45,094 nt of DNA from Clostridiales bacterium (GTDB lineage Bacteria > Bacillota > Clostridia > HGM11327). The translations under genes were made by a program, and so were the position numbers. Below are positions 1 to 45,094 of this stretch, one piece after another. The notes below the pieces were generated by a model. The model made no database searches and was not told where the DNA came from. It worked only from the letters and a program-made list of their open reading frames with translations. Within the stretch, counting starts at the first letter, position 1, and each line of letters begins with the position of its first letter. Where the stretch lies: assembly GCA_015056475.1 (NCBI GenBank), contig SVGF01000003.1, positions 1-45,094 of the forward strand, in the 5' to 3' direction.

Positions 1-342
1 AAGGCCAAGATTGCAGAAACAGAAGCAAATGCCGCAGCAGCAGTTGCAAAGATCGCCGCACAGGCAGAGCTTGACGTTGTTAAGATCCAGGCAGACGCAG
101 CTGAGTATGCAGGTCAAAAGGACGCGGCAGTTATAAATCAGCTCAAAGAAGTATTTATAGTTGACCCCGAAAGCGCAACTCAGGAGGACGTTGAAAACCT
201 GCTTATGTACTACTACATACAGAAGTGGAGCGGTAATCTTCCCGAAACTTACATCGGCTCAACTGAGCTTTATAACATGCTTGCCGCAGCATTAAAGAGC
301 ATGGAAACAGCACCGACAACACCCGTTGTACCTGCTGAATAA
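1..342 (+). CDS. C-terminal part of SPFH/prohibitin/band 7 family membrane protein (5'-truncated by window)
   Basis: Frame 1 is open from base 1 to TAA at 340-342. It encodes an Ala/Glu-rich coiled coil (KIAETEANAAAAVAKIAAQAE) then YYYIQKWSGNLP, resembling the 'KWdG.LP' tail of bacterial SPFH proteins. Confidence 0.7.
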   Translation, partial: KAKIAETEANAAAAVAKIAAQAELDVVKIQADAAEYAGQKDAAVINQLKEVFIVDPESATQEDVENLLMYYYIQKWSGNLPETYIGSTELYNMLAAALKSMETAPTTPVVPAE

Positions 343-438
343 CGCAAAACAAAAGGAGTACGGAACACGTACAAAATTAGCGGAGTAATTATAAGCCGGC
401 TTACTTGAACGGCTCAAAACACTCCGCAGTAAACAAAC

Positions 439-479
439 ATCAAACGCCGACAGATTTTTGAGATCTGTCGGCGTTTGAT
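439..479. terminator. Intrinsic terminator hairpin, probably bidirectional
   Basis: Perfect 17-bp inverted repeat ATCAAACGCCGACAGAT/ATCTGTCGGCGTTTGAT with a 7-nt loop between convergent genes. Confidence 0.85.
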
Positions 480-564
480 ATTTAATAAACTAAAATTTCA
501 CATTCTCAATACATCGAAAGCAATTATTAATATCCCCTTATTCCTTATATAAATTCAACTATGA

Positions 565-1452
565 TTACTTTTTGAAATACTTTAGTATCGTTTCAATATA
601 TTTTTCTGTTTCTTCAATTCTCGGAAAATGTCCGCTATTATGAAATTCCACAACGGTTGCATTCGATAATCCTTTTATATACTGAGTCTGATCGTCACTG
701 CAAACAGGATCATATTTTCCCTTCAAGAGCAAAATGGGCTTATTAAGATCTTTCAAAACAGGCAAATAATTTTCACCTATTGCCCCATCCTTTAACAGAT
801 TAGAAAGGTGCATTTCATATTTTGCCCACATATCATCAGTAATTCCTACGGTTGAAAAGCTTGCCATATACTCCTCATAAGAAATGCCATGCAGATAAGT
901 TCGCAATTTCATATCTTTTACATAACCTAAAAGCTTGATAAGTTCAACCAAAGCATTACAGTCTTGGTAATCGAACGTTTTCATTTTTTTGCAATGCTCT
1001 ATTGCATCCGAATCTCCGGTCTGATCAATATAATCGGATAGATAAGCCGCAGACGACTTCGCAGAATCAGCAATATTAAGGCTTGGACCTTCCAATATGA
1101 TTTTATCAACTGAATCCGAATATTTGTTGGCATAGAAAACGGACAACGCTCCACCATATGAATGTCCGAGAACGCTCCAACTCTTGATGTTCAACTTACG
1201 ACGCATTTCTTCAATCATATCCGCTTGAACGTCCATTGAGTAATGCTCATTTTCTGCGATTGCCTCGGAGCGTAGCACACCGTATTGGTCAAAAGAAATA
1301 ACCTGTAATTCTTTACTTAGCATTTCCGCCGTATTGCCAAAATCCAAACAACTTGCGCCCGGTCCTCCATGCAAATACAAAAGAACCGTTTCATTGGTTG
1401 CTCCACGAATTTCGTAGTAAATATTTTTCCCGAAAATATTAATATACGCCAT
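565..1452 (-). CDS. Alpha/beta hydrolase, proline iminopeptidase-like (S33)
   Basis: LHGGPG oxyanion motif, GHSYGG nucleophile elbow, D(PV) and GHFP catalytic Asp/His. Start moved to ATG 1452 (MAYINIF), which follows AAGGA. Confidence 0.85.
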   Translation of the reverse strand: MAYINIFGKNIYYEIRGATNETVLLYLHGGPGASCLDFGNTAEMLSKELQVISFDQYGVLRSEAIAENEHYSMDVQADMIEEMRRKLNIKSWSVLGHSYGGALSVFYANKYSDSVDKIILEGPSLNIADSAKSSAAYLSDYIDQTGDSDAIEHCKKMKTFDYQDCNALVELIKLLGYVKDMKLRTYLHGISYEEYMASFSTVGITDDMWAKYEMHLSNLLKDGAIGENYLPVLKDLNKPILLLKGKYDPVCSDDQTQYIKGLSNATVVEFHNSGHFPRIEETEKYIETILKYFKK

Positions 1453-1523
1453 TTTATCTTCCTTTTTGTACTCTATTCCGATCTTTTTACATTCTCTTGT
1501 TGCCGATGGTTTATGCACACAAA

Positions 1524-1550
1524 TCGGCAGAAAAACAAGTTCTCTGCCGA
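1524..1550 (-). terminator. Putative intrinsic terminator after six-hairpin glycosidase
   Basis: TCGGCAGA/TCTGCCGA stem followed by a short T-run on the minus strand. Confidence 0.5.
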
Positions 1551-1613
1551 AGTTTTCGTGCTACTAATTCTCTGCTAAAAATGCAGAAAGAATTGATCGC
1601 ATACATTATCTTA

Positions 1614-3572
1614 TCACAATTCTCTGTTTGTCTTAAACGAAACTCTCTCGCCGAGCGTTGTGCCCTTGATGGAATTTGCAAATCCCACAACCTCGTAGCC
1701 GTCCTTTGTAACGGTGATAGTAACCTTATCGCCGCACATACGGAAGTTTGAAAGCACGACCTTATCCAAGCCCTCGGGGATTCTGGGAATGAATGAGAAT
1801 TCTCTTGCAGCTTCCGGTCTTATTGCAAGAATACCCTCAGGAATAATTCTGCAGAACAATGCGCTTTCTGCACTCAAATGACGTCTTGCGCCCTCGGGCC
1901 AAGCTTCGATAGCGTAAGGAACTCTTTCGCCCAAAAGTCTTGAGTTGCAATATTTGAAGAACTGTGTCCAAACGTTGCCGAATCTGCCGTTCATGAACGC
2001 ACCCTTGAATCCGTAAAGAGAAGCTCTATCCCAAACTGTAGCGGATTTATTTTCCGGTCCTATCTCGCAAGAAAGCATACCGTTTTCATTCCAGAGATAC
2101 TCTGAGAACATTGCATCAAGAGTATCCTCAAGTCGATCCGTAATGCCCATACACATCGGGAGACATATCCAAGCTCTGAGCGTATCAAAACCCTTTGAAT
2201 AACGGAATGTCTTATATCCGTGCAATTCCGCACCAAAATAATTCACGATAGCCGTCTTGAGTGATTCAGCTTTATCAACATACTTTTTGGCATAATCATG
2301 CTTATCAAGATACTCGGCGATCATTGCCATATATTTATAGCCGCCGTAAGCAAGGCATGACGTCGAAAGATTTGCACGATTATCCGTTGGGAATCTGCCC
2401 TCCAACTCGTCGGAGTGTGACCATATAACACCCTCGGGAAGTGTTTTGCGCTCACAATACTCAGCACACCATCTGAGTGCAGGCCACATTCTTTCCATCA
2501 TGAATTTATTACCGTGAGTAAGTGCAAACAAAGATCCGCCGTAGAGATACATTGCGGCATCTCCTCTGTCACCTGCGCCCTCCCATATATCTGTACCTTC
2601 TGCAATCACGGACGTAGGGATGTGTATATATTCCTCAGTCATAAACGGTGTATAGTGCTCGTAAGCATTTACCGACGCCTTGACTGCAGTAACGTCATCA
2701 GTAAATGCAAACCACGGACCTGCATACTCTACCTGGTCATTACACCAAGTTGCGGCATAATAGGTTCTTCCGCCGGGGCTATGGAACATGCCACCCTTTG
2801 TATTGAAAATGCTCTCCCCTGCTCTTATCTTGGCAAATCTATACATTGTGTCGAGAACTGCATTGCCTGTGTCAAGTGCAGCCTCATTTGAAAGCTCATT
2901 GACTCTTTCAATTCTGTCTTTGAGAGCCTTTTTCCAATCATAAAGTGCCTTATCGGGAGTATTGTAGTAATCTTCGCCAAAGTAATCGTATTTAAGCGCA
3001 TTTTTGTATGCTGAATAATAGATACAGAACGTGATGCTGTCACCCTTTGCAAGAGTCGTATCCTTTGCATCATGAGTTACTTCATGAACGTAAATGCCTG
3101 TAACCCCCCTTGAGATGCCGTATCTGCCACACTCTGTAACGGAAAGCTTTATCTCGTTTTCGGATGAATTTGTTATGTCGATAACTTCATACATTATCAT
3201 TTCCTTAGCATCGGGAATAAACGTCCTCTTGAGCTGAACGCCGCACTCAGTTACTGATTCAATAGCAAGAATACCGTTGATTGATACCTTTTTACCATAT
3301 TCCACCACCGGAATATCGTTTATAAGTATCTTGGGAAGCTTTGCATTGTCATAGTCAATCGCAAGAGTGCCGTGTGTATTGTTAGGAGACATTCTCAACG
3401 TAGGGAATGCGCAGTATCTTGCAAGAGTAAGAACGCCGTTTTCGTCAACGCCATAGTCAACTATACAATCCAAGCCCTTTCCCGAGAACTCAAAATTGTC
3501 CTTATGACCGAAATCTTCATTTTTTACGTCCCAAACGATGCCATCGCCCGAGATATTGAAATATTGCTTCAT
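1614..3572 (-). CDS. Six-hairpin (alpha/alpha)6 glycosidase-like protein
   Basis: 652 aa. Motifs PGGRTYYAATWCNDQVEY, GDRGDAAMY, SDELEGRF and PYAIEAWPEG..RHLSAES recall uncharacterised six-hairpin glycosidases of gut bacteria. AAGGA RBS; no signal peptide. Confidence 0.7.
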   Translation of the reverse strand: MKQYFNISGDGIVWDVKNEDFGHKDNFEFSGKGLDCIVDYGVDENGVLTLARYCAFPTLRMSPNNTHGTLAIDYDNAKLPKILINDIPVVEYGKKVSINGILAIESVTECGVQLKRTFIPDAKEMIMYEVIDITNSSENEIKLSVTECGRYGISRGVTGIYVHEVTHDAKDTTLAKGDSITFCIYYSAYKNALKYDYFGEDYYNTPDKALYDWKKALKDRIERVNELSNEAALDTGNAVLDTMYRFAKIRAGESIFNTKGGMFHSPGGRTYYAATWCNDQVEYAGPWFAFTDDVTAVKASVNAYEHYTPFMTEEYIHIPTSVIAEGTDIWEGAGDRGDAAMYLYGGSLFALTHGNKFMMERMWPALRWCAEYCERKTLPEGVIWSHSDELEGRFPTDNRANLSTSCLAYGGYKYMAMIAEYLDKHDYAKKYVDKAESLKTAIVNYFGAELHGYKTFRYSKGFDTLRAWICLPMCMGITDRLEDTLDAMFSEYLWNENGMLSCEIGPENKSATVWDRASLYGFKGAFMNGRFGNVWTQFFKYCNSRLLGERVPYAIEAWPEGARRHLSAESALFCRIIPEGILAIRPEAAREFSFIPRIPEGLDKVVLSNFRMCGDKVTITVTKDGYEVVGFANSIKGTTLGERVSFKTNREL

Positions 3573-3627
3573 AATTTATCCTTTCGTAATAGCAGTACTA
3601 AAAGAAACCCACTACGGGTACATGATA

Positions 3628-3656
3628 ATTATACCACATCTTTGATTCAATAGCAA
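3628..3656 (-). promoter_or_regulatory. Sigma-A promoter for six-hairpin glycosidase
   Basis: TTGCTA-17 nt-TATAAT with extended -10 TG. Confidence 0.6.
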
Positions 3657-3915
3657 TAGGCAATTTTGGCATGCTGTATATAAAAATATTGAATCGTCAA
3701 TAATGGGTGACAAATCATCGAGGAAAACGGGTAGGGTTTTATAATCAGACGTTTTCCGCGCAACATTTTGTATAACCATTTTGACTATCTGAAATATTTC
3801 AAACTGAATATTGCAATATTATTGGCAGTAATAAAAAAACTTCGCATTTTTATAAAAAATATGTTATAATAATGTTATAATAATAATGAAATATCGCTTA
3901 CATAAAGGAGCTAAA

Positions 3916-6228
3916 ATGAATATATTTACAAAGAATTTCATATCGTCGGGCTTTGGCTACGGCAATGCCGAAAATCCCCATTGTGCCCCACTTTTCCGTA
4001 AAACTTTTGATCTTGACAAATTACCCGAAAAGGCATCCTTGCTCATTACGGGCTTGGGCTTTTACCGCCTATTTATCAATTCAAAGGAGATCACAAAGGG
4101 GCATTTATCCCCATCCATTACAGACCCGGGGCTTATAGTTGCCTTTGACAAATACGATATCAAGCCATATCTCACAAAGGGCAAAAACGTTATAGGCGTT
4201 ATACTCGGCTCCGGATTCCGCTCAAGTATTTTAGGAATGTTTGCTGCAGGTAATTCGCTTGCAGGCGGAGATATGCTTTTGGCGCTCGCTTGTGATATTG
4301 ACGGCGAGATCTTTGAGGCTGATGAATCCTTTAAGGTGCACACCTCTCCCATACTTATGAATGACCTCAGATTTGGTGAGCACTACGATGCGCGCCTTGA
4401 AAAAGAAACAGACGGCTGGTTACTCCCCGAATTTGACGATTCTGAGTGGACAAACGCTCGCATAAACGATATTCCGCGCGGTGAGCAACGCATTTGCACA
4501 GCTCCTCCCATTAAAACAAGAAGAATTCTTACCCCCGTAAAGATATGGCGCGAGGATGACGGCATCATATACGATTTTGGTCAGAATGGTGCAGGGCTTT
4601 TATGCTTACACACCAACCTCCCCGAGGGCAGAAGAATAGCCGTTGACTTTGCAGAATACCTTTGGAACGGTAGATTCTATAACGAAACAATTACCGGCTC
4701 GGGTCCAAAAACAAAGGAATATCCATTTGGAAGCCAGAATTATATATACGTTTCAAAGGGCGGCGAGCAGCATTACAAGACGTCGTTTACGTATCAAGGC
4801 TTCAGATATGCTAAGGTTTACGGAATAAGCGACGAAGAAGCAACCCCCGAGCTTTTCACGTTTGAGCTGATGTCATCCGAAATGCGTGAAAGAGGAAATT
4901 TTGAATGTTCCGATGATATTCTTAACGCCGTTCAGAAATTAACGCGCGAGGCAACTCACTCAAATATGTTCCACATTCCAACCGACTGTCCGCACAGAGA
5001 AAAGAACGGTTGGACCGCGGACGCCGCAGTATCGTCCGTACATATGCTTCTCAATCTTGAAAGCGAGGGCGTATTCAACGAGTGGATGCACTCAGTAGCT
5101 GCCGCCATCGATAAAAACGGCGCAATGCCCGGCTGTGTGCCAGCACCTCCCGGAATGTTCTATGATTCATGGAACGGTCCCGGTTGGGATGCAGTTTTGG
5201 TTGAGATACCGTACAGATTGCTTGAACTGAGAGATGACCTCAAGAGCGCAAGAGTTGCAGCCCCGGCAATGTTCCGTTACGTTGCATACACACTCACAAG
5301 ACGTGATGAGAACGGACTCGTTCATATCGGACTTGGCGATTGGATGCCCCCGCACGATCCCATCAAAGCGCCTCGCGAGCTTACCGATACTATAATGTGC
5401 TACGATATTGCGCGCAAAGCCGCACTTTTATATGACAAGCTCTCAATGCCTGAGGTATCCGAATTCTGCTTTAAGGTTGCTCAAAATTACAGAAAAGCAG
5501 TAAGAGAGCATCTTATTGACACCGAAAACTGCATCGCGGCAGGTAATTGCCAAACGTCGCAGGCAATGGCGATATGCCTTAATATATTCGAGCCACACGA
5601 GCTCAAAAAAGCAACAGCTGTACTCAAGAGCATAGTTGAGGAGCTTGATTATCACGTTGATTGCGGTGTACTCGGCATGAGATATATTTTCAGAGCACTA
5701 AGCATAGGCGGTTATACCGACGTTGTTTACAAAATGATAGTTAACCCCATAGCACCATCGTATGCCGACATGGTATTCAGAGGCGAAACAACTCTCGCTG
5801 AGGACTTCAACGCGCTCGGTCAACGCATTAATTCAAGAAATCACCACTTCCTCGGTGACGTTTCCGCTTGGTTTATTGACACTGTATGCGGTATAAAGGT
5901 GAACCCCGAGATGAAAGGATCACTCTCTAACGCTAATAGGACGGGTAAATTTGCCCATTATGACGGTGCATCAAGGGTGGATATAATTCCGCACCTGCCC
6001 GAAGCACTCTCATACGCAAAGGCATATCACGAAACGCCCTACGGAACGGTAAAAGTTGAGCTTAAGCGAGTAAGAGAGGACTGGATAAGCATAAAGGTAA
6101 ACGTTGACGGTGAGCTTCACGGAAGAATTCTTCCGCCCGAAGGATATTTATTCGACGGATGCGGCGAATATCCCCTCGAAACCGGTGAATTTGACGCATT
6201 TAACCACGAAAGCGGCGGCTGGATGTAA
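3916..6228 (+). CDS. Alpha-L-rhamnosidase, GH78
   Basis: GLGFY, DFGQN, FTYQGFRY, PTDCPHREKNGWTADA, GDW and SRNHH motifs of GH78. Start at ATG 3916 after AAAGGAG. Confidence 0.9.
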   Translation: MNIFTKNFISSGFGYGNAENPHCAPLFRKTFDLDKLPEKASLLITGLGFYRLFINSKEITKGHLSPSITDPGLIVAFDKYDIKPYLTKGKNVIGVILGSGFRSSILGMFAAGNSLAGGDMLLALACDIDGEIFEADESFKVHTSPILMNDLRFGEHYDARLEKETDGWLLPEFDDSEWTNARINDIPRGEQRICTAPPIKTRRILTPVKIWREDDGIIYDFGQNGAGLLCLHTNLPEGRRIAVDFAEYLWNGRFYNETITGSGPKTKEYPFGSQNYIYVSKGGEQHYKTSFTYQGFRYAKVYGISDEEATPELFTFELMSSEMRERGNFECSDDILNAVQKLTREATHSNMFHIPTDCPHREKNGWTADAAVSSVHMLLNLESEGVFNEWMHSVAAAIDKNGAMPGCVPAPPGMFYDSWNGPGWDAVLVEIPYRLLELRDDLKSARVAAPAMFRYVAYTLTRRDENGLVHIGLGDWMPPHDPIKAPRELTDTIMCYDIARKAALLYDKLSMPEVSEFCFKVAQNYRKAVREHLIDTENCIAAGNCQTSQAMAICLNIFEPHELKKATAVLKSIVEELDYHVDCGVLGMRYIFRALSIGGYTDVVYKMIVNPIAPSYADMVFRGETTLAEDFNALGQRINSRNHHFLGDVSAWFIDTVCGIKVNPEMKGSLSNANRTGKFAHYDGASRVDIIPHLPEALSYAKAYHETPYGTVKVELKRVREDWISIKVNVDGELHGRILPPEGYLFDGCGEYPLETGEFDAFNHESGGWM

Positions 6229-6282
6229 ACAGAAGTTAAGGGCAGAGATTTTTACCGTGAGCCCCATAACGAAGTTTTAACA

Positions 6283-6328
6283 AAAAGCACTTATGATAAC
6301 GAATAAATCGTTTGTCATAAGTGCTTTT
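6283..6328. terminator. Bidirectional intrinsic terminator
   Basis: AAAAGCACTTATGA/TCATAAGTGCTTTT inverted repeat with A/T tails between convergent genes. Confidence 0.8.
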
Positions 6329-6358
6329 GCGTTGCTTCAGACAATTTTCTCCAGATAG

Positions 6359-6483
6359 TAATGAATTGACGCTTTGCGTCATGAATTGAAGCCTGACGGC
6401 TTCATGATTTGAAAACTTTGTTTTCATGAACGAAGTTCATTTCACGGCGCAAGCCAATTCATGCCATTTAGGGCAATTCATTA
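6359..6483. repeat. Composite palindromic element (MITE/REP-like): ATGAATT-hairpin units in nested inverted arrangement
   Basis: 10-bp terminal IR TAATGAATTG/CAATTCATTA and inner 9-bp IR CATGAATTG/CAATTCATG. Six mini-hairpins with different sequences: GACGC-TTT-GCGTC, GAAGCC-TGAC-GGCTTC, GAAAAC-TTT-GTTTTC, ATGAAC-GAA-GTTCAT, GGC-GCAA-GCC, GCC-ATTTAG-GGC. Confidence 0.75.
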
Positions 6484-6534
6484 TGGGCACGCTCGAATAA
6501 CTTATGTTAATCCTTCGTTATCGCGCGTGCCCAT
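6483..6534. other. Long hairpin adjacent to the composite element (possible terminator of the minus-strand operon)
   Basis: ATGGGCACGC/GCGTGCCCAT 10-bp stem extended by ATAAC/GTTAT; no clear U-tract. Confidence 0.5.
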
Positions 6535-6589
6535 TATTCTCTGCCCGTTTGGCTATCCACACAATTTTACGCAACTTAAACTTAACCCG

Positions 6590-7132
6590 TTACTTGCCGC
6601 TAAACATAAACGGATATGCGTCAAACGGCTTTTCTCCGGTTTTATTCGCCTTTGAAATCAAGTACTCCTGTTCAATTTTTATGTACTTTTTAGTTTCAAT
6701 CGCACCTTTTACAAAAACGATCAAGCCTAAAACATGGCAAATAATACAAGTCATCGTTACAGAGTCTAAGTCAATAAACATTGCAAGACAATCTACTACA
6801 AAAAACGCTGTAGCATAATACACAAGTGATTTTTTGACCTTTGACATCAAGCCCAACACAATGTACGCCAACCCACACAGCAAATATACAATCAAAGCGA
6901 GAATAAACTTTACCATTTCACCGTTTGATAATGCTTCAGCACTACAATTTGCAAGTAAATACGTCAACTGCGCTGTGCAAGGTAAAAACACATCAACGCC
7001 AAACAATTGCAAAACTCCATTGATCAAAGATATCACGCCAATAAATAGAATTACACACCTCAAAAACGTAAATTTTTTTGTATATATTTCTTTTAAGCTC
7101 ATACCCTTCGGGTATGGATCAAAAATAGCCAT
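6590..7132 (-). CDS. Hypothetical membrane protein (about 4 TM segments)
   Basis: 180 aa with hydrophobic stretches, GAGG RBS, 30 nt downstream of the XRE gene. Confidence 0.7.
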   Translation of the reverse strand: MAIFDPYPKGMSLKEIYTKKFTFLRCVILFIGVISLINGVLQLFGVDVFLPCTAQLTYLLANCSAEALSNGEMVKFILALIVYLLCGLAYIVLGLMSKVKKSLVYYATAFFVVDCLAMFIDLDSVTMTCIICHVLGLIVFVKGAIETKKYIKIEQEYLISKANKTGEKPFDAYPFMFSGK

Positions 7133-7162
7133 AGTATCCCTCCTCTACTAATTTGCAACTAT

Positions 7163-8290
7163 TTACTGCGCTGTTACTTTCTCTATCATTTTTTGATAAC
7201 GAGGATCCGATTTCAAATCTTCAAATCTTTCATCAGTCAGTTTTGTTATCAAATTCTGATGCCTGTCAATTCTCTTTCGATACAGTTCTTGTTTAATGGT
7301 GTTCAAAAGCGGAGTTTTTGGTCTGATGCTCTTGTCTATTCTTTCATAATCAATAAGGTCATAATCAACCATCTTCTCCAAATTCAGCAAGGCTTTGTCA
7401 TCATCACCGTATTTGAGATAAGCGTGTGCAATAAGCATATACATATCTCCGTATTCACGATGATGCAATGGCGGCATTATCTCATTATCCTTAAAAATGC
7501 AATTGATCAATTCTATTGACGTTTCCAACGTCTTTGCGGCATCCAAGTATTTTTCCTGAAGCATATAGCTGTTATATAATTTTACCGTTGTATTGAGCAT
7601 AGATTCAAGGTAATGCAATATCGCCCACTGACAGTGTATGCTCTCCATGCCGTATTCCCTTTTCCAATGCGCATAATAAGTGAGCATATTGTGAATATTG
7701 AAATCTGCACGAGCTGGGAACTGCTCCAGATGCAGCTTTGCCGCTTCAAAATTGCCGTATGCTGAATGAAGAGCAACCATTATCATATGCGCACGCATAA
7801 TATCGGACGCATTTTTTGAATATGATATAACCAAATTAGCATATCTTTCGCATTCATGGTAAATTTCCTCAGCGTGCTCAGGGTCATAAACCTCTTCGTT
7901 TTCAGGATAAGACAATGCTATTCCCGTTTCCAATAGATTTGCGAGTAACATTGGATTATTTGGATAGATCTTTAATCCCTCTTTTAAGGCACAATGCTTT
8001 GCGTAAAAATTTTCTGCTGTGATCGGAGCAGAAAGCAAGCTTTGAGCATCCTCAATAATTTTAATTACTTCTTCGGTAGTATTTATACCAACAGTACCAA
8101 ACAAAACGTCCGTGCTTACGCCAAACACATTTGCAATAGGCACAACCTGGGATATATCAGGCATTCCTGCATCGTTTTCCCATTTCGATACAGCTTGAAA
8201 CGTAACGTCCAGCTGTTCGGCAAGCTCTTCTTGTGTGAGATTTCTCTCCTTTCGCAATCTGCGAATGATCTGTCCCATAGTTTCGTTCAT
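7163..8290 (-). CDS. XRE-family HTH transcriptional regulator with C-terminal helical (TPR-like) domain
   Basis: IRRLRKERNLTQEELAEQLDVTFQAVSKWE...PD HTH_3 signature followed by about 300 aa of helical repeats. GAGG RBS. Confidence 0.88.
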   Translation of the reverse strand: MNETMGQIIRRLRKERNLTQEELAEQLDVTFQAVSKWENDAGMPDISQVVPIANVFGVSTDVLFGTVGINTTEEVIKIIEDAQSLLSAPITAENFYAKHCALKEGLKIYPNNPMLLANLLETGIALSYPENEEVYDPEHAEEIYHECERYANLVISYSKNASDIMRAHMIMVALHSAYGNFEAAKLHLEQFPARADFNIHNMLTYYAHWKREYGMESIHCQWAILHYLESMLNTTVKLYNSYMLQEKYLDAAKTLETSIELINCIFKDNEIMPPLHHREYGDMYMLIAHAYLKYGDDDKALLNLEKMVDYDLIDYERIDKSIRPKTPLLNTIKQELYRKRIDRHQNLITKLTDERFEDLKSDPRYQKMIEKVTAQ

Positions 8291-8441
8291 AATTGTTCCT
8301 CACAATCGTAAATAATTAAACAAACCAAATTGCGCAATTTAAATTTGCAAGTATATTATCCCACACATTTATAAAAAAGTTAAGCGACTTAAAAATGAGT
8401 TAAACTCAACTTTGCGTTGAGCTGTGTTGAAGAAAAGATCT

Positions 8442-9773
8442 TCAATTACTCTCAACTACAACCTTGACAGAATCATCCGATACGCTGTACCTGACCTCAC
8501 CGTGATCTATGTTAATATCGATTGAAATATCGTTTGTAACGGCAAGCTCGGTGATGGAGATGCGCTCATTTTTCAGTTGTTTTGGGATTTTGGGAGAAAC
8601 GGTGACGGTCTTATTGTCCGCGCTGTACGAAACGCCAAATATAATTTCTACGATCAATTCCAGATATTGTGAAGCTGTCCACGCATATCGAATAACTCCA
8701 TGACCGCTTCCGTCAAACGGATTTACAAATTCAGCGCTATTATGGTTGAATATGCAAATCGTCTTGAAACAAAGCTCGGTTGCCAGATCAACCTCACCGC
8801 AATCGAAAAGCCCGCGCACCACCATCTCATTGATCAACGTCCAAACGTTGCCGCTCCAGCTTGCATTTCCTTGATACTCACCTGTAGTAACAGTAAATAT
8901 ACTATCCTGCTTGGACACAGATGTTAATGGAATGGTATCCCAATTAAAGTGCTCATGATCTTTCAGCAGGCGTATAAGCTTTTCAGCTCTGTCCTTACCT
9001 GCAATATTCATTCTCAACGGAAAAAACGTTGATGCCATAAGACGATCACTAAGCTTTTTTTCATTTATAAGATAAGCAAAATATGCACCTTTTTCTTCGT
9101 TCCACAAATACTGATTTATACTCTGCTTGAGCTGTGCTTTTCTTGCTTCAAGCAGGCTTGCATCCTCAGTCATTCCAAGTTCCTTAGCCAATAGACCCGT
9201 ATAATGACATCCGACACAAACCTCAACATTGGTATCAACAGGCGCATATTCGCCTGCAGATCCAAGGTATGGAACAAACGTTTCCTCAAACACAGCAGAG
9301 ATCAAGCCTGTTTCTTTATCCTGTCGATTTAAGAACCACCAATCAAGGTAACGTTTCATCATTTTATAAGTCAGCAGCTTTAAGTTCTTATCCGTTGAGC
9401 CCTTGACAATATGATACGCAACGTCAAAAAGCTTAGGCAATGAAGAAACGCCCACGGTCTGCGTTAAACGGTCGCCCCCTGCTACCACCAATGGCAAATC
9501 GTCCGCTCCCCAAAGGCATATTCTGCCGTCATCTCTTTGCGATTCGATGAAATTCAAAAGAGAAGTTTCCGTAAACGCTCTGTCCACCCACTGATAGCCC
9601 CGCAATGACACCGTTGAATCCAACTGCCACCATTGCTTTCCGTAGTGACCGCCCGGAGTAAAATAAGGGTAATTAAAACCACAGCTTTTAGCATCATCCT
9701 GCTTGCACATTTCAAGAGTCTCAATTGCATATTCCAAATCATTTTGCGTTATGTAAGAACATTGAATTATCAT
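8442..9773 (-). CDS. GH63/MGH1-like (alpha/alpha)6 glycoside hydrolase
   Basis: PGGHYGKQWWQLDS, PVDTN, LWNEEKGAY, WSGNVW and YAWTA match the MGH1/trehalase-like catalytic barrel. Start moved to ATG 9773 after AAGGAG. Confidence 0.72.
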   Translation of the reverse strand: MIIQCSYITQNDLEYAIETLEMCKQDDAKSCGFNYPYFTPGGHYGKQWWQLDSTVSLRGYQWVDRAFTETSLLNFIESQRDDGRICLWGADDLPLVVAGGDRLTQTVGVSSLPKLFDVAYHIVKGSTDKNLKLLTYKMMKRYLDWWFLNRQDKETGLISAVFEETFVPYLGSAGEYAPVDTNVEVCVGCHYTGLLAKELGMTEDASLLEARKAQLKQSINQYLWNEEKGAYFAYLINEKKLSDRLMASTFFPLRMNIAGKDRAEKLIRLLKDHEHFNWDTIPLTSVSKQDSIFTVTTGEYQGNASWSGNVWTLINEMVVRGLFDCGEVDLATELCFKTICIFNHNSAEFVNPFDGSGHGVIRYAWTASQYLELIVEIIFGVSYSADNKTVTVSPKIPKQLKNERISITELAVTNDISIDINIDHGEVRYSVSDDSVKVVVESN

Positions 9774-9870
9774 ATAAAAACTCCTTTGATCTTGCAGATC
9801 CAATAACATAATGAAACGCATTTGTCAGTAGTTCATCCTTGTACGTTTCAATAATTACTTCATTGCAATT

Positions 9871-9899
9871 ATTATAGCATAATACCACACATTTTGCAA
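9871..9899 (-). promoter_or_regulatory. Sigma-A promoter for GH63-like gene
   Basis: TTGCAA-17 nt-TATAAT with extended -10 TG. Confidence 0.6.
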
Positions 9900-9928
9900 T
9901 ACAAAAGAGAAACCTCAACCAAAACCAC

Positions 9929-9957
9929 TTGACAAAAACCGATTTTTCCGTTATAAT
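9929..9957 (+). promoter_or_regulatory. Sigma-A promoter of valS leader
   Basis: Perfect TTGACA-17 nt-TATAAT. Confidence 0.85.
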
Positions 9958-9965
9958 ATACACAT

Positions 9966-10180
9966 CAAGCTGTTCGAGGGGTAGCGATCTTTCAGCAACA
10001 GAGAGGGCAACGTTTTGGTGCAAGTTGCCTTGCGTAAAGTAGATCGCGAGTTGCGAATATGCTCCGAGTTTCGGCGGGTAGCTCCGTTATGGGCTTTGAG
10101 TGTCGCATTTTATGCGGAATTAAGGTGGTAACGCGGAGATAGCTTCGTCCTTTGTTTTTAGGGCGAAGCTTTATTTTATT
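9966..10180 (+). ncRNA. T-box riboswitch (Val)
   Basis: AGAGA and GGTG boxes in stem I, T-box AAGGTGGTAACGCG (about 10122-10135) and terminator AGCTTCGTCC/GGGCGAAGCT plus T-tract. Val codons lie in or near the specifier loop (GTT 10050-52; GTA 10039-41). Confidence 0.9.
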
Positions 10181-10228
10181 TATCACTAAAAAGATTATAA
10201 TATTTTCTAATAATTACAGGAGTTTTTT

Positions 10229-12895
10229 ATGTCAAACGAAACAACAAATTTTCCGAAGGTTTACGACCCGCAGTCTACAGAAGCCCGTCTTTACCAAAAA
10301 TGGGTAGATAACGGCTATTTTACTGCGCACGTTGACAAAACAAAGGAATCATACACAATAGTTATTCCCCCACCGAATATAACAGGTCAGCTCCATATGG
10401 GTCATGCTCTCGACAACACTCTCCAGGATATCCTCATCCGTTTCAAGAGAATGCAGGGCTACTCTACGCTCTGGCTCCCCGGCACAGACCATGCCAGCAT
10501 CGCAACGGAGGTCAAGATCATCGAAATGCTCGCTAAGGAAGGCGTAACAAAGTACGATCTTGGCAGAGAAAAGTTCCTTGAGCGCGCATGGGAATGGAAA
10601 AAGGAGTACGGCGGCAGGATCACAAAGCAGCTCAGAATGCTCGGCTCATCCTTGGACTGGACTCGCGAACGCTTTACAATGGACGAGGGCTGCAACAAAG
10701 CCGTTCGTCACGTATTCGTATCGCTCTACAATAAGGGACTTATCTACAGAGGCGAAAGAATCACAAACTGGTGCTGTGAATGTAACACAGCTCTTTCCGA
10801 TGCAGAAGTTGAATATCAGGAAGATCCCGGTTTCTTCTGGCACATAAAGTATCCCATCAAGGATAGCGACGAATTCATTACGTTTGCAACGACCCGTCCC
10901 GAAACAATGCTCGGTGATACAGCTGTAGCTGTTCATCCCGAGGATGAGCGTTACACTCACCTCATAGGCAAAACGCTTATTCTCCCCCTCGTAAACAGAG
11001 AGATCCCCGTAATCGCTGACGAATACGTTGACAGAGAGTTCGGTACAGGTGTTGTTAAGATCACTCCTGCACACGACCCCAATGACTTTGAGGTTGGTCA
11101 AAGACATAATCTCCCCATCGTTAAGGTTATAAACGATGACGGCACAATGAATAAGCTTGCAGGCAAGTACGAAGGTCTTGACAGATACGAAGCAAGAAAG
11201 CAGATCGTTAGTGATCTTGATGCTTTGGGCTTGCTCATAAAGGTTGAACCCCACGCTCATAACGTTGGTCATTGCTACCGTTGCCACTCAACAGTTGAGC
11301 CCATGGTTTCAACACAGTGGTTTGTAAAGATGAAGCCCCTTGCTGAGCCCGCTATTGCAGCTGTTCGCAATAAAGAAACAGTATTCATCCCCGAGAGATT
11401 TGACAAGATCTACTACAACTGGATGGAAAATATCCGTGACTGGTGTATCTCCCGTCAGCTCTGGTGGGGTCACAGAATTCCCGCATGGTACTGTAAGGAC
11501 TGCGGCGAGATCATCGTAAGCGAAGATACGCCTACAAAGTGCCCCAAGTGCGGTTGCGAGCACCTTAAGCAGGACGAAGACGTATTGGATACGTGGTTCA
11601 GCTCTGCGCTCTGGCCCTTCTCAACACTTGGCTGGCCCGACAAGACAGAAGATCTTGATTACTTCTTCCCCACAACAACGCTCGTAACAGGCTATGATAT
11701 CATATTCTTCTGGGTATCAAGAATGATCTTCTCATCCATCGAAAATATGGGCGAGGTACCATTCAAGAACGTACTTATTCACGGTCTTGTTCGTGACGAT
11801 CAGGGCAGAAAGATGTCAAAATCCCTTGGTAACGGTGTGGATCCGATCGAAGTAATCAACTCATTTGGTGCTGACGCTCTCAGATTCAGCCTTGTTGCAG
11901 GTACAACACCCGGTAACGATATGCGTTACTACGACAGCAAAGTAAGAGCTTACAGAGATTTTGCAAACAAGATCTGGAATGCAAGCCGCTTCATCGTAAT
12001 GAACCTTGAAAACGCACCCTTCGAAAAGCCCGATGACAGTATGCTCACAGCTGATGATAAGTGGATAATGTCAAGACTTAACGAGGTTACAAAGGAAGTT
12101 ACGTCCAATATGGAAAACTTCGACCTTGGCGTTGCCGCGCTCAAGCTCTACGACTTCATCTGGACAGAGTTCTGCGACTGGTACATTGAGCTTACAAAGA
12201 TACGTCTTTACTCTGACGACCTTGAGCAGAGAAAGACCGCAATTTATGTTCTCGTTACAACGCTCACAAAGGCCCTCCAGCTCTTGCATCCGTTTATGCC
12301 ATTCATAACAGAAGAGATCTGGTTGCATCTCCCCCACGAGAATAGTGCTGATGAAACGATCATGCTCACAAAGTGGCCTGAATACAGCGAAGAATTAAAG
12401 TTTGAAGAAGCTGAAGCACAGATGAACGTTATTATGGACGTTATCCGCGCAGTAAGAAACTTGAGAGCAGAAATGGATATAAAGAACTCCAAGAAGCTTG
12501 ATATGATACTCTTTGACAACTCAGGCAAGTACGTTGAAATGCTCGAATCAGGCAGAATCTATATCGAGAAGTTTGCAAACACTTCAAACCTCCGTATAAC
12601 CACCTCAAATGACGGTGTTCCCGCTAACGCTAAGGTAGTTAATATAGGTACTTTGATTGCGTACTTCCCAATTGATGAGCTTGTAGACTTCACAGCAGAG
12701 CTTACAAGACTTGAAGCCGAAAAGGAAACTGCAACGTCCGAGCTCAAGAGAGCCGAAGGTAAGCTTTCAAACGAAAAGTTCGTAAGCAAAGCTCCCGCAA
12801 AACTCGTTGACGAAGAAAAGGCAAAGGTTCAAAAATATACAGAAGCCCTTGCATCCATCCAACAGCAGATCGACGCCATCAAGGCAATGATGTAA
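10229..12895 (+). CDS. valS: Valine--tRNA ligase
   Basis: [13 protein letters not shown] (HIGH), [17 protein letters not shown] and C-terminal coiled coil; upstream Val T-box. Confidence 0.99.
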
Positions 12896-12902
12896 TTATT
12901 CC

Positions 12903-12935
12903 GGGGAGCTTCAGCTTGAATGCTCCCCTTTGTTT
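12903..12935 (+). terminator. Intrinsic terminator of valS
   Basis: GGGGAGC...GCTCCCC stem followed by TTTGTTT. Confidence 0.75.
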
Positions 12936-12940
12936 AACTT

Positions 12941-13342
12941 ATGAATATTATAGCTTGTATCGATAACGAAAACGGAATACTATTTAACTCAAGAAGACAA
13001 AGCCGCGATGCCCATATTTTTGATGATATCAAAAATACCATCGACTCAAAAATCATCTATTGTTCCGAATATTCCGCAAAATTATTGCAAGAGTACTCGC
13101 TTTCACCTGCGGTAGTCAAAACGTTAAAAGCCGTACCTGAAAACGGATACTATTTTCTCGAAAACACTCTGCCGCCGGATCTCTTGCCCGAAATCAAAAA
13201 GGTGATAATATATAAATGGAATAAATCATATCCCAAGGATACTTATCTTGGAATGGACTTTTCAAATATAAAGCTCGTTCACACGTCTGATTTTCAAGGT
13301 AAGTCGCATAAATTGATCATAAAGGAAATATATGAATTATGA
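12941..13342 (+). CDS. Conserved hypothetical protein with DHFR-like N-terminus (family I recall being auto-labelled 'ribonuclease Z')
   Basis: MNIIACIDNENGILFNSRRQSRD resembles the dihydrofolate reductase N-terminus; WNKSYPKD and FQGKSH motifs. No metallo-beta-lactamase HxHxDH. Overlaps the next gene (ATGA). Confidence 0.6.
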   Translation: MNIIACIDNENGILFNSRRQSRDAHIFDDIKNTIDSKIIYCSEYSAKLLQEYSLSPAVVKTLKAVPENGYYFLENTLPPDLLPEIKKVIIYKWNKSYPKDTYLGMDFSNIKLVHTSDFQGKSHKLIIKEIYEL

Positions 13343-14838
13343 AAATATATAAAAAACTGCTTACATATTTAAGTGTACTTCTTATATCATTATCCCTTAT
13401 CAGCTCATGTATAACTGCGCCAACGCCATCACACAATATTCCCGATGAAATACTTACGTTAGCCAACGTACCCGAATTTTCCGATAAAGCCTACGTTGCA
13501 ATAAACTCAAACGTTCCGTATTTTACCGAGAGCGAATTGACGGTTGACTCTTACGAGTATTATTCAGAGCTTGATTCTCTAGGCAGATGCGGTATTGCCA
13601 TCGCATGCATAGGTATTGATATAATGCCGACCGAAGATAGAGGCAGCATAGGTTCAATTAAACCAAGCGGTTGGCAATCTGTAAGATACGATATCGTTGA
13701 CGGCAAGTATCTTTATAACAGATGCCACTTGATAGCATTTATGCTTGCAGGTGAAAACGCAAACAACAAGAATCTCATCACAGGTACCCGTTACATGAAT
13801 ACCGAAGGTATGCTTCCGTTTGAGGATATGGTGCATGATTACGTTGTTGAAACAGAGAATCACGTTATGTACAGAGTAACGCCCATATTCCGTGACAATG
13901 AGCTTGTAGCAAGAGGCTGCTTGATGGAAGCATATTCTGTTGAGGATAACGGTGAAGGTATCTCTTTCTGTGTTTACGTATATAATGCACAGCCGGGTAT
14001 AACAATAAACTATGCAGACGGCTCAAGCGCACTAAATGGCCAACCTTTGCCAAGTCCCGGTGCATCATCTGCCCCGTCCGACGTCAGCTTCATACTCAAC
14101 ACAAGCTCAAAAAAGTACCATAAGCCCACCTGCTCACAGATCAACAGGATCAGCGAAAACAACAGGGCTGAATTCTTTGGTGATGAGCAAGATCTTATTG
14201 AAGATGGCTATACTGCCTGCGGTACTTGCTTTAAGGGCGAAGTTTCCGACATTTCTACACCATCGCCTACATCCACTCCAACTGTTATCCCAACAGCAAC
14301 TCCCACTCCGATAGTTATACCGACAGTAACGCCTGCTCCGACAGCTTCACCGACGCCAACGGTAACACCGACACCGTCTTTAGCAACGCCTTCACTCAAG
14401 CCTACCGTTACACCATCTCAAACACTACCACCCGAAGCAAATATTACTTACGTGCTTAATACAAGCTCAATGAAGTATCATAAGCCAAACTGCTCGCAAG
14501 TAAACAGGATCAGCGAAGAAAACAAGGCTGATTTCTACGGTAGCGAGCAAGATCTTATTGATGACGGTTATACAGCTTGCGGAACTTGTCACAAAAATCA
14601 AAGCGCAGACAGCTCAACTACTGCGCCGACTACAACGCCACAGGCACCATCAATCCTACCGACACCCACAGATAATAATTCAATCACATACGTGCTGAAT
14701 ACAAGCAGTTTGAAGTACCACTTGCCGTCTTGTGCGCACGTAAAGAGAATTAAAGAGGAAAATAAGGAGAAATATAGCGGAAGTTTGGGAGAACTAACCG
14801 GAAAAGGCTATACCCCTTGCGGCACCTGTATACGGTGA
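13339..14838 (+). CDS. Lipoprotein DNA/RNA non-specific (DNA-entry-type) endonuclease with three Ada-like Zn-binding modules
   Basis: Lipobox-like LISSC; LDSLGRC, PSGW, YNRCHLI, NLITGTRYMN and YRVTP of the beta-beta-alpha-metal nuclease family. Three 47-aa LNTSSxKYHxPxC...GYTxCGTC repeats with Pro/Thr linkers. Confidence 0.88.
   Translation: MKIYKKLLTYLSVLLISLSLISSCITAPTPSHNIPDEILTLANVPEFSDKAYVAINSNVPYFTESELTVDSYEYYSELDSLGRCGIAIACIGIDIMPTEDRGSIGSIKPSGWQSVRYDIVDGKYLYNRCHLIAFMLAGENANNKNLITGTRYMNTEGMLPFEDMVHDYVVETENHVMYRVTPIFRDNELVARGCLMEAYSVEDNGEGISFCVYVYNAQPGITINYADGSSALNGQPLPSPGASSAPSDVSFILNTSSKKYHKPTCSQINRISENNRAEFFGDEQDLIEDGYTACGTCFKGEVSDISTPSPTSTPTVIPTATPTPIVIPTVTPAPTASPTPTVTPTPSLATPSLKPTVTPSQTLPPEANITYVLNTSSMKYHKPNCSQVNRISEENKADFYGSEQDLIDDGYTACGTCHKNQSADSSTTAPTTTPQAPSILPTPTDNNSITYVLNTSSLKYHLPSCAHVKRIKEENKEKYSGSLGELTGKGYTPCGTCIR
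14089..14829 (+). repeat. Three intragenic 141-bp repeats (14089-14229, 14449-14589, 14689-14829) separated by Pro/Thr-rich linkers
   Basis: Visible in protein and DNA; copies 1 and 2 share AACAGGATCAGCGAA and GAGCAAGATCTTATTGA. Confidence 0.85.
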
Positions 14839-14876
14839 AAAACATTCGAATTTATAAATATAACTGAGAGGTAAAT

Positions 14877-15041
14877 ATGGAATATCTGATCCCGATATGT
14901 ATTATAATTTTAGCAGTCGTGCTATTTTTCAAGGTCACAAAAGCTATATTAAAAGCGGTATTCGCTTTTGTTTTTGTCGGATTTATCGTATATCTTTTGA
15001 CCGGCACAAATTTGATAAGCGAGTTATTGTCAATTCTGTAA
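14877..15041 (+). CDS. Small membrane protein (54 aa), absent from ORF track
   Basis: GAGAGG RBS, then MEYLIPICIIILAVVLFFKVTKAILKAVFAFVFVGFIVYLLTGTNLISELLSIL*. Two hydrophobic segments with a Lys-rich loop; terminator follows. Confidence 0.75.
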   Translation: MEYLIPICIIILAVVLFFKVTKAILKAVFAFVFVGFIVYLLTGTNLISELLSIL

Positions 15042-15059
15042 ATCTAACGTCAACAAAAC

Positions 15060-15087
15060 AGCGCGTGCAGTATTTTATGCACGCGCT
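15060..15087. terminator. Bidirectional intrinsic terminator
   Basis: AGCGCGTGCA/TGCACGCGCT 10-bp stem between convergent genes. Confidence 0.75.
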
Positions 15088-15132
15088 TAAATTTTATATA
15101 TTAAATTTTATTGGATAAATGGGATAAAACCA

Positions 15133-15501
15133 TTACATTACAACAATCAATATCAGCATGATCACCGCCAGCCATATCAAAACAAACGGAATGGAATAAT
15201 ACCATTTTTGTGGGGCACCATTGCCCCATAGATCTTGAGATCTCGCCCTACAATCGGCAAAAACCTCGTCTGGAATACACCTGATGCACCACACGATGAG
15301 CACGGGCAAAATGATCAGATCATCGAGATATCCAAGAATAGGAATAAAATCAGGTATCAGATCTATTGGCGACAACGCATAGACCACCACCAGAAACGCT
15401 AAAACCTTAGCAAACCACGGTGTTTTTTTATCTTTCAGAGCTATAAAAACAGCCGGAATATCTGTTTTTAATCTTTGAGCTCGTTCCTTTAACTTGTTCA
15501 T
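15133..15501 (-). CDS. DUF1232/YkvA family membrane protein
   Basis: YALSPIDLIPDFIPILGYLDD signature. Confidence 0.92.
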   Translation of the reverse strand: MNKLKERAQRLKTDIPAVFIALKDKKTPWFAKVLAFLVVVYALSPIDLIPDFIPILGYLDDLIILPVLIVWCIRCIPDEVFADCRARSQDLWGNGAPQKWYYSIPFVLIWLAVIMLILIVVM

Positions 15502-15580
15502 TGCCGCCTCTGTTTTTTCCTCTGTATTTCATCTTAATTTCATCTGAATTTCCTGTTGTTTCATCCAAAAATTTCACTTA

Positions 15581-16156
15581 TCACAAACCGAATAATACTA
15601 TTCCCATCACACCCGATATTGCAACAAGTATGATCGAAGAAAACTCTTTTTTCTTTATCCTTTTCCAGATTATAGGAATCACTATCACGACCGCAAGGAT
15701 CAAAGCCTTGCGCCAATCAAATGCAAATTCTATATTGCTAAGAGTGTAAGTGCCGCAAAAAACAGTAAGTGCCATAGTGACGGCAACGGATATGATCATT
15801 CCGCCGATTGCAGGACGCATGCCTGAAATAAAAGCCTTAACAGGAGGATATTTCAAAAGATTCTTTATCAACGAAGCAATTATGACCACAACTGTAAACG
15901 AGGGCAAAACAACGCCCGCAGTTGCAAGGAGTGCGCCTAAAAATCCACCCTGCTCGTAACCAACGTAAGTGGCTGCATTGACTGCTATTGAGCCCGGAAA
16001 TAACGAAACTGCACCAACAAGATTCATCAGTTCGCTGTCTGTCAACCAGCCGTATTCAACCAAGGACTCCCCTAACAAAGATAGCACGGCATAGCCTCCG
16101 CCAAATGCAAAGATACCGCCCTTAAGAAACGTTAAGAAAAGCTGCAGATATATCAC
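15581..16156 (-). CDS. Short-chain chromate transporter (CHR) subunit
   Basis: FLKGGIFAFGGGY, PGS..VNAATYVG and LPSF motifs. GTG start overlaps the upstream stop. Confidence 0.88.
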   Translation of the reverse strand: MIYLQLFLTFLKGGIFAFGGGYAVLSLLGESLVEYGWLTDSELMNLVGAVSLFPGSIAVNAATYVGYEQGGFLGALLATAGVVLPSFTVVVIIASLIKNLLKYPPVKAFISGMRPAIGGMIISVAVTMALTVFCGTYTLSNIEFAFDWRKALILAVVIVIPIIWKRIKKKEFSSIILVAISGVMGIVLFGL

Positions 16157-16725
16157 TTTTGCTCTCCTTTCTGTTTTTTGGTATTAAAAAAGGATACCAC
16201 AAGCCCGCACAAGCCTGCTGAGAGTATGAACCAGACCGCAGGTATGTGAACGTCAAATACTGTGCAGAGTATCATACCGATGCAGGTTACAGAAAAAGCA
16301 ATTATGTCAAACGCTGACTTTCTCATTCTCTTGAGCATTTTTATTCCCGCTGAAGTAATAAGATACACAACACATACCTGAATACCCTTAAAAGCAGCGG
16401 CAACTATAGCTATCTCCATAAATTCGTTGTAAAACAGCGAAACAAAATACATTATTACAAATGAAGGTACGCACACTCCTATCATTGAAACGAAAGCGCC
16501 CCAAAATCCTTTGAGCCTATAGCCTATGCACGTAGCAACGTTGATAGAAATAGATCCGGGTGTGTTTTCTACAATGGCAACGATATCCATAAAGTCGTCA
16601 TGCTCTATAAGCTTTCTTTTTGATACGAATTCGTTTTCAAACAATGCAATAATGGCATATCCTCCGCCAAATGCAAAGCAACCGATTTTAACCATTGATA
16701 AGAATAATGATAGAATTATACTCAT
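16153..16725 (-). CDS. Short-chain chromate transporter (CHR) subunit
   Basis: KIGCFAFGGGY, TPGS.SIN and VPSF motifs; tandem with the previous gene. Confidence 0.88.
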   Translation of the reverse strand: MSIILSLFLSMVKIGCFAFGGGYAIIALFENEFVSKRKLIEHDDFMDIVAIVENTPGSISINVATCIGYRLKGFWGAFVSMIGVCVPSFVIMYFVSLFYNEFMEIAIVAAAFKGIQVCVVYLITSAGIKMLKRMRKSAFDIIAFSVTCIGMILCTVFDVHIPAVWFILSAGLCGLVVSFFNTKKQKGEQK

Positions 16726-16751
16726 AAAGCCTCTTTTTGATCAGTAATTAC

Positions 16752-17255
16752 TTAATCTTGCACTAATTTTCCAATTCTGCTTAAAAACTCATTAGCCTCA
16801 CTCCTGCTTGTAAATACAATAACGTTTTTGTCGTTGTATTTTTCAAGCAAAGAAAGGACTTTTGGTCTTTGATTATCTATGTAGCCTTTTATAAATTCAA
16901 GGAATTCTTCATCATCCTCGGTTTCCACCCACGGCATATCCTCCCTCGGCTTACCCTGCCTTTTCCGAATACCGCTAAGACAAACCTCAAGCGGATAGTC
17001 AAGGAAAATAACAGTATCGCATGCGGATATGCGCATTTCCATGGTACTTTGGTAGTTGCCGTCAATTATCCACGTATCCTGATTCATAACGGTTTGCAGA
17101 CGGTCAATAAAAATACTCTTTTCGATCTTTGTTTTATTGCTATTCCAACACATCATATCCAAATAATGCAGAGGTATATCAGTGATGGTGTGAAGCTTGC
17201 GGGCAAATGTACTTTTTCCACTCCCCGGGCAACCGATTATTATGATCTTATTCAT
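16752..17255 (-). CDS. Adenylate kinase-like / topology modulation protein (FlaR-like) P-loop kinase
   Basis: IIGCPGSGKSTFA, HYLD, WIIDGNY and DTVIFLD motifs. Confidence 0.85.
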   Translation of the reverse strand: MNKIIIIGCPGSGKSTFARKLHTITDIPLHYLDMMCWNSNKTKIEKSIFIDRLQTVMNQDTWIIDGNYQSTMEMRISACDTVIFLDYPLEVCLSGIRKRQGKPREDMPWVETEDDEEFLEFIKGYIDNQRPKVLSLLEKYNDKNVIVFTSRSEANEFLSRIGKLVQD

Positions 17256-17450
17256 GAATAAAGCCTCCTTTTTGAGTTTTTAAGTAGTCTATAAGGTTGA
17301 CAACACCAATAAAAACAAACGAACGGCAAGAACGAGTGTGATAATCCATTTACCGAGAGGCTCGTGATTCAGCGCAATAATAACGTAAACAATTATTATC
17401 GCAACTCAAATGATTATTTGGAAAAGAGATGATATCAATTTCCTTTTTTA
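17249..17450 (-). pseudogene. Decayed small membrane-protein gene
   Basis: Reads KRKLISSLFQIII*VAIIIVYVIIALNHEPLGKWIITLVLAV, then shifts frame to FVFIGVVNLIDYLKTQKGGFIHE*. GGTGA RBS but no intact ATG; final stop overlaps the next gene's start. Confidence 0.5.
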
Positions 17451-17464
17451 TTTGACTTGTCACC

Positions 17465-18706
17465 TTACTTTTTTAACACCATTTTCAAAATATTACCTAT
17501 TTTGGGCGGTGTGCCGTAAAGCAAAACGCCAACCCTGTATATTTTTGCTGAAAGAACACCTATTCCGATAGTTGATGCAATAAGTATTACTATAGAAATT
17601 GCAATTTCGTACCACAAAACCGTACTCATACAAATTCTCGTGAACATTGCCATGGGTGACGTAAACGGAATATACGAGCATATAAGCATTGCGGCATTAT
17701 CAACAGAACCACTGGTCATTGAGAACATAACCACCATAAATGCAATTATAAATAAGTACGTAATGGGCATTACGGATGTGTTGATATCCTCAAGCTTTGA
17801 AGCGGTTGAACCAACTGCACCAAACATAAACGCATAAATGAGGAATCCCAGAACAAAGAAAACTATCAAATAGATGAAGAGTTCAACAGGAATATCAAAT
17901 ATGGATGCGATCAAAGGATTTGAGAGTGATTCCTTATTAACGTTGTAGAGCAAAATTGCCGTACCAAACACCAGCACAAGCTGTGAGAATCCTGCAATAC
18001 ATGATGCAAGCACCTTGCCAAACATCATACTTGTTGGTTTTGCACTTGTTACCAATACCTCCATTGCACGTGAGCTCTTTTCAGTTGCTACGTTTGTTGC
18101 AACCATCTGACCGTAAAGGAGTATTACCATATACAACGCAAAGATCATTATGTAGGTATAAAAGAAATTCTGCATCTGATCCTTACCGAGTGTTTCGGTG
18201 ATGCTCTCGATCTGAACGGACATTATTTCGCCTGCAATATCGGGAGAAAGCCCGTTTTGTATCATTGCGTTGATCCTATATACCTCTTGGAGGACGGAAT
18301 TTGCTATTTCGGTATTTGTATCATACATTGAAAGATTATTAACGTAATAAGTGTATGACGCTGCGCTGTTCATAACGAATGCACATTCAGCCTCACCCGT
18401 AACGACGGACTCCTTTATGCTTTCTACAGAGTCTTTAACTGCTTTAACGTCGTAATCCGCAAAAGCATTTGCAAAGTACTCTTTTACAAGCGTTGAAAGA
18501 GTTTCATCCTCAGCATATACGAGCATAACGGGAAGATCTGTTGGGGGTGTATCGCTACCGTCGCTCGATTCAAATGCAGAAATTATATTAGGAATGAACA
18601 TAACTATTGCTATGAGCGCGATCATAAATACAGTAAAGCCCACGAAGGTTTTATTCTTTACGTATCCCTTTAACTCAAATTTTAATATTTTACTGAATTG
18701 TTTCAT
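17465..18706 (-). CDS. ABC-2 transporter permease (NatB/YhaP-like)
   Basis: TEKSSRAMEVL, GKV, SYIPFTSPMAM and AKIYRVGVL motifs. Confidence 0.9.
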   Translation of the reverse strand: MKQFSKILKFELKGYVKNKTFVGFTVFMIALIAIVMFIPNIISAFESSDGSDTPPTDLPVMLVYAEDETLSTLVKEYFANAFADYDVKAVKDSVESIKESVVTGEAECAFVMNSAASYTYYVNNLSMYDTNTEIANSVLQEVYRINAMIQNGLSPDIAGEIMSVQIESITETLGKDQMQNFFYTYIMIFALYMVILLYGQMVATNVATEKSSRAMEVLVTSAKPTSMMFGKVLASCIAGFSQLVLVFGTAILLYNVNKESLSNPLIASIFDIPVELFIYLIVFFVLGFLIYAFMFGAVGSTASKLEDINTSVMPITYLFIIAFMVVMFSMTSGSVDNAAMLICSYIPFTSPMAMFTRICMSTVLWYEIAISIVILIASTIGIGVLSAKIYRVGVLLYGTPPKIGNILKMVLKK

Positions 18707-18717
18707 TATTTTTCTCC

Positions 18718-19608
18718 TTAGATCTGCTCGCCTGCGTATTCCACGAAAATATCATTCAACGACGGCTCAAACACCTTTATCTCATCAATATCATAATTCT
18801 CAACGATATGCTTCATCATAGCCTGCTTTTGGCCGGGATCTGAAAGCTGAATGAGTAAGCTTTGATCCTCTCGCTCAATGCAAGCGTCGCCAAGATCCGC
18901 CTTTATGGCTTTGGGGTTGGTTGTACTCACCACAAGCTTATCGCGGACGTAATTTCTCTTTATGTCGTGCAGGTCACCGCTGATAGCGACCTTGCCTGCA
19001 TTAATTATGGCAATACTGTCACAGAATTCTTCTATATAGCTCATCTGATGGCTTGAGAATAAAACTATTTTGCCCTTTGATATCTGTTCTTTTACTACGT
19101 CCTTCAAAAGCATTGCGTTTACGGGGTCAAGTCCCGAGAATGGCTCGTCGAGAATTACTATGTCGGGATCATGCGCAAGGGCTGTGATGAGCTGTATCTT
19201 CTGCTGATTACCCTTTGACAAAGTATCAAGGCGCTTGTTGCGGTATTCCGTCATGCCAAGCCTTGAAAGCCAATAATCTATGGACTTTACAGCATCCTTT
19301 GTTTTCATACCCTTGAGCTCTGCAAAATACGTGAGCTGATCTATTATTATCTTTTTGGGATACAAACCCCTCTCCTCGGGGAGATAGCCTATACCTATCT
19401 TGTCGTAATTTATGGGCTCGCCGTCAATAAGGACTTCGCCGTTATTTGCAGGAAATACGTTCATCAAAATACGGATGGACGTGGTCTTTCCCGCGCCGTT
19501 TCTACCCAATAATCCGAATGCTTTACCTCCTTCAGCTTTAAAGCTTACGCCCTTTAACACTTCCTTTTCACCAAAGGATTTATCAATATTTCTTAATTCA
19601 AGTATCAT
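18718..19608 (-). CDS. ABC transporter ATP-binding protein (NatA/YhaQ-like)
   Basis: Walker A GRNGAGKT, YLPEERGLY, LSKGNQQK, ILDEPFSGLD and EPSLNDIF motifs. Confidence 0.95.
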   Translation of the reverse strand: MILELRNIDKSFGEKEVLKGVSFKAEGGKAFGLLGRNGAGKTTSIRILMNVFPANNGEVLIDGEPINYDKIGIGYLPEERGLYPKKIIIDQLTYFAELKGMKTKDAVKSIDYWLSRLGMTEYRNKRLDTLSKGNQQKIQLITALAHDPDIVILDEPFSGLDPVNAMLLKDVVKEQISKGKIVLFSSHQMSYIEEFCDSIAIINAGKVAISGDLHDIKRNYVRDKLVVSTTNPKAIKADLGDACIEREDQSLLIQLSDPGQKQAMMKHIVENYDIDEIKVFEPSLNDIFVEYAGEQI

Positions 19609-19609
19609 T

Positions 19610-20389
19610 TTACACCTCTGAATTATTATTCATTTCATCAACCGTTTTGCACGGCTTTGCTGTCATTTCCACCCAAGCAGGTCTGAATCCGCTTTTGATG
19701 GCGTTTCTTACCGATTTAATATTGCTCCATGCAACACAATAAAAAGGCACGATGCCTCTGTTCAATATTTCTATTGCAAGCCTTGCTGTAAGTGCACAAG
19801 CTATTCCCTGCCTGCGATAGCTCGGCAATACGTCAACACCTATCTGCCACATGGTGTCACAATCGGCTGAGCAAGCGGCTAAACCGACTAATTTTTCACC
19901 GTCATAAGCACCTACACCGAGCACGTCAAGATGCTTTCTGTCCTCACATAGTGCATTTTCCCACTCGGTTGTGTAGAGATCTACAAAATCATCTTGGGAT
20001 AGAATTCTCATCTCATAGGGGCACTCGAGAGGTTTAAGAGCGTTAACGTCGGGTAGAAAGTATTCAGCCATAAAGCATATTTTTTGGCCTTTGGCAATTA
20101 AAGCGTCGTTCAAAACGTGGAGATTAGGAGTTTCAAACAAATGCTCAACGGGATATTTATTTATATAATCCTGCGTTATATCATAGAACTCCTCCGATAC
20201 GGAGGCCACAACGTTATTGCCGTAGGACACAAGCTGGCAGCTAAACGGAAGCTTTAAGTATTTTCTGGCATCGGCGTTATTCTTTGAAATAACTATGACG
20301 TTTTCTTGTTTTGTAAAATCGCACGGGTCCGCAGATATATCTATTGCGGATTGAGCCATTGCGATATTTAATATTTCAGTATTATTCAT
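19610..20389 (-). CDS. GNAT family N-acetyltransferase
   Basis: WQIGVDVLPSYRRQGIA acetyl-CoA motif and SNIKSVRNAIKSGF. Start moved to ATG 20389 after AAGGA. Confidence 0.88.
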   Translation of the reverse strand: MNNTEILNIAMAQSAIDISADPCDFTKQENVIVISKNNADARKYLKLPFSCQLVSYGNNVVASVSEEFYDITQDYINKYPVEHLFETPNLHVLNDALIAKGQKICFMAEYFLPDVNALKPLECPYEMRILSQDDFVDLYTTEWENALCEDRKHLDVLGVGAYDGEKLVGLAACSADCDTMWQIGVDVLPSYRRQGIACALTARLAIEILNRGIVPFYCVAWSNIKSVRNAIKSGFRPAWVEMTAKPCKTVDEMNNNSEV

Positions 20390-20441
20390 ATTTTTCCTTT
20401 TATCAAACGCATTGTGCATACAAGTGAATGCTTTATCTAAA

Positions 20442-20470
20442 ATTATAACATATTTTGGCAAGGTAGTCAA
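20442..20470 (-). promoter_or_regulatory. Sigma-A promoter for the GNAT-ABC accessory run
   Basis: TTGACT-17 nt-TATAAT with extended -10 TG. Confidence 0.75.
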
Positions 20471-20483
20471 TGTAAAATATTTA

Positions 20484-20512
20484 GAATAACATGAGTTTTT
20501 GCGCCATAGACT
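20484..20512 (+). promoter_or_regulatory. Possible sigma-E-type (sporulation) promoter
   Basis: GAATAAC-14 nt-CATAGACT resembles the B. subtilis sigma-E consensus. Confidence 0.35.
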
Positions 20513-20538
20513 ATATCAAAAATCGTTTTGGGGGTTAT

Positions 20539-21063
20539 ATGAAGAGATCGATAGGATTATGGCAATTATCAGGGTTTTCTTTTACATCACTTTTGGGTAC
20601 TGTTCTGCATTTTTTGTACGAATGGTCAAACGAGGCAGTATGGGTTGCGCCGTTTTCGGGCGTGAACGAATCGACGTGGGAGCATATGAAGCTGTTATTC
20701 TGGGCAACGTTTGCTTTTGCTGTGATACAGAGCTTTTTCTTTAAGGATACAAAGGGCTTCTGGTGTGTGAAATTAAGAGGAATAGCTTTGGGGCTGATAC
20801 TGATCCCCGTTATATTCTATACGTACAATGGAGTTGTAGCAAAGTCGCCCGATTGGATAAATATTGCGATATTCTATATTGCAGCGGGTGTTGCTTATGC
20901 TTTTGAAGCAAGACTCTTTTACTCGGATGCAATGGAGTGCAGATCATCCGGTGCTGCTTTTGTTACGCTTTGCATAATAGGAATAACGTTTGGGGTGTTT
21001 ACGTTTATTACTCCGGAGATCGGGATATTCCGCGACCCGATGACGGGTGGGTATGGAATCTGA
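20539..21063 (+). CDS. DUF6512-like membrane protein
   Basis: GTVLHFLY and VNESTWEHMKL motifs, multiple TM segments. Start at ATG 20539 after GGGGG. Confidence 0.72.
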   Translation: MKRSIGLWQLSGFSFTSLLGTVLHFLYEWSNEAVWVAPFSGVNESTWEHMKLLFWATFAFAVIQSFFFKDTKGFWCVKLRGIALGLILIPVIFYTYNGVVAKSPDWINIAIFYIAAGVAYAFEARLFYSDAMECRSSGAAFVTLCIIGITFGVFTFITPEIGIFRDPMTGGYGI

Positions 21064-21137
21064 ATCGGAAGAAATATGAGGTGAAGCAACAAATATTATT
21101 GTTTTGGATAAGTGATGTTATGATACAAAATTATTAC

Positions 21138-21166
21138 TTGACAAACAAATTACAGTATTGTATAAT
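21138..21166 (+). promoter_or_regulatory. Sigma-A promoter
   Basis: Perfect TTGACA-17 nt-TATAAT. Confidence 0.85.
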
Positions 21167-21197
21167 GGACTATATAAAATATTTTTAGGAGAAAACC

Positions 21198-24077
21198 ATG
21201 AATTTTAAGAAAATTTTTATAGTTCTGCTTTTTGCGTGTATGTGTTTTTTCAGCGCATGCGGTGTTGACTCAGACGTAACCGTTCTTGAGCTCAACGGCG
21301 ATATAACTATTTCTGCCGACGGTAGCATTACATGTGACGGTAAACTGATATCCGGTTCAAAAAACACAAATCTCAAATCATCTGCCGAATACGTTATTAA
21401 GCAGGACGGCAGTATTATTGTACGAGTGGACGGCAACGAATATCTTATTCAGAAAGACGTTGACGTTGTTATTCCCGCAAAGGATGCAGATATTCCACAG
21501 ATAACTACTTCATCAAACAATATCTACTCCATACCGCTGGACGGAATAAACGTTGGTAACACAACTATAACGCACGATTGCTCGATAGTTTCGGGCGATA
21601 ACAAGATCACTTCCGATGAGAACGGTAATATGGTTATTTCCACGTCAAAGGGTGACTATATCATAAACAAAAAGGACGTTAAACCATTGAGTTCAAACGA
21701 CGATACTGTCAGCGTTACCTTGCCCGACGGACAAACTGTCGGCGTCACCGATATTATGGACATCATCAACGGAATTTCCATTAACCTTGACGGTTCAATA
21801 ACTATCGACGGCTCGATCGTATCAAATTCTGACGAAGGCATTACGCTTTCAACCGAGTTTGGTGATTATTCCGCAAACGTCAATAACGTTACTATTTCTG
21901 CAGAGGAGGTAAAAAACCTCGTATATCAAATAACAGGTGAGGACGGCAATGTTCTTGACTTGATAAATCTTGCAAAGGATATTACCATTGACAAAAACGG
22001 TAACGTTGTAACGCCCAACGGTACTATCTCCATTCAAGACGGTATGGTTACGATAGATGCACCAAAAAAGAGCACTGCTTACATACTGCCCAACGGAATT
22101 GTGGTTGACAGAGGCGCCATTGAGCGTAACAAGGACGGCACTGTAATATTGCCCGAAACAGTAACCACATTCACCACCGAAGACGATCAGGTTGTCGTTG
22201 TGTATGAAAATGAAATGAAATTTACTCCCGACAATTTGTGTTATGAATATACTTATTGGACATTTACCACTCTTGACGGTTTTGGCAACTATTCATCCAA
22301 CCGAGTTGCAAAGACTAATAACAAAGCCGCTTTTGTCACAGTCACACTCTATGATTATAATTATCTTGATGAATGGAATGAACCTAGAATGATCTATGTC
22401 GAAACAACTTGGATAAGTGATTCCGAGTTGGTAGAGCACTCCGATTACGAATACGATGCAGACGGCTTTAACACACAAATTACATCTCAAATATGTAACC
22501 CTGTTACACGGGAAAGATCCAAGACCGTTACCGTATTCACTAAGGATGATCCGTTTTATTGTGCGATTTATTCTTATGATAAAAATGACAAGCTGATCAA
22601 TCATACAGAAATACATAACTTTGACGATCCTGATATCTCATTCCCGCAGGTTTACAAGAGATTCAATTCAAACGGTGTTTTAGTTCATTATTCCGAAATG
22701 GACAAGACAGGTACGGAAATAGTAGTTTGCGAGTATGCAGATGACGGTACACTTCTCCGCCACACAACGCCCAACTCCTCAACTTACTACAATGAGGACG
22801 GTACACACACCATGGAATATTGGTATGCTGACGGCTCCGGCGGTTATATCACCACTTATGCAACAGGTGATTCGCTTGAAAACATAAGAGATACTCAAGA
22901 CAGATACATTTATCAGAAGTATTACGACAGCAATGGCGAGCTTATTAATTACTTTCACTATCAGTATGACATTGATGGCTATGCCAAGATCACCACAATC
23001 ATCAGAAATAATTATGACCAATCAACGCCTTATAAGACCATGATCTATGAAAATGCAGATGAAATTACTCTACTGCGCCAAGAATATACCATTGATGAGA
23101 AGTTGATTTCTGAACTTAAATACGCTGATGACGGAACACCGATCTACATAGAGTATTTTGACAGCTCAACCAACACTCACACATCTACTTATTATAATGT
23201 TGACGGATGGTGGTATGTTGAAACCTGTAACTATTATTCCACAGGTGAAAAAAGAATATCTTATGCAAAAAAGCTTGAAAATAAGGGTTACGAAGGTATT
23301 GAACAGGATTTCGTTGAAAAAGCAATCAAGGTAATATATTACTACTCTAACGGCAATGTTTATTCAATAAGCGAATATGATGAGGATTTTGAAAATAACT
23401 TCCCCATTTTATTTGAGAGATACAACCAGGACGGAGCTCTTATTTATAAGGAATCCTTAAATCATTCTCTTGAGCATATGGAGGACGGCACTATTGTTGA
23501 AATGTTTAAGAATGATGACGGTTCAATAAGGCGCATTACAATTTATCCTAATGGAAGCAAATATGAAACAGTTACAAATGCTCAAGGTGAACAAACATAT
23601 GAAGCAAACTATGACACTAACGGTGATCTTTTATTCTCATCCTCTACTGAATACAACGTTGACGGTTATGCAAAAAAGGTAACCTCCATTCTCGAATATA
23701 ACACGGATTCAAATATATACAAAACCATCAAATGCTATAACCATCAAGTTATTCTTGTCAGTGATATGAGCTACAACAAAAATGGAGTACTCGTAGAAGA
23801 TACCCAATATGACGATGACGGAAACTGTCTCTATATTAAAACATATCACGATACTGGAAGTCCAAAAAACGCATTGGAATTTGATTACAATGTTGACGGT
23901 TGGTATTACGTAACAAAAGGTTATTCGTACCCATCGGGGAAAATAATATCTTACAGTTACCACGATCATAACCTCTTGTGCAGAAAATATGTTGCTTACC
24001 TTGACGACGGAACCTTGTGGTGGATAAGTGAGTATGACGAAAACGGTAACGAAATATACACCAAATACTATATATAA
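21198..24077 (+). CDS. Large lipoprotein with N-terminal beta-hairpin (DG/NG) repeats and C-terminal YD/MORN-like repeats
   Basis: Signal peptide with FSAC lipobox; many YDxxG/YNVDG units; AGGAG RBS; own promoter and terminator. Confidence 0.75.
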   Translation: MNFKKIFIVLLFACMCFFSACGVDSDVTVLELNGDITISADGSITCDGKLISGSKNTNLKSSAEYVIKQDGSIIVRVDGNEYLIQKDVDVVIPAKDADIPQITTSSNNIYSIPLDGINVGNTTITHDCSIVSGDNKITSDENGNMVISTSKGDYIINKKDVKPLSSNDDTVSVTLPDGQTVGVTDIMDIINGISINLDGSITIDGSIVSNSDEGITLSTEFGDYSANVNNVTISAEEVKNLVYQITGEDGNVLDLINLAKDITIDKNGNVVTPNGTISIQDGMVTIDAPKKSTAYILPNGIVVDRGAIERNKDGTVILPETVTTFTTEDDQVVVVYENEMKFTPDNLCYEYTYWTFTTLDGFGNYSSNRVAKTNNKAAFVTVTLYDYNYLDEWNEPRMIYVETTWISDSELVEHSDYEYDADGFNTQITSQICNPVTRERSKTVTVFTKDDPFYCAIYSYDKNDKLINHTEIHNFDDPDISFPQVYKRFNSNGVLVHYSEMDKTGTEIVVCEYADDGTLLRHTTPNSSTYYNEDGTHTMEYWYADGSGGYITTYATGDSLENIRDTQDRYIYQKYYDSNGELINYFHYQYDIDGYAKITTIIRNNYDQSTPYKTMIYENADEITLLRQEYTIDEKLISELKYADDGTPIYIEYFDSSTNTHTSTYYNVDGWWYVETCNYYSTGEKRISYAKKLENKGYEGIEQDFVEKAIKVIYYYSNGNVYSISEYDEDFENNFPILFERYNQDGALIYKESLNHSLEHMEDGTIVEMFKNDDGSIRRITIYPNGSKYETVTNAQGEQTYEANYDTNGDLLFSSSTEYNVDGYAKKVTSILEYNTDSNIYKTIKCYNHQVILVSDMSYNKNGVLVEDTQYDDDGNCLYIKTYHDTGSPKNALEFDYNVDGWYYVTKGYSYPSGKIISYSYHDHNLLCRKYVAYLDDGTLWWISEYDENGNEIYTKYYI

Positions 24078-24102
24078 TTAAGTATTGTTAAAGCTATATA
24101 AT

Positions 24103-24135
24103 AAAGCTCCGAATTAAATATCGGAGCTTTTTATT
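24103..24135. terminator. Bidirectional intrinsic terminator
   Basis: AAAGCTCCGA/TCGGAGCTTT stem with A/T tails. Confidence 0.85.
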
Positions 24136-24143
24136 GTACTGAT

Positions 24144-25208
24144 TTATAATTCAACTACATTCGCCGTCAGCAATGCCGCAACTCTTATTACGTGCCCCTC
24201 GGATTCCGGAGATTTTTTGCCCGTCACCTCAAACTTCAGAGTGTGCTTACCATATTCAAGATCATCTGCAAAAAATGCACATGAATCTCTGTCAAAGGAA
24301 TTTGCGTAAGTGTCCCATTGATTAAACTCGCAAACGAATTTATCATCGATGTAAACGTTTGTTATGCCGCTATCCTTTTCGATCCTGGTATATGCGGCAC
24401 AAACTGTGCCCTCAAAGTCTATCTCAAGTGTTTGCCCCTTTGTATCGGCACAGAAGTACCTTAAATTTCCGCCGTACGTTGTTACCCTTTTTGAGAGCAA
24501 AAAGTCGCCTCTTGCTTCTTTCAACTCCTCAGCGGGAATCATAACCGGTGATATAAAATCCTTGTCTGTGACCGGCTGTTGAGGGAATTCAAACGTAAAT
24601 TCCGCATCAGGCAGCACTCTGGTGATCTCATCAAAATACACGCTGTAGCCGAGGTCGTTTGGATGCACGGTGTCGGTAATGTATTTTTTCTTGTCACCGC
24701 ACTCGCATATTTTGTCGTAAAGCGGTTTACCCATATAAATTACCGGGACACCGTAAGCCTTTGCTATATTTGCCTGCCCCTTTACAGTAACCTTGTACCC
24801 GTGAGCATTCTCACCCTCAGCGTTATAATTACCGTCGCAATATGCTATCAAAAGCACTATGGGAAGGGTTGGGTCGTGTCGTCTTGACGTACGTATCAAG
24901 CCCTCTACGTATGGCAGCATATCAGCATTGCCGCAATCGTTAACAGCGTATTCAATAAAAAGAACGTCGGGAGCTTTGTCAAGCACCTGCTTTTGAAGCC
25001 TGAAAAGACCAAACATGGACGTTGTGCCACCTATTGCGGCATTGATTTCTGTAACGCTTGCCTCGGGGAACGCATCTGCTATGTATTGAGTTACACGGGA
25101 TGAGTAACGGTTGGCGCTTTTGGATGCACCTGCGCCCTCTGTGAGCGAGCCGCCTATGAATGCCACGTTGATATCGGTTTTGTCCTTTAATGATTCAAAC
25201 AGCTTCAT
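24144..25208 (-). CDS. SGNH/GDSL hydrolase (probable carbohydrate esterase) with C-terminal beta-sandwich
   Basis: FIGGSLTEG (block I), AIGGT, EYAVND (block III) and DTVHPN (block V). Confidence 0.88.
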   Translation of the reverse strand: MKLFESLKDKTDINVAFIGGSLTEGAGASKSANRYSSRVTQYIADAFPEASVTEINAAIGGTTSMFGLFRLQKQVLDKAPDVLFIEYAVNDCGNADMLPYVEGLIRTSRRHDPTLPIVLLIAYCDGNYNAEGENAHGYKVTVKGQANIAKAYGVPVIYMGKPLYDKICECGDKKKYITDTVHPNDLGYSVYFDEITRVLPDAEFTFEFPQQPVTDKDFISPVMIPAEELKEARGDFLLSKRVTTYGGNLRYFCADTKGQTLEIDFEGTVCAAYTRIEKDSGITNVYIDDKFVCEFNQWDTYANSFDRDSCAFFADDLEYGKHTLKFEVTGKKSPESEGHVIRVAALLTANVVEL

Positions 25209-25213
25209 GATAT

Positions 25214-25558
25214 TTAACCCATGTTTTCTGGTAACTGCTTGCCTGCAAGCACGTGGAAATGAAGATGCTTAACGGACTGTCTTGCATCGTCACCGTGATT
25301 TGTGATGATTCTGTAGCCGCTTTCTGAAATGCCCTCAGCCTTTGCTATCAGCGGAATGGTTGCAAAAATATGCGCAACGATATCAGCATTGTCATTTGTA
25401 ATATGATCGGCGGACGGAATATGCTCCTTTGGAATAACCAAAAGATGCACCGGCGCCATGGGAGCAATATCTCTGAAGCAGAGTATCTTATCATCTTCAT
25501 ATACCTTGTTTGACGGGATATCGCCCGCAACTATTTTGCAAAAAATACAATTATCCAT
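25214..25558 (-). CDS. hinT: Histidine triad nucleotide-binding protein
   Basis: CIFCKI, HLLVIPK and QSVKHLHFHVL motifs. Confidence 0.93.
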   Translation of the reverse strand: MDNCIFCKIVAGDIPSNKVYEDDKILCFRDIAPMAPVHLLVIPKEHIPSADHITNDNADIVAHIFATIPLIAKAEGISESGYRIITNHGDDARQSVKHLHFHVLAGKQLPENMG

Positions 25559-25588
25559 AAGTTTTTCTCCTTTGTGTTTTTCAATATT

Positions 25589-25617
25589 ATTTTACCACAA
25601 CAAAATGCATATGTCAA
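25589..25617 (-). promoter_or_regulatory. Sigma-A promoter for hinT-SGNH
   Basis: TTGACA-17 nt-TAAAAT with extended -10 TG. Confidence 0.7.
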
Positions 25618-25626
25618 CTTAAATGC

Positions 25627-26511
25627 TTATTTCTTTTGTAAAACGTCCGAAAGCTTTGCGCTTGTGCCAAAAACTACAGCCATATCCAGCAGATCACCCT
25701 CGGTGAATTCGCATATCACATTAAAATCATTGTCAACTATTCTGTAAGTATTCACCGTGTCGTGTCCGCCTGCCTTAAGCGCATCTCTTATGCTCGCCGT
25801 ATTTATTACGTAAATGCATTTTGAAACAAGCGTTACGTGCTTTTTTAAGTCCTTATCCTTGTTGATTATGTTGCTTACAAAATTTGACGTGCATTTTCTT
25901 TTGTCCGATATTGCGTAGTGAACAAATAACAGCGTTATTAAAAGCAGCTGCCACACAAACTCACCCTCGGCAACAGCCAGAAATACAAACGCCCCAAAAA
26001 TTGCTCCCGCAAATATCAAGCTCACAACAAATAATATATTTGTTGCACGCCTTTCGTTAAAGCATCTCAGCAAGATCGCCTTAAAAGCGTTACCGCCGTC
26101 AAACGGACAAACAGGCAAAAGACTCACCGCAGCAATAAAGCCGTTAACGAGCGCTGTCTGCATCAACAGCAAAGAATCCGAGGCTACACCCATTGCCCAG
26201 CTCACGCAAAATATCATCACGTTTGTAAAAGGCGCAAATAAATACAGCGCAACCTTTCTTGAAAGGCTGTGCTTACCCGTCACGTCAACGCTTAAGATCC
26301 CACCCGTTGGCAAAAGCACGAATGATGAAACGTCCATTTCAAACAAATGTGCCGCCAAAAGATGCGAAAGCTCATGTATTGCAAATGACGGCAGAAGCAA
26401 AAGCCATAGCCCAAGCCCTCCGCTGATGCACACAGCAATCACCGCAGGAATCACAAGCACGTCAAAGTAGAGCGAAACGCCCCTCAAAGAGCCTACGTAT
26501 ACTCTGCTCAC
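25627..26511 (-). CDS. spoIVFB: M50 site-2 metalloprotease, SpoIVFB-like
   Basis: HELSH zinc motif, LLPVCPFDGG motif, C-terminal CBS-like region; overlaps the upstream M23-like gene as in the spoIVF operon. Confidence 0.72.
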   Translation of the reverse strand: MSRVYVGSLRGVSLYFDVLVIPAVIAVCISGGLGLWLLLLPSFAIHELSHLLAAHLFEMDVSSFVLLPTGGILSVDVTGKHSLSRKVALYLFAPFTNVMIFCVSWAMGVASDSLLLMQTALVNGFIAAVSLLPVCPFDGGNAFKAILLRCFNERRATNILFVVSLIFAGAIFGAFVFLAVAEGEFVWQLLLITLLFVHYAISDKRKCTSNFVSNIINKDKDLKKHVTLVSKCIYVINTASIRDALKAGGHDTVNTYRIVDNDFNVICEFTEGDLLDMAVVFGTSAKLSDVLQKK

Positions 26512-27245
26512 GCGCTGACACCATTTTCAAAGCACTTTTGCGGGTCTAAAACGTTTCCGTCAACGTGCACTTCCATATAGAGATAGTATTCGCCGTCCTT
26601 ACCCTGAGAGAGGCTTGCTATTGCAGTACTTGTGTCGACCGCATCACCGTTTGAAACTATTATTCCGTCACAACAGCCGTAGATCACCTTTATTCGGGGG
26701 GATTCCACCGTAACGTAATTTCCAAGAACGTTATTATTGCCTACCTCGGTAACGCTTCCTGAGTGGGATGACATTACAAGCTCGGGAGTGGGAGATGATA
26801 TCAATATGCCAAAGCATTGCGCGCCGTTTTGATCGCGCTGCCCGTAGCCCAGCACAACATTGCCTTCCGTCGGGAATTTGAGATAATCTTCTTCATCCCC
26901 AAAAACAGACGCCGATCCACCGTTTACCAATGCATCAACGAATTTTTCCACGCTGTACTCCTCGGGGATGGAATAATTGCATTGCGACCACGCACAAAGC
27001 GCATCAAAAACGTAATTAACCGTGGAATCGTTGCTGTTTTTCATAAGCATTACCGCGCTGAATATTGTAATGCAGATTATTACTCTTATTAAAAAGCTGC
27101 CGATAAAGGATTCATCCTCGTCATGCTTTGGAACGCCTCTTTGTATTCTGTTGGAATGCTCAGCTTGTGAGCTTGCTTGGGGCTGTTGAGGTGCAGGGCG
27201 CGGTCTTTTTGTTTGTCTGTATGAAAGATTAAAATATCGTTGCAT
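26508..27245 (-). CDS. spoIVFA: SpoIVFA-like membrane-anchored degenerate M23 domain protein
   Basis: Single TM then M23 fold lacking catalytic His (GSVTEVG...GNYVTV...YLYMEV...DP); synteny with spoIVFB. Confidence 0.65.
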   Translation of the reverse strand: MQRYFNLSYRQTKRPRPAPQQPQASSQAEHSNRIQRGVPKHDEDESFIGSFLIRVIICITIFSAVMLMKNSNDSTVNYVFDALCAWSQCNYSIPEEYSVEKFVDALVNGGSASVFGDEEDYLKFPTEGNVVLGYGQRDQNGAQCFGILISSPTPELVMSSHSGSVTEVGNNNVLGNYVTVESPRIKVIYGCCDGIIVSNGDAVDTSTAIASLSQGKDGEYYLYMEVHVDGNVLDPQKCFENGVSA

Positions 27246-27271
27246 TGTCTTCTCCGAATCATTTTTATAAT

Positions 27272-27300
27272 AATGTATTCAGTTGATAATAATTCCATGC
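27272..27300 (-). promoter_or_regulatory. Possible sigma-E promoter of spoIVF-like operon
   Basis: GCATGGA-14 nt-AATACATT; spoIVF is sigma-E-controlled in B. subtilis. Confidence 0.4.
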
Positions 27301-27304
27301 AACA

Positions 27305-27339
27305 AAAAAGCTTTCGCAATCCATTAAGACTGCGAAAGC
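27305..27339 (-). terminator. Intrinsic terminator of cysS
   Basis: GCTTTCGCA/TGCGAAAGC stem followed by a T-tract on the minus strand. Confidence 0.8.
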
Positions 27340-27357
27340 CAATGCTTTTATTTATAA

Positions 27358-28755
27358 TTATACTCTCTTCCAACGGATACCCTCTCTTGTATCCTCAATA
27401 ACGATACCCATATCCTTGAGAAGGTCGCGGATCCTGTCAGCCTCTGCCCAATTTTTGCTCTTTCTTGCAGCCTGACGCTGTGCAATAAGCTCCTCAACCT
27501 CTGCATCAAGGGCTGTATTATCATTTCTTCTTGTGAGAAGACCGAGCACGCCTGTCAACTCAACAAGCATATCCAGCGCATACTTTGCATCAGCTGCTGT
27601 GGAATCGGAATTAACGTTAACGTTGATATCCTTTACAAGGTCAAATATTGTGGAGATAGCGTCCGCTGTGTTGAGATCGTCATCCATCTTGGAATTGAAC
27701 GTATCTCTGTATGCATCAAGCTTTGCCTTCCAATCGGGGTTAAGCTCGCTATTGTCGCCTGACTTTGCGTTTATGAGCTGTTCAAGCATGAGCTTTGCGT
27801 TGTAAAGACGGTCAAGCGCATTTTTTGTACCTGCAATAGCATCATCGGTATAATTGATGGGGTTTCTGTACTGAACCTGGAGAATGAACATTCTTAAAAC
27901 CTCAAGGTCATACTTCTGGCTGACCTGACGCACTGTAACAAAATTGCCGAGGGACTTACTCATCTTTTCGCCATTGACCTGAATGTAACCGTTATGCATC
28001 CAATACTTTGCAAATTTATGTCCCGTGCAGCATTCGCTCTGCGCGATCTCGTTCTCGTGATGGGGGAATATAAGATCAAGGCCGCCTGCGTGGATGTCAA
28101 ACGTTTCGCCGAGGTACTTCATAGACATTGCGGAGCATTCAATATGCCAGCCCGGTCTGCCCTGACCCCAGGGGCTTTCCCAATAGGGCTCGCCCTCTTT
28201 TTTGGATTTCCAAAGCGCAAAGTCCATAGGATTCTTCTTTACGCTGTTAACGTCAATACGCGCACCGAGGTTGAGGTCGTCAAGATTCTGACCGCAAAGT
28301 CTGCCGTAGCCGGGGAAGCTTTCCGTATCAAAATAAACGTCACCATCAACGTTGTATGCATGGCCCTTATCCTCAAGATTCTTTACAAGGTCAATTATCT
28401 CGTTGATGTGCTCAGTTGCTCTGGGGTTAACGGAAGCAGGCAAAATGCCCAAGCCCTTGGCATCCGTATAGAATTCGTTGATAAAGCGATCGCCCAATTC
28501 TTTAACGGTGATACCGCTTTCGTTGGCACGGCGGATCATCTTATCATCGATATCGGTGAAATTCTGGACGTAGGTTACGTCATATCCTCTGTATGCAAGG
28601 TAACGTCTGAGGGTATCAAATACTACCATTGGTCTTGCGTTACCGATATGAATAAAGTCATATACTGTGGAGCCGCAAACGTAAATTGACGCTTTGCCAT
28701 CCTTTACAGGGATAAAGTCCTCCTTTTTGCGAGTCATAGTGTTAAATATTTTCAT
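27358..28755 (-). CDS. cysS: Cysteine--tRNA ligase
   Basis: [28 protein letters not shown] and KMSKS motifs. Confidence 0.99.
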
Positions 28756-28798
28756 AAAAGGTTCATCCTTTCTTTGTTATTATTATAAACCATATTAT

Positions 28799-28827
28799 AT
28801 TATACTACATACAATAAAAAAAGTCAA
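28799..28827 (-). promoter_or_regulatory. Sigma-A promoter of cysS
   Basis: TTGACT-17 nt-TATAAT about 45 nt upstream of ATG. Confidence 0.7.
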
Positions 28828-28883
28828 ACATTTTTACCGATATATGAAAAAAAATAGTATATAAAATATTCACGAATAAATTG

Positions 28884-28923
28884 ATATGCACCTCCAAGGT
28901 CTTACACTTTTGGAGGTGCATAT
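28884..28923 (-). terminator. Terminator hairpin after metA
   Basis: 14-bp stem ATATGCACCTCCAA/TTGGAGGTGCATAT. Confidence 0.75.
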
Positions 28924-28937
28924 TCTGATCGTTTTTA

Positions 28938-29855
28938 TTACTTTATTGTTGTAACGTCGTATGGCGTTGTCTGGTAAACAAAATAGTTCAGCCAGTTGGA
29001 GTATAAGAGATTTGCATGCGATCTCCACGTTACCATCGGGGGCTTTGTGGGATCGTCATTCGGGAAGTAGTTTTTCGGTATCTCAATGGGCTTGCCTGCG
29101 TTAACGTCACGAGTGTATTCCTTGTTGAGGGTTTGGGCATCGTATTCCGAATGACCCGTAATGAATATCTGCTTGCCGTTTTCAGTTGCAAGGGCATATA
29201 TGCCTGCCTCCTCGGAGGACGCAAGTATCTTTATTTCGGGAACCTTCTCAATATCCTCTCTCAACACGGTGGTGTGACGGGAATGAGGCACCATAAACAC
29301 GTCATCAAAGCCTCTCAAAAGTATGGAACGCTTATAATCAGCGGTGTGGGGGAAAATTCCGAACATCTTTTTTTCAAGAGGATATTTTTTAATGCCAAAG
29401 TGGTAGTAAAGACCTGCCTGCGCACCCCAGCAGATGTGGAACGTGCTGTGGACGTTTGTCTTTGTCCATTCCATAATTTCGCAAAGCTCTTTCCAATACT
29501 CAACTTCTTCAAATTCAAGATGCTCTACGGGCGCGCCCGTGATTATCATTCCGTCGAACTTTTCGTCCTTTACTGCGTCAAACGTCTTGTAGAATGCAAG
29601 AAGATGCTCCTGTGAAGTATTTTTGGACTGATGCGACTTTGTGTGTATCAGCGTCAGCTCCACCTGAAGCGGCGTATTGCCCAAAAGACGGGAAAGCTGA
29701 GTTTCGGTATCGATCTTTGTGGGCATGAGATTGAGCAATAATATCCTTAAAGGACGGATATCCTGCATTCCTGCGCGAGTTTCCGACATTACAAATATAT
29801 TCTCATCGTTAAGAGTTTTTGTAGCCGGCAATTCGTTTGGGATCTTTATTGGCAT
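28938..29855 (-). CDS. metA: Homoserine O-acyltransferase, predicted acetyl-specific (MetAA)
   Basis: QDIRPL..LNLMP, ICWGAQ, PHSR and GHSEY motifs. TGAPVE has Glu at the specificity position (Gly in succinyltransferases). Confidence 0.95.
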
Positions 29856-29873
29856 AGTTTAATTCCTTTCGTA

Positions 29874-31157
29874 TCAGATGGTATCAAGAGCCTGAGCGAT
29901 ATCCTCAATGAGGTCATCAACGTTTTCGATACCGCATGAATATCTTACGAGGTCGTTTGTGATTCCTGCTGCAATGAGCTCCTCGTCGTTCATCTGTCTG
30001 TGTGTTGCGCTTGCGGGATGCAAACAGCAGGTACGTGCATCTGCAACGTGAGTTTCAATAGCTGCTATCTTCAATGATTTCATAAACTGCTCTGCTGCAG
30101 GTCTGCCACCCTTAAAGCCAAAGCTTACAACACCGCAAGTGCCGTTGGGCATATACTTTTTTGCAACTGAGTAATATTTGCTTGACTCAAGACCGGGATA
30201 TTCGACCCAAGCTATCTTTTCGTGCTGTTCAAGATATTTTGCGATGGCAAGAGCGTTTGAGCAATGGCGCTCCATTCTTACGTGGAGGCTTTCAAGACCG
30301 AGGTTCAATATGAATGCATGCTGAGGAGCCTGGATGGAACCAAAATCTCTCATGAGCTGTGCTGTAGCCTTTGTGATGAATGCACCCTCAAGACCGAACT
30401 TTTCGCAATATGTGATACCGTGGTAGCTATCATCGGGAGTGCAAAGACCGGGGAATTTTTCGGCGTGAGCCATCCAATCAAATTTACCCGAATCAACTAT
30501 GCAGCCGCCAACGCAAGCGCCGTGACCGTCCATGTACTTTGTTGTAGAGTGAGTAACGATATCTGCGCCCCATTCAATAGGTCTGCAGTTAACCGGTGTT
30601 GCAAAAGTATTATCAATAATAAGCGGTACACCGTGAGCGTGAGCAGCGTTTGCAAACTTCTCAATATCAAGAACTGTGAGTGCGGGGTTTGCGATAGTTT
30701 CACCAAAAACTGCCTTTGTGTTGGGGCGGAATGCAGCCTCAAGCTCCTCGTCCGTGCAGTCGGGAGAAACGAAGGTGAATTCAATACCCATCTTCTTCAT
30801 TGTTACGGCAAAGAGATTGTACGTACCGCCGTAAATAGTTGAGCAGGACACAACGTGGTCACCGCACGTTGCAATATTGAATACTGCATAGAAGTTTGCA
30901 GCCTGACCCGATGACGTGAGCATTGCCGCTGTGCCGCCTTCCATTTCGGCGATCTTAGCCGCAACTGTATCGTTTGTGGGGTTCTGCAATCTTGTATAGA
31001 AATAGCCCGAAGCCTCAAGGTCAAAGAGCTTGCCCATTTCCTCGCTTGTGGCATACTTAAACGTTGTGCTTTGCACGATAGGTATTTGTCTGGGTTCACC
31101 GTTTGCGGGAGTATAGCCTCCCTGAACACATTTAGTTTCAATTCTGTTATTCTTCAT
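29874..31157 (-). CDS. metY: O-acetylhomoserine aminocarboxypropyltransferase (sulfhydrylase)
   Basis: YTRLQNPT, DNTFATP, HSTTKY (PLP Lys) and HPASATH motifs. Start ATG 31157 after GGAGG. Confidence 0.92.
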   Translation of the reverse strand: MKNNRIETKCVQGGYTPANGEPRQIPIVQSTTFKYATSEEMGKLFDLEASGYFYTRLQNPTNDTVAAKIAEMEGGTAAMLTSSGQAANFYAVFNIATCGDHVVSCSTIYGGTYNLFAVTMKKMGIEFTFVSPDCTDEELEAAFRPNTKAVFGETIANPALTVLDIEKFANAAHAHGVPLIIDNTFATPVNCRPIEWGADIVTHSTTKYMDGHGACVGGCIVDSGKFDWMAHAEKFPGLCTPDDSYHGITYCEKFGLEGAFITKATAQLMRDFGSIQAPQHAFILNLGLESLHVRMERHCSNALAIAKYLEQHEKIAWVEYPGLESSKYYSVAKKYMPNGTCGVVSFGFKGGRPAAEQFMKSLKIAAIETHVADARTCCLHPASATHRQMNDEELIAAGITNDLVRYSCGIENVDDLIEDIAQALDTI

Positions 31158-31187
31158 GTTTTCCTCCGAAAATACGTTATTTTTTAT

Positions 31188-31413
31188 ATAAAAAACGCCC
31201 CAAAGCACAAATTGCCTTGAGACGAGAAATTCCCGCGGTACCACTCAAATTGCGATAAAACGCCGCTTAAAGACCTTAACGCGGTCACACGTAAAGCCCT
31301 ACGTATCGAGCCTTATGCTCGGGAGCCATAGGAAAACTGCCTTAGGTTGCCGACTCTCAACAAACGCCGACTCTCTGTAAACCGTATGGTCAGGACCCTC
31401 TCCGTCATAGCAA
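31188..31413 (-). ncRNA. T-box riboswitch (Met)
   Basis: Minus strand: AGAGA and GTTG boxes, specifier ATG (31329-31327) before CTCC-CGA, T-box AATTTGAGTGGTACCGCGG, terminator CGTCTCAAGGCA/TGCTTTGGGGCG plus T6. Confidence 0.88.
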
Positions 31414-31432
31414 AACTATTTAACCGAATATT

Positions 31433-31461
31433 ATTATATCATACTATTTTGATTTTTGCAA
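31433..31461 (-). promoter_or_regulatory. Sigma-A promoter of the metY-metA leader
   Basis: TTGCAA-17 nt-TATAAT with extended -10 TG. Confidence 0.7.
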
Positions 31462-31505
31462 TAGTATTTTTTAATTTTTATGGAATACTGCGATGGAAGT
31501 GCCAC

Positions 31506-31534
31506 TTGACAACCGTGCAACTTACTGATATAAT
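31506..31534 (+). promoter_or_regulatory. Sigma-A promoter of VUT-SDR operon
   Basis: Perfect TTGACA-17 nt-TATAAT with extended -10 TG. Confidence 0.85.
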
Positions 31535-31569
31535 ATTATACGTAAAAAGTCAAAGAAAGGAGTGTTCCC

Positions 31570-32301
31570 GTGAGCATAAAAAAAGAGATATACGAAACAA
31601 AACTTTTGCTTCGGTCCATCCCTGCAACTGTGGTGACGCTTTTTGTTGTTAGCATAATTTGTATGAATCTTTTGGCGAACAAAACGCTCATTCAGCTTGA
31701 TTGGATAGCACTTGACGGCGGAATACTCATATCGTGGCTTTCGTTTATGTGTATGGATATTATCACAAAGCATTTTGGGCCGAAGGCTTCAAACAGAATT
31801 ACGTTTTTGGCGGTTGGAATAAATCTTTTGACTTGCCTTATATTCTTTGTGGCGAGCGCGATACCATCAAATGCCGACGATTACACAGCGTTTGACGGAA
31901 TATTCGGCGGGACGTGGTTTATACTGCTCTCAAGCACTGTGGCGTTTATTATTTCCGCGCTGATAAACAATATGCTTAACTGGTCGATAGGCAAAGCTTT
32001 TCAGCGCGACCCGCATTCAAAGCTCGCTTTTGTGACGAGGTCCTACGTTTCAACGTTTGTTGGGCAGTTTATTGATAATTTTATATTCTCGTTGCTTGTG
32101 TTTACATTATTTGCACCTATATTCTGGGACGGCTTTTGCTGGACGCCGTTGCAATGCGCTACTTGCGCTGTTACGGGGGCTGTGGCTGAGCTTATAATGG
32201 AGGTGGTTTTCTCGCCCATTGGGTACAGGATCACGACAAAATGGAGAGAGGCAAACGTAGGTAAGGAATATCTTGATCATATTAACGGAGGGAAAAACTA
32301 A
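31570..32301 (+). CDS. VUT family (YhhQ-like) queuosine-precursor/vitamin uptake transporter
   Basis: MNLLANK, F.CMDIITKHFG, SSTVAFIIS...N and RSYVSTFVGQFIDN match the Vut_1 pattern. GTG start after AAAGGAG. Confidence 0.8.
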   Translation: MSIKKEIYETKLLLRSIPATVVTLFVVSIICMNLLANKTLIQLDWIALDGGILISWLSFMCMDIITKHFGPKASNRITFLAVGINLLTCLIFFVASAIPSNADDYTAFDGIFGGTWFILLSSTVAFIISALINNMLNWSIGKAFQRDPHSKLAFVTRSYVSTFVGQFIDNFIFSLLVFTLFAPIFWDGFCWTPLQCATCAVTGAVAELIMEVVFSPIGYRITTKWREANVGKEYLDHINGGKN

Positions 32302-32954
32302 TGAACGTACTCATAACCGGCTCATCACGCGGAATTGGGCGCGCAATTGCACAGAACTTTCTTGATAACGGGCACAGCGTAATAGGAATGGATATTCTTT
32401 CGGAGCATATTGAGCATTCCCGTTACACACATTTGATATGCGACGTGAGCAAAAAAGATGATCTTCCCTCGATTGACGGGATAGATATTCTTATAAACAA
32501 TGCGGGGACGCAGAATCAAAACGATATTGACACAAACCTTAAGGGATTGATATACGTTACGGAGAAATACGGCGTGAGAGAGGGAATTTCATCAATATTG
32601 AACATTGGCTCTGCAAGCGCGCACACAGGCTCGGAATTTCCCGAATACTGTGCGAGCAAGGGTGGAGTGCTCTCATACACGAAAAACGTTGCGATGAGGG
32701 TGGCGCAGTTTGGTGCGACGTGCAACAGCCTTGATCCCGGTGGTGTGACGACGTCATTGAACGATTGTGTGATGAATGACCCTGAGCTTTGGGAACAGAT
32801 AATGGACGTAACCCCACTAAAAAGATGGGCCAGCCCCGAGGAGATAGCAGAGTGGGCATATTTTTTGACGGTTACAAACAAATTCTGCACAGGACAATGC
32901 ATTGTGGTTGACGGCGGAGAGTCGATAAATTACAAATTCGTGTGGAAGGAATGA
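32301..32954 (+). CDS. Short-chain dehydrogenase/reductase (SDR), predicted NAD(H)-dependent
   Basis: TGSSRGIG, Asp after beta-2 (GMD), NNAG, catalytic S and YCASK, VDGG. TAATG overlap with the VUT gene. Confidence 0.92.
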   Translation: MNVLITGSSRGIGRAIAQNFLDNGHSVIGMDILSEHIEHSRYTHLICDVSKKDDLPSIDGIDILINNAGTQNQNDIDTNLKGLIYVTEKYGVREGISSILNIGSASAHTGSEFPEYCASKGGVLSYTKNVAMRVAQFGATCNSLDPGGVTTSLNDCVMNDPELWEQIMDVTPLKRWASPEEIAEWAYFLTVTNKFCTGQCIVVDGGESINYKFVWKE

Positions 32955-32982
32955 ATTATTACAGACAAAGTATAAAGAAACA

Positions 32983-33022
32983 GAGAGAACAAGCGGATTT
33001 TTCCACATTGTTCTCTCATTTT
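32983..33022. terminator. Bidirectional intrinsic terminator
   Basis: GAGAGAACAA/TTGTTCTCTC stem between convergent genes. Confidence 0.7.
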
Positions 33023-33024
33023 GT

Positions 33025-33405
33025 TTATTCTGATTTATGTTTTTTGAGCTTTAAGTTAGTTAATTCGTAGCTTATTTCCAGAAGCCATCTGAGGGTATCG
33101 TCATCAGTATCATTGTTGAGCACAATGGAAAGCCAATGAGTTTTATTCATGTGGTAGGCGGGGTAAATACCTCCCATGCTCATGAATGAGCCCATCATTT
33201 CGGGGGCACATTTTAAGTTGACTATATCCACCGTTTTGTCACCTGCCAGTCCAAGCTTTGAGCAATGCACGCTCATAATTACGGCAAACCATTTATCGTT
33301 AGACTTATGGCGAAACACAACGGTGTTGTCATCCTTTGCAAACGGGCGCTCGGCTTTTTCTGAATACTCGGTTGCAATATACTCCTCAAGCTGATTTCTG
33401 GTCAT
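33025..33405 (-). CDS. MmcQ/YjbR family DNA-binding protein
   Basis: KWFA, VNLKC, PAYHMNKTHW and SYELT motifs. Confidence 0.92.
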   Translation of the reverse strand: MTRNQLEEYIATEYSEKAERPFAKDDNTVVFRHKSNDKWFAVIMSVHCSKLGLAGDKTVDIVNLKCAPEMMGSFMSMGGIYPAYHMNKTHWLSIVLNNDTDDDTLRWLLEISYELTNLKLKKHKSE

Positions 33406-33421
33406 TTTAACTCACCTTTTA

Positions 33422-35452
33422 TTATATTATATCTGCGGCGATATCTTTGAGCACATCGTCGTCAATTACACCTTTGAGCTTTGCAATATCCTCAATAGAG
33501 AAATTCTCAGAATTATCGCTTATAAGGTCGGCAAGAACGTCTGGATCGATAATTGATGCAAGCTTTATTACCGTGTCAATATTTATCTCACAGCATTCCT
33601 GCACTATCTCGCGTATGCAATCGTCATCGATCAAGCCTCGAAGCATCAATACCTCGTCAATATCAAGATCGGATTCCATTGCAAGCTCTGCAACCTCATC
33701 GTCATCAATGTAGGTACTGAGCGATACAAGGTCATCGATCGAAAGCGGAGTCATATCTTCTGCAAGCTCAAATGCAGTATCCTCGTAAATTACGCCCTCG
33801 TTGATAAGGTCAATGATCTCATCGACCTCAAGCTCGCCGCTGAGGTTATCAAGCACGATCTCGTTGAGCTGATCCTCGGTCAAGACCTCCTTTAGCATTA
33901 TAAGGTCATGAACAGTAACCTCGCCCAATCTGTCCAAGCTGTCGCAAACTATTTCGTATATATCGTCCTCGTCAAGGATTCCGCCGAGCTTTAAGATATC
34001 GTCGATGGAGAGGTTGCCTCGATTTGAACGGCGACCCGATGTTGAGTTATTACCAAACTGATAATTATTGTTGCCTGAATAACGCTGATATTCCTTCTTG
34101 CACGTTTCCCATGCAGAGCCGTCTTTTATTGAACTAACTGCGCTTGGTTCGATAGCGCTTACGTCCTCAATAAGCTTTGCTCTCTCGGTTTCATCAAGCA
34201 TAGGATATATAAACGCTGCGGCATTTGTAATATCGTTCGCTTTGCTGTAGTAATTTTTTGCAATCTGCTTGAGTGCGGGCAATGATATTTTATCATATAC
34301 GTCCTTGATCTGAACAAAGCTCTTGCGATCGTTTGTATGCTCGATGGCGATATTATCTATTTCCTCCTGCGAGAATGCAAAATGAGCGTTTACTATTATC
34401 TTATATGCACCTGCGCCCCTTGAAAGAGAATTCATTGCGCACTGCTTTATAGTTTCATTTGAAAGCTGATCCTTAAAGCATACTACCTCAGCAAGGTCTG
34501 CACCGTTGGCACTCGCTTCAAGCACTAATTCGTTTATATCTCTGTCATCACCGGATGCGAACTTTGCGGCGATAATATCTCTAAGATTTGCACCCTGACT
34601 GCTCTTGTATTGGAAAAGCCAATCTGCAGTTTCCTTACTCATAAAGGGAGCAAAGCCCTGCATATCCGCTATTTTTGCGCCTTGATAGCTCTTTTTCTTG
34701 ATGAGACTATCAATATCACTTTGATTCATAAACGGAGCAAAAGCAACCATATCTGCTATTCTTGCGCCCATATCCGCCTTATAAGTTATCACCCAAGAGA
34801 TAGTGTCCTGACTTGCAAATGGAGCAAACGCCGTCATATCTGCAATTCTTGCACCTTGATAGCATTTTTCCTTCAAAATGGTATCAACTGCCTTTGAGGA
34901 AATAAACGGAGCAAACACTACTGCATCCGCAATGGGTGCGCCCTGACGTATCTTATTAACCACAAGCTTGTCAAGTACCTTTGTTGATACAAACGGTGCA
35001 TAGCCTGTAAGCTCGCAAAGCCTGCCGCCGTTTGCAATAAATTCCATGGCTTCAACGTCCTTATCGCCAAGCTCGCCGTCATCAAGATCAAAGTCCTCAT
35101 CGTTATTATCAGATGAGCTTTGATTTGAGGTTCTTCTTGACCACTCGATGCCGTTTAAGCAATTTGCAATAACGGCATTATCAATGCCAAGCTCTTTAAG
35201 ATCGTATTTGAGCTTATTCCACCCCTGCGGACCGTGGTTCAAGTAAGGTCCGATAAAGCTTGCGGCTTCAACAGCGTCACCCGTTTTTTCATATATGATC
35301 CTTGTGATCTCGTAGAGCGCGGGGTTGCTTATCTGCATAAGCACGCTTCTTATGGTTTTAACGTCCATAGTGTTATCTAAGTATGCGATCGCAAGCTCAT
35401 CCATATCAAGCTGTGTATGCATATGGCGCTCTTGTGTGAGAATCTTTACCAA
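33422..35452 (-). CDS. Helical-repeat protein; in-frame continuation of upstream XRE gene beyond a TGA
   Basis: Begins inside a third copy of the ~114-aa repeat of the upstream ORF. Contains 29-aa GAxIADxxxFAPF repeats and acidic ~27-aa C-terminal repeats. No convincing RBS at the TTG. Confidence 0.7.
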   Translation of the reverse strand: MVKILTQERHMHTQLDMDELAIAYLDNTMDVKTIRSVLMQISNPALYEITRIIYEKTGDAVEAASFIGPYLNHGPQGWNKLKYDLKELGIDNAVIANCLNGIEWSRRTSNQSSSDNNDEDFDLDDGELGDKDVEAMEFIANGGRLCELTGYAPFVSTKVLDKLVVNKIRQGAPIADAVVFAPFISSKAVDTILKEKCYQGARIADMTAFAPFASQDTISWVITYKADMGARIADMVAFAPFMNQSDIDSLIKKKSYQGAKIADMQGFAPFMSKETADWLFQYKSSQGANLRDIIAAKFASGDDRDINELVLEASANGADLAEVVCFKDQLSNETIKQCAMNSLSRGAGAYKIIVNAHFAFSQEEIDNIAIEHTNDRKSFVQIKDVYDKISLPALKQIAKNYYSKANDITNAAAFIYPMLDETERAKLIEDVSAIEPSAVSSIKDGSAWETCKKEYQRYSGNNNYQFGNNSTSGRRSNRGNLSIDDILKLGGILDEDDIYEIVCDSLDRLGEVTVHDLIMLKEVLTEDQLNEIVLDNLSGELEVDEIIDLINEGVIYEDTAFELAEDMTPLSIDDLVSLSTYIDDDEVAELAMESDLDIDEVLMLRGLIDDDCIREIVQECCEINIDTVIKLASIIDPDVLADLISDNSENFSIEDIAKLKGVIDDDVLKDIAADII
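34410..35029 (-). repeat. Intragenic 87-bp (29-aa) tandem repeats, 5 conserved plus 2-3 degenerate
   Basis: GARIADMTAFAPFASQ, GARIADMVAFAPFMNQ, GAKIADMQGFAPFMSK etc. Confidence 0.85.
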
Positions 35453-35464
35453 TGAAGCCGCATC

Positions 35465-36511
35465 TCAAAGCACAGCAGGATGCTTGCTTCTCCATACCTT
35501 ACCGCTTAAAACGTCGTTTATTTTAGCATCGTCAGCACCGAGAGCCTTTAAGTCTGCAATCATCTTTTGCTTATCGTTATAATCAAGATAAGGTCCTATA
35601 AAGCCTGCCGCCTCTATTGCGTCACCCGTCTTTTGGTAAATTACTCTTGTGATCTCGTGAAGTGCAGGATTTGTTATAAGCATGAGCAGACTTCTTATTG
35701 TTGCAACGTCCATAGTCTTTTCAACGTAGGATATAGCAATATCGTCAATATCGCGCTGTGAGTAGCGGCGATTCTTAATGATATCGGTTACAGTCTGAGC
35801 ATCGTAGTTCTGCAATACGTACTTTTCTCTCCATGCTCTGCCGTTTATAACGCTTGAAACGTCTTCATCATCAGCACCGAGAGCCTTTAAGTCGCCTGCC
35901 ATTTTGATGCCGTCAAGAGTGCTGAGTAACGGACCAATAAAGCACGCCGCTTCAATGGCGTCACCCGTCTGCTCATAGCGAATTCTTGTAATTTCTTTGA
36001 GCGCGGGATAACTTATAAGAGAAAATTTCTCTCTTATCTTTACTATATCACCTGTTTGCTTTATATATTCTATTGCGGTTGAGTCGATCTGCTGCTGTGA
36101 ATAACGATTGCGATTAGAGAATACACCGTCAAAGTCAACATGCGGCTTGTTACTTTCTATATACTCCTTTATTGCCTGTGCCTTTATAGCCTCGATATCT
36201 ACGGATTCCGGCTCTGCCTTTACCTTAGCACTCTGTTCTCTGCCGAGCAAAACGTCAATGCTCGTTTCAAGCACGGTTGAAAGCGCGAGCAAATTGTCAA
36301 GGTCGGGCATGGTGTCGCCACGCTCCCAATTTGAAACTGCCTGAAAGCTTACGCCGAGCTTTTCTGCAAGCTCTGTCTGTGTGTAGCCCTTTTCCTTACG
36401 GTAGGTGGCTATTACCTTACCTATTTTTCTTACGTCCAATTTTGTGATCTCCTTTTGATCGTTCTTGCTTTGAGTTCTTCGATCGTTAAATCTGAAGCTT
36501 TTCATAAGCAT
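35465..36511 (-). CDS. XRE-family HTH regulator with two ~113-aa helical repeats (N-terminal part of interrupted 1029-codon frame)
   Basis: RKEKGYTQTELAEKLGVSFQAVSNWERG..PD HTH_3; repeats YSQxxIDxxAIxY...TGDAIEAAxFIGP. AGGGGG RBS. Confidence 0.85.
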   Translation of the reverse strand: MLMKSFRFNDRRTQSKNDQKEITKLDVRKIGKVIATYRKEKGYTQTELAEKLGVSFQAVSNWERGDTMPDLDNLLALSTVLETSIDVLLGREQSAKVKAEPESVDIEAIKAQAIKEYIESNKPHVDFDGVFSNRNRYSQQQIDSTAIEYIKQTGDIVKIREKFSLISYPALKEITRIRYEQTGDAIEAACFIGPLLSTLDGIKMAGDLKALGADDEDVSSVINGRAWREKYVLQNYDAQTVTDIIKNRRYSQRDIDDIAISYVEKTMDVATIRSLLMLITNPALHEITRVIYQKTGDAIEAAGFIGPYLDYNDKQKMIADLKALGADDAKINDVLSGKVWRSKHPAVL

Positions 36512-36591
36512 CCCCCTTTTGTTGCTGTTTTAGAGTGTTTTGAGCTCTTACTCTTAAAACCATTGTACTGTAAAAGGGATTTTTTGTACAG

Positions 36592-36653
36592 CAAGCAGTG
36601 CTTGAATTTTTAAAATTTTTAATTTTGCCAAATTCAAGCTACACTTGAATTTG
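36592..36653. promoter_or_regulatory. Two palindromic operator-like sites CAAG-N5-CTTG upstream of XRE gene
   Basis: CAAG-CAGTG-CTTG (36592-36604) and perfect CAAATTCAAG-CTACA-CTTGAATTTG (36629-36653). Confidence 0.6.
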
Positions 36654-36810
36654 CGGATATATCCAATAAAACTTACATCGAAATTTAATAAGCAAAAAGC
36701 AACTTAAAAAATATTTTTTGGAAATATCCGTATTTTTTAAAAACGATACCAATTAAAGCACGTTACGTTTATATTATACCACATATTTTGCCGATTTTGA
36801 GTACAAACTA

Positions 36811-36839
36811 TTGACAATTATATTTAATTATGTTAAAAT
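36811..36839 (+). promoter_or_regulatory. Sigma-A promoter
   Basis: TTGACA-17 nt-TAAAAT with extended -10 TG. Confidence 0.75.
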
Positions 36840-36894
36840 TGTTATCAGCAGATTATGCACTAAAAAATATATTTGACGAAAAGGAAATATTATT

Positions 36895-38127
36895 ATGGCA
36901 GACAGAGTTCAGCTTACATTCTGGAATTATAACCAGTTTGCAAATTATCAGCCCCATATGCTTGAGGATTGGATAAACCTTGGCATGACAACACCGATCA
37001 CACCCTCGTTTGGCTTGAATTCAAGCGAGGAATTGTATAAAAAGTTCTATGAGATGCTTGACGATGCACACAACCGCGGTGTAGGGCTCATACTTCAGAT
37101 TCCCGATATCTATCTTTGGAGCTATCATGACAGGGAGAGCTTTATTAAGACGGCTCTTGTAGTTAAAGAAAAATTTGGAAGCCACCCCGCAGTTTGCGGC
37201 TTCTATGTAGGCGAAGAGCCCCACGGTGATGCAAAGGAATATTTTGAGGGCGTGAAGACTCTTAAGGAGATATTCCCCGACAAGATCTTCTATATGAATA
37301 TGGGCAGCATTGAGCGCACGGAAAGATGCGCACTCAAGGGCAGAGAGAGCATTACAAATTGGTGCTGCAGATACACAAAGGAAACGGGCAGCAACATCAT
37401 TGGCTACGGCTGCTATGCAGGTATGCTTGTTGACGGCACAGGTCTTTACGAGCATTTCCACAATATCAGAGAATTCGTTGAAGCAGGTAAGAAAGCTGGC
37501 GCTGACATCTGGGCTACAATGCTCTCCTCCGTTCACGATTTTTACAAGATACCCACAGCGGACGATTTCCGTTGGCAGTTGAATACATGCGTCGCTTGCG
37601 GATGTAAGGGTATAGTATGGTTCAGAATTTACGATAAATTGGTTGCAGGCGACTACCGCGAATCTCCCATTGATGAGTTTGGCAACAAGACGACTCATTA
37701 CTATGATCTTGCAAGAGTTCAGAATAAGTTTAACATTCTTTACGGCGAGATATTTGCAAAACTTAACCATAAGTATACATACGGCATTGGCGTAAGCTAC
37801 GGCGGATACCCCTACTACACAACTCCCAACGAATGCGATTGCGATTATATTGCAGGCGTTTCGGGCAGAATGGGTATGGTTTCGACATTTGTTGACGACG
37901 ACGGAGTTGATTATTGCGTTCTTATCAACACGGATCCCAAGCTTGCAGGCCATCTCAGCCTCACGTTTACTGATAAGGTGGAAAAGGTTGAGGAGGTATT
38001 CTACAACGGTAAGCAGCTCGACCTTAAGGTTAAGCGCGACGGTCAGCAGGGCAACCTCGCAATGGCTTCTGCTTGCTATGCACCCGGACAGATGTCACTC
38101 TTTAAGATAACAAAGGTTAAGGAATAA
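36895..38127 (+). CDS. Hypothetical TIM-barrel glycoside hydrolase-like protein
   Basis: HPAVCGFYVGEEP (acid/base-like, cf. DEP/NEP) and RWQLNTCVACGCKGIVWF (cf. GAKGI.WF); C-terminal beta domain; AAGGA RBS. Confidence 0.55.
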   Translation: MADRVQLTFWNYNQFANYQPHMLEDWINLGMTTPITPSFGLNSSEELYKKFYEMLDDAHNRGVGLILQIPDIYLWSYHDRESFIKTALVVKEKFGSHPAVCGFYVGEEPHGDAKEYFEGVKTLKEIFPDKIFYMNMGSIERTERCALKGRESITNWCCRYTKETGSNIIGYGCYAGMLVDGTGLYEHFHNIREFVEAGKKAGADIWATMLSSVHDFYKIPTADDFRWQLNTCVACGCKGIVWFRIYDKLVAGDYRESPIDEFGNKTTHYYDLARVQNKFNILYGEIFAKLNHKYTYGIGVSYGGYPYYTTPNECDCDYIAGVSGRMGMVSTFVDDDGVDYCVLINTDPKLAGHLSLTFTDKVEKVEEVFYNGKQLDLKVKRDGQQGNLAMASACYAPGQMSLFKITKVKE

Positions 38128-38146
38128 TTTGATATAAGTACAAAAT

Positions 38147-38187
38147 ATCCCCGATGGAGCTTGTGATCCGTCGGGGACGTTTTTTTA
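38147..38187. terminator. Bidirectional intrinsic terminator
   Basis: TCCCCGATGGA/TCCGTCGGGGA stem followed by T-tract. Confidence 0.8.
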
Positions 38188-40641
38188 TTCTTTTGGCGTA
38201 TAGCCCGCCTTTTTTATTGCCTTGAAGACCTTGCCTTGGCTGACCTTGCCGGTAACGCTGTACGTAACTGTGCCGCTCTTGTGGTCTGCAACTGCACCGC
38301 CAATGCCCTTTACAGCCAAGAGTGCGTTTCTTACCCTTGCCTCGCAATGCTCGCACATCATGCCTTCAACGTGAAGTGTGATGCTTTGAACTGTAGGATC
38401 ATTTTTGCTTGATGAGATGGGCTTACCCTTTTCGTCAATATTCATGAGGTTAAGCCTTAATGCATTCGTCACCACGCAGAAGCTTGACAAGCTCATTGCA
38501 AGCGCGCCGAGCATGGGGCTCATTTTCCAGCCGAGGATGCTTATAAATACGCCTGCCGCAAGAGGAATTCCTATTACGTTGTATAAAAATGCCCAGAAAA
38601 GATTTTCCTTTATATTTGTGAGCACAAGCTTGCTGAGCCGTACTGCTCTGACTGCGTCGGTAACGTTATTCTTCATCAGCACAACGTCAGCGGCGTCTAT
38701 TGCTATGTGAGTGCCCGAGCCTACCGCGATACCGATATCCGCCGCGCTGAGTGCGGGAGCATCGTTGATGCCGTCGCCTATCATGGCAACGCTTCCTCGC
38801 GACTTTAACTGCGTTACCGTTTTAGCTTTATCCTCGGGCATTACCTCGGCATAAAACTCGTCAACTCCAACGTTTTTTGCAACGTATTTGGCTGTGCCGT
38901 TATTGTCACCCGTAAGCATAACCGTGTGGATCCCCATGTGCTTTAACTGAGATATTGCAAGCTTTGCATCGGGTTTTAATTCATCTGCAACGGCAATGAT
39001 TCCGAGCAATTTATCCTCGCGAGCTATGAGCATGGGAGTTTTGCCCTGTGACGCCATTTGAGAGCAAGTATCCAATGCATTCTGATCAACCTCGACAAGA
39101 GTTTTGATGAAGCTGACTCTGCCGCAGTATACTCTGCCGCTTTGAGTTACGGCTGTAACACCGCTACCTGTGAGTGTTTCAAAATCGGTTGCTTCTATAC
39201 TTTGTGCATTCATTTTTTGAGCATGGTCGCATATTGCCGTTGCAAGGGGATGTGAGCTGAATTTTTCTACGGAATATGCGACTGAAAGCAATTCGTCACT
39301 TGTTACTCCGTCAACCGCCACAACGTCAACAACCTTTGGTTCACCGACGGTGATAGTTCCCGTTTTGTCAAAAACTGCAACGTTTATTTTTCCGACAGCT
39401 TCAAGTGCTTCAGCATTTTTGAACAGAATTCCGTTTTTTGCTCCGATGCCGTTGCCGACGGTTATTGCAACAGGTGTGGCAAGCCCGAGCGCACACGGAC
39501 AGCTTATTACAAGCACGGCAATACCTCGCTCAAGCGCATAGCCGATGCTCTTATCAAGCAAAAGCCATACTATCACACTCACCAAAGCTATTGCCAAAAC
39601 AACGGGAACGAAAACACCCGAAACCTTGTCTGCAATTCTTGCGATGGGTGCTTTTGACGCTGCCGCCTTGCTTACTGCGTCAATTATGCGTGCAAGCGCG
39701 GTATCCTCGCCGACCTTTTCGGCACGGCACTCGATATAGCCCGTCTGATTTACGGTTGCGGAATACACCTCGTCACCCACAGCCTTATCCACGGGCACGC
39801 TTTCACCCGTAAGCGCAGATTGATCAACGCACGAAAAGCCGTTTAACACTATTCCGTCAACGGGAATGCTTTCTCCCGGGCGCACGATGAACACGTCGCC
39901 AACCTTTACCTGATCTATAGGGACTTCGGTTTCGATTCCGTCAACAAGGATGATCGCGGACTGAGCCTTAAGAGATTTTAAGCCCTTTATTGCATCGGTG
40001 GTTTTGCTTTTTGCCCTTGCTTCAAGTAGCTTACCAACGCTTATGAGAGTTAATATCATAGCCGCGGACTCGTAATAAAGCTCGTGAAGAAGCATTGCAT
40101 CATTTTTAACAGCCAAAACTACCGTAATATACGCGCTGTATATAAACGACGCGCCCGAGCCGAGTGCTACCAACGTATCCATATTGGGTGCGCCCTTTAT
40201 TGCGCCCTTGATGCCGCGGATAAAAAACTGTCTGTTGATGAACATTACCGCAAGCGCACATGTCATCTGCACAAGTGCAATGAATATGGGTGTGTCCTCA
40301 AAAAATTTTGGGAGCGGAAGCCCAGCCATATTATAGCCCATTGCAAAGTACATGAGTACCAGCAGTATGGCTATTGATGAGATAAGCCTTTTTAACGTGG
40401 ACTTTATCTGCATTGATTGTTGGTCTTCGTTATTATCATTGCCGTTATCCAAAACAAGCTCGTAGCCTGCTTTTTTTATTGCAACGGAAAGTGCCTCCTC
40501 TGTTTGTGTGCCATCAACAGACAATGTATTTGATAAGAGGTCAACGTTGCACTTTTCAACACCCTTTACACCGTTTACTGCCTTTTCTACCCTTGCGCTG
40601 CAGGCAGCACAGCTCATTCCCTTTACATAATATCTTTTCAT
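38185..40641 (-). CDS. copA: Copper-exporting P1B-type ATPase with N- and C-terminal HMA domains
   Basis: [31 protein letters not shown] and MSLSS motifs; C-terminal GMMCEHC. Start ATG 40641 after GAGGT. Confidence 0.95.
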
Positions 40642-40648
40642 AATTACC

Positions 40649-40963
40649 TCACAATATTCTCTTGAGAAGTGATACGAGCTCATCTGCCGTATCCTGTTTG
40701 CCGGATTTTATATCCTCTACCACACAAGTCCTTATATGCTCTGACAAAAGCTCCCTGCTGAATGCTTCGAGCGCCGCATTGACCGCAGACACTTGAATGA
40801 GTATGTCGGGACAGTATGCGTCCCTTTCTATCATGCCTTTTATTCCGCGTATCTGCCCTTCTATTCTGGAAAGCCTGTTTGAGAGTGCTTTATATTCTGC
40901 ATCTGTGCGATGCTTTTTTCTGCAATGCTCACAATTATTATCGATCAATTCTATATCGTCCAT
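40649..40963 (-). CDS. csoR: Copper-sensing repressor, CsoR/RcnR family
   Basis: [13 protein letters not shown](PDILIQ) and H(IRT)C Cu-ligand pattern; adjacent to copA. Confidence 0.93.
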
Positions 40964-40984
40964 TTTTATTCTCCTTTTTTATAT

Positions 40985-41014
40985 ATTATATACCCCCTTG
41001 GGGTATTTTGTCAA
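40985..41014 (-). promoter_or_regulatory. csoR-copA promoter with CsoR operator in the spacer
   Basis: TTGACA-18 nt-TATAAT. Pseudo-palindrome ATACCCC-CTT-GGGGTAT (40990-41006) matches the C/G-tract CsoR operator type. Confidence 0.85.
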
Positions 41015-41035
41015 GTATTTTTTCAAAAATTTCTA

Positions 41036-41064
41036 TTGTAATTTGCCGTTAAATATGCTATAAT
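41036..41064 (+). promoter_or_regulatory. Sigma-A promoter
   Basis: TTGTAA-17 nt-TATAAT with extended -10 TG. Confidence 0.6.
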
Positions 41065-41095
41065 GAAATGACAAACTTTATGGAGTGTAAAAAAT

Positions 41096-41737
41096 ATGGA
41101 AAACAAGAAATTACCTGAATTGAGTACAAGAGATATAAGGAATTCATTGCTCTTGGGATTGAAATACGTAATGGCAAATTTATTCACAAGCTTTTTGATG
41201 TTTGCTTTCCACTTTATAATAGGAATAATAATGGGATTGGAAACAAACCAGGCAAAAGAATTTTTCAGCGGCGCACTTGTTCATACGATCATGATGCCGT
41301 TGGTAATACTCTACTACGGATACATCGCATATAACGACGGATACAGACATTCAGTCGGCGGAATATACGACAAGAGAAGAATATATCTTGCAACTATAGC
41401 TATAATTGCAGTACAGCTTATCTGTATTTTTTGGGCTATAAAAGTAAACTTGCAGCTTGAAGCTCCGGATGAGCTGAATCCTGCAAACATCGTATCAAAA
41501 TTTTTGATGGCACCGTTTACGATATTGTTTAACCAGTTTCCGTTGCTTATGCCAGAATTGATGCTTTTGCCCGTATGCGTGCCGCCCATAGCTATGATAA
41601 TAGGCTACAAGAAGGCAAGAGGTGTGGAGATACAGGACCACGATATGAGCCAGGATGCTATTGAATTCCGCAAGCAGCTTGAAATGGAACAATATAAATA
41701 CGACGAAACAAAAACAGAAAACGAAAACAAAGAATAA
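41096..41737 (+). CDS. Hypothetical membrane protein (about 4 TM)
   Basis: 213 aa, hydrophobic segments, charged tail, GGAG RBS. Confidence 0.75.
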   Translation: MENKKLPELSTRDIRNSLLLGLKYVMANLFTSFLMFAFHFIIGIIMGLETNQAKEFFSGALVHTIMMPLVILYYGYIAYNDGYRHSVGGIYDKRRIYLATIAIIAVQLICIFWAIKVNLQLEAPDELNPANIVSKFLMAPFTILFNQFPLLMPELMLLPVCVPPIAMIIGYKKARGVEIQDHDMSQDAIEFRKQLEMEQYKYDETKTENENKE

Positions 41738-41748
41738 AGGATATAAAA

Positions 41749-43947
41749 ATGGCTTTAACAGATAAGGAATTACAAGAAGAACAGCTTCACTTAAAAAAAG
41801 CTTACGGACTTATAATTGATGAGACTGAGCTTTTGAGTGGAAATATAAAGGATAAATTCAAAAACATAGTAAGCATCAACAAGGACTTTAACGAGGACGT
41901 ACCAACGTTAAACGGTGGTGCTGACTGGGATCAGATCACTGAGATCTATAAATACAACGACATTGTTGAGGCTGAAGAAAGGCACTACAACGACATAAAC
42001 GCAAGACTCAGAGTGCTCAGACAGATGGAAGCTTCCGCATACTTTGGTAAGATAGATTTTCTTGAGGAGGATGAGTATCTTTCGGAAAAGTATTACGTGG
42101 GAATATCAACGTTAAAGGACGAGGACGATGATTTTATTGTGCTCGACTGGAGAGCACCCATATGCTCGCTTTACTACCAATACGAAAGCGGTAAATGCGA
42201 ATACGAATGCCCTGCAGGAACGATTTACGGTGAGCTTTTGGGCAAGAGACAGTTTGGTATTGCGAAGGATAAGATCAATTACGTTTTTGATACGGACGTA
42301 TTGATAGAGGATAAGCTTTTGTGCAAGCTTTTGTCCGAAAGCAGGGACAAGAGAATGGGGCACATTGTTAAGAGCATTCAAAAGGAGCAAAACGAAGCTA
42401 TCAGAAAGAGCTCCGCTAAGCACCTTGTAGTGTTTGGACCGGCAGGCAGTGGTAAAACGTCCGTTGCAATGCACAGAGCCGCATATCTGCTATACAAGCA
42501 CAGGGATACTATAAAAGCTGATAACGTGCTTATACTCTCCCCCAACAATATCTTCCTTGACTATATAAGCGAGGTGTTGCCCGACCTTGGCGAGGCAAAT
42601 GTAAAAATAAGAACGGTTACGGACCTTTTTGGCGAATTGCTTGGCGACTTTACGGTAACGGGGCATTGCGAGCTGATGGAAAAGATGCTTGCCGAGGACA
42701 GCAAAAAGCGCGAGCTGAGATTGAAGCAGGCGAAGTTCAAAAACAGCGCAACATTCCTTGAAATATTGAAGCGTTATGCAAAATTCGTCGATTCAAACGA
42801 TTTTAAGCCCCACGATATTGAATACCGTGGCAGAATGCTCATCACGGCTGAGGAGATCTCAAGACTTTATTACCACGATTGGGCAAGCATGAATTACGCG
42901 CAAAGGCTCAAGCGAATCTCCGCAAGAATATACTCTGTGCTTGATGAGATAATTGAGCAACGCAAAAAGGAGCTGGAGCAGGAAAATTCGGATCTTTTCA
43001 GCTGGGAAATGGACGAAGTGGTAAATGCTGCGCTGAATCAGGAGTTTGCTTCGATAAAGTCTAAGATCAACAATATGTTTGGCGTGAACACGGTTTCGCT
43101 TTATGCTAATATGTTCAGATCAAAGAGATTCTTTGAAACGATATCGGATCTTACAGACATAAGCTTTGAGGAATTCAAGAATATGATAGACCCTGCCGAG
43201 TATTTTAACAAGAGGCATTTGAACAGAGAGGATCTTTTCCCGCTGCTTTTTGTGAGATGCGTTATTGACGGGCAAAAGGTTCAGACAGAAGCTCCGATCA
43301 AATTTATATTCATAGACGAATTCCAGGACATCTCCCCCACGGGAATTTACGTTTTGCAGAGAATGTTTGACAAGGCGGCAATAACTCTTGTGGGTGACGT
43401 GAATCAGACCATTGATTGCACGGCTGAGATATATAACGAAGACGTTCTTGATAAATGCCTTGAACGAGATGCGGATATATTCCGTTTGACAAAGAGCTAT
43501 CGTTCAACAAACGAGATATCCGAATTTGCTAATTCAATAATTCAGCAGACGGACGTTGAATATATGGACAGACACGGCGACCCCGTATCGGTAATCAAAT
43601 TTGCAAAGGGACAGGACAGATACACCACTCTTATTGATGGAATACGTGAATGCACAGAAAGAGGATTCCATTCAATAGGCGTTATATGCAAAAATGCGGA
43701 CACAGCTTTTGATCTGCATTCAAGGCTGAAGGTGAATGACGATATCAATCTGACGCTCGTTATGGATGATAACGATTCTTACAGCTCGGGTGTGGTGGTA
43801 ATACCGTCGTATCTTTCAAAGGGGCTTGAATTTGACGCAGTATTTGTATATGATGCTGAGAATTACGATACCGAGATCGAAAAAAGGCTCTACTACACAG
43901 TTTGTACCCGTGCAATGCACAAGCTTGTGATTTTTGACGGAGAATGA
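41749..43947 (+). CDS. helD: HelD-like RNA polymerase recycling ATPase (SF1 helicase-like)
   Basis: YFGKIDF, DWRAP, IQKEQN, GPAGSGKT, YISEVLPDLGE, DEFQD, KSYRST, KGLEFD and TRAMH motifs. Confidence 0.92.
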   Translation: MALTDKELQEEQLHLKKAYGLIIDETELLSGNIKDKFKNIVSINKDFNEDVPTLNGGADWDQITEIYKYNDIVEAEERHYNDINARLRVLRQMEASAYFGKIDFLEEDEYLSEKYYVGISTLKDEDDDFIVLDWRAPICSLYYQYESGKCEYECPAGTIYGELLGKRQFGIAKDKINYVFDTDVLIEDKLLCKLLSESRDKRMGHIVKSIQKEQNEAIRKSSAKHLVVFGPAGSGKTSVAMHRAAYLLYKHRDTIKADNVLILSPNNIFLDYISEVLPDLGEANVKIRTVTDLFGELLGDFTVTGHCELMEKMLAEDSKKRELRLKQAKFKNSATFLEILKRYAKFVDSNDFKPHDIEYRGRMLITAEEISRLYYHDWASMNYAQRLKRISARIYSVLDEIIEQRKKELEQENSDLFSWEMDEVVNAALNQEFASIKSKINNMFGVNTVSLYANMFRSKRFFETISDLTDISFEEFKNMIDPAEYFNKRHLNREDLFPLLFVRCVIDGQKVQTEAPIKFIFIDEFQDISPTGIYVLQRMFDKAAITLVGDVNQTIDCTAEIYNEDVLDKCLERDADIFRLTKSYRSTNEISEFANSIIQQTDVEYMDRHGDPVSVIKFAKGQDRYTTLIDGIRECTERGFHSIGVICKNADTAFDLHSRLKVNDDINLTLVMDDNDSYSSGVVVIPSYLSKGLEFDAVFVYDAENYDTEIEKRLYYTVCTRAMHKLVIFDGE

Positions 43948-43948
43948 T

Positions 43949-44416
43949 ATGAAAGTAAGAAATGCAGCTTCAAAGGACATTGAGCAAATAAATACTTTAC
44001 TGTTTCAGGTGAACAACGTCCATGCGGACGGCAGGGATGATATATTCATTCACGGGAAGAAAAAATATACCGATGACGAGCTGGCTGAAATTCTGTTGGA
44101 TGAGTCAAAGCCAATACTCGTTGCGGTGGATGAAAACGATATTGCTCTCGGATATGCGTTTTGCATATTGCAGGAGGCTGAGGGCGATAATTTAATGCCC
44201 ATAAAAACACTTTACGTTGACGATTTATGCGTGCTTGAGGACTCAAGAGGCAAGGGGATCGGTACTTTGCTGTATGAAAGCGTAAAGGAATTGGCAAAGC
44301 AGTTGGGATGTTATCACGTGACGCTCAACGTGTGGTGCTTAAACTCCGGAGCGATGAAATTTTATGAGAAATGTGGGTTAAGACCGCTTAAGGTTACCAT
44401 GGAAGATATTTTATAA
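43949..44416 (+). CDS. GNAT family N-acetyltransferase
   Basis: LYVDDLCV...RGKGIG and LNVW..N..A..FYEKCG. Start ATG 43949 after GGAG. Confidence 0.92.
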   Translation: MKVRNAASKDIEQINTLLFQVNNVHADGRDDIFIHGKKKYTDDELAEILLDESKPILVAVDENDIALGYAFCILQEAEGDNLMPIKTLYVDDLCVLEDSRGKGIGTLLYESVKELAKQLGCYHVTLNVWCLNSGAMKFYEKCGLRPLKVTMEDIL

Positions 44417-44453
44417 AGCCGTATAAGGCTAATATAGTATTGGAGGTAAAAAT

Positions 44454-45094
44454 ATGGACATCAAGAATTTTTACGTTTCACCCCAAGGATGCGACTGCAA
44501 CTGCGGTTGCGAGGAAAAACCGTTTGCCACTATAGATATGGCACTCAGCAAGGTAAATGATGCTGTTTCATCGGGCAAGTATTCACAAGTAAATATACTT
44601 TTATGCAAAGGTGAATACAACGTTGAATCTATCAAGCTCACAAAAGAACACAGCGGCACAGCTGAATGCCCCGTTGCCATCAAAGCTTTGGACGGCGCAG
44701 TTATTAGCGGTGGCAGAGTGCTTGATTTTAAGGATTTTGGTGCGATCGATGATGACGTCAAGGAGAGACTGTACGAATCAGCGCGCGACAAGGTTGTTGG
44801 ATACGACCTTTTGGCACACGGCATAACAAGAGAGCAGATCGGTGATTTTTATGCTATTGCAAGCTGCTGCGGTCAGCTTTTTAAGGATCACGTTGACGGA
44901 CTTAACTGCGAGCTTTTCTGGAATAACAAGAGAATGAGTATTGCCAAATATCCCAACGAAGGCTTTACTAAAATAAGAGAAGTATTTGAAGTTGGTGATT
45001 GCGGCGAATTCCCGCCGCAGAATTACGACGGTGAATTCTGGAAAAAGCAGGAGCCAAAGGGATTCTCCATTTACGTTGACAAGGAAACAAACGA
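44454..45094 (+). CDS. N-terminus of right-handed beta-helix (pectin lyase-like, GH141-like) protein, 3'-truncated by window
   Basis: GGAGG RBS; MDIKNFYVSPQG...PFATI..A, LLCKGEY, AVISGG and ELFWNNKRMSIAKYPN; open to the window end. Confidence 0.7.
   Translation, partial: MDIKNFYVSPQGCDCNCGCEEKPFATIDMALSKVNDAVSSGKYSQVNILLCKGEYNVESIKLTKEHSGTAECPVAIKALDGAVISGGRVLDFKDFGAIDDDVKERLYESARDKVVGYDLLAHGITREQIGDFYAIASCCGQLFKDHVDGLNCELFWNNKRMSIAKYPNEGFTKIREVFEVGDCGEFPPQNYDGEFWKKQEPKGFSIYVDKETN

Follow-up and report, generated by a model that had tools for sequence, protein, structure and literature searches.

A probable decayed copy of a dispersed linker-and-hairpin repeat family of gut Clostridia

The REP, BIME and REPIN sequences are proteobacterial intergenic elements, dispersed as inverted palindromic units in which each hairpin has a short conserved motif at its foot; they contain no ORF, leave no target duplication, are often located in 3′ untranslated or inter-cistronic regions, and their stems are conserved within a genome. 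The BOX repeats of Streptococcus pneumoniae and the Correia, ERIC and RUP repeats are modular, non-coding, multi-copy intergenic sequences of 100–200 bp that fold stably, and some BOX/MITE repeats carry promoters or affect the neighbouring transcripts. Where studied, REP, BOX and Correia shape transcript stability, termination and genome rearrangement. GNA triloops closed by a C-G pair, moreover, are very stable in DNA. Oscillospirales-type Clostridia are dominant in animal and human guts and mostly uncultured, and to our knowledge no dispersed structured repeat has been described for them. Two further systems are relevant here: the Gut-1 motif, recorded as "human gut only" (Weinberg et al. 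2010, PMC2864571), and the Avd protein, which is described as structurally similar to S23-type proteins and as a pentamer binding a structured RNA element (bioRxiv 10.1101/2023.10.23.563531).

The window, i.e., the whole stretch of DNA that was analysed (45,094 bp), contains at 6359..6483 a 125-bp palindromic element that the first-pass annotation had described as constant linkers alternating with variable hairpins. When the sequence was re-read and the coordinates re-derived, all the units listed there were found base for base. In plus-strand order, two exact linkers ATGAATTG (6361–6368 and 6381–6388) have a hairpin between them (6368–6380) and are followed by a second hairpin (6388–6403), the variant linker ATGATTT (6404–6410) and a third hairpin (6411–6425). 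Then come the hairpin originally taken for the centre of the element (6426–6440), a mutated linker (6439–6445, reading GTGAAAT on the minus strand) and two hairpins (6446–6455 and 6463–6474), each followed by an inverted linker CAATTCAT (6455–6462 and 6474–6481). The outer 10-nt inverted repeat (6359–6368/6474–6483) and the inner 9-nt one (6380–6388/6455–6463) are both 100% complementary, as had been reported. Once aligned with the related loci L063, L065, L051 and L048, the minus strand of the window shows the orientation of the family centre marker and was thus taken as sense; a weak match to Gut-1 falls on the minus strand as well. In the sense reading, the hairpins at 6446–6455 and 6463–6474 and their linkers become hairpins 1–2 and linkers 1–2, the hairpins at 6411–6425, 6388–6403 and 6368–6380 become hairpins 5, 6 and 7, and the two exact ATGAATTG linkers are the last two CAATTCAT linkers.

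Within the 45,094 bp of the window, 4 occurrences of the octamer ATGAATTG were counted, as many as chance would give (4.03), and 4/4 fall inside the 125 bp. The region folds as DNA with −27.3 kcal/mol, compared with −13.6 ± 2.6 for shuffled sequences (z −5.28; 0/200 shuffles as good), and as RNA with z −6.23 on the plus and −5.81 on the minus strand. The idea that a small ORF is conserved through the element was considered and discarded, hairpin lengths not being multiples of three and frames differing among copies (by eye); loop–loop (kissing) complementarity between the arms, looked for by eye in the window and a few copies, was not evident. No tRNA or tmRNA was detected in the window, and the whole intergenic region gave no blastn match in plasmid and phage collections.

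Searching Rfam at curated thresholds, no family was found on the element, either in the window or in 20 full loci, the only hit being one tRNA elsewhere; this is in accordance with the earlier failure to assign the element to any named family. The nearest look-alike was Gut-1 (RF01706), scoring 21.3 bits in the window against a cut-off of 50, while the best sub-threshold scores of the same model on the 20 relatives were 28.7 and 29.7 bits (2/20 loci), in the sense 5′ arm. A description of the repeat was not found in the full-text literature, where coverage of subscription journals is thin, and the family is apparently undescribed and widespread in gut Clostridia.

The first-pass proposal of a mobile or REP-like element was supported in that a pattern scan of species-representative genomes showed this non-coding repeat to have many copies, retrieving at least 121 loci against about 3 chance matches expected (our own arithmetic, with uniform base composition). 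A covariance model, R1, built from 36 full-length copies, confirmed 117 of the 120 loci searched (E ≤ 0.01) among the matches listed; the three loci missed by the model were Saprospiraceae, Bacteroidia and Terrimonas records, and the confirmed ones almost all come from gut MAGs of Clostridia/Oscillospiraceae type. Because three exact linkers were used to find the loci, the invariance of the linkers at these three positions, as well as part of each model score, follows from the search itself. The relatives are MAG contigs throughout, and all locus counts are lower bounds. On the window, the R1 score was 70.1 bits (E 6e-11) for the minus strand, the plus strand giving 62.5 bits, and full-length members score 100–160 bits; a second copy was not found in the 45-kb window, either by blastn-short or by R1 at E ≤ 10. 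The model and the alignment together identify the 125-bp element as a shortened, internally deleted copy of a repeat of about 160 bases.

A full-length member of the family (~160 nt) is composed of four ATGAATTG linkers, an asymmetric centre, four CAATTCAT linkers and seven hairpins: each ATGAATTG linker precedes a hairpin closed by G...C and, after the centre, three hairpins are each followed by CAATTCAT. The polarity given by the asymmetric centre is conserved across the family, and 35 of 74 copies have the 4+4 arrangement, the others differing in module count. Linkers are conserved as sequence, whereas the hairpins are free in sequence and keep their pairing. Indeed, of the 379 distinct inserts between linkers, 269 form perfect hairpins (mean 6.15 and maximum 16 in 200 shuffles), with 97 distinct stem strands among them. 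In the 36 full-length copies, the seven hairpins are 86.4% paired (65.9% when shuffled) and their covariation is 0.451, compared with 0.140 after shuffling (0/500 reach the observed value) and at most 0.094 with the partners slid; changes on both sides were observed in 29 of 36 hairpin pairs. Selection on hairpin pairing, first suggested from the window alone, is supported by these values. The 5′ linker and the first hairpin strand can alternatively pair with the centre, in competition with hairpin 1; in this covarying long-range helix between the 5′ end and the centre, pairing reaches 95.6% and 4 pairs have changes on both sides. As for the pairing of left with right linkers into stacked four-way junctions, also proposed in the first-pass annotation, it is present in the DNA minimum-energy fold but does not covary: over the three inner linker pairs of the 36 full-length relatives, 95.0% of positions are paired, exactly as in the shuffled control (95.0%), with a covariation of 0.038 against 0.040 and one position mismatched in 20/36.

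Compared with L063 and L065, about 41 nt are missing from the window copy, corresponding to hairpin 4, the centre and one linker. The gap is located between two TTCATGAA direct repeats, with the junction at the edge of the hairpin 6426–6440, which adjoins the 3′ arm because of this deletion; the supposed centre is therefore, in the family, hairpin 3 of the 5′ arm. The window copy lacks the 3′ strand of the long-range helix and departs from the complete 4+4 architecture, and its hairpin 1 has one unpaired position more than in L063.

In the sense reading, the first linker is abutted by a long hairpin (6484..6535, minus strand; stem GGGCACGC/GCGTGCCC at 6485–6492/6525–6532), conserved in L063, L048 and L051; nearly all oriented members of the family have a hairpin abutting the first linker, and its sequence varies. 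Downstream of the element on the minus strand, a terminator-like hairpin (6283..6328) with 17-nt arms, 94% complementary, is preceded by an A run and followed by a T run and can thus work on both strands; L063, L065, L048, L051 and L110 retain it together with the element. The consensus terminator scan made 0 calls in 5900–7400, the element included, with a loop limit of 8 nt that leaves out the 12-nt loop of hairpin 6283–6328. The hairpins of the element itself are followed by linkers and not by U runs. All these parts belong to a composite unit of ~290 bp (6249..6537, minus strand), common to five other genomes and comprising the 5′ hairpin, the element, a spacer, the terminator hairpin and an inner inverted repeat (6261–6285/6502–6526). 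When positions 3000–10000 of the window were compared with all loci by blastn, matches were confined to 6248–6535 and the flanking genes were unmatched; identities over the unit were 83.5% with L063 (328 columns), 75.5% with L048, 74.4% with L051, 83.0% with L110 (over 182) and 98.8% with L065 (over 172). Just outside the unit lie the halves of a 9-bp GC-rich inverted repeat, GGGCAGAGA on the left (6240..6248) and TCTCTGCCC on the right (6538..6546), 100% complementary; at the equivalent two boundaries L063 has a different 10-bp inverted repeat, with an A run and a T run. The neighbouring genes are a GH78 alpha-L-rhamnosidase gene on the plus strand (3886..6228; Bac_rhamnosid6H, 1.3e-60), convergent with the next gene, and, on the minus strand, a 180-aa ORF (6590..7132) with no Pfam or NCBIfam match, the element being 3′ of this ORF on the same strand.

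At least 14 genomes carry two loci each, with within-genome copies 77–98% identical, similarity confined to the unit and unrelated flanks, which supports the proposal of a mobile or REP-like element in the first-pass annotation. One MAG has the same ~270-bp block, without a single difference, on two of its contigs (L061 and L070), again between unrelated flanks; in this recent duplication the copied block spans from the 5′ hairpin to the terminator-like hairpin. A second copy is present in 8 of 79 four-kb loci, and a contig end lies within 500 bp in 22 of 78 loci, against 7.8 expected. The genes bracketed by two copies (deacetylase, uxaC, GNAT, putative amidotransferase) were considered as candidate transposases and are instead ordinary metabolic genes. 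No transposase, integrase, recombinase or reverse transcriptase was detected by Pfam among 280 ORFs within 2 kb of 79 loci, and no Y1/HUH (RAYT) protein was found among the same ORFs, taken from the 2-kb flanks of MAG contigs, so that the proposed link to a Y1/RAYT or other transposase found no support within these flanks, a search that would miss an enzyme encoded elsewhere in the genome. The missing mobilising enzyme, among these 280 ORFs, speaks against a dispersed repeat. The TA-flanked, IS630/MITE-type reading of the first-pass annotation is not supported either: of 73 oriented copies, 1 has TA on both sides and 50 have CA before the first linker, and no target duplication was found at the boundaries of the recent paralogues L061/L070 or at those of L006/L064. 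Some copies abut hairpins, including the terminators of tRNA genes, and the copy of L036 is placed between the operon genes rimM and trmD. Insertion into a hairpin loop, as a general rule, was rejected, the mean longest flank-to-flank inverted repeat being 7.7 nt in 56 copies and 7.3 nt after shuffling; because the enclosing inverted repeat is not general, the reading of an insertion into a terminator loop comes from two loci, the window and L063.

The copies are, in conclusion, discrete units at unrelated intergenic sites, without target duplication or a neighbouring transposase, and we think it probable that the element of the window belongs to a dispersed modular repeat family of gut Clostridia, as a copy that has decayed and undergone an internal deletion. 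Mobility is suggested by the comparison of paralogues. The units are probably transcribed from their own promoter or within the transcript of a neighbouring gene, and would act as folded single strands, either RNA or DNA. In the window, the copy with its 5′ hairpin and the two-way terminator hairpin would make up the ~290-bp unit. This unit lies between two convergent genes, apparently at the apex of a split GC-rich inverted repeat, and looks like an insertion into the terminator that these genes share. The copy would lie on the transcript of the minus-strand gene and, because its centre is lost, it is most likely a passenger, whose remaining effect would be that of a stable hairpin array in the 3′ untranslated region.

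In 8 loci, which come from different genomes and form one subfamily, a consensus promoter of the form TTGACA-17-TGnTATAAT precedes the first linker by 26–28 nt; promoter-like matches on the antisense side are weak and have no fixed position. In crude scans, the numbers of promoter-like sites (11 vs 11) and of terminator-like sites (28 vs 33) on the two strands did not reveal an overall asymmetry; by crude ORF calls, the gene downstream runs in the direction of the element in 26 cases vs 11. In 17 loci, L072 among them, the start of a PF05635 four-helix-bundle gene lies no more than ~45 nt downstream, always on the sense strand, and the copies so linked sit behind at least three different upstream contexts. 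The PF05635 proteins are 64–97% identical between genomes, compared with 35–65% for the adjacent RumA-like proteins. Their NCBIfam matches are limited to TIGR02436 and two sub-threshold "hypothetical protein" models, and their closest solved relative is 2RLD, with five chains in one entry.

These features can also be read, with some plausibility although we do not favour it, as those of paralogous genes for a functional structured RNA, either a Gut-1-like small RNA or a 5′-leader element. Single-stranded AUGAAUU motifs, spaced by hairpins, would then bind an oligomeric partner, for which the PF05635 protein encoded downstream is the best candidate; the competing 5′ helix would be a switch, the copies would have arisen by ordinary duplication and the window copy would be a broken gene. 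The alternative of a structured RNA, already considered in the first-pass annotation, gained support from the promoter at fixed distance, the conserved polarity and the covarying long-range helix competing with hairpin 1. Linkers conserved without compensating changes are, likewise, what would be expected of a recognised motif and not of a helix, and the position of the PF05635 gene, its different upstream contexts and the better conservation of its product point in the same direction. On the same side are the five chains of 2RLD, the RNA-binding pentamer of Avd (bioRxiv 10.1101/2023.10.23.563531) and Gut-1, which has the same architecture and is likely an RNA according to its authors (PMC2864571). 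Polarity, promoter subfamily and PF05635 linkage are explained by a functional RNA gene no less well than by a selfish repeat.

On the contrary, the stems are not those usual for an RNA selected on one strand. Among 990 sense-strand stem pairs, 975 are Watson–Crick, 5 G.U and 10 A.C, without the excess of G.U over A.C that was looked for, and counting in unit orientation gave 1352 Watson–Crick, 16 G.U and 32 A.C pairs. Loops are mirror-image between the arms (TNC-type for 90 of the 158 loops of the 5′ arm, GNA-type for 78 of the 145 loops of the 3′ arm), which makes both strands look alike, and triloops are common. The PF05635 gene, moreover, adjoins 17 of ~125 copies and is not found beside the window copy, and identical copies at unrelated sites, together with the enrichment of contig ends, resemble a mobile repeat. 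The near absence of G.U and the frequent GNA triloops favour a single-stranded DNA form, and promoters and polarity an RNA form.

A further reading, which we regard as unlikely, would make the repeat the nucleic-acid half of a ribonucleoprotein system of gut Clostridia, selfish or regulatory, that has so far gone unrecognised. The repeat would then be a multi-hairpin RNA, mobile and transcribed from its own promoter, whose AUGAAUU linkers would be bound by an oligomeric PF05635 (S23p/Avd-like) protein, with the copies lacking the protein, the one of the window included, being non-autonomous or decayed. The contact between the PF05635 protein and RNA is here a conjecture.

Decidedly unlikely, along the specific lines of the first-pass annotation, is a REP/BIME- or REPIN-like element, or an IS200/IS605-type derivative, recognised and moved as folded single-stranded DNA by a Y1/HUH enzyme with a single gene elsewhere in the genome, with the linker as the conserved motif at the foot of each hairpin. 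The almost purely Watson–Crick stems with no G.U preference would agree with it, as would the frequent GNA triloops closed by C-G, which sit on the strand reading hairpin-then-CAATTCAT in both arms, the two-fold symmetric arrangement of the units, the lack of target-site duplication, the copies abutting hairpins such as tRNA-gene terminators, and the presence of several copies per genome, none of them with an ORF. The missing Y1/HUH protein among the 280 flanking ORFs is weak evidence against it, because such genes are single-copy. No two of the six or seven hairpins within an element have the same sequence, which leaves a protein only their shape and the linker to read, and the asymmetric centre and the promoter subfamily would be superfluous. 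Finally, it is very improbable that the family is a duplex array, resembling iterons, operators or transposon ends, in which a sequence-specific DNA-binding protein would recognise ATGAATTG sites spaced by about two helical turns, with direct copies in one arm and inverted copies in the other. The linkers of the window are spaced at 20, 23 and 22 bp in the left arm and at 19 bp in the right, which is compatible with this, as is the conservation of linkers as sequence and not as pairs; an array, however, gives no reason for spacers that keep hairpin pairing (269/379 vs ~6; 29/36 pairs changed on both sides) and leaves the covarying long-range helix unaccounted for.

Taken as a dispersed modular repeat, the family has an unusual design, with constant linkers, free hairpins, a fixed module count and a competing long-range helix, and is abundant enough to break MAG assemblies. 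A family model in annotation would mask recurrent spurious small ORFs and contig breaks. The family also makes a connection between a repeat, or RNA, and the orphan PF05635 four-helix-bundle proteins amenable to testing, and provides a likely relative for the unexplained Gut-1 motif. If the ribonucleoprotein reading were true, it would provide a first function for the orphan "four helix bundle protein" family and for Gut-1-type RNAs, and it could point to an RNA-mediated spread, one duplicated block running from the 5′ hairpin to the terminator-like hairpin.

Comparison with the known systems gives likenesses and differences in each case. With respect to the REPs as generally described, the hairpins here differ both within one element and between copies, the linker alone being constant; the host group is the Clostridia, the arrangement is a fixed 4+4 with a polar centre, and the flanking ORFs include no RAYT. 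A variable number of modules is shared with the BOX/MITE repeats, 35 of 74 copies here being 4+4, but likeness in sequence is not expected, the copies show compensatory divergence instead of a near-identical consensus and, unlike the Correia and RUP MITEs, TA duplication occurs in 1 of 73, although terminal inverted repeats of 9–10 nt are present in the window. As in the 23S rRNA intervening sequences, a PF05635/TIGR02436 gene stands beside a strongly structured, apparently mobile RNA-like element; the elements described here, however, are located outside rRNA genes. They also differ from the Avd of diversity-generating retroelements in that no reverse transcriptase was found among the 280 flanking ORFs. 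The likeness to Gut-1 is in the plan, in which a short linker rich in purines (UGAAAU in the consensus of the model) alternates with small hairpins free in sequence, and in the UUC/UUGC-type hairpin loops, as seen in the model-to-sequence alignments. The Gut-1 model covers 77 positions and three hairpins only, whereas the family described here has the linker AUGAAUU, a second arm with the complementary linker, an asymmetric centre and a long-range helix; the habitat is shared, both being found in the gut, the present family in gut Clostridia.

The base sequence of the 125-bp element (6359-6483), read again from the window with re-derived coordinates, is exactly as given in the first-pass annotation, and both inverted repeats reported there, of 10 nt (outer) and 9 nt (inner), proved perfect in an inverted-repeat search. 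In its left part, a perfect small hairpin comes after each of three linkers, two of them ATGAATTG and one the variant ATGATTT; a short hairpin (6426-6440) lies between these units and the right arm, where two hairpins are each followed by CAATTCAT. The 45-kb window contains four occurrences of ATGAATTG, as many as chance predicts, but all of them fall inside the element. Against dinucleotide shuffles, the element folds with a z score of -5.28 as DNA and of -6.23 and -5.81 as RNA of either strand (0/200 as good), and the entire intergenic region with -9.3 (+) and -7.6 (-). The convergent neighbours are a GH78 rhamnosidase gene (3886-6228, +) and a 180-aa ORF (6590-7132, -) with no match in Pfam or NCBIfam; a long hairpin (6484-6535) adjoins the element and a terminator-like hairpin (6283-6328) lies beside it. 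No second copy was found over the 45 kb, either by a blastn-type search or with R1, the covariance model of the repeat family, and plasmid and phage collections held nothing similar. Elsewhere in the window, ORFs 1614-3572 (-, 652 aa) and 21198-24077 (+, 959 aa) are without Pfam match at E<=0.001. The window also carries a DNA/RNA non-specific endonuclease (Endonuclea_NS_2) gene at 13339-14838 (+); a second such gene, at 760-1689 (+) of locus L010, is some 300 bp away from the family copy there, probably a coincidence.

A scan of a species-representative genome collection for a pair of direct linkers plus an inverted one retrieved at least 121 loci, about 3 chance matches being expected by our own arithmetic under uniform base composition. 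R1, built from 36 full-length copies, was run against 120 loci, L005 being omitted for its overlap with L004, and 117 of them matched at E<=0.01; the remaining three comprise every Bacteroidota-type record of the set. The element thus has many relatives, as the proposal of a multi-copy repeat had implied; the finding is real, and the linker-hairpin repeats, structured and dispersed, make up a large family that is apparently undescribed. The matched loci belong to MAGs labelled Clostridia, Eubacteriales, Oscillospiraceae, Acutalibacteraceae, Ruminococcus, Christensenellales, Lachnospiraceae and similar. One Synergistes-labelled MAG, of a phylum otherwise absent from the matches, contains two copies (L016 and L094; 107 and 131 bits), which could reflect horizontal transfer or a binning error. 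The scan pattern fixed three of the eight linkers, so that the invariance of these three and part of each R1 score follow from the ascertainment of the loci; the other five, free in the pattern, are nearly invariant too. Full-length copies score 100-160 bits in sense and 50-100 bits in antisense, and the window copy reaches 70.1 bits (minus strand) and 62.5 bits (plus strand).

An asymmetric centre orients 74 of 127 element clusters and defines the sense strand (taken as minus in the window); the canonical four-plus-four linker layout is found in 35 of these 74. In the sense 5' arm, each of four ATGAATTG linkers is followed by a hairpin (H1-H4), the centre, ending in GCAATTCAATTCAT, comes after H4, and the 3' arm carries H5-H7, each followed by an AATTCAT-type linker. 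H5 is swapped in many copies for a conserved module that is rich in purines and built around a GCGAAGC mini-hairpin. On the sense strand, a hairpin of arbitrary sequence adjoins the first linker in nearly all oriented copies, and CA directly precedes this linker in 50 of 73. Copies also stand head to tail, at least two per array and with short, hairpin-forming spacers (L054, 2001-2372; L013, 1888-2172; L106, 285-693; L036, 1891-2105), and the family therefore forms tandem arrays as well.

Perfect hairpins, defined as at least 3 bp from both ends with a loop <=7, are formed by 269 of 379 distinct inter-linker inserts, against a mean of 6.15 and a maximum of 16 in 200 shuffles; the inserts comprise 97 distinct stem strands, and 325/379 begin with G and end with C. 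Pairing of the seven hairpins stands at 86.4% in the alignment of 36 sequences (65.9% shuffled), 29 of 36 hairpin pairs have changed on both sides, and covariation reaches 0.451, against 0.140 shuffled (0/500 shuffles as high) and <=0.094 with partners slid. The selection on hairpin pairing suggested earlier is thus borne out. The four-way junctions postulated along with it were not supported, since the three inner left-right linker pairings lack covariation (0.038 vs 0.040) and contain uncompensated mismatches, 20/36 at one position; judging from the alignment, the linkers seem to be conserved as sequence and not as helices. RNAalifold predicted a 12-pair long-range helix joining the first linker and the 5' strand and loop of H1 with the centre, 95.6% paired and with four covarying pairs. 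This helix and H1 are mutually exclusive; because it reaches bases in the H1 loop, it is not a by-product of H1.

As to whether the selected form is RNA or single-stranded DNA (or both strands), the evidence is split. For RNA speaks the conserved polarity of the family, together with a near-consensus TTGACA-17-TGnTATAAT promoter that precedes the first linker by 26-28 nt in 8 loci from different genomes, promoter-like matches on the antisense side being weak and not fixed in position. Moreover, the downstream gene is co-directional with the element in 26 cases vs 11 (crude ORF calling), and many copies lie within operons or leaders (rimM-trmD, era-recO, after rpsI, after tRNA terminators). Single-stranded DNA, or both strands, is favoured by the almost purely Watson-Crick stems, in which G.U pairs do not outnumber A.C pairs (5 vs 10 of 990 sense-strand pairs; 16 vs 32 of 1400 in unit orientation). 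The two arms mirror each other in loop type, with TNC-type loops in 90/158 hairpins of the 5' arm and GNA-type loops in 78/145 of the 3' arm, and both strands therefore look alike; triloops, which are favoured in DNA mini-hairpins, are common, and overall strand asymmetry is absent in crude scans (promoter-like 11 vs 11, terminator-like 28 vs 33). A MITE of the TA-duplication type, following from the first-pass description of a TA-flanked element, is excluded, as TA stands on both sides in 1/73 copies. Many copies also flank translation or RNA-processing genes, namely rplM-rpsI, rimM-trmD, ybeY-era-recO, ylxR/infB, rny, alaS, ileS, pyrH-frr, a SpoU methylase gene, mnmE and tRNA genes (L003, L053, L036, L042, L056, L064, L032, L060/L078, L045, L076, L052, L038), a plain listing of neighbours and not a measure of enrichment.

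Each of fourteen genomes contributes two loci, with within-genome copies 77-98% identical and similarity ending at the unit. L061 and L070, on two contigs of one MAG, have in common an identical ~270-bp block spanning 5' hairpin, element and terminator-like hairpin, with unrelated flanks and no target duplication, and L006 and L064 are 94% identical over 230 bp, stopping exactly at the last linker. A second copy is present in 8/79 four-kb loci; the genes bracketed by two copies, considered as candidate transposases, were ordinary genes. Copies lie <=500 bp from a contig end in 22/78 loci vs 7.8 expected (p about 5e-6), as expected of a repeat that breaks assemblies. The presumed transposase link found no counterpart, 0/280 ORFs around 79 loci matching Pfam transposase, integrase, recombinase or reverse transcriptase families (150 scanned at E<=1e-6, 130 at E<=1e-12).

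Aligned with L063, L065, L051 and L048, the window copy lacks about 41 nt, which hold H4, the centre and a linker, and the gap is bordered by TTCATGAA direct repeats; of the remaining linkers, one is mutated, and H1 is weakened. It is a decayed family member, and the deletion is recent, since L065, 98.8% identical over 172 bp, retains the centre. Similarity to these genomes covers only 6248-6535, the flanking genes being without match, so that a ~290-bp composite of 5' hairpin, element, terminator hairpin and inner inverted repeat recurs in different contexts. The outermost of the nested inverted repeats (6240-6248 / 6538-6546) is GC-rich and brackets the composite, as does a GC-rich repeat of unrelated sequence, with A and T runs, in L063 (about 1859-1868 / 2197-2206); to judge by sequence, both look like a two-way terminator split by insertion. 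As a family-wide rule such splitting was discarded, comparison of the flanks showing that it is not general. The minus-strand order is ORF 7132-6590, 5' hairpin, element and terminator hairpin, and a promoter scan found no promoter-like site between ORF and element; the window copy would therefore be transcribed as the 3' untranslated region of this ORF, and is most likely a passenger in a terminator region that the two genes share.

Among the 121 matches listed, 19 contain a gene of the PF05635/TIGR02436 'four helix bundle' type. In 17 loci it starts no more than about 45 nt downstream of the element, without exception on the sense strand (L014, L040, L050, L057, L066, L067, L069, L072, L074, L075, L083, L087, L089, L091, L105, L109, L120); tblastn at E<=1 found none in the window. 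The contexts upstream of element and gene vary (a RumA-type methyltransferase gene, the element's own promoter, other genes). Where present (L057, L072, L083, L087, L109, L040, L050, L014), the RumA-type rRNA/tRNA uracil-5-methyltransferase ORF stops inside the first linker, and its last codons form the adjoining 5' hairpin, with compensatory differences between genomes, the complementary strand tracking the coding differences. Between genomes, identity is 64-97% for the four-helix-bundle proteins and only 35-65% for the adjacent RumA-like proteins. In the promoter subfamily, the element is followed by a conserved motif, and the PF05635 gene behaves as an insertion/deletion between the two. 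This motif of about 20 nt follows promoter-bearing elements in L028, L052, L045, L085, L035, L046 and L119; in L069 it comes after the PF05635 gene, which sits between element and motif. The nearest solved structure is 2RLD (one entry, five chains). Avd is described in a preprint as a pentameric barrel, similar to S23 proteins, that binds a defined RNA element (10.1101/2023.10.23.563531).

No Rfam family reached its curated threshold on the element, either in the window or in the 20 full loci scanned, and no description of the linker-hairpin repeat was found in the literature searched. REP/BIME/REPIN, BOX and Correia-type elements are its functional analogues. The best sub-threshold matches were to the Gut-1 model (RF01706), always in the sense 5' arm, with 21.3, 28.7 and 29.7 bits vs a cut-off of 50. 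Gut-1, described by its authors as a probable RNA of the human gut only (PMC2864571), has the linker-hairpin design in common with the repeat family.
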